This document shows positions 1 through 64,000 of a DNA stretch of 64,000 bases, piece after piece. A program made the translations under genes and the position numbers. Positions within the stretch are counted from its first letter, which is position 1. Every line of letters begins with the position of its first letter. The notes beneath the pieces were generated by a model. The model worked only from the letters and a program-made list of their open reading frames with translations, had not been told where the DNA came from and did no database searches. The stretch lies in contig LVLI01000084.1 in assembly GCA_001687465.1 (NCBI GenBank), positions 62,001 to 126,000 on the forward strand. Direction: 5' to 3'. Origin of the DNA: Halocafeteria seosinensis. Its lineage: Eukaryota.

Positions 1-1828
1 CAAAGCGATCATTACTTCCCGTTTCCTTGTCTGGGTGATGAACTTGTGAAAGTCTGTGATACAACTTCCGACGTTGTTTAGGATCAGCGTGCCATGAAGT
101 AGCGTCGAGAACTCGGGAGAGCTCTTCCCAGTGGTAACTGATATCGGAATTGCTGCGGAGACGAGCAAGAGCAGGAAACTCACTATGAGCAGCAGAATTA
201 CGAACTAGTTCGTCAGCTGCCGAGATCGCTGAAATTAGCTTCTTTCCAGCATTAAGAGTAATTAATAGCACGGGGAGGGCTGCATCGTCAGGATCGCTTC
301 TTTCTACTGCAGCCGCTGGCACATGTATTAAACCAAGTTCATTGTTGACTACGATCATAGCAGCCGCTCCGGCAGTTCTGACATAGTGTTGTTTCTCGCC
401 AAAGGGACAGACTCCTCGAAGGACTACCACGAATGCATTCTCCGTTTCCTCCGGGTCGTTTTTCAAAGGTTCGCATGCTAATTGCGGATCACCGAGCACA
501 ATCCTCAGTGGATTCACAGGATATCTATCTCCAAACTCACCCCTCAAAAATTCATCCTCAATATCGAATTTCCAGTTGTCTGGATCTTCAGCCTCATCCT
601 CATCATCGTCTTCTGACATTGAAAGACGATGCGTTTCTCCATCTGCATCCTTCCAAATGAGATCTCCATTTTGATCCATCTCTACTTCTTCTGCATCCAG
701 CTCGTTCATACTTGAAGTCATATCTCCCTTAGTTGCCTGAAGTATAGCCCGGCGTTTATTCTCTTCAATACTGACTTTCTTTTCATATTCCTGTTTTCGT
801 GTTTGGGGAAGCTGAACTCGCAAGAGGCCAGAAGTAGAGTTTCCATCATCCTCTTCCTTCCGAGGATCTTCATCGACTTGGTCATCAGGATGCAGTGACT
901 TACAGTATTGACCATCTCTGGGGATTCTTGCAGCAAGTTCACCGGAGTCCTGCTGAAGCTCCGCAAGAATCTTTAGTGCTTCACTTCCTACCATGACCAC
1001 AGGAAGGTCAATATCCTGAGTTTCTGTTTCCGTTAGCGGCATTCTGAAAGGTTCACCAAAATCGTTTACGACGATCACTCCTAAAGCAATCTGGGATTGC
1101 GCGATGAGTGCTTTGTCACTAAACGAGCATGTCCCCCGTTGGACTACAACAAAACTATTCGCCACTTCCTCCTGATTCTTGTATACACTGCAGCCATGAG
1201 GAGGGTCTGCTTGAACCAAAGGGGCTCTTTTACAGAATGCTGGCCCTCCAAACAAAGCTTTCACGTAGGGAATCGAAGTCACAGGATAGTCATCTTTGAC
1301 TATTTCTACCTTTCCGGTGGAACCGTCAATACGATTGGTTCCGTAGAGGAGATTCATCATAATCTCTGTCCTGTTTTCGCCATTTGGAGCTCGGAATGTT
1401 AAGGTCTTGGGAATATCAGCTTCGTGAATCATTTGAACGACATCCATTACCGGGAGTTCTTTGATGTCTTCACCATTCACAGCCACTAAAGCGTCTCCGG
1501 CTTTTAGCCATCCCTTTACTTCTCCTTGACCCATTTTCCCGTTTATTTTCGAAAACCCCACTATTTGTAACCTCTCATCAAACCGTATACCCAAAGGATC
1601 ATGAGAGAAAAATTCCACATTGAAAAGCCCTGCATCCAGTAATTCATCATCTTCATCGAATGCAGCGCGTCGTGTCATATCTCGTTGTGACAGGGAATTC
1701 GGCGGAGCGCCATGGCTTGGAGTGCAGCACAGGGAAGCTGATGTTGCCAGCCATGCCATTACTAGAATCCGTGTCCCAGAAAACGTTAGAATTGGGCATT
1801 GCTTCGTCTTGGCAGGAAATAGCGCCAT
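1..1828 (-). CDS. Secretory protein: signal peptide + PDZ + two PA (protease-associated) domains + C-terminal J-domain-like (HPD) segment; 3' end lies outside the window
   Basis: Hand translation from ATG 1828; the frame has no stop before base 1 (absent from the ORF track for that reason). Hydrophobic leader ILVMAWLATSASLCC. PDZ-like DPLGIRFDERLQIVGF...LKAGDALVAVNG. PA motifs FVVVQRGTCSFSDKA...GVIVVND and FVVVLRGVCPFGEKQ...AMIVVNN. Terminal RRKLYHRLSQVHHPDKETGSNDRF. Confidence 0.75.
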   Translation of the reverse strand, partial: MALFPAKTKQCPILTFSGTRILVMAWLATSASLCCTPSHGAPPNSLSQRDMTRRAAFDEDDELLDAGLFNVEFFSHDPLGIRFDERLQIVGFSKINGKMGQGEVKGWLKAGDALVAVNGEDIKELPVMDVVQMIHEADIPKTLTFRAPNGENRTEIMMNLLYGTNRIDGSTGKVEIVKDDYPVTSIPYVKALFGGPAFCKRAPLVQADPPHGCSVYKNQEEVANSFVVVQRGTCSFSDKALIAQSQIALGVIVVNDFGEPFRMPLTETETQDIDLPVVMVGSEALKILAELQQDSGELAARIPRDGQYCKSLHPDDQVDEDPRKEEDDGNSTSGLLRVQLPQTRKQEYEKKVSIEENKRRAILQATKGDMTSSMNELDAEEVEMDQNGDLIWKDADGETHRLSMSEDDDEDEAEDPDNWKFDIEDEFLRGEFGDRYPVNPLRIVLGDPQLACEPLKNDPEETENAFVVVLRGVCPFGEKQHYVRTAGAAAMIVVNNELGLIHVPAAAVERSDPDDAALPVLLITLNAGKKLISAISAADELVRNSAAHSEFPALARLRSNSDISYHWEELSRVLDATSWHADPKQRRKLYHRLSQVHHPDKETGSNDRF

Positions 1829-2737
1829 TCTGGATGAAATTCCAAGTATACAGTCACTTGATGCGTTTCACGCCTACTTCACAAGCCCCTCTTCGTGTCC
1901 CATTAGGGTGCAAAAGAGCCACTGTGTATACTGGACTACAATATTTTCAAATTATCTATCAGCGTAATTTGAAGCTCATAGTACAAGGGAGTAGAATATG
2001 TCTATACTGAAGAAACAGCACTGGTAGTAACAGTGGGCAGTTGGTTGAAGTTAGACAATTCAAATGAGGGGGGAATGACCAATGTCCGCGTCCTAAGCAC
2101 CCATGGCCTGGAATGAAATATGTGCGTATCAGAATCTGTACTACACGAGATGATTCCCGTGTTACCGTCTTCTCTGGTGCGCAGCAAAGGCGCTTGCGTA
2201 GAGAACAAGCTTGATGGACCAATCCATGATGGTGTTCATCTTTCCACTGCTTCACAAAGAGGAGGCGCTCAAAGGGTTCATTTATGTGTGTGTAATGGCC
2301 TATTTCCTTCCTGCAAAACCGGATGAAGTGTTGTACTTGTTATTAACTTGTCATGGCCCTCTAAATAGTTGGTCCACAACCCCAAGGTGCTCTGGAAGTC
2401 CCCGCTGCCATTGCTCATTGATCGACTCATACAGGTCTGTACTGTATTCGCCCAATACCTTGTTTCAATTGAATGGTGCGCTATCTTCTTCATCTGCTCT
2501 TGTTGACTTCCCGGTTTATGGTCCAGTTGCAAGTTGCAACTTGCGCGTTTCCAGTCGCAAGCCCTTGGGTCGCACTCCAGGGGCTCGCACGTTTAGCCTT
2601 GTATTCCATTGTGTGTACCGCCTGGACAATATACACCGGCGATGAGGGGTTGTTATGGCCCATTACTATTCTCATCTAGTACACACGAAGGGAGAGCGTA
2701 TTTCTGCATTCGTCAAACGAGGGAATAGACGGGAACT

Positions 2738-4982
2738 ATGGGACTTGGAGGCGCGAATCTCGGCAAGACCATGAAGGGTGGCGCCAAGAAGGGGAAAGAA
2801 GGCTCAGGTGGTGAAGCAGCCGCCCCTGCAGGGAGAATGGATGCTACTGTACTAGCTCAAGCACAGGTGGAAAGAGAAGCCGAATATTTGAAGAAATTAG
2901 CAGAGCATACGAAAAAAATGTTAAAGGTACGTTGAGCGACCCGCTCTTCAACTTTAAGGATTCAGAGTTCCTGCATGAACACTTGAAGTCCTGTATACTG
3001 TATACAATAATTAGAGAATAATGTCGTGCGACCTCTGCAGGAACGATTAGAAAAGGAAAAGGAGTACACTCGGGTCAACAAGAAAAAAATCGAAAACGCC
3101 TGGTTACGAATTATGCGCAAGACAAAAGTGGACGAGCTGAAGAAAGACTTAGAAATTATCGCACAAAATCATGAACGTGAAGTTGATAGACGAGATGCTA
3201 TCCTGCAAATGCTCGACAGAGATCTGGATGAAGCCGAAGAGCAGTATCAAACAGCCATTCGTGCCAACTTATTACATATGGACAAGTAAGCGTTCTTTGG
3301 TGGCCAGGTACAAGACTTAATCCACGTGGCTTCTGTTCCTCACCACGTCTGCAGACTGATTGAACTACAAGATTCCAGGCTAAATGCTTTGGAGACGGAA
3401 TTCGAGGAGCAGTTGCAGACTATTCAGGAGGAATATACCGAGGAACGGAAAGAAATTGAGGATAACGTAAGTGCAAAACCCAAGGTAAGGGGACTAAGTA
3501 ATGCTGATGGTTTAGTGGGAATGCAGCATGCCAAAGCGGTACACGAAATCACTGCCGTAATCAACACGATTAAGGAACAAGAAGAAAATAAGGCGGCTGT
3601 AGCCCGCAACAATTACGAAACTGCTAGAGAAGAATTGAGAAATCGAAGTATTGAGAGAATTCAAGAACTCAGTAGGACTTTGGATGACGAGATATCGGTA
3701 AGACCTCTAACTAGTAACAGCTGGAAGCGATATTGCTCATGTTTTGTTGTGTGTTCAGGAATTGGAGAGTGAGTTTGAACAAGCCCATCTGAATTATCTT
3801 CAAAATACCGACGCGAAAACTGAAGAATTCAAGAAATTGACCCTATGTGACCAGAAAGCTACCAAAGAAATTGAAAAGTATGTGAAGCGCTTCAACTCCC
3901 CCCAGCAGTCTTCTCTGATATTCCTTCTGTTTGCTTGACCCTACAGGAAAATGCGCGAAATCGACAAGTTACAGGCTCAGTTGGCTTCCTGGAGGGCGAA
4001 AATGAGTGCTAATTCTAGAGACTACAACGATCGCAATGAGTCCCTTGTAAAAGAACGAGATCACATGGCTTCCCATGTTAATGAGCTGAAGAAGCGCATG
4101 GAGAACCGGAGACAGACAGCGGTACGTCCATCAACTCATAATCTCCGTTAATGAGAACGTAATCCGTTTCAATGGTAGTTTGTGCAGAGTCAGCGTCTAT
4201 CTGAAATATCGAAGGCTGCGCAAGAATCGAAAAATAAAATTGGCGAAAACTTGAGGTTGGCTGAACGAATTTTGCAACTCTCGGAACGAAGCCGACAACT
4301 GATGAATGATGAAGAAAAAGTCATGCCTTTTTCCACGAACGAAAGCAATGATGAAGATCGTCCTTCATGGACCCGTGGGTTTAAAACTGTACAAGACAGC
4401 CCCGGTACCTTCGAAGTACAAAGAACAACAACAGGTTCGTCACATCGAGGACAATGGTCGAAATTGATGTCACCCACAGCTGAACGGTCGAGAGAACTTG
4501 CGGCTGATATTCGAGCTCGCACGGGAGAACAAGCGCCAGCACTGAGAAACATGCCGACGGATTCAGACGAAGACGAGGGTGCGCAACCGGCCCATATGCA
4601 CCCACTTCCGACCGAGACGGGAGAACAGAAGGAAGATGATTTGAATGTTGCAGAAGCGTTCGATAGTGGGCAAATAGAAGCCTTAGAAAACTTCCACCAG
4701 GTCTACAATCGCGCCTTAATGGATGAATTAACAATGGAAGCTGAGCGTGATCGCTTGCGACAGGAGAACCAGCAGTTACAGTATTTGGTACAGCATTATC
4801 TTGAGGGCGTACGAGTAAAAGAGGATACTGTAGATGATGATAATCCTTTGTTAGTGGTTAATGGACGAACAGGAACGGATCAGCTTCCTGTGAGGACCAC
4901 AGCCAGAGGTGGGTCTCCGGTGGCAGTGAATGCTGCCGAAACAGTCGGGAAGGCTAAGATGCACAGTACTCGCCGTGGTTAA
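2738..4982 (+). CDS. DRC2: Dynein regulatory complex subunit 2 (CCDC65/FAP250-like), spliced
   Basis: WLRIMRKTKVDELKKDLEIIAQNHEREVDRRDAILQMLDRDLDEAEEQYQ (NYD-SP28-type), RLAERILQLSERSR..EEKVMPF, C-terminal LENFHQVYNRA...ENQQLQYLVQHYLEG..NPLLVVN. The ORF pieces are joined by about six GT-AG introns (first 2927-3040). Confidence 0.88.
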
Positions 4983-5336
4983 GAGTCTAAGGCCATCCTA
5001 GAACGTGTTCGATGCCTGTAGTATGGTGCATTGTTCCATGGCCATTTAAGTGGCTCTTCCTGGAGCAAGTTTTGTAAAATATCACATACAGAGTCAGATA
5101 TGACATCGTGGCTGGAGTTGCGAATCCGATGGAATCACATCGGAATCACTTGAACCACACAATTAGCAATCCTAGAATACAATCTGACCATACTGCTCAC
5201 ATTGGCCCCACTTGTTAGAGCAATTGCACAAGTAACTGCAGATTTCCCCCCACAACGCTTCGCCGATTCCTGACTGACGGAGTGTATCGCGAAGTATCAA
5301 CTTCGCTGAACTTAAGTCTTAGGTTAACTCGAACTT

Positions 5337-5473
5337 GTCGCACTTCCCGTTCGCACTCCCGTCAAGAAGCGTGGGAGGTCACCCGCTGAGCCCTCGAAGA
5401 GTGGGAGAGTTCCCCAGTGAAAATGGAAAACCCCACGGCGCATACAAACTGCACACCGTACGTGAAGTGCGGC
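5337..5473. other. Candidate structured element (closed multi-hairpin fold), identity unknown
   Basis: GTCGCACTTC (5337-5346) pairs with GAAGTGCGGC (5464-5473) and encloses three or four short hairpins. No known RNA family motif recognised. Confidence 0.3.
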
Positions 5474-5639
5474 GTAGCCAGACTCTGGGAAGACTCTGGG
5501 GTCAAACTTCAACTTGAGTGTTATAGTGCTGTTGTATCACTTGTACGCTTCGTCTCTTGATTGTATGCGCACGAGCGTATATCGCCTTTGCTGTTCTTGT
5601 CTCTCTTTGTCTCTCTGGATTGTAGGTGGACCGCAGGAG

Positions 5640-8600
5640 ATGTCGTTGTCGGGGTTGGCGGACGCCCCGCCGTTAACGGCCAAGAAGTCGTCCTCGCGGC
5701 AGCAGAGAGCTTCGGATCGCTTATCCAGGGAAAGTCGGACCAAGTTCGATCTTGGCTTAGAAGATGACAACACCATTGGCGAAAGTGCAGCCGCGAGCAG
5801 AGCTTCAGCCGGGCATCGTACGAACCCCAATTCGCGTGGTTGGGATTGGGACGACGAGATGGAGGAAGAGGGAGACGCCGGAGGAGAATCGAGGGATCTC
5901 ACGCAGCAAGACGATGAATTGAGTGCCGGCGGGGACTCATTCGACGAAGCATTTGGTGCTCTCTTAGAAGCCACGCCGTCGAGTTCGTCCTCGTCCAAAC
6001 AAAAAAAGAGAAACCTTAAGGGTAGTAAAGGTAAGTCCTTCGACCAGCACACTAGTGGCGTTAGGAAGATGAGCTATCGTTCGAAACAAAACCTACGCTC
6101 ACGTGTTATGCTATCGGGATTACGTTCTATGTACTGTAAACGAGTACAGGAAAACGCTCGGGACAGCTGAAACGGAAAGATAAGGTATGTGCAGCTGTAA
6201 TACCATTGTCCAAAGGCATCTACAGGTAGTTTGCTGGGTGCTTGAGCTGTCGTTTCAGGATCATCAGGGCAAGGACAAGCCTCTGCGTTCGGCGTTGAAG
6301 AGTGATAAACAGTCTCATAAGTCAAAGTCTGTTTCATTTACGGGAGCTGAAGATGAGGAAGCCGGTTCAGCAACCCACCGAGGGACTTCCCGGAAAGAAG
6401 GTCATCGAACTACCCGAGACCCTGCAGCTGCAGCTGAGGATGCGTTGTCTTCATTGGATCCGAGCGTGGCAAAAACGGAAAGCAAGAAAAATGTGCAACC
6501 TAGTCGTGCAGGTATGGCAGAGTTATTGGCTTTTTGTTAGAACTGGCGAAAGGGAACTACACTTTGTCGTTTCTATTAACTGCAGACGACGAGGACTTTG
6601 AGAAGCTATTCTCTGCAGTTGGTTTGGAAGTAGAAGACGAGCCTGTAAAACGACGCGATTCGTCAAAGCAAAATGCTAAAGCTGTGTCGCATACAGGTTT
6701 ATCGGCTTCGACGACTAAATCCGTCATGGCTTACTCCGTGGCTTCATCTCCTTCTCGTTCGTCTCATCACGGCGAGGATGGACGTGAGGATACCAGCAGT
6801 TTGGGTGACAGTTGGGGAGATGAAGAACTTCCATTAATGGACGACGACTCTCCTCCCAAGAAAACCAAGGAAAGAAAAGCCGTATCTCCCGGCTTTCAAG
6901 ATTCGGATCAAAGAGGGACACACCACTCTGCTCCATCCGCAGCAAGAGACGAGGTCTCTACCCCGAGTTCGGGGCATGCAGATTCGAGTGTTTCCTCAAG
7001 AGGTGATAAGGATGCCAGTCAGTCACATGGCCGCTTGGTCGAATCATACCAAGGCGAGGCGGCTGGGCATGAAAACCGAGGAAGCTATGATAACAAGCAG
7101 GATTTTACGGACTCCAAGACTCAAGGGGCCCACCTTTCGCGTATGGAATATCGCGACCCAATTTCGTATGAACGACCGCCATACGACAGCAGTTCACAAG
7201 TAAACTCTATGAAGGAGTACTACGAAAACCACTTACGACAAATGAGGGAGAAAACAGATGCGCAAACCTATGAGATGCAACAAAAATTAGTTGAAGACTC
7301 GGAACGCAGCAGACAAGCTGCGGAATCTCGAATAGCAGCTGCTGAGGCAGAAGCAACTAAATTAAGGGCAACGATGGATTCCCGAATCAACGAGGCCGTA
7401 TCTCGGGCAAGAAAGGAAGAGCGAGAAGTGGCCGAATCAATGAAACAGCGGGCTGTAAGCGATGTTCGGGAAGAATATCGAGAAGAAATCAAAAGAATTC
7501 AACAACAGGCGGAAGAGGATATGGCGACGATAAAGCGCAGACATAATCAGGAGCTTGCTGAGATTCGGCGTCGTGGAGATGAAGCCAGCGCTCTGGGGGA
7601 TCTGGCTTCCAAATTAAGGACCGCAACATCTGAACTTGGGGATATACAAGCACGTCTAGACAGTGCAAGCCAAAGCGTCTCGTCCACCGCTAGCCGCCAC
7701 CTACAAGCTCGTGAGGAAGCTGCTCATAAGAGTGAAAAAAACGCACGCGATCAAGTTCAACAAATAAGCGAACAGGTATCACGACTGCAATCTCTTCTTT
7801 CTGCTTTCGAAGAAGGCAACAATGCCATACGGAATGGTCTAGAAACCGATAGGGCCAGATTGCAAAATGAAACAGAGTCGTTAAGGTCGCTCCAGGAAAC
7901 CTTTAAGGAAGGAATGAAGTCGATGCGGTCTACGGTTACTGAAGAAAGGGGTGCCATGCAACAACAGAGACGAGACATAGAACATGAAAGACAGAGGATT
8001 CTACGCGAAGCCGAGGAGGAACGAGAGGCCGCTACCGTTGCTCGTAAAGAAGCAGAGACAATGAAAGAAGAGGCCTACCGGTTCAAAGAAAACAAATTGA
8101 CAGAGATTAAGAAGGAATACGAACAATTGAGACCTGCGGCGAATGATTATTTAAAGAAGGTGCAGGAGGCTGCGAAGGAGAAGGCAGAAGTCTCTCAATC
8201 AAAGCAAGAGTTAGAACAGCAAAGAGAAGGTCTGGAGCAAAGGAAGAAAGAACTTGAGAAAGCGGAAAACCAATACCAGGAACGTGCGCGCAAACTCGAA
8301 AAAATGTCGAATGATATACAAAATGAAGCGAAGTACGTCAATGAGCAACGAGAGTATTCAGAGAAGATGCTCAATGAAGCGAAGGAAAAAGAACGGCAAG
8401 CACACCAAACGAGGCAGTACTACGAAGGCAAATGGAAAGAACTGGAACAGACAGCAAAATCCATCGAAAACGAAAAGAATAGCATTGCGAACGCACGGGT
8501 TTCTCTTGCTGAAGAGCAGCAGAAGTTTCACCAGGAAAGGGCGAACGCGACCAAGAGCTCCCTCCGTGTAAAGCAATTAGAGTTTGAATGGCAGAAGCGT

Positions 8601-9077
8601 TTGCTTCCAGAGGATAACGCCATGGAGGTGCCCAATGCAGGAAGCGTCCCGGAGCAGGAGCAAAAGCATGCACCTTCGTCAGATGCAGCTCTTCTGGCTC
8701 GTTATTCAACGAACCCTCAGGACGGAGAAGCTGTTGGCCGGCACGATGCGAAGACAAAAGCATGGCAACCGAACGACGTCCAAAGACAGGTTCAGGATTG
8801 GAACAATCGTGCTCAGACAAATCGCTCATATCTTCGTGACTCTATGATTGCAAGCTTAACGCATCGACCAGTTAACAGAGGCGAGCAGTCCCAGGGTGAT
8901 CACGGAGGCCTGTCCAATTATAGCCGTGTTGGTAATGAAAACTCCAAGCTGAACCAAACGATAGCGGGTTCTACCTATGCTTCATCACGGTATCGAGGAT
9001 ATGAGGACGCAAGGCACTCGACGTCCCGGTTAGGAGATACTACTTTTAAAACTCTCTCAACGCTGTCTACCGAGTGA
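5640..9077 (+). CDS. Long coiled-coil protein resembling Fas-binding factor 1 (FBF1/DYF-19, transition-fibre protein), spliced
   Basis: Disordered acidic/Ser N-terminus. GT-AG introns near 6031-6149, 6185-6259 and 6512-6585. The coiled coil (ALGDLASKL..ELGDIQARLD..RHLQAREE..SRLQSLL..ETDRARL..ARVSLAEEQ) follows the FBF1 C-terminal pattern as recalled. Confidence 0.55.
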
Positions 9078-9159
9078 TACGGTATAGGCCGCTGCTTATA
9101 GAGTTTTTGTATACATTCCAATGTCGTCCAACGTGGAACTACATCTAGTACATGTCAAT

Positions 9160-11109
9160 CTAGGATGTATTAGCTACAAAAAACACTTTCTCCGGTCGCT
9201 GATCTTCCGGAAGTGCCTCCAAAACGAACTTAAAGGAGCGAAAGATGCTATCTCTACTTACTAAGTGAATCGTTCTGCCTTTGAGCTCGCGTCTACCTGC
9301 CCTTGAAAACAGAATATAGGCTGCCCAGCAGTCTGCCTCGTCCTTGACACCTTCACTGGAGCGAATGACGGTGCCTAATGCAGGGCCACTGTACGCTGCC
9401 CCGCAGACCGAAACGATCTCCCAATGGTCTGGTTCACGGCACTTAACTTCGTTAAACACGTCAACGTTGTGAGCCATGTTGTCCAAGTCAATAATGACAA
9501 GGTTTTTCGCACTATAAGCGCCGGGCCGAGCAACTTTCTCGACTTCTTTCTTGTTTTGCGCCGTTTGCCCGTCGGCATGCGTATTCATATACGGCAATAT
9601 TTCGTGAGCGGTTTGTGAACCGGAAGATTGATTTTGGGTGGCTGCAGTTGCACTTGATGCCGCATTACTCTTATATGCTTCAATTGAGGTAGACCCAGCT
9701 CCATTGGTTGCACTGTTATGATTGTACGTCACAAGTTGTGAGCTGTTTTCGCTATCACTCGGTTTTGCGTCTTCAAGTTGCGGTAATCCACTATGACCAG
9801 CTTCTGACGTAGCTGGTTGAGTAGCCATTATAGGGTAATAGACAGGCTGCGAACCCCCACTTGGGAAAGCTTCCTCCACGTATCTGCCCACCAAACTTTT
9901 CAACTTTTCTCTTATAGTCTGTAGGGGAAAACTCTGGTATTGTGGGGGCATACGAGCTTTGACATTCACGGGCGTTGCTCCTCCTTCACAACAAGGTAGG
10001 AGCACCTCTGGAGGTATATCATCAGGGGTCGGAGCCGCCGTCGTGGCTCTTGCACGGAAGAAAGGGGGCTTGTGCCCCCACGGGTGAGCCATATCAACCA
10101 ACCCAACATCTCTCAATTCTCGGAGCATTTTCAAAATCTTCTTCTTGGAATACTGTGCATACTGCGGTGGCAGCTGGGGTTTCAGATCGTCGGCGCTAAT
10201 CCAGTCTTGACATAGAGAAAGAAGAACGTCGTCTGGGATTAGCATGGTTGACCTTGTTATTTGCTGTTGCACTGGGGCACCACCAGTGGTAGAATTCATT
10301 GCCATACTAGGAGGAACTATGTTGCGATCCAATTCTTGCCGCTCTTGAAACGAAAACGACTCCGTCTGTGAAGCACCAGCTGGTAGAGGCTGCTGAGGAG
10401 CCGGTGGTGCCTGTGGGCCTTGCATAATAGGAACAGTTTGGGCAGTTGGAGGGGCTTGCGAAACGGCGTAATAGGGATGACCCCCCGCATACATTGGTTC
10501 CCCCGGAGGCGCCCAAGGCTGGCCCCCTTGATAAGCATACTCCACTTGATACTGCGGTTGCGGGGCCATTTGCATCTGGGGGTAAGCTTCCATAGGCGGT
10601 CGAGATGGAGGCCCAACAGGCGGATAGCGTTCTGGTGGATATTCGTCTCGAGGGGGAGAACGAGGTTCTCTAACATATGGACGAGGACCTGTGTCCCTTC
10701 GACGGGGTGGTGGCTCAAATTCATCCGGTTCAGGGCTTTCAGTGCGTCTGTATCGTTTCTCGAGCCTCGGGTATTCTTCTTCCACTGGCTCTCTTCTTGG
10801 CCTCATAACTCCTCTATCATGTTCATCTGCCATTGTAGGACTATCCTCTTCGGAGTCTCTGTCAATGCTTCCTTCCTCCCGGTCTCGGCTGGCTCTGCGT
10901 CTCCGTTCCCGTCGTTCTGCAGCCGTGGTCGGTCTTCGACTAACTTCCTTTCTTCTTTCTCTCCGCCGTTCTTCTCGACTTTCCCCAGCGTACCGCTGAT
11001 TTTCCGGAGGAGCTTCGTCGTAATCATCTTCGAGAGCTCTTGGGGGAGCCCTCTTTCCACCGGGAGCTGGAGGTGGAGGAATTGGCATCTGGGAATAGCG
11101 CTTTTGCAT
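9160..11109 (-). CDS. R/E/P/Q-rich disordered N-terminus + two winged-helix (Z-alpha-like) repeats + C-terminal PIN/NYN-like nuclease domain
   Basis: Single ORF, likely ATG at 11109 (MQKRYSQMP). PIN motifs LVIIDLDN...KDEAD...IHLVSRDSIF. Repeats SADDL..SKKKILKMLRELRDVGLV..KPPFFR and TPVNV..PLQTIREKLKSLVGRYV..QPVYY. Confidence 0.7.
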   Translation of the reverse strand: MQKRYSQMPIPPPPAPGGKRAPPRALEDDYDEAPPENQRYAGESREERRRERRKEVSRRPTTAAERRERRRRASRDREEGSIDRDSEEDSPTMADEHDRGVMRPRREPVEEEYPRLEKRYRRTESPEPDEFEPPPRRRDTGPRPYVREPRSPPRDEYPPERYPPVGPPSRPPMEAYPQMQMAPQPQYQVEYAYQGGQPWAPPGEPMYAGGHPYYAVSQAPPTAQTVPIMQGPQAPPAPQQPLPAGASQTESFSFQERQELDRNIVPPSMAMNSTTGGAPVQQQITRSTMLIPDDVLLSLCQDWISADDLKPQLPPQYAQYSKKKILKMLRELRDVGLVDMAHPWGHKPPFFRARATTAAPTPDDIPPEVLLPCCEGGATPVNVKARMPPQYQSFPLQTIREKLKSLVGRYVEEAFPSGGSQPVYYPIMATQPATSEAGHSGLPQLEDAKPSDSENSSQLVTYNHNSATNGAGSTSIEAYKSNAASSATAATQNQSSGSQTAHEILPYMNTHADGQTAQNKKEVEKVARPGAYSAKNLVIIDLDNMAHNVDVFNEVKCREPDHWEIVSVCGAAYSGPALGTVIRSSEGVKDEADCWAAYILFSRAGRRELKGRTIHLVSRDSIFRSFKFVLEALPEDQRPEKVFFVANTS

Positions 11110-12302
11110 TTTTTTTTTCTTTTTCCGTGTGTGATTTTCTTCAAACTTGCTCAGCCAATGGGGAAGATCGAGGAAGAACGAGCTCGGCGAATCAGTGCAA
11201 AAAAAAGAATAGATGCCGTGTATGTAGTCCCTTGAATGCAAGGAGAAAACCAAGCACAATTCTTTTTTGAGTACTGTTCGTCGTATTTCAGAAAGAAAGC
11301 GGAAAGAAAGAAAGAAGCAAATGTCAGTTTTGATGTGTTTCTCACGCTCTTTGTATCAGAATAGCCTGCATATCATCATACAAAAGCACACAGGACATGC
11401 AATCTCAAGCTCCTTTTCGATTCCTTCGGATACTTCCGAATCCTTTCGTATTCCCGTAAGTACGCACCTTACCTCGCTCTCCCGATCTGGAAATCCTTAG
11501 GCCCAACGAGGCGAATCAAAACATGGCATGTATCAACAATCTACGTATCCACACTGAGCTCAACTAGCAGCCCTTCCATGTGTCCGTCAACAAGAACTTC
11601 TGAAGAAGAGACAAACATATCTTTCAGAGTGCGTTTGTGAAGTTGGCCACCGAATGGTCTCTTGTTGAGCGGGGACGAATGTCGTAGACGAAGGAGACAC
11701 CATGAGTGAGGCCGGTTCGATGGAACTAGAACCACGGGCAAGGTACTGCAGTCCTACGTCTTTGCGCGCGTAAAATTGGTACGTTTAGTCAAGTGGCAAA
11801 TGATCACGTCCGTTGGACACATCGGCTGTAGACGAATACCTAAACACACGATGGGACTTCGAGATGAACCGTACCAGATACTATAGTCAAATGTTATCAA
11901 GCAAAAATGTATAACCGCCCCTCTCTTCTTAATTTCGATATTTGTGCGTGCGCCACAACAACGTACTGCTACGTACCTCAGTGCAGTTAGAAGTCAGATA
12001 TCATGAAGTTGAACCATTCCAGAGCTTCAATGGTGGTCCAAATTGTGGGATTATGATGACGACGACCTTATGCATGAATGGTGGCGGGTGACGTGCGTTC
12101 AACGGCAGAGCCGATTCGTAGATGGGCTGTGCAGAACTGCAACAGTCTCACCCTGAACTTCACAGACCGGAAGTCTGACTCGCAGCGTTATGAGGTGAAT
12201 GGCCATGTACAAGGGGTTGTTGGCATGAAATAGACTCTAGTTAGGAGTCAATACATCATACACCTTGGGTTGTAGTAGAACGTGTTTGCAGGGGAAAATA
12301 TA

Positions 12303-13033
12303 ATGGGAGGACGGCGACTGATCCTTGTACTTCTCGTGGTCGTATACCAGTCTTCTACAACACATGCATGGTTCGGCTGGGGTAGCTCTGCTTCCTCAGA
12401 AAATGTGAGGAAGCAGGAAGGGCTGGTCAGTCGGGCGAATCAAATAAGGCGATCGGTATTCAAACGCTTGGGGTTGACGGATGGCTTCCCGAAAAGGACG
12501 GAACGAGGCCCGGACTGCAGCTTTCAGCATGAGGTGTGCGTGAGCAGAAAATATCCAGATTCTTCTCAAGGAATGAATATTTCGGAAGTCTTGTTTACGA
12601 AGGCGTTCTTGTCCCCTGCACGGAAGTATGGACTGACGCACTGCTTGGACCAACGACGCGAGGTAAGTGAGTCCATTAACTCCCTACAACTTCCGTACAA
12701 TTCATAGAGACATAATGGAACTAAGTGCAGTGCTACGATAAGTGTGAAACCAAGTTTGGAGAGTGCGAAAAGCAGCTGCAGCGATGTATCTTGGACAGGT
12801 GCATGCTTCTGAAAACGGAGAAAGCAGGCAACCGATGTAGAGACTTTCAGCAACAGGTCACAAGTATTACCGGGAGTAGTGGTTGCAACGAGTTCCTACT
12901 GGCAAAAATGCGTTCATGCTCCTGTTCGCCAACTGATACACTACTGGAAAGCAGTTCTGTCCTTCCTGAAGTAAAGGCCTCGGGACACAGCCCTAGACTG
13001 GAAGACCATGAGGTCAGTGAAGAGGGGAGTTGA
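12303..13033 (+). CDS. Secreted group XII phospholipase A2-like protein, probably catalytically inactive; one intron 12663-12730
   Basis: Signal peptide LILVLLVVVYQSSTTHA. The spliced Cys pattern HCLDQRRECYDKC..CEKQLQRCILDRC..C..GCNEFLLAKMRSCSC matches the PLA2G12 pattern CCNQHDRCY..C..C..F..CL..C..GC..Y...Q...C.C. Confidence 0.65.
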
Positions 13034-13110
13034 GAGAGCTGCAACTTGAGAAGGAGGGAAAATTATTTTTGAGTTCAAGACCCCTATCCACAGGGTTGTG
13101 CAGGTGGTCC

Positions 13111-13159
13111 TGCATTGCTGCGAAATACGTGGCCTATGCATTGCTGCGAAATACGTGGC
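13111..13159. repeat. Exact 23-bp tandem duplication (period 26)
   Basis: TGCATTGCTGCGAAATACGTGGC at 13111-13133 and 13137-13159. Confidence 0.9.
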
Positions 13160-13468
13160 ACCGCTATCTAGTCGGGCAGAGACAAGGAGAGTAGTGAACA
13201 GTCTATCGATAGTCCCAGCGGTACGTGCGTAGCTTCGATGTATACATTTTCTCTGTATCGATAGATGGGCGTACCATGTAGGGCAAATGGTTTATCTAGA
13301 ACCTTCACCGACAGTGATTCCTAGAACCGCCCGTCCCGACAGTGATGCTGCTAGCATGCTTTTGTGGTGTCGTCACTATATAGGTAATTAAAGGAAAGAA
13401 AACTCGAAAAATGCATGCTATTCTGGGGTAGCAATAGCGTGTGGTTATTTGGATTAGGAGGAATGGAT

Positions 13469-14386
13469 CTACTTTTTGGTCGGTGCCGCCAACAGGTCCT
13501 CTAATTGACCCTTCAATTGGTTATTTATATCCGTAAGCCGCTGAACCTCGGTCTGGTGTTCATCTTCTTCCTGTTTCGCTTTTCGTTCCTCGTCTTGCTG
13601 CATTTGATCAAGCTTTTGTCGAAGGGATTCAACTTGCTGTTGTAAGTCTGATTTTTCGCTGCGTAGCTGCTCGAGCTTTTCTTTGAGATGAGCCCGACGT
13701 TGTTCCGCCATGAGAGCTTTTCTCATACCAAAAGCTATACTGCTTTCATATAATGTTTGGTAGGCCGCAATAGTCATTCGGATTTCATCTCGTACTCGAA
13801 GCAAGAGCAGTCCCCTTTCGGCACAGTTGATCGTCACTTGGCGTATCAATTCATCTGAAAAAAAAAGAAAGAAAACTCACAGTACAGGTACTTTACAGAC
13901 ATACACACAAACAGGCCACTTGAAATATAATAACCTACCAAAGCATTGTGCATACAATTCTTCTCGAATTGGGCAAATACCCGTTTCTCGGGCTTGCCGT
14001 TGTTGCAGTCTCATGTCAAGCTGCTCCTGTAAGTTTATCACGTCCAACCGCGTTGCGGGTGTACTCGATACGTATTGTACCCATAGCTGTCCGTCCGCCG
14101 TCCATTCCCGAGGTGGTAAAATGGAGTTTAAAATGTCTTCTGTTTGACTAGACGTTTGTTTTGTATCGACGGGCGGTAATTGCTGTTGATGCTGTTGACG
14201 TTTACTGGTTTTCCCTAGAGACTGTTGTTGCTGCGACGAACGCCCTCGGGCGTTCGAAGCTAAAACGGGCGTGTCATACTTGACCAAAGACGCTGAGACG
14301 GCATTGCTCCCTTGGGCTTTCTTACTGCCTCCGTTATCTTGATTGCCTTTCTGCGTCGTGCGACTTCCTCCTCCACTCGTGTTCAT
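13469..14386 (-). CDS. DNALI1: Axonemal inner-arm dynein light intermediate chain p28 (IDA4/DNALI1); intron 13855-13938
   Basis: EDILNSILPPREWT..LWVQYVSSTPATRLDVINLQEQLD..QARETGICPIREELYAQCF|DELIRQVTINCAERGLLLLRVRDEIRMTIAAYQTLYESSIAFGMRKAL. Confidence 0.96.
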
Positions 14387-14786
14387 TTTCTCTCTCTCGC
14401 TCGCTGATGAACTCGCACGGCAGCTTGGCCCTTTAGATTGAAGAAACCAAAATGGACAAAATTACACTCGTGGCATGGTAGCAAACCCTGTAATACCTTC
14501 ATAGAATGGCCTTGGGGATGGATCCGTTGACCCCATCCGGGCGTTTCGCCCGGATTGACGCGCGCCCGGTCCGGGCTGGCAAATTTCAAAACACTCCCCA
14601 GGGCGGTATGTGCTATTTGCCAAGGGTTTATGAGGTGATATACGTGATACAAGTGGTGCGTAAGGTAGTATACCAGCTTATCTTTCAGATGGTGAAGCGG
14701 TTGTGTCTGTGGAGACATGAGAAAGCAATGATATAGGGAGCTGAAAGTTGCAAAACTTCATTATTGTGGATGTTTTATGCCCCATA

Positions 14787-17700
14787 ATGGCCTCTACGAC
14801 CGCCCCTGCACGCTCATATCGAGTGGCTACGACGACTACCGCCACCGGCGGTAGCACGGCTAGCACTAGTGGCAGCAGCAGCGTGAATCTGGAGGAAGCA
14901 GAGGAGGGATACGACAATGACGGAGGCATGTGGAAGGCTTTGGAAAGCGCTAAACACACTTTACAAAGGAATGCGCATGAATATTTCACCGAGACACAGT
15001 CTCTTCAAAGGGAGCAAATGCAGTAAGTCAACAGAGAAGACGGTGGAGTGTCTTGTTGAGGGGTGATAAGTTTTTAAGTTATTTGCATTTTGGACGGACA
15101 GTGTAATCAAAGCACTCATCGAACATGTGTTGAATCTTCGGAACAAATTACATCGTCGACAGCTTCATAAGATTCATAATGCGTCGATGTCCCAACAACA
15201 GAGAGGAGACGGCGCGAGCCAACAGATTATCTCCGATAGCGATGAGGACGATGGGCAAGGTGGAGCCGGAGCTTTGGATGTGACAACTTCTCATTCGGCG
15301 ATCGAGGCGAATGAGAGTGGAATGACAACAGTTTCTAGTGATGATAAAGAAAACTCTGTTCAATATCACTTATCGGATCTTTCAGTAAGTCTTGTGCTAC
15401 GCTCTAGGTTCTCGTCTTGCAATAAGACAACGGTCCTTTCTTCCTCCTGTGTCAGAATTCGGAATTACAGAACCTGGTGTTGATCCATTCCCGGGATTCG
15501 CATTTGTTTCAACGCTCCTACAAAGAGACCGCTGACTTGTTGCAACAGACGCAAAAGTAAGCCCAAGAGGAAAAGACCCTTGGGGCTACGCAATTCTTTA
15601 CTGCTTTCATTTGAATCGTGCAGCTTGCTAACAAAATTGGAAGAGGACCGGTACCGCCTTCAGGAGGACGCTGCGAACCATCACGACCAACGTGTCGCGT
15701 TGGAAATTGAACTTAATAGACTTCGTGAACTCGTGCATAATGACAGTAGTGGCTCTACGCAAGCAAATGAGGAAGATCAAGCGGAACTGTTGAAGAAGAT
15801 GAACAACTTGATTGAGCAACGCGGTGTTTCGCAGAAATTCAACCTTCGGAGTCGACTAGAGCATGTGATGACTCAAGTTGCAGACTCCAAGGAAGAAATT
15901 GATAGTATACGGTCTAAACACCAGTCTATATCTTCCAGCGCTACGGGGTTCTTGTCCCAAATGAGTACCCATTTGGAGGAAAGACTAGATTCTCTGGCGA
16001 CAAGTTACACTGCTTTGAAAGGAGAGCGTGATGGTTTGCGGAACGAAAATGCCGAACTAAATTCGCAATTGTCTACTGCAAGGAAAGAAGTGGAGAGATT
16101 GCGTCAAGCCATCGATAGTTTGGAAACCCGTGATACGAGTGTCAATGAAGAGTTGAGCAAAGTTGGTGAGGAACGGAAGGATTTACAGAGACGTCTGAAC
16201 GAAAGCAACGAATATATTGACACCTTGCGTGCTTCTAATGAACAGTTGCAGCAACAGATAGCTGAGAGCAGGTACGAGTTGAATATACTCCAGCGCTCTG
16301 TCAGGACCAAAGAAAATTCCGTGCAAGAGGCGAATAAACGTCTTGCCAACTCTAAAGGATACCTTCAGGAATTTGTCAATACTTTGAGGTCCCAGCTTTC
16401 TGATTTAAAACTCTCAATCCCCTCATCGGTAGATGGTGTACAAAGGGACAGCGATCGAGTTGCTGGATACGTGCACTTACTATTATCACAGTACTCCTCC
16501 CTTCAGGGTGGCGTCGAGAGTAAGAAGGAGTTACTTTCGAATTTTCAGAATATGCTAGATGAAGAAAGGCATAATTATCAAGATCAAAGGCAAAGGGCTG
16601 AAAGACTACAACAGAAGAACGATGAACTGATGCGAGACTACTCATCTCTCGAAGAGCAGTTGAACACAGAACGACGGCAACATGAATTGCAGCAACAAAA
16701 GCTGGAAGACAAGTGCGAGCGATTAACATCAGAGCATAAATTAATCGAGCGTCAGTTGCAACAAGAGCGCGACGATCGAGAGTCATGGTATTCTTCTCTC
16801 AATGCCAGAGAGCAGTGGTACGAGAACCAGTTGACTACGCTGCGCAAAGAATACGAAACTGTTCAGCGGGCCGGTGAACAGAAAGAAATGGAGCTGTCTC
16901 GTCTCCAGAGACGCTTAAAGGAAGAATTGAAAGACAAAGAAAGCGCAGTGGATGAAAATCGCCGGTTAAAGGATGACCTAGATCGGCAAGAAGAACAATA
17001 TGGTTCTCGTGAGGAACAGTTGAGAACCCAAGTCGAGCGTTTACACGAAGAACTGAAACGATATGACGTCTCCAACCGTCGCAACCAACAAGAGAGAAAT
17101 ATGTGGCTACAGAGTAGGCAAAATCAGCTGTGGGAGCAACTTCAAATGCAACGAGAAGATTTTTCTGTGCGTGAATCCCAGTTACATGATCAAGTAGCGG
17201 AGCTTCATAAGCGCTGCACCGAATACGAAGAAGAAATTGAGCAGTGGCATTCCAAAGTGCAAGAAATTGAGGAAAGACGATCCCAGACTGTAAAGCAATT
17301 ACAAAGTGCAAGAGAAAAAGAAAAGGCCTTTAAAGAAGAATACACTCGCACCAAGGAATCGAATGAACTGTTGTACAACAGACTTTCCGAGATCAATCAA
17401 TTGACTCAGTCTCTTAAGGAAAGCAAGAAGGAGGCCGAAACCTTAGGTCAGGCGCTAGAGGAAGAACGAAGGCGTAGCGAGTCTCTGAACTCACAGTTGT
17501 TGGAGCTCCGCGAATCGAATAATAGACTTAGAAATGACTCATACTCTCGAGAGCAGTTGGAAAAAGAACTCTCGGAGAGTCAAATGGAATGGCAGAAGCT
17601 GTCTAAAGAATTGGATCAGGAAAAAGACCACAATAAGGAACTTAAGTCCCAAATGCAAGAGCTGCGTGGATCTAATGAACGGCTTCAAGAAGAGTTACGT

Positions 17701-19926
17701 AGCTCTCAAGAAGAGCTCAGAAATGCTTACCGAGATTTTCGTGAGAGGGAACGGCAATCCTTGAACAAATACTACCAAGTGCGTGACGAAGTATCGTTCC
17801 TGAAGAAGAGAAAGGTGGAGTTGTCCAACAGGTTGTTTTCAAGAGCTAGTTCACTCTACCAAGAATGTAATGACGTTAAGCGGGCGTTTTACGAGATTCA
17901 AGGAGAGGTAGAGTCTGCCTTACATGGTTTGTCAACTTCTATGCTTGATGATGCTGCTGGGCTTGTACGAAATGTACAGCGAGCCCAGAAAGGGCAGTCT
18001 TCCAGGATGTCAGCTCGCCATCCCTATGAAACCCGCACAAGAGAACTGCAACAAGAAAATGATTTGCTGTATCAGAAACTAAGTAAAATGAAGACCCGGC
18101 TCCAGTCTGAAGAGAATGAGAAGAATCACTATGCGAATGAGCTGACCACAGCTCGTGGCGTTCTTTCGAGTATAACCAATGCTTCTCATAGCACAAGCCA
18201 CCAGGACTCATTGGTCACTCAGCTACAGGGACTGGTGGAGGAATACAACTACTGCCTCCAGCAATTGCAAAATGCGAGAGATTACAGCGAGGGAGCGAGT
18301 TCTGTTTCGGAGGAACAAGTAGTTCGTGAAGGCGGTGCTCTTGCCGGTGTTCGTGATATTTTGCGTGATTTCAGTGACATGGATAATCCATCAAGTTTGA
18401 ACAATGATGATATGGTCTCACACCTTCGAGAACTGATATCTAGAGCATGGTCGAACTGGTCGGCATTACGACGCCAGGTGGATCAAATGGAGGGTAATTT
18501 ACTTCAATGGAAGGAGAAAAAGCGCACTACCGTTAAGAACAGGGATAATAGGATCGAGCAGTTGACGAACCAAGTCAGATCTCAACAGAGGCACATTGAG
18601 GATTTGAGGTCCACAACACAAGGTGCAGAAAGGAAGATTGATCAAATGTCGTCGACAATACAAAATCAGAAGGCTGTCATTGGGCGTCTGCGTTCTACTG
18701 TTCAGAACGTGAATACAGAAAACGAGTCACTGAAGATGAAGTTGGAGAGAGTGCGTTCTAAGCCGAAGCCGCATACTGGAGTCGGCGTGAAGAAAAACGT
18801 GATCAGGGGTCTTCAGCATACACTTGAAATTGTTCGTTCTATGAAGAAATGCGTGAAAAGCACCGGTAGGAGCGTTTCCGACAACTTGATATCAAGTCAA
18901 GAATTTTGTTATCTCGCGCAGTCTCGTTTGAAAGCTGGAGTTCGCTCTGCATTTGTTTCTGCTGGCTTTGACGCCTCTAAGGAGCCAAAACACCTACAGA
19001 ACCATGGAGCTGATATTTATGGCATGGTCGGTCATCCCCAAACGGCGACTGCTACGGACAGTAATGTGTTCTTAGAGATGTTCAAGTTACTGCTTCATTC
19101 CCGAAATGGGGGAGATGAAGTAGTGACCAAGCGATACCTTCGCCGGGCTGTGAAGTACCTTCTGACACAACTACGAGAAGGCGTGAATGCGAATGCGTAT
19201 TCAGATTTCGCAAGGCAGCTTGAGGCACTTAGGAGCGAGCTATCACAGCAAGGGACACCTGCAACGCAGCAAAACGTATCCAGGGGATATTCCAAACGAT
19301 CCGCGGGCCATCACCACCCTCAGCCAGGTATCCCTAGTGACGTCTCTGGAACCGAGGACAGCAAGGAAGAGTTACAAGAAACATACAGATTCGCTAAGAA
19401 ATTAAAAGCAGAGCTCTCAAAGAACAGCGACACTAGTAACGAAAAGAAGGAATTTGAAAAAGAGTTAGATTATGCAATGGAGCGACTGGGGAGAGAGTAT
19501 AAGAGTGCCAGTAGAAGTGTAGCAACAAGAGATCCTGCAACAGAAGGAACGGGCGCTGAAGCTGATCCTGCTCGCTATGCCGCGACTACGGAAGGCGAAT
19601 CAATACGAATACCTATCAAAGTGTTGGCACGTTTATCTAAGCGTTTCAGCTGGAGGAGAGATCCTTCAGATGGAACAGGAGGTTCTTCAGGACACGGCTA
19701 CGAGTCAGATGATACAAATGAGTACACAGAGGTTTACAGAACGTCTGCATCGTTACCGGTACCAGCTGCGGACGATACATCCCGTTTTTTCAGATATGAT
19801 CTAAAAGCGGGAAGACCCCTGGATCAAAATGACTTGGCGAGCGCAGCTACTCCTGCAACTAAAGTGGCACACAGTGTGAGGCATGGAAGGGTACATTACT
19901 CCGGATCAAACCCTGTAGCAACATAG
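14787..19926 (+). CDS. Very large coiled-coil protein (about 1600 aa), function unknown, possibly centrosomal or cytoskeletal; short 5' exons
   Basis: 1448-codon E/Q/R/L heptad-rich ORF preceded by exons from ATG 14787 with GT-AG introns (donors near 15023, 15385, 15557). Confidence 0.75.
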
Positions 19927-20444
19927 TTGGTATTATAGACTCATGTTGATTTAAGATAGTTTCCATTTTTTCCTTCCTTCCACCCCTAGTAGGTTTTTTC
20001 CCTACGCGCACACGGCAGAATTCTTAAATATTAAATGCGTTCGAAACTTCTCAAGATAGATAGAATTAATGGTATCCATTTATACGCTTGCCAACTATCT
20101 GCAATGATAAGTTCCGTTCCCAGGAATGTTACCGTTTCGAGGAGTCGAAACTCCGACCCCCAGTTTTTGCGCGCGTGGGTGCCATGCGGTTTGCTGCACT
20201 AGCATGCATCGTATACCCTACCAACCTCGACGTGTATTGTCAGAACAAACATTGGTTGGTACCATTGTCTGCGTTTCACGTTGTTTGGAAAGAGACGTGG
20301 ATTGATACCAGTGATGTCGGCATGGAAGTCGACAGGACGTCGGTTGTAAGGACGTTGATCCTGATGTTTTGTGGCCACAGTTGCAATTGAAAAAAAAAAA
20401 ACGAGGAAGTCCATAGGTGGCAGAAAAGCAGAACTGATCCGGAA

Positions 20445-22764
20445 ATGGAGAATAAACGTGAAAATGGAAAGGCAACCCCTATACGAAGCTCCAGTTCTCG
20501 AGTACGCTTGCAACGACGGAACTTGGCCAGTTCTGGGGCTTCCAGAGCATCAAGCGCTTTCGAACGACGCGATGTCAAAACAACTCATGTACCTAGCGTT
20601 GGCAAGATAGAAGATGAAGAGGAGGATTTTGAAGACTCAGTGTTTCTCCAGGAGTCGTCACTATTGGATTCACTAAGTCAACACGCGGCGTCAACCGTCT
20701 CATCAATCAGTGCTGTCAACGAAATTGTAGCTCCCGATGGAAGTCCCTTGCGGGATGAGTATTCACGGAAGCATCAGGAGCAGAAGAAGTCTCACCTACA
20801 CGTAGGCATGGTATATACAGGTAGGCTAGCGAGTTGCATGATATTCGGTTATTTAACAGGTCCATTCAGGAGGACATCATTTTTTCAGGTAACATACTAT
20901 CCCAGAAAAAGTTTAGACAGGAGACTCAGAGAAAGTATAGGGAAAGACCTACAATATTCGATGCAATCCAGGAAGAGTACAGACGCTCTCACACTAGTGA
21001 CTGTTGCATACCATCCGAAAGTACATGTAAGACCTCTAGTTTGAATTGGAGTCGCACTTGTCCGTATATCAAGCGTTGTAGCTTTTAACGACAGGGCACG
21101 TTGATCAAACATATGAGCCACCCAGTAATGAGAATTCCGAGCAAGTACGTAATTTCACCAAGAGAAGACCCATCTCTAAATGGTAGGGTTTCACATCTTT
21201 GTTTGGTTCAGCTACTATCCAGTTCCACATTTGATTCCAAGGAAGCACACCTCAGTGGGGAGCCCCTAAGACATTCGTTGACAACAGTAAGTCTTCTGTC
21301 TACCAGTAAGACGAACCTCCACGGTATCGAGTTTCCGTCTATCTTTTCTTGTTGCAGCACTCTGTTTCTCGGATGGACTCTCATCGCTACATGCGTCGGC
21401 GCAGACCGGGATACAGTATCTCGCAAATCCCACGTTTCAACTACCTGGCGGAGGAAACCAAAGTGAACTCCAAACCCGGCCCCGATGCGTACACTCTACC
21501 AGGTTCATTTCAGAAGCAACCAAAGTCACGACCATCCAGCGGATTCGCCCCACCTGTACAGTACAATCATTATAGAGGCTACGTAGGCGAATACTGGGAT
21601 AGTGAGCCGGGTCCAGGAGCATATCTCGGAGCAGGGGATTCCAAATGGAGTGGCCCCGACCCACTTCGTCCATCGAGCCTGGCAAAGCAGAGGGTCGTAG
21701 CCCTGGGTAATTCTCCTGGGACAGGGGGATGTAGAAGTCTCGGCAGTATTTTCGGGCGCTTCGTCGAATCACACGTTGGTAGCGGGAAAACCTCATCGAG
21801 GCACCAGAAATTACTGCATGAGCTACAATCGACTGGCAGACCTCGTTCAACAGGAAGAACTCGACCCCACACCTCCCCCGAAAACACACGGAACACATCT
21901 CTTGTGTGCCGGGAAGACTTTGAGAGCACGAATGTTATCCGTAAACCCTCCTATAAGAAATACCATATTGGAGAGCAAGGATCATCATCTTTCAAGGGTA
22001 TTGAGAGGCCCGAGCTGTTCAAACCTAAGGCGGATGTCCCTCCTACAGGTGCTTATCATAAAGACTTGGGATGGGAACATGGAACAGCCGTACTAACGTC
22101 TAAGACTAGCAGACCAAGAACAGTTTCAGTAGCGACCAGGTCCCGCGGTGTCAGGGATACAGGAAGCAGAACTAGCGGCTTCAATACTCCTAGCGTCTCA
22201 GAAGAGTCGTGGGTATTTCGCAGTAACACCCAAAGGAGTCCGACACATTTCCAGGAAACGAACCCCTCTGCTGACGATGAACTGTGTACGGATTCCGAAC
22301 TGAATCAGCAGTCATCATTGCAAGAGCAGCAAGGAGAATTCCAGGCTAATAACAGCATGGACTTCCCCTATGGGGAATCTACTTTGTCGAGTGAGGTAGT
22401 AGAAATTCCGTCGTTTTCTTTCAATACCGACGATCTGAGACAGCGCGACCCGGCGGTACAAGATCCAAAAGACGGAAGTAAATCGAACAGATCAAGGCTA
22501 CGAGTTGGAACTCCAGCTAGCACCCAGCACAATTCCTCATCGCGCCCGAAAACCGGATCTACTCGCCCGTCTGGTCGCTTTACGTTTCGTTACAGTGACT
22601 CTAATAACCTCTCCAAGAGCAGTCGTCTCTTGCCATTGAGGAAGAGGACGAAGAGTCTGGAAAACAGCCGTCGCTTGCCAAGGGTACCTCACACACCTAC
22701 GACAGTATCCACCTACTTTCAAACTTCATCGATGAATAGAAATCCCAAAAAGCGGTGGATTTGA
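20445..22764 (+). CDS. Low-complexity protein with SHIPPO/ODF3-type PGP-x-x-Y repeats (axonemal microtubule-associated), spliced
   Basis: KPGPDAYTLPGSF, EPGPGAY, SSSFKGIER..VPPTGAY in the 471-aa last exon. Upstream ORF pieces are flanked by GT-AG sites. Confidence 0.6.
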
Positions 22765-22800
22765 AGAACTCCACGACAGTGCCAGTCTCTCGAGACTGTT

Positions 22801-24669
22801 TCATATATTGACCGCGATGATCCTAGTAGCATCAGCCGTATTGTTCTCGGACGTAGTTCCACTGGCCATTGCACTGTTCGTATCGCGTCTAGTTGGGGAG
22901 CGAGACTGATGCTTTGACTTCTCGGTCGGGCGACTTTGACCTCGACGGAATGTTTTCGCTTTCATCCAGAGAATACTTCCCAGAAATATGCCATTCATAG
23001 CAATAGTGACATAGCACACACACACGCAGACCCCGGTGAAACCCTTCTTGTCGACGACATACGCGGCAAACAATGGTCCGACAGTTATTCCAAGGGATGA
23101 GAACAATGATATCCATTTACAAACTACTTCCAAAGCTCCTCTACCAAGTTGTTTGGTGTTCCTTATCATTGTACGCAAGGAGGCAGGAAATGCCAGGCCA
23201 AACCCACCTCCAATTGTGGCCAAGGAAATCATCTGGAGAACTAATGTCAGCTTCATCCATTGGAAAATCGGTGCCAAGATGGACCATCCAATTGTCAGAC
23301 CACCAAGTCCAAAGAGTACCCAGTAATGGCGCATATGTTGAACCAAACTTGCAGACACCAGAGCGCCTAGCATGCACGCGGCAAAAGCGAGTCCAAAGAG
23401 GAGGCCAATGAGGGCGGGCTGCAAACCAAACTTACTTAGATGCGGAGAGACGATGGGATGCAGCGAAGTCACAGAGAAAAAGCAGATGGACGTTATCAGC
23501 AGAGAGACCACCACTCCGGGAGCACCAATCACTTTACTTGAAGTGATGAAGAGTCCATCATTGCTCAAGTTATAGAAAGCCGTGGAAACATCGGCGTGAG
23601 GATGCTCGCGAGAACTGGATTTCCGATCATTATCTTGAGAACCTGCATTTGAGTGTATCCTACGACGATTTTCGTCGGCCTCTCCTTCCTGTGCTTTGGT
23701 TGATACCTGGCCTAACGATCCCATGTTTTCAATAGACTCTCTCAAAAGTTTTTCATGCAAAGAATTGATTTTGCTGGAATCAAATCGTACCCGCTTCACG
23801 TTCTCTGTAGTGTTGGGTTGGAACGTCGATCTCTCGGGGTGATGTTTTGTTTCAGTTGTGTTGATACTCGAAGCACGCTTTTGAGACCCTAGAGGAAACG
23901 CTTGCAAGGAAATCCCACCTTGGGATTGTTCAGCCGAATTTTTTCTTTCGGCGTCTTCTACGCCTCGATAGTTGTTGTCCTCGTAAGGATCATCGAACGC
24001 CGTAAATTGATCATCTATAATTGGGTTATTCGCGGTGCTTGGTACTCTTGGCAAAGCCCACGCTAAGGCAAATGTTAGCACTGCGTACAAACATGCTATC
24101 GTAATTGAAGGTAGAATGAATGCTCCAGCCCATTGATAGAATACACCCCCGTAAGGTGGTCCGATCATGACCCCCAAAGCGGACGCTAAGTGAACCGCAA
24201 ACACAACCGTCGTAAGACTACCTTCTTTCTCCAGCATTGCTGCCACAGCCAACACAGCAGAGCGTTCCGCCATTCGCGATGCCACGCCTTGGAGCGCTCG
24301 AAGCACCAGTAACGCCGTGAAGAAGTCGCCGAAGTGATTGTAGATCAGGTCCACTCCAGCAAAGAGAGCAGTGACGATGGTCATCGCGAAGAGACCTCCG
24401 ACGACCACGTACTTTGGAGAGATACATTTCAGCAATTGCGCAACGACGAGTTCTGCTAAGAAAGCTGCGATCCCGAAACTCGCCATGACCAATCCGATTT
24501 CGAGCAAAGTGAGTCCGCGTTTCGACGCGACTTGAGGCAGGAAGGGTGCCACAAAACTAAATGTCGCGTAGTTGAGAAAGTGCAGGAAGTACAGCCCGGC
24601 ACGCATAGTCCGCTGCTGGGACTTTTTCCGGGTCATAAAGTTCTGACCGGCTACCGTCGACGACCACAT
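22801..24669 (-). CDS. Major facilitator superfamily transporter (SLC18B1/DHA1-like), 12 TM with long central loop
   Basis: Two blocks of six hydrophobic helices; APFLP, LRALQG, GVMIGPPYGGVFY and GITVGPLFA motifs. Confidence 0.88.
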   Translation of the reverse strand: MWSSTVAGQNFMTRKKSQQRTMRAGLYFLHFLNYATFSFVAPFLPQVASKRGLTLLEIGLVMASFGIAAFLAELVVAQLLKCISPKYVVVGGLFAMTIVTALFAGVDLIYNHFGDFFTALLVLRALQGVASRMAERSAVLAVAAMLEKEGSLTTVVFAVHLASALGVMIGPPYGGVFYQWAGAFILPSITIACLYAVLTFALAWALPRVPSTANNPIIDDQFTAFDDPYEDNNYRGVEDAERKNSAEQSQGGISLQAFPLGSQKRASSINTTETKHHPERSTFQPNTTENVKRVRFDSSKINSLHEKLLRESIENMGSLGQVSTKAQEGEADENRRRIHSNAGSQDNDRKSSSREHPHADVSTAFYNLSNDGLFITSSKVIGAPGVVVSLLITSICFFSVTSLHPIVSPHLSKFGLQPALIGLLFGLAFAACMLGALVSASLVQHMRHYWVLFGLGGLTIGWSILAPIFQWMKLTLVLQMISLATIGGGFGLAFPASLRTMIRNTKQLGRGALEVVCKWISLFSSLGITVGPLFAAYVVDKKGFTGVCVCVCYVTIAMNGIFLGSILWMKAKTFRRGQSRPTEKSKHQSRSPTRRDTNSAMASGTTSENNTADATRIIAVNI

Positions 24670-25188
24670 CCCTCACTGTGTACGCTTCCTCAATTCCAAC
24701 CGTCACTTTGCGCGGTGCGGTACGCGCACGAATACACGAAAACTCTGTGTCGCGGCGCGCCCTTCATGGCGACGGCACAAACAGAGATACCACCATCCTC
24801 GTCAGTCTTCTTCTACGACGACTGCTCTGAACATTGGACATTGTCAATCAATCCGTGCCGATGTTCCGCGGATCGATCGATTTCAACGCGACAATCTTTT
24901 CGTTGACTCGAGTAGCCAGCAGCGCACATAGCCGCCCACGCTTATCACGCATGCACATGCACACATGCTCGGGGTTTGATGTCTCTTTGAATTGAATATA
25001 GAGTGTGTGCTGTACAGTGCGTGTTTGCCGTCTGTTCTGAGGAGCACTTTGGCTGTGTACTTGAACCACGCATGCGACCATCCTCGCCTTCGGAGGAAGT
25101 TTGCGGGGGGAGTTTGTCTACCTTAAGCTGCTGTAGTAGAACGAGTGCCCTCTCGTTCGCGGGTTTTGCCGGATTGTCGCGGGGGCAG

Positions 25189-28100
25189 CATGGCCGCACC
25201 TTTTGTGGTACCGCCGTCGGGTACGAGTGCGCCATCGATACGTGCGAATCAGGGGACTATGGAGAGAAAACGTGTCTCGATCGGGGAAGCCCGGGATGGG
25301 TTTCGACCTTTACAGTGGTTCATGGAGCGCGTTGACGTGTCGGAACCGTGCGCATATGTGCAGCAATTCAGTACGTACCTTATCGGCTTCTTAGAATGGG
25401 AAGAATGCATCTCATTGCCGTCGTTCATGGTTCCGTTCTACAGAATTGCCGGTGGTGTGGACTTCCCGGGAAGTTCCAGATGCTATGTTTGTGACCCTTA
25501 TGACCCAGGACCTGCAAAACGCTGAGCTGACTGCAGCTGCACGAGGGTATACACTGATCGATGAAAGTGCGCCTTCACCGACTAACGTGATTTCCGTACC
25601 AGCTGGCGGCACTGCGGTGGTAGAGGGTACTGAGGCGACAAGTACTGGAGCTTTGGCAAGACAGCATACTGGATCCGGTAACGATCTTAACCAATCGGAG
25701 CATGTCGATGAGAATATTGGAACAGGTACAGGTGTCGGATCAGGCACTCAAGGGCATATGGGAGACGCTCCTTTGGCACGACAATACACTCAATCAAATG
25801 ATGATTCGAACAAAGCAGGTATTGACGGAGGCACAGATCTCGGCACTGGTGTTCAGTACCAGGGAGGTCGTGAACATGTATATCGGTTGTATACGAAGTC
25901 TGGAGATGAACCGACTACAGAGGAGGCTAATGCTGGTACGGAAATTGGAGATGAGAATGGTACTGGCGTAGGGACGGAGGCAAACCAGGGAGGCGCCAAT
26001 GGGCTCCTAGCCCGACAATATACTGAATCAGGAGACGAGGCAGTCCAAGAAGAAGGTTTTGACCAACCAGTTTTAAATGATGGGCATCCGCCACGTAAAA
26101 CCATACTCCTAAACCAGCAGCATACAGGGTCGCGAAATGAAAACGGCTGGTCTAATGGTCTCAGTGCATCCGAGTCCAGTGCGGCCGAGACTACCGACTC
26201 GGAAACCCGGCAAACAACTCACGGTGTCTTGACGAGACAGTATACGAGCCAGTCGGATGTGCCCCTCGCTAACGAGAACACCAAAAGATCCAGATTCGAG
26301 AGCTCGAGTTCTGGGATGAAAGGCTCTGAGGAATCGAACCATGCTAATGGAGATCAAATAGTGAGTAATCACGTTCCATCAACTATCGAGGAGATCATCG
26401 AAAAGGTTTCCGAATATCCGCATCACATGGGCAAGCTACAGTCAATTTACATCGAACAAGATTCGGAAGGTATATACTGGTTGAAATTACCAATCCAATA
26501 CCCATCTGCCGGATCGGATGGCGGCCAGGCGCATATGAAGGCTTTAGAGCTGCGCAGCACCAGCGTAACGGCGTTACACCGACAGTTGATTGCCTTGACG
26601 AAACCAGCGGCGGCTCTGGATATGCTTAGGAATATCAAACGCTCTCCGCCGGCAAGGTGGCTCCAGAGGTATGGGGTAATGAGTTTCGGGAGAGGAAATG
26701 AAGGGCAGCTGGGCCTTGGGTTGGCTTGTGCGTCTCATGCACCCTCACTCATCGATGCGGGCTGGTTTGGTGGCTGTTCTCGGCCTGACTTATCCCGATC
26801 ATTGCTCCATGAATCCGGTGGAAAAAGAAGTAAATGTCATGGGGATGTGACGGCGATAGCTGTGGGACGTCGCCATACTTTATACCAAACCCGTGGACAG
26901 GGAGTGTATGCTTCAGGGTTCAATGGATCCGGACAACTCGGAATTGGATCGACTCGTTCTGTGCGATTGGCCCCCTCAGAAATCCCATCGCTCCATCGGC
27001 GCCAGGTTATCAGTATTGCTGCAGGGCAAGTTCACTCGTTATGCGTAACTAGTGAAGGGATCGTCTACTCCTGGGGGTCAGGGCGCTGTGGTCAATTGGG
27101 TCTGGGATCCAAGCTACCCAGTGGTTTCAAGTCTCCGACACCTGTGCCTTTCTTTAGGCCCCAGAGCCGTGCGACAGGAAAGAGTGCGTCGGATATAAAG
27201 ATATTGGGTAGTGATGATCCTGAGTCATGGTTGAATTCACAACTTGCGTATACGATGTCGCATTTGCGAGAAAGTGGACAGTCTGAGTTACTCTCTCGTC
27301 GGCACAATACGGATGCTGACGAGTTGGGGCATATTATAGCAGTTCGAGCCGGTGGAGATACAAGTGCGGCAATAACATCTGACGGGACTGTTTTTATGTG
27401 GGGCAGCAATAAAGCGGGACAATGTGGTGTAGGTAGCAGCGAGGATGTTGTCCTACCGTCTAAACTAACAAGCTTGTATGACTGGAATATTTCAGATGTC
27501 TCATTGGGAGAGGAACATGTTCTCGCCCTAAGCGATTCCGGGAAACTCTTCTCTTGGGGTAAGGGGCTGTATGGTCGACTGGGTCTAGGGGATGAGCAAA
27601 ACCGGCTGAGTCCCGTTAGAATCCGCGAACCTCAGGAGTTGAATAAAGTTCGAATAGCGGCCATTTCTGCCGGTTTCACCCACTCATTAGCTCTAGACGT
27701 CAGCGGTAATATATGGTCATGGGGGGATGCCTCGGATCACAAGTTGGCTCGAGTGAAGACTCCTGAGGGCAATGTGCTATTTCCCCATCGAATGGACTTT
27801 CCTATGGGCGATGTTCTTCAGGAATATCGAGATTGCACTCCTCAACCGAAGGTTGCAGGGGTTCGTGCTGGCGAGAAGCACAGTGTAGCGTGGACATCTG
27901 TGGAAGAAGTAGAGACAACAGGCGCAGGACATGAGTCTCCGGGACTGGTGACGGAAACAGGGTCACGCAAATTGATAGGTGGACATGTATTCGTGTGGGG
28001 AAACAACCGATTTCGGGCTCTAGGACTAGGAGAGATGTCAATGAAGTGGCTAGATGAGTCAAACGTGGAGAATTCCGATATACACGATGTTGATTCAATC

Positions 28101-28904
28101 AGCGACATGTCCCTCACGATACAAAACCAGCCATGGGACAAAGTCGACCAACCAACCGTGGTTCCCGGCATAGGCATACCAACACCCGGAAACTCCGTTG
28201 AAATGCAAGGCACATCAGACGGGAAACTGAATATGCTCGAAAATTCCATGCTGCGAGTTGCTGCAGATGTTGTCACAGGATACAAGCATACGCATTGTAT
28301 CACAAAGCTGGTCTATCCTACAGTTGCTCGGGACACTACTCCGGACTCTGACATTGATTCCACACCTGATATACCGCTATACTGTTCTCACTTGACAGGT
28401 AGCCAACCAGATGGAGAAACCTACTCCGCAGTATTGCCGCCTCCACTCTCTCCGTTGCACGAGATGTGCTTTGCATCATCCAGGGTACGGACAAACCAGT
28501 TAACCAAGGAGGAATACGTCCGGCTATTGGAAACGCTTGAAGACATAGGAAGCCTCCACTTTGCATGGAGGGTTGCTCGAGAACATATCAACTCCGAGAG
28601 AATCAAGACAAGCGGTGTCAGCCTGGATCCGGGAGAGAAATATAAGACTTTAGTAGACACACCTCGCATCCCAAAGGCACGACACAACGACGAGGAGACA
28701 AGCAGTGAAGAACGAATTCTAAGTACTGGGGCTAACGAGGCAACTCAGGCAAATCACACAGATAAGCCTCCAGAGACTGACGAACATCGCGCCGCTCGGC
28801 CACCAGACGAAATAGCGGATAGGCCTAAGAGAGGTTTCTGGAGTAAATTCTTCGGTGCTTTGAGTTGCGGAGCTTGTGGAGTCTCCACGATGCCCAAAGA
28901 ATAA
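25189..28904 (+). CDS. RCC1-repeat beta-propeller protein with repetitive acidic N-terminal region; intron about 25371-25443
   Basis: Repeated RCC1 units (FGRGNEGQLGLG, IAAGQVHSLCVTSEGIVYSWGSGRCGQLGLG, LGEEHVLALSDSGKLFSWGKGLYGRLGLG, AGFTHSLALDVSGNIWSWG). First exon MAAPFVVPP.. joins in frame via gtacgt..cag. Confidence 0.85.
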
Positions 28905-28984
28905 ACGACATAACAAATAAGAACCCGTCACGTTCAAATAGGCGTTTCTCGTGCATTGGAAGGAACTGCATATTTGTAGCTTCG

Positions 28985-30944
28985 TCATGTGCCACTACTG
29001 TTACCTGAGTCGCCACTCGTAAACGGCTTCCTCGAATGAGAGGAATAAAGCCGGCTCTTGCGAGCCTTGTCCATCTCTGCACGGACACGATCACGCTCTT
29101 CGGCGTTTCGCAGCCATTCATCCAGCCGATCCTGTTCTTTGAGCATCTCCGGGTCATCAGGACGTGAGTCCTTGCGGCTCTTCAGCATTGTGGACAGAAG
29201 AGACCATAATCTTTTCACTTCTGCTGTCTTCGCCCCTTTATCTTTCATAAATCGGATCATTGGTAAATCAGTGTCTTTCGAATCCGGCTCCAGTTCTATG
29301 AAGACGGCGCTAGGATGTTTCTTTTGGATTGCTAACTCAACATCCTTAAGCTCCCGTTCAACAAGACGTGTGACGTCCTCCGCATAACTGCAAAAAGCCA
29401 CCAGGGGGTGAAGTATTCTGCTATGCCTACACAAACTATTGCTATGGGCGGCAGGACATACTAGCTAAGGAGTATTGGGAGTTCATGAGCCAAATCTCCC
29501 TTGGTAGCGGCCTCGACAAACAGCTTCCGATAACTGCTCTGCAACTTGGCGCTCAAATATGTACCGTCAAAGTCCACTTCAGCTTTATAGGCAAAGGCAG
29601 TTGGTCCGATCCATTGAGACTGCACATGGCTCACAGCTTCTATCGATGGAAAATTCAATATTATGTTCCGAATATCCTCGGTCGTTCCTGCACAAACCAT
29701 ATGCGTACCGGAAGCAGCACCAGAGATTTCTTATTTGTAATACACCTACCAGAGTCTACCGCTTGCCCAACGAGATATGCTTTGTTTAAATTGACCAAAC
29801 GGATTGCAACAGCCCCTAGCATTCCACCAATGAGGATGCTAGCCCCGTGATCCCACATGGGATTGCCAGTGAAATATGCCATGGATATCCCACCTGCTGC
29901 GACCAGTACACCCGAGCAGGCTGTCAAATCTTCCATGAAAACAGCCGCCATAAATGGATCCCTAGTTTTCCGCATAAAGTGATACATCGCCTTGGCTCTT
30001 ACAGTCACGTATTCGAAGGAGTTTTTCAGTTTGAATCCATCTTTCAATCGTGGATCTGCCGACGCTTTACTCGATGCGCGGGATACAATTTCTTTGGCTG
30101 CCCTATGTAGTACATAGCCATCTATAATAAACGCTGTACCCAAGACAAACGCGGCTTCCGATGTCGGTTGCATGGGTGCATTCGCGATAATTCCCTCGAT
30201 ACCTGTTCAAGAGACACATGGCTTCTTGAAAACGACAGATGTATTTTTTCTGTACACCAAATAAATTACATACCATGAAAGATACTCACACCGGCTCCGC
30301 ACCTGCAAAGTAAAGCGTTAAGCATCCACCACAGCATGAGTTTTTATTCCAAGTACCTTCCCTCTTGACCATAGTTTCTCCACGACTTACCAGAAAAGTC
30401 CTAGGGCACTCACCAAGCCCCAAAAGTACGCTGCACGTCCATATCCGTAAGGGTGATCAGCATCGGCCCGAACTTGGCTTTGACGAAGTCCCAGAGCCAA
30501 GAAGGCTTGATTCAGCGTATCTACCAGTGTGTGTATCGATTCAGCCATCATAGCACTGCTTCCCGTCCGAATGTACACGATCGTCTTGAGAGCGGTAATG
30601 ATGGCATTGCCTACCATAGCCATGACCACCGTCTTTTCTGTCCCTTGGGGCAATCGACGTGGCGTAGGGAATTCCTCCTCCTCCGACTCTGTCCACCGCG
30701 ATTCGTAATAAGTCGGAGACGGGGCAGGTCCTTCCTGGGGCTCCATAGTATCACCATAAGGCCCTCGTACGGGCGTCGACTTTGATTTATCACCATCGGA
30801 CGAGAAAAACACGCCCAAAGAGGCAGAGGGCCTCCAAATCCCCACCCCAATTCCTCGATTCCTTTCCACGAATATCCCATTCATGCCACGCAGGTATGGC
30901 CTCCATAATCTGCCCGATGATCCTAATGTCCTCAAGGACAGCAT
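28985..30944 (-). CDS. Cation diffusion facilitator, ZnT9/SLC30A9 (MTP7)-like, with mitochondrial-type presequence, spliced (includes 29-nt exon 30274-30302)
   Basis: GSSAMMAESIHTLVDTLNQ, ADADHPYGYGR..YFWGLVSALGLFW|CGAGVSIFHG, DPFMAAVFMED, YKAEVDFDG, FIELEPD. Arg-rich N-terminus. Confidence 0.9.
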
Positions 30945-31744
30945 GATGTTAATACGACAGGTGTACCGGATACCTCTACTACTACATGTGCAATGTGGCA
31001 AGGCAGTCTCCCCGCTCCTAAACCACCCACTACTGGTACATGATACTCAAGCAAACGCCATGCGTAGTGTCAATATATTGTCAGTGGATTCGAGACTCTC
31101 GAACTTAAAATTCACCGTGTGTGTAATTCCTACACAGCACAGTGTGAAGGTGAATGAACCCTCAGTTCACACAGCCGGCTTGGCGGAACTGGGAATTGAA
31201 GACAACTCTCCGGGATCAAGAAGCATACAGTAGAAAAGGTGATTGATGACATGAATTTGTAAGTCGATTTACAGATTTTTGGAGGCGCAGATGGAGGTGT
31301 ACGATCCAGTCGGAAAGAAAGACCAACTGCATATGTGCGTGTGTGGGTTGTATGTGTGTTCCGGCAAAGACAGAAATAGCCTGGCTTGGTCTTTTTGAAT
31401 GTTGTGAGCATCGCTGGAAGCTCAGTCAATCTGCTGGCATGGGGTTCGTCGTGGGGCGGCAGGAGGCTAACTGGATCCCAGCACATTGCTTGACAAGACC
31501 CCCACTCTGGACTCTACCTTGCCGACATTGCATCCGCTGGAAACATACTTCTACGAATCAATCTGCCGTAGTCAACTGAGCTGTTGCACGGTGACCGAAG
31601 AGCATCATGGAGTATGGGTCAATGATGTTCTCGAAGGTTAGACCCGCCAATAACCGGTACGATCCAGTATTTAGTCATTTAAGTCTGTGTTCCTGACTCA
31701 GGAATCCTGAGGTGTGGCTCCTTCTTTTTCAATTCCAAGTTCGT

Positions 31745-32405
31745 TTTTTCCGCGTGCAGGGTCCTCAGTGCGGACCCCGCACTAAGTCTTACCGGCACAG
31801 GCCCGTGTGACAGGGCCAAGCCTGTGTGTATTAGTGTTGCTCCTACCGAAAGACGTCTAGTCTACAGGCTACGCTAGGCCGGGTGTGGGGTGAACCCTAC
31901 CGCCAACATCTTCACGTTGTGGCGCATCAACGTGACAGACACCGTCATCAGTGTTCGAAAGTTCTGCATCTCCCTTGTTCTTCAGCCAAAGAACCCGGTG
32001 CTTCCCTGACAAGTCTCTTTAGGAACTTACTCGAGTCCCCCGTCCCTTCTATCACGAACAGGACACCTTCCGTGCGGTGATCCCTCAGATATCTGAATTT
32101 TCTCCGTTTCATCTTCTCCGATTCTGCCGCGATGGTGAAACGTTTCCCTGCTGGCCTAGCTAGTCTGTCTCCTGTGAGTCGATTTGGAACTGTTACGTCG
32201 ACATAAACTGTGCTGGTTGAGCCTTTTGCTACCAGGTCCATGACTGGCCTCGCTTCTTCTTCATTTCGCGGGTCTACGAGCACCTCTCTCTACACTGGCG
32301 TTTGACCCATGCGGATGTAATTCTCCAGTTCCACTGCTATCCTGTCATGACGGCGGATCCTTTGCGTGGCGTTCCCTTCTTTGCCGCATCCCAGTAGGGC
32401 GTTGC
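31745..32405 (-). mobile_element. 5'-truncated, decayed non-LTR retrotransposon (RLE clade, CRE-like): restriction-like endonuclease C-terminus plus 3' UTR
   Basis: LLGC..RIRRHDRI...*REV..RPVMDLV..VYVDVTV..AAESEKMKRRKFRY..LFVIEGTG. After a frameshift near 31960 it continues LMTVSVTLMRHNVKML to a stop at about 31874. In-frame TAG at 32290-32292. Hairpin-rich UTR, then a short A-tract at about 31744-31749. Confidence 0.78.
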
Positions 32406-33487
32406 CTGGGAATCAGAGAAATGCAAACAGTGGGCGGTATGGTTGATGCTTGTACTGTACATCCCCATGCAATCATGCACAATTATGGAAATGTGTTGAA
32501 ACACCCAGCTTGCCCCCTACCAGCCCCTACCGAATGACTTGAACCAAGTGCCATGCAACCGGCTGTCAGGTCAGGCAGACGGATTCTTTGCGGACTCCGA
32601 TTTCGCTGTCGGCTCCGCGTCTTCGAGTTGATTCACACATATGACGCATCATGCGAAGCAGCAGAAAAACAGGATGCGATCTGCCAGGTACAACTCCGCG
32701 TAGAGTCAGCGTGAAGTGGGTACAGAGTGACTGGTCAGGGAGCAGGAAACAGAAGACACAAGGAAGCCGATGAAGGCCACCACCGGCCAGCTGGGAGCAT
32801 ACGACGCTACCTAGACTGAGGTAGGTGCGTTGCATCCCAGGGGAGGAGACGGCACCCAAAAGATTGAAGTGAGAAAGAAGTGCTTTGCTTGTAGTTCTGA
32901 GTCGTCAACCCCTCTTCCCGGGCCGGATTCCCCGTAACCGTCTTTTGTCTGGTTTTTTGCGGACCTCAAATTCGGTGTAACCGTGTAGCTCTCTCCTTTG
33001 GACGCTATGGTATGAGTACATGCTTTCTCCATCGTACATAGAACTGTCCACTCGTTAATAGGCCTTTTTCCGCTAACTTGAACCTCCAATGGCTCACATT
33101 CAACGTAAGTACCAACTGCTTCCGAGGAGCCACACTGCTTCACAGGAGGATTTATTCTGCAGGACTCCGCCTCTAGTCGTGAGGGGGATATACACGGGAT
33201 ACAATGTATATATCTCCATCCGCAGGTGGGAGCAAGAGCGCTTATGTAGGCTTATACGCGGAGATAAGGAACCGGCGGAGGCAGTGCAGCAGGGTCGCAC
33301 TCCAGCTCCCAATGCTCGTATGTCTGTTAGGATACTAAAGATAATGGCTTGTGGATTGTAAATTCGGAGCATCGGTCAGAGCGTCGCAAACAAGCGCATC
33401 CGTGTTTGGTCTGCATTTCGTTTGCTGTGAGTTTTTCTTAGTTGGCTTATATTGCTTCCTTGGTGCCCTGGTTGAAGGACAAGAAAA

Positions 33488-35490
33488 ATGGCAGGTCGTT
33501 CCCCTCAAGCTCACCCGAGGCGAACTTGGCCCTGGAAGACGATGTTTGTCGCACTCGTTGCTGTCTCTGCAAGCAGTTATAATATCCCCAAGGGACTCGT
33601 CTGGAATGTTCTTGTTCATTATGTCCCGAACCTGGCTGCTCTGTCTACCGTGGGACTTTTATCAACGGTAGGTAGTGGCGTCAGAACACCTGTTTTTCTT
33701 TTATCCGCTTCCCGCCTTTCACGGGGAATCGGAATATGCATAAGTGACTCATCGGTACTTTAAAGGAGTCAGTTGTGTGTCGCGTGTCGTGTTTATTGTC
33801 TGGGAGTGTCACATGTATACTCTTTCATGTCATGCAGCTTCATCCTGTAGCCCCTGTAGATTACCTCGCTGAGGAAACGGTGCCTAACTTCCTCAAGTCG
33901 GTTCAAGATAGGTACTTCGATCAATCCCCGCCAGATCCGCGAGTGGTTTACCCCAATACAGCACCAACGATCCTTAATGTACCGATATTAGAAAGGATAG
34001 AATTCTTCATATTTCGTTTCTGGAACTTCTTTGCTTTACAGTTCATCAATATGCCGTTCAATCTGTGGTATTCACAGCTGAACTACCAAACTACACCGGT
34101 GCGGGACGACGAACTGGCTACTCTATTCACGCATCACTGGCCGTCATTTTTCCTCCGGTCACTGAACTACACTTCTCCCACCGGAACAGCTGAAGGATTT
34201 CCCGAATTTGTAGAGGCTCTAGACATCTCCAGCAGGGGAGGAAGAATCTTCGAATGGTACTACGCTCAGTTCCCCGGGATGGCTACGTTCGAGTACACGC
34301 AAAATAGCGAAAATATGTTCTATGGGGCGGGCTCATTTATCATCCTACGCCGCCCAAAGGGAAGTCCAGAAGAGCTGGAACCATATGCTATTGAGCTCTT
34401 TGGTGAATGCATGAACTCTTCCAACAAGAACGACGGGAATCATCCGCGATTTCCCTCTATCATTACAAGACCTGGTGATCCTGCATGGGACGCCAGTAAG
34501 ACCTTCCTGATCCATGGTGCACAACACTACTATGTCCTGGCGGAGCACTCGATGTCCCATTTCCCCTTCGATATTATCAACGCCGCTACCAAAGATCGCC
34601 GACTGGTGCCCCTGTTTCACCCGATCCAAAGTCTGTTGCAGCCTCACTTCAGATTCACCTTATCACTCAACGACTTCGTCATGAACAGTTTTGCAACGAG
34701 CATCTTATTGAATGACCATCTAGTGCACTGCTTTGACGCAAGCGGACCAGCGATCTTCCAGCTAACTCAAGAGTATACTAAGGAATTTAGTTTCAGTAAC
34801 CACAAAGTGGAATACTTTCCACCCCGCAATCCGTCGAACATAACGATCTTCCTCTTGGAATACCGCCCAATCATCGGAAAGTTTGTTCGACGAGTAGTCG
34901 AGGAGCATCGGTCAACTGGAGAATTTCGCGATGTTTACATGCAAAAATGGGCCGATCACATTGCTGCGTATGTTCCTGGGTTCCCCAATGGAGAGCAGAT
35001 TCAGAATGAAGCAGTTATGATCGAAGCGCTCACTGAAATAATCTTTGATTTATCCGTACACCATAGTACACAGCATTGGAATTATCATACGTCGCTTGAG
35101 ATGAAGAAGAGACCATGGCGTATTCGTCATCGCCCGCCTCTTTCCAAAGAAGAGCACTGGGACTGGGATGAAGGCAGTCACACAAGCGGAGATATGTTCA
35201 CATACTCTCAGACTGAGATTATGTTCTTCTTTCCTGGTAAGTTTCATCCTTGTTTCTTTTTTGGACCGGTAATGCCACTGTTTAGCCGATATCTACTTTG
35301 TTCGTCGAACACAGGACCCTACAATAGTCTTAAAGAGACTAAGTATAGCTTCTCGCGTCCGAAAGTAAACGATTATGCCCGGGAATTCATCCAGGATTTG
35401 AAGGCGAAAGATAAGAAGCTTGAGAAGGAAGGAGATCCGGTGTATCAGCTAGTCCCCTTCGACAAGATGGGCCCCTCAATTGACTGCTGA
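33488..35490 (+). CDS. Divergent lipoxygenase-like protein, copy 1 (exons 33488-33667, 33838-35236, 35315-35490; 584 aa)
   Basis: LEPYAIEL, WDASK, EHSMSHF, INAATKDRRLVPLFHPIQSLLQPHFRFTLSLN, LTEIIFDLSVHHSTQHW, C-terminus GPSIDC*. These are the LOX catalytic-domain landmarks in the correct order. Confidence 0.8.
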
Positions 35491-36287
35491 AGAAGGCAGT
35501 GAACGGCTGATGGCATCTAGTGAATTGCATATTATGTATTCTGTATAGAAGTTGGAGGAACTTTAGTTGAGTCAAACGGCAAAGACCGATTCGTAGCCAA
35601 CCTGGACAGTGGCCAAACCGTCGGGGCTTTACTGTGCTGGATTCGAAATATGGATAAAGTAAGCTAACATGTATAAGGTAGCAAAGGTGGTCGGTCTTAC
35701 CACGGGTAGTTCGTTTGGCAGCGTAGAGGTCCCTCTTATAGCCTGGATAGATAACAGTTCCTTTGTTGCTCCAATCAAATGACCCAACACTCCAACTCCT
35801 CTCGTTTGAGAGTACGCTGTAGCGATTCTGAAGAACCTGGTGCATTGAGAAAATATGAGAGAACTAAAATCTTGTCTCCGCAGTCTTCTCAAGGACGTTA
35901 GTCAGCTGGATTCTTGGAGTCCCAAGAGTCAGCAGATGCTACTCGGGGGCACATTGTGCGTCTTGACCCGAGGCAACGCATGTGTATATGCCTTGCATAA
36001 CGGTAACGGGCAAATCACTTATCGCATCATCATGACGGGAGAATTCTTCTCCGCAGGCGGCCGTAAAGGATGGTGTTATTCGGGCTTTCGGTGTTGGATC
36101 GGAATCCATCCCCGCACCGCGGATCCAACGCCCAGTTCCCCGCCACAGAGGTGGGAAGTGTTCGACACTGGTTGAGTTGAGAGAAGGTTTGATGATGGGG
36201 CGCGGTACGAGGTAGCCTGCTTTGTATTTCTTTCGCAATTATCCTGGTTGTATTAGGTGAGCTTGAGTCCCCAAAACTCCGGAGGAA

Positions 36288-38189
36288 ATGCCTGCACAAG
36301 CCCAGCAGCCACCAGTGCCTTGGAGGACACTTATCGCAGTGCTTGTTGCTATGTCAGCTAGTAGCTACAACATACCCACCGATGTCGTCGTAGATACGTT
36401 CACGCACTATCTGCCCAACTTGGCGGCACTCTCCAGCGTCGGCGTCCTTACAACGGTAGGTTCTGAATTGGCGATCTTCTATCCTCCTCGCGGGCGCCCC
36501 GCGCCCGAGGGTCCCTACACGGATATCGTTCACAATGTACTCCTTCTTGCAGTTTCATCCAATTGCTCCGGTAGATTATGTCGCCAAACAAACGATACCA
36601 AACTTTTTGGAGACTGTGGAAGACAGATATTTCGACCATTCTCCTCCGGATCCGCGGGTCGTCTACCGTCATACTGTGCCAACCGTTCTCAACGTCCCGC
36701 TGCTCGAACGAATTGAGTTCTTTGTGCTCCGCTTCTGGAACTATTTTGCATTGCAGTTTCTCAACATGCCGTTCAATATGTGGTACTCGCGATTCAACCA
36801 TCGGACGACTCCTATAGAAGACGAAGAATTCAGTGCTTTATTTATGCACCATTGGCCATCGGCATTCCTTCAGACCTTGAACTACAGTTCACCACCTCAA
36901 ACAGCCGAAGGACTACCGGAATTCATCAAGGCGTTGCGTATCTCCGAACATGGAGGGGAAATCTTTGAATGGTACTACGTCCAATTTCCAGGAATGGCAA
37001 CCTGGGCATATACCAGGGAGCACAATAAGATGTTTTATGGTGCGGGCTCCTTCGTCATCTTCCGGCGTCCAAGAGGAAGTGCAGAAAATCTAGAACCGTA
37101 CGCCATTGAGTTGTTTGGTGAGTGTATGCGTGAATCATACAAAAATGATGGGAACCATCCCCGGTATCAGTCCATAATCGTCCGGCCAGGAGATCCTGCA
37201 TGGGATGCCAGCAAAACTTTTGTCATACATGGTGCCTCGCACTACTACGTGTTGGCTGAACATCCCATGGCTCATTTCCCTTTCGACGTTATTAACGGCG
37301 GAATAAAAGACCGACGCATAATGCCCGTTTTTCATCCTCTACGGCCGCTCCTGAAGCCGCATTTCAGATTCACTTTGACATTAAACGATTTCGTGATGAA
37401 CAGTTTCGCAACAAGTATAGCACTGAATGAGTACTTGGTGCACTGCTTTGATGCCAGCGGTCCGGAGAGCTTCCAACTCATTCAAGAGTATACGAAAAAG
37501 TATAACTTCTCCGAACACAGGATCCAGTATTTTCCTCCTCAGAATCCGTCGAATATGAGTGTATTCCTGTTAGAATACCGGTCTATCATTGAAAATTTTG
37601 TACGACGAGTTGTCGAGTATCATCGACCTACTGGTGAATTTCAGGATGCTTATGTTCAAGACTGGGCTGACCATGTCTCAAAGCACCTTCCGGGCTTTCC
37701 CAACGGGCGCGAAATCCTGGATGAAGAAGTGATGATTGACACTCTCACGGAGATCATATTTGACCTTTCCGTACATCACAGCACTCAGCATTGGAATTAT
37801 CACACTTCCTTGGAGATGAAGAAACGGCCTTGGCGTATTCGACACCGACCGCCACTGTCGAAAGACGACCCGTGGGACTGGAAAGCCGGTAGCCACACTC
37901 AAGAGGATGTGTTTACATACGCACAGACAGAAATCATGTTTTTCTTTCCGGGTAAGGACTTCAACTTAGTTCAGCTAGGCCATTTGTCTCAACCATACTT
38001 TTCCCGTACGCAGGTCCCTACACTATCCTCCAAGAGGTCGAGTATCAGTTCGATGACCCACAACTGCAAGCGATAGCCAAGGACTTCGCCCAGCAGCTGA
38101 AGGTGAAGGACAACCAGTTAAAGAAGACAAAGACACCTGTATATCAGCTAGCTCCTTTAGACAAACTTGGGCCATCCATCGACTATTGA
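36288..38189 (+). CDS. Divergent lipoxygenase-like protein, copy 2 (exons 36288-36455, 36553-37951, 38014-38189; 580 aa)
   Basis: EHPMAHF, HPLRPLLKPHFRFTLTLN, LTEIIFDLSVHHSTQHW, C-terminus GPSIDY*. Intron positions match copy 1. Confidence 0.8.
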
Positions 38190-40330
38190 CTCTTTCATTG
38201 GGGGAGGAAGTGTGCTCCCATACCGTATGGCTAGTTGGCATTGGTTTCGAGTGTAGAGCCTACCTCTCGACTCGAAGCTCTGGACTTTACAGAGCATAAT
38301 AGGAGAGATTCCACGCCTAAATAAATGCACACAAGTCTCCTTGGAGTTTGGTGATTTAATAACATGATAAGCTACTGTCTCCAGGGCGGGCCCGCAACTC
38401 GGCCCTGAGTCAACGTCGACATCCGAGGTTCACAAGTCTCTCTATTGCGTTGTCTATTATCTTCTCTCCAGCAGTAGCTCGTCATATCGGTAGTTTGGTA
38501 GATCCACTCCTTGGTTTACCAGAGGTTATGGAGGGAAAATTGGGCTGTGATATTAATTGAAGCACGCCTCTGCCAGGAACGCGCGGCCGTTTAGATCCCT
38601 CCGCGGAGTCGCATGCAGCATGATGCAGTGTAAGTTCCAAGAGGTCCTTTTTATATGCTACATTACACGCACATTTGCTAATCTATTGTACAGTGCTATA
38701 TTCATTATGTCTGTTCATTCTGGGAACTCCCTCCTCTTGTGCAGAAGAAGGAGTCTAGATATCCAGACAGAGCGGCCCATCCTGAACTTTTTTGACAGAG
38801 GCCCCGTAATAGGTGCAGCAAGGTTGTTGCACCGCTGGAGTAATTTGTTGGAATGGCGATAAGCTCCTGCACTTGGAGAAGTGGCGGTGCAAGTTCCTGA
38901 GCTCAGGAAATTGGAAGCGCTCGAGCTCGAGCTGAACTTCGAGGCTCGAAGATATAGGGGGAAAACAGGTGGATCAACGATATAAATGCGTCTAGTGCTG
39001 CTCGCAGGGACTATCCAGATAGAGATCTCAGTGTGAGGCGAAGGGTACATTCTATCGTAAGTCTCAACCAACTCCAACAACCGCGTTAGGAAATCTGGAC
39101 ACTTCGACCAGCTTATTGCTAAGCAGACAAACGTTCTGCTCCTGGAATCTGATCTGACTGTATGATCCTTCAACATTATCTAATCGGAGAAATGCAGTGT
39201 GTGGTTTAACTTCATCGACCGTGAAACTGTGTGTGGTTTCTCCAGGATTGACGGAATTGCCCTAACTCGGAGCATCAGACGCAGAAGATGGGTCAGCGCG
39301 AAACTCTTGCATAAATAGTGCCTAGATGATATGCTAATTACCAACAGGTCACTTGGAATAACAATATAGGAAATCGAAAACGATATGCCGAGGTTTGAAT
39401 ACTCAATTTATAACTCGATGGCAGCCATGCTGAAACTAGCATCTATGCCACTGCATACCTGCCGATCTGATCGAAGGAAAAAGCCCGGCTTTCATAAAGC
39501 AACCTAGCAAGGTTTGAGGAAGACGTCTCAGCTGAAACCGCAGAAGCTGCGGACATTCGCGGCCAAATCGATACGCGGATGTGTTTGCGGAGTTGAGGAA
39601 TTCCATGACCATGGAGGTTCAACTCTGTTACATGGACGGATGTAGCTTGCGCGCTATTCATCCCGACATTGTGGAGGAAGGAATGTACTTAAGCACGCGT
39701 ATTGCAGCGTGTGTCTCCAGGATGAAACCGTGAATGACGCAGACAGCGGTGAACGAGCAAGCGGCGAGGCTTCGAGCTGTAGTCTGGGCGCACACAAACA
39801 AATTCCATGGACCGAATGGAGGGCGGCTTGGCCAGTGACTCAGAATTCGTGGTTCAAATGTAGCTTTCCGCATTGTAACATGATACTATTTGGGTGTAAC
39901 TGTGTATAAGCTCCGAGTGTACAGGTTGAAGTTTTTCTCCGGAAGCTAACGGAAACTAGATGGAGTCTGTTCTGCTGCATTCTACGCTCCGGAACGCGCC
40001 ACAGGTACCATACGCGCTTTCTATGGCATATATAGAAGTATTCCCGAGAAGGGGAGCGCTTGTGCGTGCATAGGTTGTTCACGACAAAATACACCTGTTT
40101 TTTTTTATCCGGTGACCTGGAGACGCGGTCTGCTTTCCGCAGCCAGGGATCTTTTGGGATCCGCCGCTGAGTAGCTGTTGTATATTCCATAGTGTTGATC
40201 CACTGCGATACTGAGCTTCGTCCTTTTGCCGTCATTTCTCTGCCCGGTTCAGTCCACGTGCGTTTGTGTGGTAGAAAATCTCAGGATATCTTGTTCTCAC
40301 AACAGTCGCTCGCTCGCTCCAACAGAAAAA

Positions 40331-42252
40331 ATGAGGTGGAAGACACTGTTGGCCGTTCTGGTGGCGATTACTGCTAGCAGCTACAATATCCCCAAGGGGC
40401 TCGTTGTGGATATATTCACCTACTATGTCCCGAATTTCGCGGCGCTTTCAGGTGTGGGACTCTTGACGACGGTAAGTGGCACGCAAAAGGCCCCAGCCAA
40501 GCCAACTTGGGCCTGGGAAGAGGTTGAAGTGGATGTTGGATGTACGGCGGAGATAGTTGTGACTCATCGTAACCTAGTGAGCGTATTTGTGTATGTGTGT
40601 GCAGTTCCACCCCATTGCCCCGGTAGATTACGTTGTGGAGGAAACTTTGCCCAATTTTCTCAAGTCACTTCAAGATAGGTACTTCGATGGATCTCCGCCG
40701 GATCCTCGAATTATTTACCCAAACACAGTTCCTACGATTCTCAACGTGCCATATTTAGAGCGAATTGAGTTTTTCTTGTTCCGATTCTGGAATTACTTTG
40801 CGCTGGACTTCATCAATATGCCATTCAACTACTGGTACTCCCGGTACCGTTACAAGACAACCCCGATGCCGGATGAACAACTTGCAGCCTTGTTTTCGCA
40901 CCAATGGCCTTCGTCTTTTCTATTGACCCTCAACTACACATCTCCTGCTAAAACCGCGGAAGGTCTCCCAGAATTCATCAGGGCCCTGAAAATTCCAGAG
41001 CACGGTGGGGAAAAATACCATTGGTACTATGCACAGTTCCCCGGTATGGCCACGTTTGCCTACAACCAAGAGCATAACAAGATGTTCTACGGGGCCGGCT
41101 CCTTCATTGTCTTCCGTCGCTCGAAGGGCAGTGAAGAAGATCTAGAACCTTTTGCGATCGAGCTTTTTGGAGAATGCATGCGCAATTCTACAAAGAACGA
41201 TGGGAATCACCCGCAGTTTCAATCCATAATCGTTCGGCCTGGAGACCGTGCATGGGAAGCTAGCAAGACGTTTGTTATCCACGGTGCCCAACATTACTAT
41301 GTGCTGGCAGAACATCCCATGGCTCATTTTCCTTTTGATGTAATCAACGGAGCAACAAAGGATCGTCGGTTGGTTCCTCTCTTTCATCCGATTCAGTCGC
41401 TTCTCCAGCCTCACTACAGGTTCCATTTGACTTTGAATGATTTCGTGATGAACAGTTTCGCAACAAGCATCTTGCTTAACGATCATTTAGTCCATTGCTT
41501 CGATGCAAGTGGTCCTGAGATTCTGCAATTAGCACAGGAGTACACGATGAAGTTCAGTTTCACCGGCCACAAAGTGAAGTATTTCCCACCTGAAAAACCC
41601 TCTAACTTGAGTGTGTTCCTTCTGGAGTACCGTCCTATCGTTGAAAGGTTCGTGCGCAATGTGGTGGAATTCCACCGCCCTACCGGTGAGTTCCGCGACG
41701 GATATATGCGAAAATGGGCAGACCACATCTCCAGTCACATTCCGGGATTCCCCAACGGAGAGGAGATCATGGATGAGGAAGTGATGATTGATACACTTAC
41801 GGAGATCATCTTTGACCTGTCGATTCACCACAGTACGCAGCACTGGAACTACCATAGTGCGTTTGAGATGAACAAGCGGCCATGGCGTATGCGCCACCCA
41901 CCGCCAATGTCAAAGGACGATCCGTGGGACTGGGAGAAGGGTAGTCAAACTAGTGATGATATGAGCACATATGCTAAGACAGAGATTATGTTCTTCTATG
42001 CCGGTAAGTTGTACGGTCGTGGCCTGTTTTATTATCAAGTCGTGTTGACATTCAGACGTGCTTTGATGAACTGCAGGGCCGTACAACAGCGTAAAAGACA
42101 CTAAATACAGTTTTCAAGCACCAAAGTTAAAAGAATACGCGAAACAATTTACTGACGAATTAAAGCAGAAGGATGACCAACTGAGCAAGACCGGTGACCC
42201 TGTCTACCAGTTAGCGCCATTGGATAAGTTAGGACCATCAATTGATTACTAG
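40331..42252 (+). CDS. Divergent lipoxygenase-like protein, copy 3 (exons 40331-40471, 40605-42003, 42077-42252; 571 aa)
   Basis: MRWKTLLAVLVAITASS leader; EHPMAHF, HPIQSLLQPHYRFHLTLN, LTEIIFDLSIHHSTQHW, C-terminus GPSIDY*. Confidence 0.8.
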
Positions 42253-43867
42253 AGGTGCCTTCTACGTGTCAGCTGACACTGGCGGTGATAGTATGATAGC
42301 ATTTCTATGGTTTGATCTGCCGCCGTTCAGGTGTAAACCAACGTAGCTCAGGAGCTCCGCTCTCAGTCCTGGCCGTGTCATCGGGTTCGGCCCATTTTCT
42401 GCTCGAGGACCGTAGTTCTGGTTTACCATGTACAGAAAAGCTGTGCCAAAGAACTGGAATCTTGTTTGACCTAGAAGGCAATGGATTAATACACGTTTTG
42501 TACTCTTTAAAGGTTGCTCGGAATTCCCTTGTCTATTCTGTCTGCGGCGACAAAGATAAAATCCGTGTGTAACCAAACAGGGATCGTAAGACTTCAAAGC
42601 GCACCGGAAAGGTCCGCCCGTTTGCTGTTTGTTCCGAACTAGCTGCTTGTTTGTTTAGGAATGTGATCCAACAAAGGGACCGTACCAGTACCACCTTCCT
42701 TTGCATTCTTCCTGTGGTTAACCGTATATGCAGTAAACTCTTCAACCGAGAACCAACGGAAACATAACAAGATTTACCTACTATGCATCATACTGTTTCC
42801 GAACGAAGATATAGTAAAACCACGCTTCTGCACAGCCTTGTACTCACAGTCATCGTCATCTTCATGGTCACCTAATAATTCCACTTCTGCATACCCCATA
42901 AGAGACCCTCATTCGATAGAGTACCCGCACTATAGACATTGATATTATGTACGCACAGTCCATACATACATACGTTGTAACTTACGACTTGTAAGGTGGT
43001 GGCAGGCACCGTAGTGGCAGTGGCAGACTTTAACTCGTCTACCACCACCAAGCAAGCAATCATTCCGTCGACGTGGACGCCATGGACCATGGTTGAGCCC
43101 GCGTAGTCCTTCATCACGTACACGTACACACGGTTTGAAAGACAGATGTGGGGGAAACAAAAAAGAAAAATGAACCAAGCAAGGAAAGGGCCTGCTTCCT
43201 GGCATACTAGAGCAACCTTCGGCTTTCTTCCTGGGGACCTTCACATCACCTGTTTTGTTTGCTCGAAAACGAATGCACAAGCATAGTAGCTTGTTGTACA
43301 ACGGTAGACGGAGTGGAGTGGTTGGTTGAAACGACCCAATCCATACATGCATGCAAAACGTACGAGCATTGGCTGGCTAGACAAGTACAGTACAATACAG
43401 CCTGAGAAGTCCGTCTCCCACGAAAGAAAGGAGCTGAAAATATGCATTCAACTCGTTTGGATGCATTGTGCTTGTACTATACAGCACTCTATTCCGGATC
43501 TTAGAGTAGATTGGCTCTCCAAGCGATTGAGTGGTGCCGTCGTTGTTGGTGGCCAGCAATGGGTACGGTACATATATTACGTTACAGGAAGCGACTTCCT
43601 TGCCACCAGGTGGTGGGGTGAACAAGCGAAGATCGTCCCATCAAGGGTGTTTACATCGAACCATGAACGGACCAATTCATGCACTGGCTCGGTGATACAT
43701 GTATGTGTGACGGGAGGGGGAAGAACAGTTGGAAAGATACACCCGCGTTGCTCGGAAGTACACTTCCTATTGAGGCGAAAAATGAAAAGAACAAGAGACG
43801 TACAAAGAGAGAAGAATTTGATTGTCCTTGCAGGATGTGTGGATGCATATGAAAGAGTTCTGTGAAA

Positions 43868-44645
43868 ATGCCAGAAAAATCTGAACGCATACTGTACAGT
43901 ATTGCAAAGACCGGGTTGGATTGGAAAAGGCTAGACGAGCAGTTAGAATCACTCTCGGAGATCAGAGGTAGTATTGGGAATTGTTGCACAGCAACGGAAT
44001 TGTACCTGTCACGTTACAGACCCTCCCTATATAGGGCCTTTAGGAGTCTTACGTTCCGGAAAAAGGGATAAAGTGGGAGCTGACAAACTCGGGTGAGGAA
44101 GGGCGAAGAAATCCCTGGGACAAGCCAGAGCATTGATCCTCAACCTGATGTTTCGAAAATGCATCAGAAGCAATCGTACTAGCTGCGAAAGGTCAACGTC
44201 TACCCCTATAAGTTTGGGAAGTAGTCCAGTCCAACACATGGAGTGATGCTACATGATTTGCAGGTACTGGTACTTAAGAAAGAGTCTACTGAAGACGAAA
44301 AGAAGATACGCAAGAATAAAGACCAGTCGCATGAAGGAGTTCTCTGTGATGATTCGGCAGATCAGCTATTGCAAAGATGATAACATAAAGCGAATTCGCC
44401 CTCTCGCATCAGTTGCATACCATATGCTTATTTGGACTGAAGTATTCAAATGTCCACCAAGAACTGAAACAATCCTCCACCGTGCTCATCGGAGAGTGTA
44501 CGCGCCTGCCAAGAACCGGAAGAGGGCGCTAGCCAAACAGGACAACGAAAGAAAGAGATATGAGACTCCCTTATGCAAGAGAATCGGAGGCAACAAAGCT
44601 GTAATAAGATGCTTAAGAGAAGAAGCACGCCTGAAAGCAGTATGA
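43868..44645 (+). pseudogene. Possible decayed ankyrin-repeat gene
   Basis: Broken frames ending in ETILHRA... and YETPLCKRIGGNKAVIRCLREEA, which resemble degenerate ankyrin TPLHxA..GN..VV..LL units. Confidence 0.3.
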
Positions 44646-45576
44646 GCCGTACTTGTGAGCGAAGAATATTTCTCCCCAGCAAACGCCTTATTATGTGTAT
44701 TCAGTGGAGCTATTCCTCTTGACGATCTGCTTGTCCCCTCTCCAAAGGCGAAGGCTCGAATTCACAAGCGAGCTGTTCGTGATGGCCGGAAACGAGTTTA
44801 GAGGGTAGAACTATTGGCACGTGAGGACGGGAAATGATGAAATGATGCTCATGGGCTGTACTTGATAAGTATCGTGGGCAAAGAAACCACTTTAATTGCA
44901 TCACCCAACTATGCTATTTCCCAGGGGCAATCAATGTGTAATGCGGGAGGACGTCGATTTTTCTGATGATGGCTTGTGAGCACTTGCTGACGGCCTGTCC
45001 ACCATTTCCATGCTAGCAACCAGAGACCGCTCGCCGAACCGTCAGAGTCATAGTGCTTTCGGGAAGTGCTAGGCTAACAGGAAGAAAACCTTTCATCATT
45101 GCTGCTACAGGTGTCGCCATTGTTACTGCTACTAAGTCGCCGACGCCGCATCATAGTCCATCCATTCCGGGAAAGTTATAAGCGAGCTAGACCTACTGGT
45201 GGTGTTACTCGAGGATGAGACTACATCTGTACAGTTGGCGTTTCTCCCGTGGCTTTTTAATTCGCAGAATTATTTGCATCAGTCCAAAAATAAGCCGTGG
45301 ATAAAGGGAGGGCTGAACACTACAGTATGGAACTACTGAGTCAAACGAAGCCGAGCTTCATGTGCTTCCCAGATAAGTTGGAAGGCTCAGTGCGGATGAA
45401 CTCGTATCATATTGCATTAAATAAAAGTCAACACTGCTGTTGGGTACATACTTAATTTAGGTAAGATTGTTAAGCTTTGAGTCCCGCCACTGCAAAAAAT
45501 ATCACTCATTAACTATATTAGGCTACGCCTCCACATTTCTCTTGATTCATTCCTTGAAATGCTTTGCCAAACATCT

Positions 45577-48285
45577 TCAGCCTTTGACCGTGCGCATGGG
45601 TCTTTGAGCAGGCAGTACAATGACCTTGTCAGGCTGATTGTTTGGTTTACTCGCAACCGAAGCACTATTTGTTGCAGAAGCTGTCGGCATGGAACTTCGT
45701 GTTGGAGCCAAGCTCGACGATGACGTTCTTGTCATAGTCGGAGAACTAATGGTAGAAAATGAAGCCGAGGGGGTTGGTGTCAAAGTTGGCGTGGGGCTTG
45801 CCGTTCCAGTTGGAGTCCTTATTTGGCTGTGCGACGACGATGACGATGACGATGGGGTGACACTCGCAGATGGTGTAAAGCTGCTTGAAGGAGCCTCCGA
45901 GCTTGTCGTTGTCGATAATGGCGTCCACGTGGGTGTAGGAGCAGGGGATGACGGTGGCAATTGAAAGCGTAGAATCGGCAGCAGATTCTCTTCTTCATCG
46001 TCGTCACTTGATCCTCTATTTAAAGCCCATACGTCGTCCGACCACCCTCCCAGTTGATACAGTTGTCCCTGTATATCGCTTAAATCATCTGAATTGTCCG
46101 TTTCTGCAAGATTGTCGATAGTAGGAATGACTCCTACTATCGGCTCTCCATTTCCGTTGTATACCGAATATTTCACGTGGATTGTACCGCTTGCTTCGCT
46201 TAATATAGATCCCATAATCCCACCAGCATTCGTCCCAGTGACTGAACCTGATGCATATGTATTTGTGATGTAGACATCACCTGTCGCACCACCTGATTGC
46301 CCTCCTGTCTGGTATCCTGTAATACCTCCTGCTTGGGTGCCAATAATATCTCCTCGTGTATAACAATCTATGAGATGTGCTTCACCGCGTCTATCTGCTG
46401 TATCCCCTCCACTCATCCCTCCACTATAATCTGCAGATATTTGTCCCATATTATAACATTCCTTGATATAAACGAATCCATTGTTCCAACCAGCATTGCC
46501 ACCCACAATACCACCACTGTATGGACCACTAGGAATGATATCTCCTGTGGAATAGGAACGAGTTACATACACTTGACCATTCGTCTGACCAGCAGCATTT
46601 CCACAAATACCACCTGCATATTGTCCTTCAATATTCCCAGTGGAGTAACAACCCGTGATATTGACAATCCCATCATTGGATCCTACACTTTGTCCTGCAA
46701 TACCACCTGCACTATCCAGTATCCTCCCTGTCGAATACGAATTCGATATCTTGATTTGACCATGATCATAACCACTTTGCAAACCACATATACCACCACC
46801 TTGGCTACCAGCAATATCTCCTGATGAGCTACATGAATCTATGATAAAGAATTTCTGATGTGATTGGACAATAAATCCACCACCGGATGCAGTTTTCCCA
46901 TTCCTAACATCAAGATTCCGGATCAAGGGAGCTTCATCAAATGATACAACACTACCCAGTATAGTAAACAATCCTTCGAAATCTGTTATCCCGTTCAGAT
47001 CTATGAAGTCCCCATTTTGCCGACCACCATCAAATGTCTCATTCGCATCCAACGAGATGTAGTCTTGGTTCGTATAGCCATGATCATCACCCCAAGCCAA
47101 CACACTACAATTCATTTCAAACTGGTGTTGAGCCGCATTATAATGAAAGCAGGATTCGTCACCATTTAAAATCGCAGGTCGTAAATCTGTTGCTGATACT
47201 ACCTCGTTCAAAAGAATGCAACCGGAAAACAATGTCACCAACATTCCTGTCGTGAGTGACGAAATATTACCACTCCTATTTTGGAGTCTGTACGCCAGAG
47301 ACCCCTTTCCATGCGCTAGGAGTTTCATTCTCCTAGAAGGGGATAGCCACGTCAGTGTCTTGAATGGAAATTCATATCTCAAGGGAGAAGCCTTTTCCAA
47401 TGAGTTGCTGGGAGTTGCGGAAAATTCTTCATCCCCTGGAGTTGTAAACTTCCAACTCAATGCTTGCAAAACCAGGACTGATGCGATCAGCAGGCTGAAT
47501 AAAACAAGAAGTGATTTTTCCTTTGGGACAGTCAAGGCGTGGAATCTGAGGTGTGTCATGTAATCACAAAAGCGAAATATCTCTCGGACACTACGGAGTG
47601 GATTTATATCCCTCGCTACAGTGCTGGCAGTCGTTAGAGCAGCACCGTCTCGTCCACTCTTAACCAGCTTGTTCCACCAGTAAACATAGTTGGTCGTTGG
47701 CCAGTGAACTCTTGGACAAAAGTCATTTTTGACATCGAGATGTGCGTGCGTCTCAGACGTGAACAACCCATTGGAATGACCCATCAACTTCATGTCACTA
47801 GTACTCTCCCGCACCAAGTTAATCGCTGGAAGATTTTTCATTGCAGCTGGATCTTCGGGGAGAGTTATACTTAGACACTGCAACCTTCTTCCCGTATTTT
47901 CAAGTATGTAGTAGTCATAAGATAACATCTTGTGGACCCATCCTCCTCGTGACCACGCGCCAAACTGAACCGGCATCGGAAGACAAGAGACATGTTTGCT
48001 ACGAACCGAATAAGATGACGGCACGATGCGAGCAGAGGAGGCAAAGCGACGCAGCCTCTGACGAGATCCATACACCAGGAAAGTATCACACTGAGAAGAG
48101 AATCCTGGTACGCGATGCGCTACCGATACGCATGGCTCACTGGGTTTGGGACCGTCCGCTTGCTTTGGCTCCTTGTCGGATATCAAGAGAGGACGGACAG
48201 CAACGAAAGCAACCCCAACCCCAATCAACATCAGCGTCCATTGCAAGGTCAGCGAAGATGATATACGCTGTGTGGGTCGTTTCAT
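45577..48285 (-). CDS. GLUG-motif (beta-helical) surface or secreted protein with Ser/Thr/Pro mucin-like tail; core probably starts at ATG 47244, upstream 347 codons look like fused unrelated segments
   Basis: About seven repeats of the type (C/S)YSTGxI....AGGI(C/V/A)G, preceded by ETFDG..DLNGITDFEGLF..IRNLDV. Leader MLVTLFSGCILLNEVVSA. C-terminal PTPT/SSS tract. Confidence 0.75.
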   Translation of the reverse strand: MKRPTQRISSSLTLQWTLMLIGVGVAFVAVRPLLISDKEPKQADGPKPSEPCVSVAHRVPGFSSQCDTFLVYGSRQRLRRFASSARIVPSSYSVRSKHVSCLPMPVQFGAWSRGGWVHKMLSYDYYILENTGRRLQCLSITLPEDPAAMKNLPAINLVRESTSDMKLMGHSNGLFTSETHAHLDVKNDFCPRVHWPTTNYVYWWNKLVKSGRDGAALTTASTVARDINPLRSVREIFRFCDYMTHLRFHALTVPKEKSLLVLFSLLIASVLVLQALSWKFTTPGDEEFSATPSNSLEKASPLRYEFPFKTLTWLSPSRRMKLLAHGKGSLAYRLQNRSGNISSLTTGMLVTLFSGCILLNEVVSATDLRPAILNGDESCFHYNAAQHQFEMNCSVLAWGDDHGYTNQDYISLDANETFDGGRQNGDFIDLNGITDFEGLFTILGSVVSFDEAPLIRNLDVRNGKTASGGGFIVQSHQKFFIIDSCSSSGDIAGSQGGGICGLQSGYDHGQIKISNSYSTGRILDSAGGIAGQSVGSNDGIVNITGCYSTGNIEGQYAGGICGNAAGQTNGQVYVTRSYSTGDIIPSGPYSGGIVGGNAGWNNGFVYIKECYNMGQISADYSGGMSGGDTADRRGEAHLIDCYTRGDIIGTQAGGITGYQTGGQSGGATGDVYITNTYASGSVTGTNAGGIMGSILSEASGTIHVKYSVYNGNGEPIVGVIPTIDNLAETDNSDDLSDIQGQLYQLGGWSDDVWALNRGSSDDDEEENLLPILRFQLPPSSPAPTPTWTPLSTTTSSEAPSSSFTPSASVTPSSSSSSSHSQIRTPTGTASPTPTLTPTPSASFSTISSPTMTRTSSSSLAPTRSSMPTASATNSASVASKPNNQPDKVIVLPAQRPMRTVKG

Positions 48286-49099
48286 GGTTACAGTATTAGC
48301 CTGAGAAACAGGCGATGAATCACGCGCTACTATTTCTTGCCCTTGTTCTTTCTAGTAGTAGAGTCGTAGCTGTCCGACACCTTGGTATGGCTTCGGGAGA
48401 AAACCTCAGTTTAATTAACGAGCACCTGCTCCGGTCTCTGGTTTGTTCGTCAATACTGTACTCTATACAACTTCTGTATACAATGCAGGAAGCGCCGTGG
48501 AGCGCACACGAGCGCGGCGGGTCACCGCCGGTGACTCACCGGGAGCCCGACCTGTTCAGCAGAGTAGAAGATTTCCCCGACTGCGTTTTCTTAAGCCTTT
48601 GCTGCCAAAAAAAAGCCAGTTGTGTGCAGAGGTTGGTGGTAAAAGCACTACGCTTGAGGGTCTTCTCTCAAAGGTTGGAGGTAGACTTTTACGCACACTG
48701 GAATGATGAACTTGTACATCCGCCATCTTGAGGGCGGCAGTTTGGAATCCTTGGATTCTCGATGAAGAATTGAACAAGGTCTTGAGGCCCATATTCGTAA
48801 CCCATTCAAGGTTATGGATACATTACTGTGTGTTCGTGGTTGCTGTTGTAAAGCAGTACCTGCCAAACTCATACGGGATAATAATTTAAGACGACTACGG
48901 TAGATGCAGGCAAAGCACTTGACACACCACAGACTGTTGACAATTAAGGCACTGCCTCCGCTTCTAATAACTCAAATAACCAAACTATAGATACGTAGGG
49001 CTAGCATTCCAGGAGAGTCGCGGCCGGCAACCAGCAGCAGCGTCTGCGAGAGCTGAATCGTAACGTCTCGCTGCGGAATTCCTTCCCAGCCGTTCCTAG

Positions 49100-49471
49100 C
49101 TTCAGTACCTTTAGCGCTGCTATATAGTGTATCAGAATCCTGATGTTCCACCAAATTCAGCACTCTGTCCCTAGCCTCCCTGACAAGACCCAACTTCCCT
49201 TGAAGTCTCTTATGAATGTCGCTCTGTTCAAGAAAGGATCTATCCATGGTGAGTTCGAAAGCGGAATGGCTTCATCATACTCTGATATGGCGTCCGAAAA
49301 TTTGTTTGGTTACCGCTTGATGGCCCTTTCCAGTAGCAACAACTGCGTTCTCGCTTCTGCAAGAGCTCCCAGGCACGGGTTAAGTACTGTTTCAGCTGGG
49401 GATACCTCAGCTGGCACTGATGCAGCCTCATTGCGGTTTACGAGTTCCTCAACTTGATCCAGTTTGCCCAT
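49100..49471 (-). pseudogene. Decayed TPR-repeat gene fragment (relic may extend about 48700-50240)
   Basis: MGKLDQVEELV...LERAIKR*PNKFSDAISEYDEAIPL..PFLNRA, then a frameshift to HKRLQGKLGLVREARDRVLNL. TPR-like helix pairs with an in-frame stop and a frameshift. Confidence 0.5.
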
Positions 49472-50609
49472 ACTCCGATGATACCTTGGCTTCGCCGTAC
49501 AGTATTCTATGCAATTTCACTTTGCACACTTTGTTGCTCAGATTGCTGGTATCAGTGGTAGGGGTTGCTCGATACGCCGCTTGGAGCAAGCGTCGGGGTA
49601 GCCGTCGTCCTTGATACCTCGCAAAAGGCGTTTTGGTCATCGACAGTCCCGGTTGTTGTGCCTTTCTCAGAGCCTGGACTCTCGCTACCTACTCGCGCAC
49701 TCTAAATGGAACATTCTACAGGGTTTAATTACCCCGTACTTCCAGTTTAACCAACAGCCAAATATTTGCTCCTTGGGATCCAAGCCGATTCGCCATGCGG
49801 CTCAATCCCTGCTCACAGGGTATTACTATTGAACAACCGCCAGGAAAACATATCTACGAGTCCTCTACAACGGTGACGGAAGACCGAAATTCAGAGACCC
49901 CACCTACTTCGTACCCCGCGTTTTCTGCTGCTCCAGCTTTCTGAACGCATCGGACGGCGTCATTGTATCTTGTTTGCTCTGTACAAACTCCTCCATGTTA
50001 TATACAATAGTGTATCCGGATCCTGTGCTTCCAAATGCAACGCTTTGTCCATAGCTTTTCTGGAGGGGCCCAATTTCCCGTCTCTCCACAACGGTAATAT
50101 ATATGGAAGGCTAAAATTGACCGACGCGACGTACTTCGTATCCGAGTTCTCCAGTGCTCATACAGGCCTGCAATCGAGTTTCGAGCACTAGCATGATAGG
50201 GCGTTACTTGCTGGAACAATGCATCTGATATTCCAACCATTTTCGTTGATGCACATAGCTACTCTCACTCACCGATGCCACACTATAGACGATCTTCCGG
50301 CCTGGTCGACCAAGCCCGTTCTAACGGCTCCATGATTCCCTCTGGATATCATCCAGAAGTAAATCCAATCCGGACTTACACCCTCCAGCTTCACTGATGC
50401 TGCTTCAGCTTCACAAACCACACTCGGCGGCTTCACAACAACAACAAGAAGTTCACTCACTTCACATGGTACGACGATATGACTTCGATGACGTGACGTC
50501 ATTACCGCGGGTTCGGAAAACACCGATCCGGTGGTAGCAGATCCCATTTATGGGTATAGTTTGTCTTGTCAACGTGGCTCGATTGTGCTGCAAGGAAGGG
50601 AGAGAAGGA

Positions 50610-53373
50610 ATGGATCCTGCGACCTCGGAGGTGGCTGCAGCCAGTGCCTCCTCAATACCAACCTCAAAGACTGCCCCCTCGGAGGAGAATGAGGGCTCAT
50701 CAGAGGGGTGGGAGTCTGGGTCATCCGATTCGGAGGAGAATGATGATGCAATGCCCCCAAGCTTGAGCTTGCGTCAGCCGAAGGAGAATTTCACCACGGC
50801 TGAGGAAGAGGAGGATGGTATTTCCATTTCATTTTCACGTCAAGACGAGGAAGTCGACAACTCGAGGTCCAGTTCCAAATCGGCGTCCAAGCAGAAAAAA
50901 ACTCGCACACGGAAATCTAAAGATGAAATCGAGCTTGCGAAAACGGTGCACCGCGTACATTTACTGACGCTACTCTGTCGACAACAATGGCTCTCTGATG
51001 CTTCAGACGACCCATTAGTACAAGCCGCAGCTATGTCCTACTTCTGTTCAAAAGTAAGATGATTGCTCGTCATAAAATATTGGTGTTGCTGTGATCTTGA
51101 TAATATGGCCACTATACACATGGTGCAGGAACTACTAAATGCGGTCTCAGACGGACTCAAGGCGACGCATAAGAGTCTACCTACAATTCCGCTCTTGAAA
51201 CGAATAGCTCGTTCGATGAGCGAAAAAATACGAGTGGTGCCTGCACAATTTGATTATTCATCATCAACTCTCGGTATCAGTAGACGCCTTCTTCGCAAGG
51301 CCCGAAAGCTGCTGGACCCAAGTGATGTGGTCCTGTCCCGATTACAAGCACATTCGACGGCGGAACACTTGGTAGGAAAATTAAACTCTATGCGAGGACA
51401 AGATAGAGTATACCAAGAACAGGAAGAAGACGAAGTGTTGTATTGCAGTCAAGAGGAAGCCTCACAACTTCTCGCGGCTATCACGCGGGGCCTAGGGATT
51501 CGAACACGGCTGATTTGCTCTCATGCACCGCTGCCTGTTCACACAACAAAGAAGAACGAGATTCAACTAGATGATGATGACAATTTATCAAAGCTAGAAT
51601 ATTGTGATGCCCACCCTGTAACCCTATCACGCGTTAAGGGTCTCCTTCAAAGTGTACAACCGTACGTCTCTGTGGGATCTACCTCGAACGGTCTTAAACA
51701 CCTCCAGTCATTAGGTCTGCCATTCATTTGGCTTGAAGTTTGGGGAATCGATTCCTCAAAAGCGAAGAAAGAGAGGTGGATTCCTGTAGAACCATGTCGT
51801 TGCCTAATCGATGTCACAGGTTTGGTTGAGGCCCTTGCGGCGAAGAAACATTTTCCAGCGTACGTCGTCTCTTGCGAGCCTGCGGTTGGTGGCTTCAGGT
51901 CGTATACAGATACCACACCGCGGTACTTATCAAAATGGTCTCATGCCCACCGGGTGCGAGAGCATTCTGGGACAACGACATGGGTGATGGATACTCTTAG
52001 CCGGCTTAGTGCTCGGTATGAGGGCCCTACCGTTGAAGCAAGCACCTCTTTGAAAATAGCAGATGCGGGCGGCTTTGTTAACATCCTTACTCAGTGGTGC
52101 GAAGGTGTTGGCATCCCATTCGACCAGTTGCTGACTAATGTAGCAGAGGGAGGAGGGACGTTTGAAGCAAGGTTTGCTCCTTCCTCTGATTCTCGGGAGC
52201 CACGTGGACAGGAAAACTTCGACCATGTCAAAGAGAATGAACGTAAGTCGTTGGCAAGGCTTTGTTTTGAAAACCTACGTATCCTTTAGCCACTGAGAAC
52301 TTGCTTTATCCACAGCATTGCCGACTTCCCTTTCGGACTTTTCTTCTCATCCAACTTACTGTCTTCCTTCACAGCTTAAAGTGGATGAAGCGGTTGATAG
52401 GTCGCATGCCGGGAAACGGGCGTATATTCAAGGTTTCTTCAACGGAGAACCTGTGTACAAGCGAACTAGCGTAGTAAAATTGAAATCGAAGGAAAAGTGG
52501 TTGAAAGAGGAAGGCAGGCAAATCAAACATGATCAAATTGACAAGCCCATCAGGAGTCTTGAGAGAACCCGAAGAAAACCCAGCAATCAAGCCAGTTCGT
52601 CTACGCCAGTTTCTTCTGCCTCACAACCAAATCTGGGTCAGTATAATAGAGGAGACAGACATTATTGGACGGCTTATGACAGAGATATCTCATCAAAGAT
52701 CGCAAGTTCTAAGTCCGGAAGCAAGAAGTTGGATAAAGGAAATTCAAATAGGGATTCTCAAGCGATGGAGTCAGAAAGCCCTAAGGATACATACACGATT
52801 CCTCTCTACAGCTATCAGCAAACTGAACCCTTTGATCCTCCACAGGTCGAAGATGGTAAGATTCCTCGTAACAAGTACGGAAATGTGGAATTGTTGAATA
52901 GAGTGTGTTTGCCTCATGGAGCCGAGTATCTTCCGGACATGCCCAGACGAGCTCGGAGCGTTATTCGCAAAGCTGGGGTTGACGCAGTAGAAGCTGTTAC
53001 TGGCTTCGAGTATAAACGAGGAGAGATGGTCCCAGTGAAAGAAGGAATTATTGTGCCTGCTGAGATGAAAGATGCAGCTCTGCAAGCATGGAACGAGCAC
53101 GAACAAGCGCGGATCTCGCGAGAAGAAGAGAAACGCTTAAATGCAGTATACGAACGTTGGTCTAAACTCGTTCGAGCTGCACTGGTGCGACATCGACTCC
53201 GAAGCGAATATTACGGGGAAAAGGACAAAAGTGAGCACTACTCAAAGCTGAACCCTAATTTACAACAATCGAAAATGACTGAACGTAAACGCAAGAAGCC
53301 GGAAAGACATAGCAGCGCCTCAAGTGATAAACGGCCTAGACGAAGCGCGCGACAACATGATCCGTCAACATAA
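50610..53373 (+). CDS. XPC: DNA damage recognition protein XPC/Rad4; introns about 51054-51129 and 52243-52315
   Basis: HRVHLLTLL, RGLGIRTRLICS, WLEVW..RWIPVEP, DTTPRY, PTSLSDFSSHPTYCL (BHD1), KLKSKEKWLKE (BHD2), DGKIPRNKYGNVEL..AVTGFEY..PVKEGIIV (BHD3), centrin-binding RWSKLVRAALVRHRL. Confidence 0.93.
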
Positions 53374-53470
53374 GTTCCTGCTGAGAAATCCTCGATTGGA
53401 GGCGTCTACAGTGCTTGAAATCTCCATTTGTAGTCAGACTTTGTCGCAACATTCCAACAAGAGTTAGCTT

Positions 53471-56250
53471 CTATGGCCTTGGCATCTCTGCGTCTCCGTA
53501 CCGGACATCTTCCCCGTATTCGTCTTCCATGAGTTTGAGTGTCTCCTTCAGATCGTCTACCAGCCCTTGGATCAAGTTATAGGCGGGNAGATCCTTTTTG
53601 ATTTCTTTTCTTACTCTTAGCGTGTCTCTTTCTGTGCAGTATTCCCCTTCTGCCTCCGGCGTGACGTAAAATGGGTTATCCTTAAGGTATTCTTGCCTTT
53701 CTCGTTCAGTTTTGAATGTATCGGCGGACCATTTTCCATCGGTGCCTTGCTTTATCCATTCTGCACATCTTTCCCGAAGTTGCAGACAGAACCTCGCTCT
53801 CTTGGGGTGGACACGGAAATTGAGGTCTTCCTCGCCTTCAAGACCCTTGGTACACTCCTCCTGCAAATCAATCATTAAGGGTCAGGTCGAATAATCATGA
53901 TCGAGTAATTTGTATAGACAGATACATACATCTAATTGTTCGAAAAAGCGCTGTAAGCTTGATGGATCAATGACGGTGGAACTTATGGCGTAGCTAACCG
54001 GTGAGAGATTCCACGGCATCGTCCATTCTTCAGATTGAGGGGTTTGGAACGTAGATCCTGATCCTGGTTGTGTTTGATACAAAGTTTGGTGCCAATATCC
54101 TTGAGGGTAATACAAAAACTGTCCTGGGTATAACTGCATGGAAGTTGCAGCGACGGTCATAGGGTTTGGGGTACACCATGCATTGGCTGCCAAACTTACT
54201 GTGCCGTTATAGCACGATGCTACAGCGAACTCTGAGGTCTTATTAAGGTCTGGTTTGTGTCCATCGACCTCATCATCTCCTCCGATGTACGGGTTCTCTG
54301 ACCGCGGGCATATGAACCATGTCTTCGCCCCTAGAGTTTGGAGTTGCCAAGAGCCTACTTTTAACCAATCAGTATGTAAATACATGCCCCCTAAATGACC
54401 GCCTGCAAGTGTGGTACAAAAGCAGTGCACCGAGGTGAGGTCGCTGTACAGATGTAGGCTTCGACATGAGATAAACCGGTTACCTAGAGCCATCAGACGC
54501 CATCTAGTAGCGTCTTCGAAATTTCCACGGGATTCCATATCAGGGAAACAAGCACCGGCATTTAGCCAATGGTTGTCGTCTCGAAAGAGTGGAGGCATTA
54601 ACTTGTTATCGAGTTCGAGGAAGTTCCATACAGAGTACCATTCGTACCACGTTGGGTTCCATCTGCAACAAGAATCGGGAGATTCATTCGACGCTTACTG
54701 AGCCACCGTTACTGTACTTACAGAATGTTTTGTCCTCGATGAGTCCTACTGAAGATGCGGTGTAGAATGACAAGCGCAATTTTTGTGATGCATAACCAAG
54801 GTTGCGTTCGGAGGGCTCTAAGTTTTCTTACCTCAAGTTGAACCTCGAATCATCGATAGGCATGGAAGCTGTGTGTTCAATGGATTTGAGCGCTCGACGC
54901 TGCAAATTCACACGTTCTTCACTAACGGCGGTACTTTTGTTCATATCATCATCAAAACTTACTAAACTCATCAGTGCATGTGGCTGTCCGTCAGCCAAAT
55001 GGGAACCAAATGGAATGTAGTCAACTTGCGTCTTGTCTCCATAATATTGTAGCACTGCCTCGCTCTTACGCTGTAACAATCTCAGCTTCTCTTTGGCGAA
55101 CACATCGACTAAGATGAAAGGTTTCTTGCCTTCTAGAAAGCGGGCGTTTTGGGGAGAATAAAGTTCATCCAACGTAAGTCGAGGAAAATCAACAGTTGTT
55201 CTCGGTTTGAGCGGTCGATTCCGGTCTACGGACTTCCTATAAACTTTCTTGCCGTATGCACGAGCAATCGCCTGTTTCAGTTGCTTCATGTTTTCTTGAA
55301 AATTTTCTTGAATATTTGGAGCATCTGGGTCATTATCTAACTCCCTTTTCAGTACATCATACGCTTTTTCCCGTTGCCCTAGTCTCATAAGAGATACACC
55401 AAGATTTACTTGTTCCCGTTGGCCCTGTGTGTTCAAGCATCGGCATATTTAGCGAGTATTGTGTACGGACAGGTGAGCATTTTAAGCTACCTACCGTAGG
55501 ATGAAGCTCTGCAGCTGTGTCGAATAACGCCCATGCTGTAAAGACCCTTCCTTTTCCAGCTATTTGAATTGCGCGGTCTGTAAGCTCGGCCACGAGGTCT
55601 CCGTGCTGGGAAGCGTCCTGTCGAGCTTGCTCTAGGGCCTCCTCAGCTTCCTTGTATTGGTCTCTGGGAATCGTCAATCCACGAAACTCTACGGTGTCGG
55701 TTCCTGGATCGACGGCAAGGTCGTCGTTTGTTTTTGGCTTCAGTTTCTTCGGAGGATCTTCTATCCATTTCTGCCACATCCGTTCCACTTGCCAGTGGAA
55801 GGTGGCTGGACTCATGTCGCCGTGTCCACTCCAGAAAGGGCCCTCTTCTGGACCATAGTCGCCGAATAAAGTGATGTCCACATTTGCTCGTTCGTATTCT
55901 TTCTCGATTACTCTCAGTACGCGCTGTACAGGATAGCTGGTGTTATGGATTCCGTAGGTCTTTGCTTCCAAGATCTCTTTCGGAAGCGTCACCTCTTCCG
56001 AAGGAAACCCATCCATTAGAGGATCCAGGAATCCGTCAGGCTCATTGCGTTCTGGTTGTGACTTGGCAACCTCTTGGAAGAGGTCATTATTTCGTGCCTC
56101 GAGGTACGTATTACGGATCACGTCCCTACGCTTCTGAATAAAGTCGGGTGCTGATGCACCATCCACGTTTCCGAACAAAGCCACGCAGACTATGATTACA
56201 AACAACTGCTCTGCGTTTCCTTTCCTTCCACCATACTCTAAGATGTCCAT
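53471..56250 (-). CDS. Signal-peptide or anchor + TPR + JmjC (cupin-8-like) 2-oxoglutarate/Fe(II) oxygenase, multi-exon
   Basis: GMYLHTDW..WQLQTLGAKTW..LYPGQFLYYPQGYWHQT (HxD..K..H intact). JmjC N-part KKPFILVD. TPR-like AWALFDTAAELHP..VNLGVSLMRLGQREKAYDVLKREL. Leader LFVIIVCVALFGNVDG. Confidence 0.75.
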
Positions 56251-56476
56251 CGTTGACTCCCACCAACTTGTTCCCCAAGTTGTACTTCCGTTCGTCAGCT
56301 TTTCCAAGTCAGCTAACTGAGACAATTCCAACTGCGTTCAGACCGGCGTTTCCTCTTTCCTGGATCTGCGCATGGGTACAACCAGACTCTCACGTTCATT
56401 ACCAAATGTAGCACGTTGCATGGAAGGGAAAACCCCATCCGGGCCATCGGCCCGGATCGGCTTAACGGTGTGGATA

Positions 56477-56566
56477 CAACTTCAAGAAGAATTCTAGTGG
56501 ACAGCATACCAGTAGGATCGTCAATACCAGAGCGTCCTGGTATCGCAACTTCAACAAGAATTCTAG
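56477..56566. repeat. 21-bp direct repeat (1 mismatch) in divergent promoter region
   Basis: CAACTTCAAGAAGAATTCTAG at 56477 and CAACTTCAACAAGAATTCTAG at 56546. Confidence 0.8.
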
Positions 56567-56586
56567 GGGATGGGATCGCAGGAATT

Positions 56587-59500
56587 ATGTCGACTCGTTT
56601 ATTAACACTGACAGGGCCTGCTCCTCGCGAGGAACCATCTGAGACGCAGCTTCACACACGGCGACGACGAGATGGAAGGAAGCAAGACGACCGCGAGGAA
56701 GAGAATCTCTTGAGTCTGCCTAATACCGATGCGACCGCGAAACATCGCTCATTTGGTACATCCCAACAACAGGAGAGTACTCATACGGAAGCAGACGATG
56801 CAGAGGAGGAAGACGAGGTGCAGCGATGGTGGGCTCTCCAGTTCAGCCCTCGCGAACGGCCTCTCGACTGGCACCACCTTCATCGAACATCGATACAGGA
56901 TGTCATAGAAAAATGCCAGTCTATAACCTCGTCAATGCCACGTCAGAACTCTGTAGAGGATTTACATCGATATTTTTGCGACCGCTCATCGGGACTGCTA
57001 TGGACGTTAGCCATGGCCAGAGTCTCCCACGGGGACCTTACACGACAAACTTCCGGAGATATACTGCACTATATTCGTCTCTCCCAATTGGCCATGGAAT
57101 TCGCCGGAAAGTTTGGGAATATTGAGAAAGAAAACTATGAAACTCTGCGAAACAAATACGAGACTCAACAGAAGAAACTGGAAACGGCACAACGTGACCA
57201 GCTTAGAGTTCAGAAGCAGAATGCTGAGTTGCGCAGCTTAACAAAGGATCTTTTTTCAATATTGGAGATCTGTAGACAATGTGTCATGTCTGAACAAATG
57301 AAGTACAAGTTTCAGCATCTTACCAGCAAACTTGACAGAAAGTTCCAGAGACTCTTTCCAGAAGACAGTAGCAAAGCACCGCAGCAAGCCGGGGCCAACG
57401 TTGTATGCCCCTTGGACGGAAAATCTTTTGGTAGCACACAAGAGCTGAAGCATCATTTTGATATGGTGCATTTATCGAAGAAACACGAAACTCCAGTCTC
57501 AGTGAAGGACTCAGAGGGGAAGCACGCATCGGCGACTACTGGAGACGCTTCAGTGTCCCGTGAACGAATGCGAGTTCAGGCAGTTCGTTATCCAATGAGT
57601 ACGCCAAGACCCTTTGCGACGGAACAAGGACACAAGAAAGGCAGTACTGGATATGAAGAAAGTGGGGTGCTTGAACACAAGAGTGAGGCGCCCACCCAGA
57701 GAGCGGAAGATACCGAAGATATGTCTTTTAAAGAAGCGGTTGCAAGAGTAAAGCGACAAGTTCGCCAAGATTATAGCATCAGACTCCAAGAATTGGAACA
57801 AGAGAACCGCCGACTTAGAGCAGAGTCAGAGGATTACTATCAACGATACCAGGACGCTGTTAGTTCGTCCACTCAGCTGGTTACACAGCGGTTGTCTAGT
57901 CACTTCGACGAACAGGCATCTATCGTCAAGGAATTGGAATCTGCCGTGCAAACCGAGTCTTGCGAAAGGCAAAAATGCGAAAGTTGGGCTCGTGAGGAAC
58001 GCGAGAAACGACATCAGTTAGAGTCTCAGTTAAATCTAGTAAGAAATGACTTTCATACCAAACATTCTGAACTACAAAGGAGTTATAAAACCGAGAAAGA
58101 CCGTCGTTTGGCACTTGAGCGCTCTTCCAAAGGCTTTGCTGTGTATCTTGCGATACGCAGATGGCAACATAGAGCAGTAACTGAAGCTTGGAGTCGCTGG
58201 CGTCAACAAGTGACTGGAGAGCGAATGAATCAGTGGCTAGATATGCTTGATAAGAATGAATCCGATAAAGGAGAGCTTCTCTCTGAAATTAATACTTTGA
58301 AGGCGAGGGAAAATCGTCTTCGTGAGGAAATCCGCCTCAAAGAACTCGCTCGTCGGGAGTCAGTACGACGGGATCTTGATAAGCAACTGGACTATCAGGA
58401 TGAGGATACTATTGAAGCAGTAGTCGACCAGTACAAACGATACACGCCTCTTATCAAAGAGTCCATGGAAACCGACAATGCGGTTTTTCCACATCCTCAA
58501 TCTGCGGAAATGCAAGACGCGCTTCACAGTGTAGAAAGATTAATTTCGTTGAAGGCGAGGAAGCTCTGGAAGGGCTATCATCCTGACGCTTCCGAAATCA
58601 ATTCCTGGAGCCCCTCTACGGCGTCCACAATTGAGTCTTTGAAAAAGTTCTATGGATTATATGTCTCCGTTTACTCTAGGACTGCTGCTACAGCGAACTC
58701 CCAAGATGAAATTGAATTTAGCGTCGATCCAAGGCTGCTGACAGATGACCAAAAACCATATTCCCCTGTGTTCTTCCCACTGGGGAGCCTCCACCCGGAA
58801 GTGCAAAGCCGAAAATGGCATTCTCGTGAGGAGATCTCCAGGAAGAGGGAGTCCTTATCGGTTTTTGTCACCAATCTAGCCGAGGATATTAAACGAAGAG
58901 GCACAGGATTGTCCAAAACAGCAGATCGACAACAAACGGTTTGTCGCTTCCGGAGAAGCTATCTGCCAGCGTGGTGCATGGATACCACCTCCAAGCATGA
59001 TGCTCAGCTCTGTACTCTGACTCCCGAGACGCTTGCATCGCTGAAGTCTACAAACTACCTGGTGGAATGCTTGGCTTATCCCACGCAGCAGCCAGGTTCT
59101 ACAGTGGCCACTGAATTTTCCCTCGCTAAACAGGTAGGATCCTGGATATATCCCGTGCAAGCAAACCTATCCAGTTCAGCTTCCGCTGACTCAACAATCG
59201 ACCGCTTGGTGCAAGACCGCCAGCATCTTGAAAACCTCACCGGTATTTCTTTGAACGGATCGGCCGCATCGACAGTCGTACCGGCGAGGAAGGGTGGCTT
59301 CTTAAACCAGCTGAGCATACATCGGGATTCCGTTTCTGAATGTGTAAGCTCGGCAACCACGCTTCCATCTTCTTCAGCATCCAACTTGATACGGGGAAGC
59401 ATCACTGTCAGTCACACAACACGGGAAGCAACTGAGGGTGATACGCAAGCCACAGCACGCTTCGCTCCACGTGATATCGCTGACGACTCTTCCGTATCTC

Positions 59501-60342
59501 CGTTACCTACCAGTTTGAGTGACGGACGAGGTTCTCCAGCAGTGGGGGCCCACCGGGAGGAATATACTTCCTCCGAGACTCAAACAGGTGCTTTAGCTCA
59601 GCAATCTAGCGATCAGCAACAGCAAGAAACAGCTCCCGCCAGTTCCACAGTACCTACTGTTAGCGTCCAAACACAATCGCTGAGTGAGGGTACACCGTCG
59701 CTGATCTCCGTGGGAGCAACAAGGCTGGAGACTGTTGAAGTAATAGATTCGACTACTGCCTCTTCAGAAGCCACATCTGGTGCCCTTGCGCCCACGACAC
59801 CTTCTGGCACACAAGTGGCAGAAACTCACAGTGTGACCGAAGCTGATCGCACAGCAAGGAGTGAGCGAACAGTAGTATCGGTTACGAACACCTCGTCGAG
59901 GAACACATTTGCAGGATCTGGCTACCTTAATGCTCCACAGCAATATAGTATTCCAAGGGGAAGTGGAAGATTGAATGCCTACGGAACTGGTACCCACAGG
60001 CGAATAGGTGTCGGGGTGTCGTATAGCTTGGGGTTCGGAAACAGCCGCGTAGGCTTGCGGGCTCAACACAGACCCATTCCTTCTCCATCGACAACCCATG
60101 GGACAGCCACGTCCTCTGATAGTGTAGTCACAGAAGAAAGGGGGGATTCTGCTTCCAGCAGTGAAAGTACCAAAGTCACTCAGACGAGGGAGACTCCTGG
60201 TAATGTCAGTGTTTCTACTACATTCACCGAAGAAACTGGCGTATCCAGTGAAACGAGCTACAATACCGCAACCGCCCCGGCAGCCACCGCTACTGCTGAA
60301 GATGAAAACGAAGATTCAGATATCAGTGTAGAAGAATTGTAA
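56587..60342 (+). CDS. DZIP1/Iguana-like ciliary protein: Dzip-like N domain, C2H2 finger, coiled coil, S/T-rich tail
   Basis: LQFSPRERPLDWHHLHRTSIQDVI...ILHYIRLSQLAMEF (Dzip-like_N pattern); CPLDGKSFGSTQELKHHFDMVH (degenerate C2H2). First ATG at 56587. Confidence 0.75.
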   Translation: MSTRLLTLTGPAPREEPSETQLHTRRRRDGRKQDDREEENLLSLPNTDATAKHRSFGTSQQQESTHTEADDAEEEDEVQRWWALQFSPRERPLDWHHLHRTSIQDVIEKCQSITSSMPRQNSVEDLHRYFCDRSSGLLWTLAMARVSHGDLTRQTSGDILHYIRLSQLAMEFAGKFGNIEKENYETLRNKYETQQKKLETAQRDQLRVQKQNAELRSLTKDLFSILEICRQCVMSEQMKYKFQHLTSKLDRKFQRLFPEDSSKAPQQAGANVVCPLDGKSFGSTQELKHHFDMVHLSKKHETPVSVKDSEGKHASATTGDASVSRERMRVQAVRYPMSTPRPFATEQGHKKGSTGYEESGVLEHKSEAPTQRAEDTEDMSFKEAVARVKRQVRQDYSIRLQELEQENRRLRAESEDYYQRYQDAVSSSTQLVTQRLSSHFDEQASIVKELESAVQTESCERQKCESWAREEREKRHQLESQLNLVRNDFHTKHSELQRSYKTEKDRRLALERSSKGFAVYLAIRRWQHRAVTEAWSRWRQQVTGERMNQWLDMLDKNESDKGELLSEINTLKARENRLREEIRLKELARRESVRRDLDKQLDYQDEDTIEAVVDQYKRYTPLIKESMETDNAVFPHPQSAEMQDALHSVERLISLKARKLWKGYHPDASEINSWSPSTASTIESLKKFYGLYVSVYSRTAATANSQDEIEFSVDPRLLTDDQKPYSPVFFPLGSLHPEVQSRKWHSREEISRKRESLSVFVTNLAEDIKRRGTGLSKTADRQQTVCRFRRSYLPAWCMDTTSKHDAQLCTLTPETLASLKSTNYLVECLAYPTQQPGSTVATEFSLAKQVGSWIYPVQANLSSSASADSTIDRLVQDRQHLENLTGISLNGSAASTVVPARKGGFLNQLSIHRDSVSECVSSATTLPSSSASNLIRGSITVSHTTREATEGDTQATARFAPRDIADDSSVSPLPTSLSDGRGSPAVGAHREEYTSSETQTGALAQQSSDQQQQETAPASSTVPTVSVQTQSLSEGTPSLISVGATRLETVEVIDSTTASSEATSGALAPTTPSGTQVAETHSVTEADRTARSERTVVSVTNTSSRNTFAGSGYLNAPQQYSIPRGSGRLNAYGTGTHRRIGVGVSYSLGFGNSRVGLRAQHRPIPSPSTTHGTATSSDSVVTEERGDSASSSESTKVTQTRETPGNVSVSTTFTEETGVSSETSYNTATAPAATATAEDENEDSDISVEEL

Positions 60343-60401
60343 TGAGTGGGATGCACACTGCCCTCCATTTCTAAGAAACAACCACAATTGTGACATTTAG
60401 T

Positions 60402-61773
60402 TTAGCGTCGTTGTTGCTCTCTAGCCACTTCTCTGAATGCATCCCGTTTAGTTTCATCTTTCAAGAGGCTCTCTCGCAGCGCTTCTCCATCTTCCCCCGT
60501 CATTATTTTCCTTGCTTCGTCTCGCATCTCACCGCGGACAAGATCTTCCAATCCTCTTTTCTTATACACGTTATGAACCTGCAACAAACAAGAGATGGGT
60601 AGGCCATACTATTGTGATTTAGCAAGGGAGCTTGTAACGGTTGCCAGTACATACCCTCCATATAATAAAGCATCCAAGGGCTAGTCCCACCATGAATAGA
60701 ACAAGTGTGATCAACGCCATGACGAGCAATCCTTCTTGCGAATAGCCTTTGTGAACTGCAATGATGCATACAAAAACATCTTGTGAAACTAACAACTTGG
60801 GCGGTACATTACGCATGAAGTTTCGTACCATCTAAGGTTGAAAGGATACCTACCATCCCACTCTTATCAAACCCAATGATGCAAGCGCACAGAAAACCTG
60901 AGGAGACGTTTACACGAGAGAAATGACGTCCTCTGGAAGAGCTCCTGTAACGTAGCATGACTTACCTAGTGTAAGCGAAAACTGGATGAAGAAACATATA
61001 AAATTGTATCCCTTATCACGTGCCATTCCATTGTATAGTTGCTTAAACCAGAACCATCCAAAGATGAGTATCGCGAAAAAGTAAGCTATCGAGATGCCAA
61101 ATTCTGTTCCAGATCCCACATCACTACTGCCACCCGCGGCAAGAAGAGATAGTTCTGTGATCATGTTGAAAAACATGGCGGATAGGCATACTGCAATGCA
61201 ATTAGACATACAATACGCACGACGAATTTAATGTTGGCAAGAATTAGGTGCGGGTTGGGAACCCATTTTGGAAGTATCAAAGATAAAACCCCAAAGACTG
61301 TGCAACAACGCCAGCACCACGTACACAAGTATTCGAATAAAAGCAGCTTCACTAGCCGCCGATTCTGTTGGGGTACATCGTCCTCAATATACAGTCGAAC
61401 CAAGGGATAGCACTTGGGGAAATTTTTCTTCCGCTCCCCGGTTGGTCTTCTCACTTCCTCTCCTTCTTCCTTCTCTTGTTTAGAAGCTCCACCACTTCCC
61501 TGTTGCACACGCATAAAAGATTCGACAATGATAACAACAATGGAACTCATCGTCCCCTTATTGAAATGAGCCTACTTTTTCCATATCCGCAAAGACATTG
61601 GAGGATTCCTCAGAGTTATCAAAGGCTCTCGTCCCTCCCGTGTTGCCTTTATACCCACCAGAGGAGCTAGCACCACCGGTATTACGAGCTGTATGGGTAG
61701 GAGAATTGCCAAAGGACTCGGCAGGCTCATCATCTCCAAATGGATTGGAGTTGAAATCGTCGTAGCTTGACAT
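60402..61773 (-). CDS. SCAMP: Secretory carrier membrane protein (SCAMP), multi-exon
   Basis: N-terminal NSNPF; RKKNFPKCYPL..IEDDVP; four TM segments with WFWFKQLYNGMARDKGYNFICFFIQF (E-peptide-like). Confidence 0.85.
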
Positions 61774-62653
61774 TCTCTTGCTTTTTCACACCTTTCCAGA
61801 CCAGTATACAGCCCAATTTATACATCAATCGATTCCTCATTCAATTCTCTATCGATAGATATACTACAGGGCGTCATACAATCCTGATGAATATGTATAA
61901 AATGGACCTGACAAATGCGGAATCCGGGTCCTCAAGCGGCACAAGAACTTTGTCAAGAAGCCAAACCACGCCCCCAAGGATGTAAAACAGCGATTAACGA
62001 AATTTTGACCAAGGAATGTACAGGAGATCTATGTGACTCGAAAAAATTGACAACCATGTGTTACAGTGGTACGGGATTGATTGTGTCGCGCATTCCGCTC
62101 CGCAGGAATTCCGGAATGGGACTGCTCACATGCGGGCCAGGAACTCCTGCCAGGAAGTTGACACCGCAACCTCTAAGCGAGGAGTAGTATTCGCTCGTGT
62201 TAAGCAGCGATTGAACTACAAATGTTAACCAGTACCCTTCCAGCGGTCAATCTCAATGAATGAACATGTGTCAGAATCTGTCGGACTATTCACACTGCGA
62301 GTTCGATACGAACAAGCAAGGAAAAGAGGAGAGCAGAAAAGAAAACACAAAAACCTGGACGATAGAAAGAGGCCAATAAAGAGATAGGCAGTCAACGCTT
62401 AGCTGATGAACTGGATGAGACTGGTCCACAAGGTGCGTGTTATCATACTGCTTCACGTCTATTGCGTGTCTATGAGACATGCGACAAAAAATGCAGGGTG
62501 GTTCTCTTTCTCCGGATTCCAGATTCATTCGAGACACCATTCTTGAGCTTGGAGCGTCCTCATTGGCTCCGGCAAATATATGCAGCAGTAGTGACTGAGA
62601 ATTTGCTCATTCCGTGATGAACAAGTTGCTTACGCCCATTTTAGTTATATATC

Positions 62654-63890
62654 TTAGAGGATAGAACACCGCTCGCTGTGAACTCTCTGAGGTTGTGCGT
62701 TCGTAGAAGTGTAAGGGTCTTGGTTCCAATCTATTCGACGAAAACGCCGTGATACAAACTTTTTCAATCTCTGACCCTTGGGTAGTTTTCGAGCTCGTCT
62801 TACGAGGCGCAACTTCTCACGGGGAACCGCGGAATCTGTCAGCATTTCTTTTCCGACCTGCATCGAAATAAACATAATTGAAGGTCAAGATGTAAGTTCA
62901 AGTCTGTTTGACACATACTATGTAATTGGCCCCATTGAGACGGCGCGCTATTTCAGTCACGAGCCAAGGGCTTCTCCCATACGAGGACGTGCATTTCAGC
63001 TCCACTCCATCGCCCGCTTCTAGTGGCTGCCATGACAATAACAGACACAGACATAACCAGCGCGTTATTGTTGATGGTGAACAATTCTAATGGAAGGTAA
63101 AACGACTGCTTGAACCTACCTCAAAGTGTGATTCTTGCCGAGGCGGCCAGCGTATGCGATCACGTGGTACCCATTCATCCCAAGTAGATTCGTCCCACAT
63201 TTCGTAATGAACTAAATAAATATCTTCATCCTCGTCCTTATCTATGATGAAAGCAGTCCACCTGCACACAGGGAACTCGGACTTGTTACATAATTGGTCG
63301 GGTTCCAGATGGGTCCAGTTCTATCATGAGCATACCATGCTAAGCCCCGATAGGCCACGGTTGAGTTACCATTCACAAGATTAAAAGATCCCTTCCAGCA
63401 CACTTCTACCTGATCACCCCGTTCGGGACTGAGGACTCGTTCTCTATACCGCTCGTAGAAATCATGCGTCAGCGGTTCGACGTTGAATCTGCGAAATACA
63501 CATGCATCACTTTCACTCTCCCCCAAATTCTCGACTATCTCATCGCTATGCAACACACCTTTGAACATATAGGGGCCTCCATATGGCGTTAGCCCTCGCC
63601 AGCATCAACATTGTCTTACTTGCCCCGCTTAACTGAAGGATGTCCTTCAAGTTTAGAAACGAAGCAATATGTATTTGTACCCCTTGGGAAATCTTATGCC
63701 AGAATAGGAATTGGTCCTTTGGAGTTGCGATTGGCTGAGTCTCTGCTAAATCCAGCGCCGATATATTTGGATTGTTGTTCTGCCTGTGTCTGTTTTTCCG
63801 CAATGCCTTGCGTATTTTGAACGAAAAACTTCTGGATGGATGTGTAGCGGAGGCTTGTTCATCCTCTAGGCACAGGCCAGTGTAATCCAT
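62654..63890 (-). CDS. F-box protein with tandem Tudor/Agenet (chromo-barrel-like) domains, spliced
   Basis: F-box ISQGVQIHIASFLNLKDILQLSGASKTM..ANAIWRPLY. Barrel 1 RGDQVEVCW..AW|WTAFII..YLVHYEMWDESTWDEWVPRDRIR. Barrel 2 LEAGDGVELKC..SPWLVTEI..NYI|VG..VPREKLR. GT-AG introns restore the frame. Confidence 0.72.
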
Positions 63891-64000
63891 TGAGCAACTG
63901 CGAAGCTTTGCCCGTGTTTGCGCTCTTCCTCGTAAGCCCTTTTTTCCCCCAAAAGTTGAATTTGAACTAGCTGAGTTCGAGCTAAAACGATTGTGTCGTT

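What the first reader, a model, noticed from the sequence alone, without database searches (positions are those of the whole stretch)
33488..42252. Tandem trio of lipoxygenase-like genes with a non-canonical metal centre (candidate new LOX class / oxylipin system)
Seen: three intact paralogues with identical exon 2 (1399 nt) and exon 3 (176 nt) lengths and the full order of LOX landmarks. In all three, the first two ligand histidines are spaced H-x3-H (EHSMSH at 34543-34560; EHPMAH in copies 2 and 3). The third-ligand motif is HHSTQHW, with His where most LOX have Asn (HAAVNF). Known: Fe-LOX use H-x4-H on a pi-helix (HWLNTH), fungal manganese LOX use H-x3-H (HVLFH), and His at the Asn site occurs in mammalian ALOX15. 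Inference: a 4-His plus C-terminal-carboxylate site with Mn-LOX spacing, in a non-fungal flagellate, suggests a distinct LOX lineage with possibly different metal or chemistry. It has been amplified in an accessory island and may serve oxylipin signalling, defence or prey-lipid processing.
Basis: partly seen in the sequence, partly recalled or inferred. Interest (0 to 1): 0.88.

Follow-up and report, generated by a model that had tools for sequence, protein, structure and literature searches.

The report
Overlooked lipoxygenase family with remodelled site
Three neighbouring, spliced protist genes encode lipoxygenase-fold proteins of a large, mostly bacterial and apparently undescribed family whose predicted metal site differs from ordinary lipoxygenases, and which likely oxidise polyunsaturated fatty acids using iron or possibly manganese.

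Summary
There are three intact, spliced paralogues (584, 580, 571 aa; 69-72% identical; purifying selection) with a lipoxygenase catalytic-domain fold (Z 29.4, rmsd 3.1-3.4 A over about 460 residues against 12-LOX), H-x3-H spacing and His at the Asn site.

They are not peculiar to this protist. They belong to a monophyletic family (229 clusters at 50% identity; 52 of 201 genomes in one predatory-bacteria class; also an amoeba, a malawimonad and a blastoclad fungus). It has H-x3-H in 191 of 191 sequences against H-x4-H in 32 of 32 canonical bacterial LOX, an HxxDH motif, Val at the Coffa site, no second-sphere Gln pair, and a Tyr/Phe terminus instead of Ile. It is not a fungal Mn-LOX relative (11% identity). 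Pfam often misses it.

In bacteria, 25 of 40 loci lie beside signalling genes (STAND kinase/cyclase, histidine kinase); the scan noted LOX-STAND coupling before on other DNA. The 'accessory island' is unsupported: the duplications are old.

Best reading: a likely secreted fatty-acid dioxygenase making oxylipins (0.6); metal unresolved (Fe about 55%, Mn about 40%). New variant of a known kind.

The parts
33488..35490 (+). Gene 1, 584 aa; exons 33488-33667, 33838-35236, 35315-35490; ends in SIDC
   Evidence: (P0001)
36288..38189 (+). Gene 2, 580 aa; exons 36288-36455, 36553-37951, 38014-38189; ends in SIDY
   Evidence: (P0003)
40331..42252 (+). Gene 3, 571 aa; exons 40331-40471, 40605-42003, 42077-42252; ends in SIDY
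   Evidence: (P0002)
33488..33667 (+). Exon 1 of gene 1: hydrophobic N-terminal segment, predicted signal peptide or anchor (likewise 36288-36455 and 40331-40471)
   Evidence: 11-residue hydropathy maximum 2.27-2.57 in the three proteins; 0 of 39 bacterial loci reach 2.0; no signal-peptide predictor was run
34543..34560 (+). EHSMSH: His297 and His301, predicted first two metal ligands, H-x3-H
37258..37275 (+). EHPMAH: the same ligand pair in gene 2
41310..41327 (+). EHPMAH: the same ligand pair in gene 3
34678..34680 (+). Val341 at the Coffa (Ala/Gly) position by sequence alignment (also 37393-37395 and 41445-41447)
35062..35076 (+). HSTQH: His469 (third ligand) and His473 (Asn position of most LOX); also 37777-37791 and 41829-41843
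35476..35487 (+). C-terminal SIDC; the last residue aligns with the metal-binding C-terminus of 12-LOX (model 584 to chain 663)

Best explanation
The three genes are old, spliced tandem paralogues encoding lipoxygenase-fold proteins of a distinct, mostly bacterial family, which likely bind one iron (or manganese) ion and likely add oxygen to polyunsaturated fatty acids, probably outside the cytosol. Shown: gene structure, splicing, family membership and conserved residues. Predicted: the LOX catalytic-domain fold without a PLAT domain. Inferred: His297, His301, His469 and the C-terminal carboxylate hold the metal, His473 is the fifth protein ligand, and a metal-hydroxide abstracts the bis-allylic hydrogen before O2 is added to give a hydroperoxide. 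A one-residue deletion would replace the pi-helical bulge of Fe-LOX by a regular helix, as recalled for fungal Mn-LOX but arising independently. Metal split within this reading: Fe about 55%, Mn about 40%. Inferred role: oxylipin production; in the protist likely on prey or membrane lipids in the secretory or feeding-vacuole route, in bacteria likely coupled to the neighbouring signalling proteins.
For: Fold: Foldseek E 3e-15; VIA-align Z 29.4, rmsd 3.1-3.4 A, 457-461 residues aligned, model 88-584 onto 12-LOX 133-663; two AF2 models pLDDT 76 and 77.5, pTM 0.79. Ligands in 196 family sequences: H297 191/191, H301 192/192, H469 188/189, H473 187/188. The W-x-x-x-K, P-H-F-R and acidic H+4 landmarks are in register with solved LOX. 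Three His plus His/Asn/Ser plus the terminal carboxylate is the common LOX set (PMC13059375, passages); His as sixth ligand occurs in active human 15-LOX-1 (PMC7436259, passages). Purifying selection: pN 0.16-0.17 against pS 0.85-0.89. In Bacteroidota loci L001, L007, L008 and L079 the gene is divergent from a CspLOX1-like LOX (PF00305 for L001 and L079; L008 against 5ek8 E 4e-89; L007 by similarity) and directly upstream of a kinase-STAND-GAF-cyclase gene.
Against: No member was found to have been assayed. The Coffa position is Val in 54 of 55 family members against Ala/Gly in 28 of 32 canonical LOX; the two second-sphere Gln/Glu positions are replaced; the terminus is Tyr/Phe. Sequence-only mapping of pocket residues is unreliable across bacterial LOX clusters (PMC13319228, section 5). 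A LOX fold with ligands does not guarantee activity: class II fungal LOX have only nominal activity (PMC12383934, passages). PF00305 scores sit at the cut-off (21.7-26 bits against 23.6). The arched-helix region 331-390 is poorly modelled (pLDDT 56-64 over 331-390). Secretion rests on hydropathy only.
Confidence: 0.6

Rival explanations
1. The family works mainly as a hydroperoxide isomerase, like eLOX3: the reduced metal would turn fatty-acid hydroperoxides made elsewhere into epoxy alcohols or ketones.
For: Near-invariant Val at the Coffa position (180 of 194). A Gly-to-Ala change there raises isomerase activity in Mn-LOX, and eLOX3 lacks an oxygen channel (PMC13319228, section 7). A canonical LOX lies divergently next to the gene in four Bacteroidota loci.
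Against: Among the nearest neighbours scanned for the 40 loci, a canonical LOX was found for only three (L001, L007, L008). The window has no other LOX copy; the rest of the genome is not held. The Coffa mapping is by sequence only.
Confidence: 0.2
2. The fold has been repurposed: another lipid substrate, or in bacteria a metal, O2 or lipid-peroxide sensing input for the adjacent STAND, histidine-kinase or ECF proteins.
For: 25 of 40 bacterial loci have a signalling gene as nearest neighbour or one gene further. In 5 of 5 chosen genomes the best-scoring AAA_16 gene is the one next to the LOX-like gene. The second sphere and arched helix are remodelled. Many hosts are not known PUFA makers (recalled).
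Against: The whole catalytic scaffold and all ligands are kept; a signalling neighbour is what an oxylipin-making enzyme would also have; the protist copies have no such neighbour in the window; no fusion to a sensor was found (weak evidence).
Confidence: 0.15
3. The genes are a recent lateral acquisition from prey bacteria, amplified in an accessory island of this protist.
For: The family is much more often seen in bacteria; identity to bacterial members (about 27-31%) is not far below that to other eukaryotes (about 27-36%); the stretch downstream (42.3-50.5 kb) has few long ORFs.
Against: All named eukaryotic members in the tree (this organism, Stenamoeba, Paraphysoderma, Gefionella) fall in one 20-tip clade with no named bacterial locus (local support 0.86; inner 7-tip clade 0.94 and SH-aLRT 95.5). 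Synonymous saturation, two shared introns and GC3 0.51-0.56 against 0.40-0.51 for nine other ORFs argue for long residence. Donor and direction were not tested.
Confidence: 0.1
4. The proteins are degenerate, inactive LOX relics.
For: Loss of several canonical LOX residues.
Against: The same substitutions are fixed across about 190 sequences from many phyla; all three copies are intact, spliced and under purifying selection.
Confidence: 0.03

Closest known systems
Mammalian 12/15-lipoxygenases (porcine leukocyte 12-LOX 3rde, rabbit 15-LOX 1lox/2p0m, human ALOX12 8ghb)
   Same: Best sequence and structure matches (E 3.5e-6 single sequence, 2.5e-15 profile; Z 28.6-29.4). His at the fourth-ligand position in the ALOX15 type (QHSSNH in 3rde, QHSSIH in 1lox). 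C-terminus in the same place.
   Different: Only 17-19% identity; H-x3-H instead of H-x4-H; no PLAT domain; Tyr/Phe/Cys terminus; Val at the Coffa site; hydrophobic N-terminal segment.
Fungal manganese lipoxygenases (Magnaporthe 5fno, Gaeumannomyces 5fx8)
   Same: Same fold (Z 26.6-26.9, rmsd 3.1 A), no beta-barrel, H-x3-H spacing (the Mn-LOX spacing is recalled, not checked here), probably secreted.
   Different: 11% identity; not listed in sequence searches at E<=10 or E<=1; His rather than Asn as fourth ligand (PMC8659247); Tyr/Phe rather than Val terminus (PMC13059375).
Bacterial Fe-LOX without PLAT domain (Cyanothece CspLOX2 5med and CspLOX1 5ek8, Pseudomonas 5ir4, Enhygromyxa 8x8f, Myxococcus MF-LOX1)
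   Same: Compact catalytic domain only; bacterial spread; Z 24.9-28.2.
   Different: CspLOX2 ligands are His257, His262, His449, Asn453, Ile569 (PMC5437038); 32 of 32 canonical bacterial LOX sampled are H-x4-H and form the other side of a 98.8-supported split.
Epidermal lipoxygenase-3 (eLOX3, hydroperoxide isomerase)
   Same: A precedent for a LOX fold that works as an isomerase when O2 access is limited (PMC13319228).
   Different: No specific sequence relation was tested; the analogy rests on the Val at the Coffa position.

Membership tests
Lipoxygenase superfamily (PF00305) | Match to PF00305 above the curated cut-off (23.6 bits) | tested here: inconclusive
   Exon-2 products score 25.4, 21.7 and 26.0 bits; 21 of 44 family members match at E<=0.01
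Lipoxygenase superfamily (PF00305) | LOX catalytic-domain fold | tested here: met
   Z 29.4, rmsd 3.1-3.4 A, 457-461 aligned on a predicted model
Lipoxygenase superfamily (PF00305) | Three fixed His plus His/Asn/Ser at homologous positions | tested here: met
Lipoxygenase superfamily (PF00305) | Chain terminus placed as carboxylate ligand | tested here: met
   Model residue 584 aligns with chain residue 663; conserved S-I-Q/D-Y/F end
Lipoxygenase superfamily (PF00305) | Ligands converge on one metal in three dimensions | tested here: inconclusive
   Coordinates not available; both His pairs are i,i+4 in modelled helices
Lipoxygenase superfamily (PF00305) | Dioxygenation of a 1,4-pentadiene fatty acid; bound Fe or Mn | not testable with these tools
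   needs purified protein
Canonical iron lipoxygenases | H-x4-H spacing of the first two ligands | tested here: not met
   H-x3-H in 191 of 191 family sequences with both His; H-x4-H in 32 of 32 canonical controls
Canonical iron lipoxygenases | C-terminal Ile (rarely Val) | tested here: not met
   Cys, Tyr, Tyr here; Tyr or Phe in 169 of 181 family sequences at the last column
Canonical iron lipoxygenases | Ala/Gly at the Coffa site and second-sphere Gln/Glu pair | tested here: not met
   Val 54 of 55 against Ala/Gly 28 of 32; H-4 is Glu/Gln in 26 of 32 controls but V/T/L/N/I in the family; the Asn+3 Gln (22 of 32) is Tyr/Phe in 43 of 55; sequence alignment only
Fungal manganese lipoxygenases | H-x3-H spacing | tested here: met
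   the reference spacing is recalled (structure papers not held)
Fungal manganese lipoxygenases | Asn fourth ligand and C-terminal Val | tested here: not met
   His473 and Cys/Tyr against PMC8659247 and PMC13059375 passages
Fungal manganese lipoxygenases | Descent within the fungal Mn-LOX clade | tested here: inconclusive
   11% identity and lower Z than animal Fe-LOX; no Mn-LOX sequence was available for the tree
Fungal manganese lipoxygenases | Catalytic manganese, suprafacial chemistry, bis-allylic product | not testable with these tools
   needs ICP-MS, EPR and product analysis

The most novel reading that the evidence does not exclude
The family is a second, independently evolved manganese lipoxygenase lineage and the first in bacteria and protists: a regular helix, a fourth His and a conserved neighbouring Asp would tune the site for Mn, and in bacteria the enzyme would feed oxylipins to a co-encoded STAND kinase/cyclase or histidine kinase.
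Probability: 0.25. Interest if true: 0.88.

Novelty: new variant of a known kind. Interest (0 to 1): 0.64.

Why it matters
What makes a lipoxygenase use Fe or Mn is unresolved; metal-swapped enzymes are inactive although the ligands are the same (PMC13059375). A second lineage with H-x3-H spacing, unrelated to the fungal enzymes and present in cultured bacteria (Shewanella waksmanii, Flammeovirga, Algoriphagus aquatilis, Halobacteriovorax, Plesiocystis pacifica), makes the role of that spacing directly testable with one metal analysis. The family also raises the count of LOX-bearing bacteria: a PF00305 genome scan found the known member in only 1 of 5 genomes, below cut-off, while a family profile finds it in 52 of 201 genomes of one class. 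Its tie to signalling genes points to bacterial oxylipin sensing, and a changed pocket may give new products for biocatalysis.

Tried and rejected
(1) MF-LOX1 as an iron-binding H-x3-H precedent: PMC6612559 prints 'His376 + His372' and found Fe, not Mn (passages). A myxobacterial homologue (L047) with the same 318 residues from the Gly359 equivalent to the end and Phe at 424 has His at 367 and 372 and Glu at 376 (positions 549/553 are off by one). The printed number is therefore probably a transposition; I dropped the precedent. MF-LOX1 itself was not fetched. (2) A LOX-sensor fusion: the 861-aa frame in L078 is a shadow of a histidine kinase gene in another frame; the search for longer homologues found none, which is weak evidence. 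(3) Viral origin of the unnamed sister sequences: three scans of viral contigs found no relative; two metagenome scans found none, so their hosts stay unknown. (4) Further copies or remnants in the window: none. (5) NCBIfam: no match for 44 members. (6) Expression level: no RNA holder is listed by record; only contigs were laid, so genes cannot be ranked. (7) Support values printed were shifted by re-rooting; corrected. (8) Earlier findings by sequence: none. (9) Literature: ten searches listed no paper describing this family. The library lacks most subscription papers, among them the 2022 review that sorts bacterial LOX into nine clusters, which may include it. (10) The wide fold search was not run. 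No complex prediction was run.
Full report
OBSERVATION. Splicing at GT..AG sites gives proteins of 584, 580 and 571 aa with no internal stop, exon 2 of 1399 nt and exon 3 of 176 nt in each, and 69-72% pairwise identity. They match three EukProt transcript proteins, P0001, P0003 and P0002. Contigs of three runs from one study join across the introns; a fourth run has no joints; in X3 the first intron of gene 1 is not joined. Nonsynonymous differences are 0.16-0.17 per site and synonymous ones 0.85-0.89, so the duplications are old and the proteins constrained. No fourth copy lies in the window. No whole genome is held.

FOLD AND SITE. PF00305 matches at the cut-off. A 44-sequence family profile returns 53 PDB sequences at E<=1, 52 of them lipoxygenases, best E 2.5e-15. 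An AlphaFold2 model (pLDDT 76, pTM 0.79; repeat 77.5) matches LOX catalytic domains: Z 29.4, rmsd 3.1-3.4 A, 457-461 residues, with model residue 584 on the C-terminus of 12-LOX. Residues 1-82 are low confidence and no PLAT domain is present. The ESM Atlas gives three clusters at 0.96-0.97, with PF00305 on 42-58% of members and mostly bacterial. His297 sits 20 residues after the conserved Trp, as the first ligand does in canonical LOX, and His301 follows after three residues instead of four. His469 and His473 align with the His and the Asn/His of the second cluster. I could not measure distances in the model.

THE FAMILY. A full HMMER search with exon 2 of gene 1 finds 229 clusters (50% identity) at E<=0.001, 140 at 1e-10; 150 were listed. 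A scan of GTDB genomes gave 156 pattern matches, 41 relatives and 40 loci, from Bdellovibrionota, Bacteroidota, Myxococcota, Gammaproteobacteria, Sphingomonadales and others; its patterns fixed the second His but not the first. I aligned 203 sequences and dropped seven near-duplicates; some P and L entries are still the same protein. In the remaining 196: H-x3-H in 191 of 191 with both His (five fragments lack the region), H469 188/189, H473 187/188, Asp before H473 164/188 (Gln in the window proteins), Val341 180/194, Asp512 183/185, Tyr or Phe last in 169/181. As control I took 32 canonical LOX frames from 31 of the 35 loci found with PF00305 (left out L043, a family member, and L046, L069, L071, which failed a length or motif filter). 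All 32 are H-x4-H; 27 have Asn at the His473 column, 28 Ala/Gly at the Val341 column, 22 Gln three residues after the Asn, and 20 end in Ile. In a tree of 55 family and 32 control sequences (411 columns) the split between them has SH-aLRT 98.8. The family profile hits 52 of 201 genomes in the class of Halobacteriovorax and 2 of 401 in the class of Algoriphagus (each sample includes its centre genome). PF00305 found the known member in 1 of 5 genomes, under cut-off. Some members carry automatic names such as 'lipoxygenase', so the fold assignment is not new; the family as a unit appears to be.

EUKARYOTIC MEMBERS. The nearest relatives include Stenamoeba (P0017), Paraphysoderma (P0018, with further paralogues P0023, P0052, P0072, P0172), Gefionella (P0150) and unnamed environmental sequences. 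In a 171-tip tree all named eukaryotic members present fall in one 20-tip clade without a named bacterial locus (support 0.86); most other tips of that clade are of unknown host. This fits an old eukaryotic branch or transfer among eukaryotes; donor and direction were not tested. The three window proteins, Stenamoeba and Gefionella have a hydrophobic N-terminal segment (2.27-3.17), which none of 39 bacterial proteins has, while two full-length Paraphysoderma proteins lack it. The window segment is encoded by exon 1, so entry into the secretory route is likely but not shown. Three N-glycosylation sequons per protein are about what chance gives. GC3 is 0.51-0.56 against 0.40-0.51 for nine other ORFs, and the only long repeats in the window are the paralogues. 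Neighbours are a cation-efflux, an RCC1 and an MFS gene on the left and Rad4/XPC and a JmjC-like gene on the right, with a stretch poor in long ORFs at 42.3-50.5 kb. An accessory island is neither shown nor testable.

BACTERIAL CONTEXT. Of the 40 loci, 13 have a STAND (AAA_16) gene as direct neighbour (L001, 004, 006, 007, 008, 010, 013, 027, 031, 032, 036, 037, 038), two have it one gene beyond an ECF sigma factor (L011, 022), six a histidine kinase, one a receiver, one a SpoIIE phosphatase and two an FHA protein: 25 of 40. The other 15 have metal transporters, hydrolases, oxidoreductases, unknowns or no flank. These loci are related, so the independent events are fewer: STAND genes occur beside two separate subclades. 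In five genomes chosen for having the pair, the top AAA_16 hit of the genome (E<=1e-19, next best 1e-12 or weaker) is that neighbour. In the Halobacteriovorax class, a full-length homologue of one kinase recurs within the fetched stretch in five new loci (L078, 087, 088, 092, 093) and one repeat (L081) of 19 fetched. In four Bacteroidota loci a canonical CspLOX1-like gene is divergent from the family gene. An earlier AI note (e1-3830587) reports LOX beside STAND genes on other DNA; I had seen the association before reading it, and it is a lead, not support.

MECHANISM. Most likely the proteins act as lipoxygenases: a metal(III)-hydroxide held by three His, the terminal carboxylate and His473 abstracts the bis-allylic hydrogen and O2 is added (established LOX chemistry, PMC13319228 section 5; its application here is inferred). 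On the metal: the canonical Fe-LOX examined are H-x4-H, fungal Mn-LOX are recalled as H-x3-H, and their coordination geometry is reported to differ (PMC5437038). A stronger His donor and a conserved acid beside it could lower the potential as Mn needs (inference). Against Mn: no kinship with fungal Mn-LOX, best matches to Fe enzymes, and Fe as the default. I put Fe at about 55% and Mn at about 40%. The one apparent Fe precedent for H-x3-H, MF-LOX1, is probably a numbering slip. The Val at the Coffa position keeps a hydroperoxide-isomerase role open.

LITERATURE SEEN. Passages: PMC13235166, PMC6612559, PMC13059375, PMC3669278, PMC12383934, PMC8659247, PMC5437038, PMC7436259. PMC13319228: abstract, sections 3, 7, first part of 5, and passages. 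No supplements were opened; those of PMC13319228 and PMC5437038 may hold alignments that bear on ligand spacing. Not held: the two Mn-LOX structure papers. Not seen: the 2013 and 2022 surveys of bacterial LOX. Ten searches listed no paper on this family (terms combined lipoxygenase with a recalled candidate host name, bacterial host genera, protist groups, manganese, ligand and cluster words). Residue names Coffa site, second-sphere Gln pair and pi-helix are partly recalled.

VERDICT. New variant of a known kind; interest 0.64.

Noticed in passing
window 38400-40114 (+), intron 38630-38744: A spliced transcript of about 1.5 kb between genes 2 and 3 in runs X2-X4, with no ATG-started ORF above 44 aa on the + strand; possibly a non-coding RNA.
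   Followed up: partly
window 33105-33162 (+) and 33668-33837: An extra GT..AG intron upstream of gene 1 (run X2), probably in its 5' UTR; intron 1 of gene 1 is retained in the X3 contig.
   Followed up: partly
window 42250-43400 (-): A spliced minus-strand transcript (joints at 42541/42605 and 42710/42781) converging on gene 3; no clear protein found.
   Followed up: partly
window 45577-48351 (-): 924-aa frame with glycine-rich repeats and a Ser/Thr/Pro-rich tail, no Pfam match at E<=0.1; looks like a surface or secreted repeat protein.
   Followed up: no
window 37539: T/G difference in contigs of X1 and X2, silent in gene 2 codon 385.
   Followed up: yes
L001:3132-12132, L007, L008, L079: Three-gene Bacteroidota module: CspLOX1-like LOX, divergent family LOX, and a 1700-aa kinase-STAND-GAF-cyclase a few bases downstream.
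   Followed up: partly
L004, L011, L022, L027, L037, L038: Proteobacterial module of family LOX with a STAND-TPR protein (kinase-fused in L004, L027, L037, L038) and, in five loci, an ECF sigma factor.
   Followed up: partly
L021:7087-8412 and homologues in L014, L020, L023, L024, L078, L087, L088, L092, L093: A conserved 440-aa histidine kinase with an unannotated N-terminal 200 residues recurs near the family gene in predatory bacteria; a candidate oxylipin sensor.
   Followed up: partly
L012, L019, L040: In Flammeovirga the family gene sits inside a heavy-metal efflux cluster, between a CusB-like gene and a P-type ATPase.
   Followed up: no
PMC6612559, section 2.1: 'His376 + His372' for MF-LOX1 is probably His367 + His372.
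   Followed up: partly
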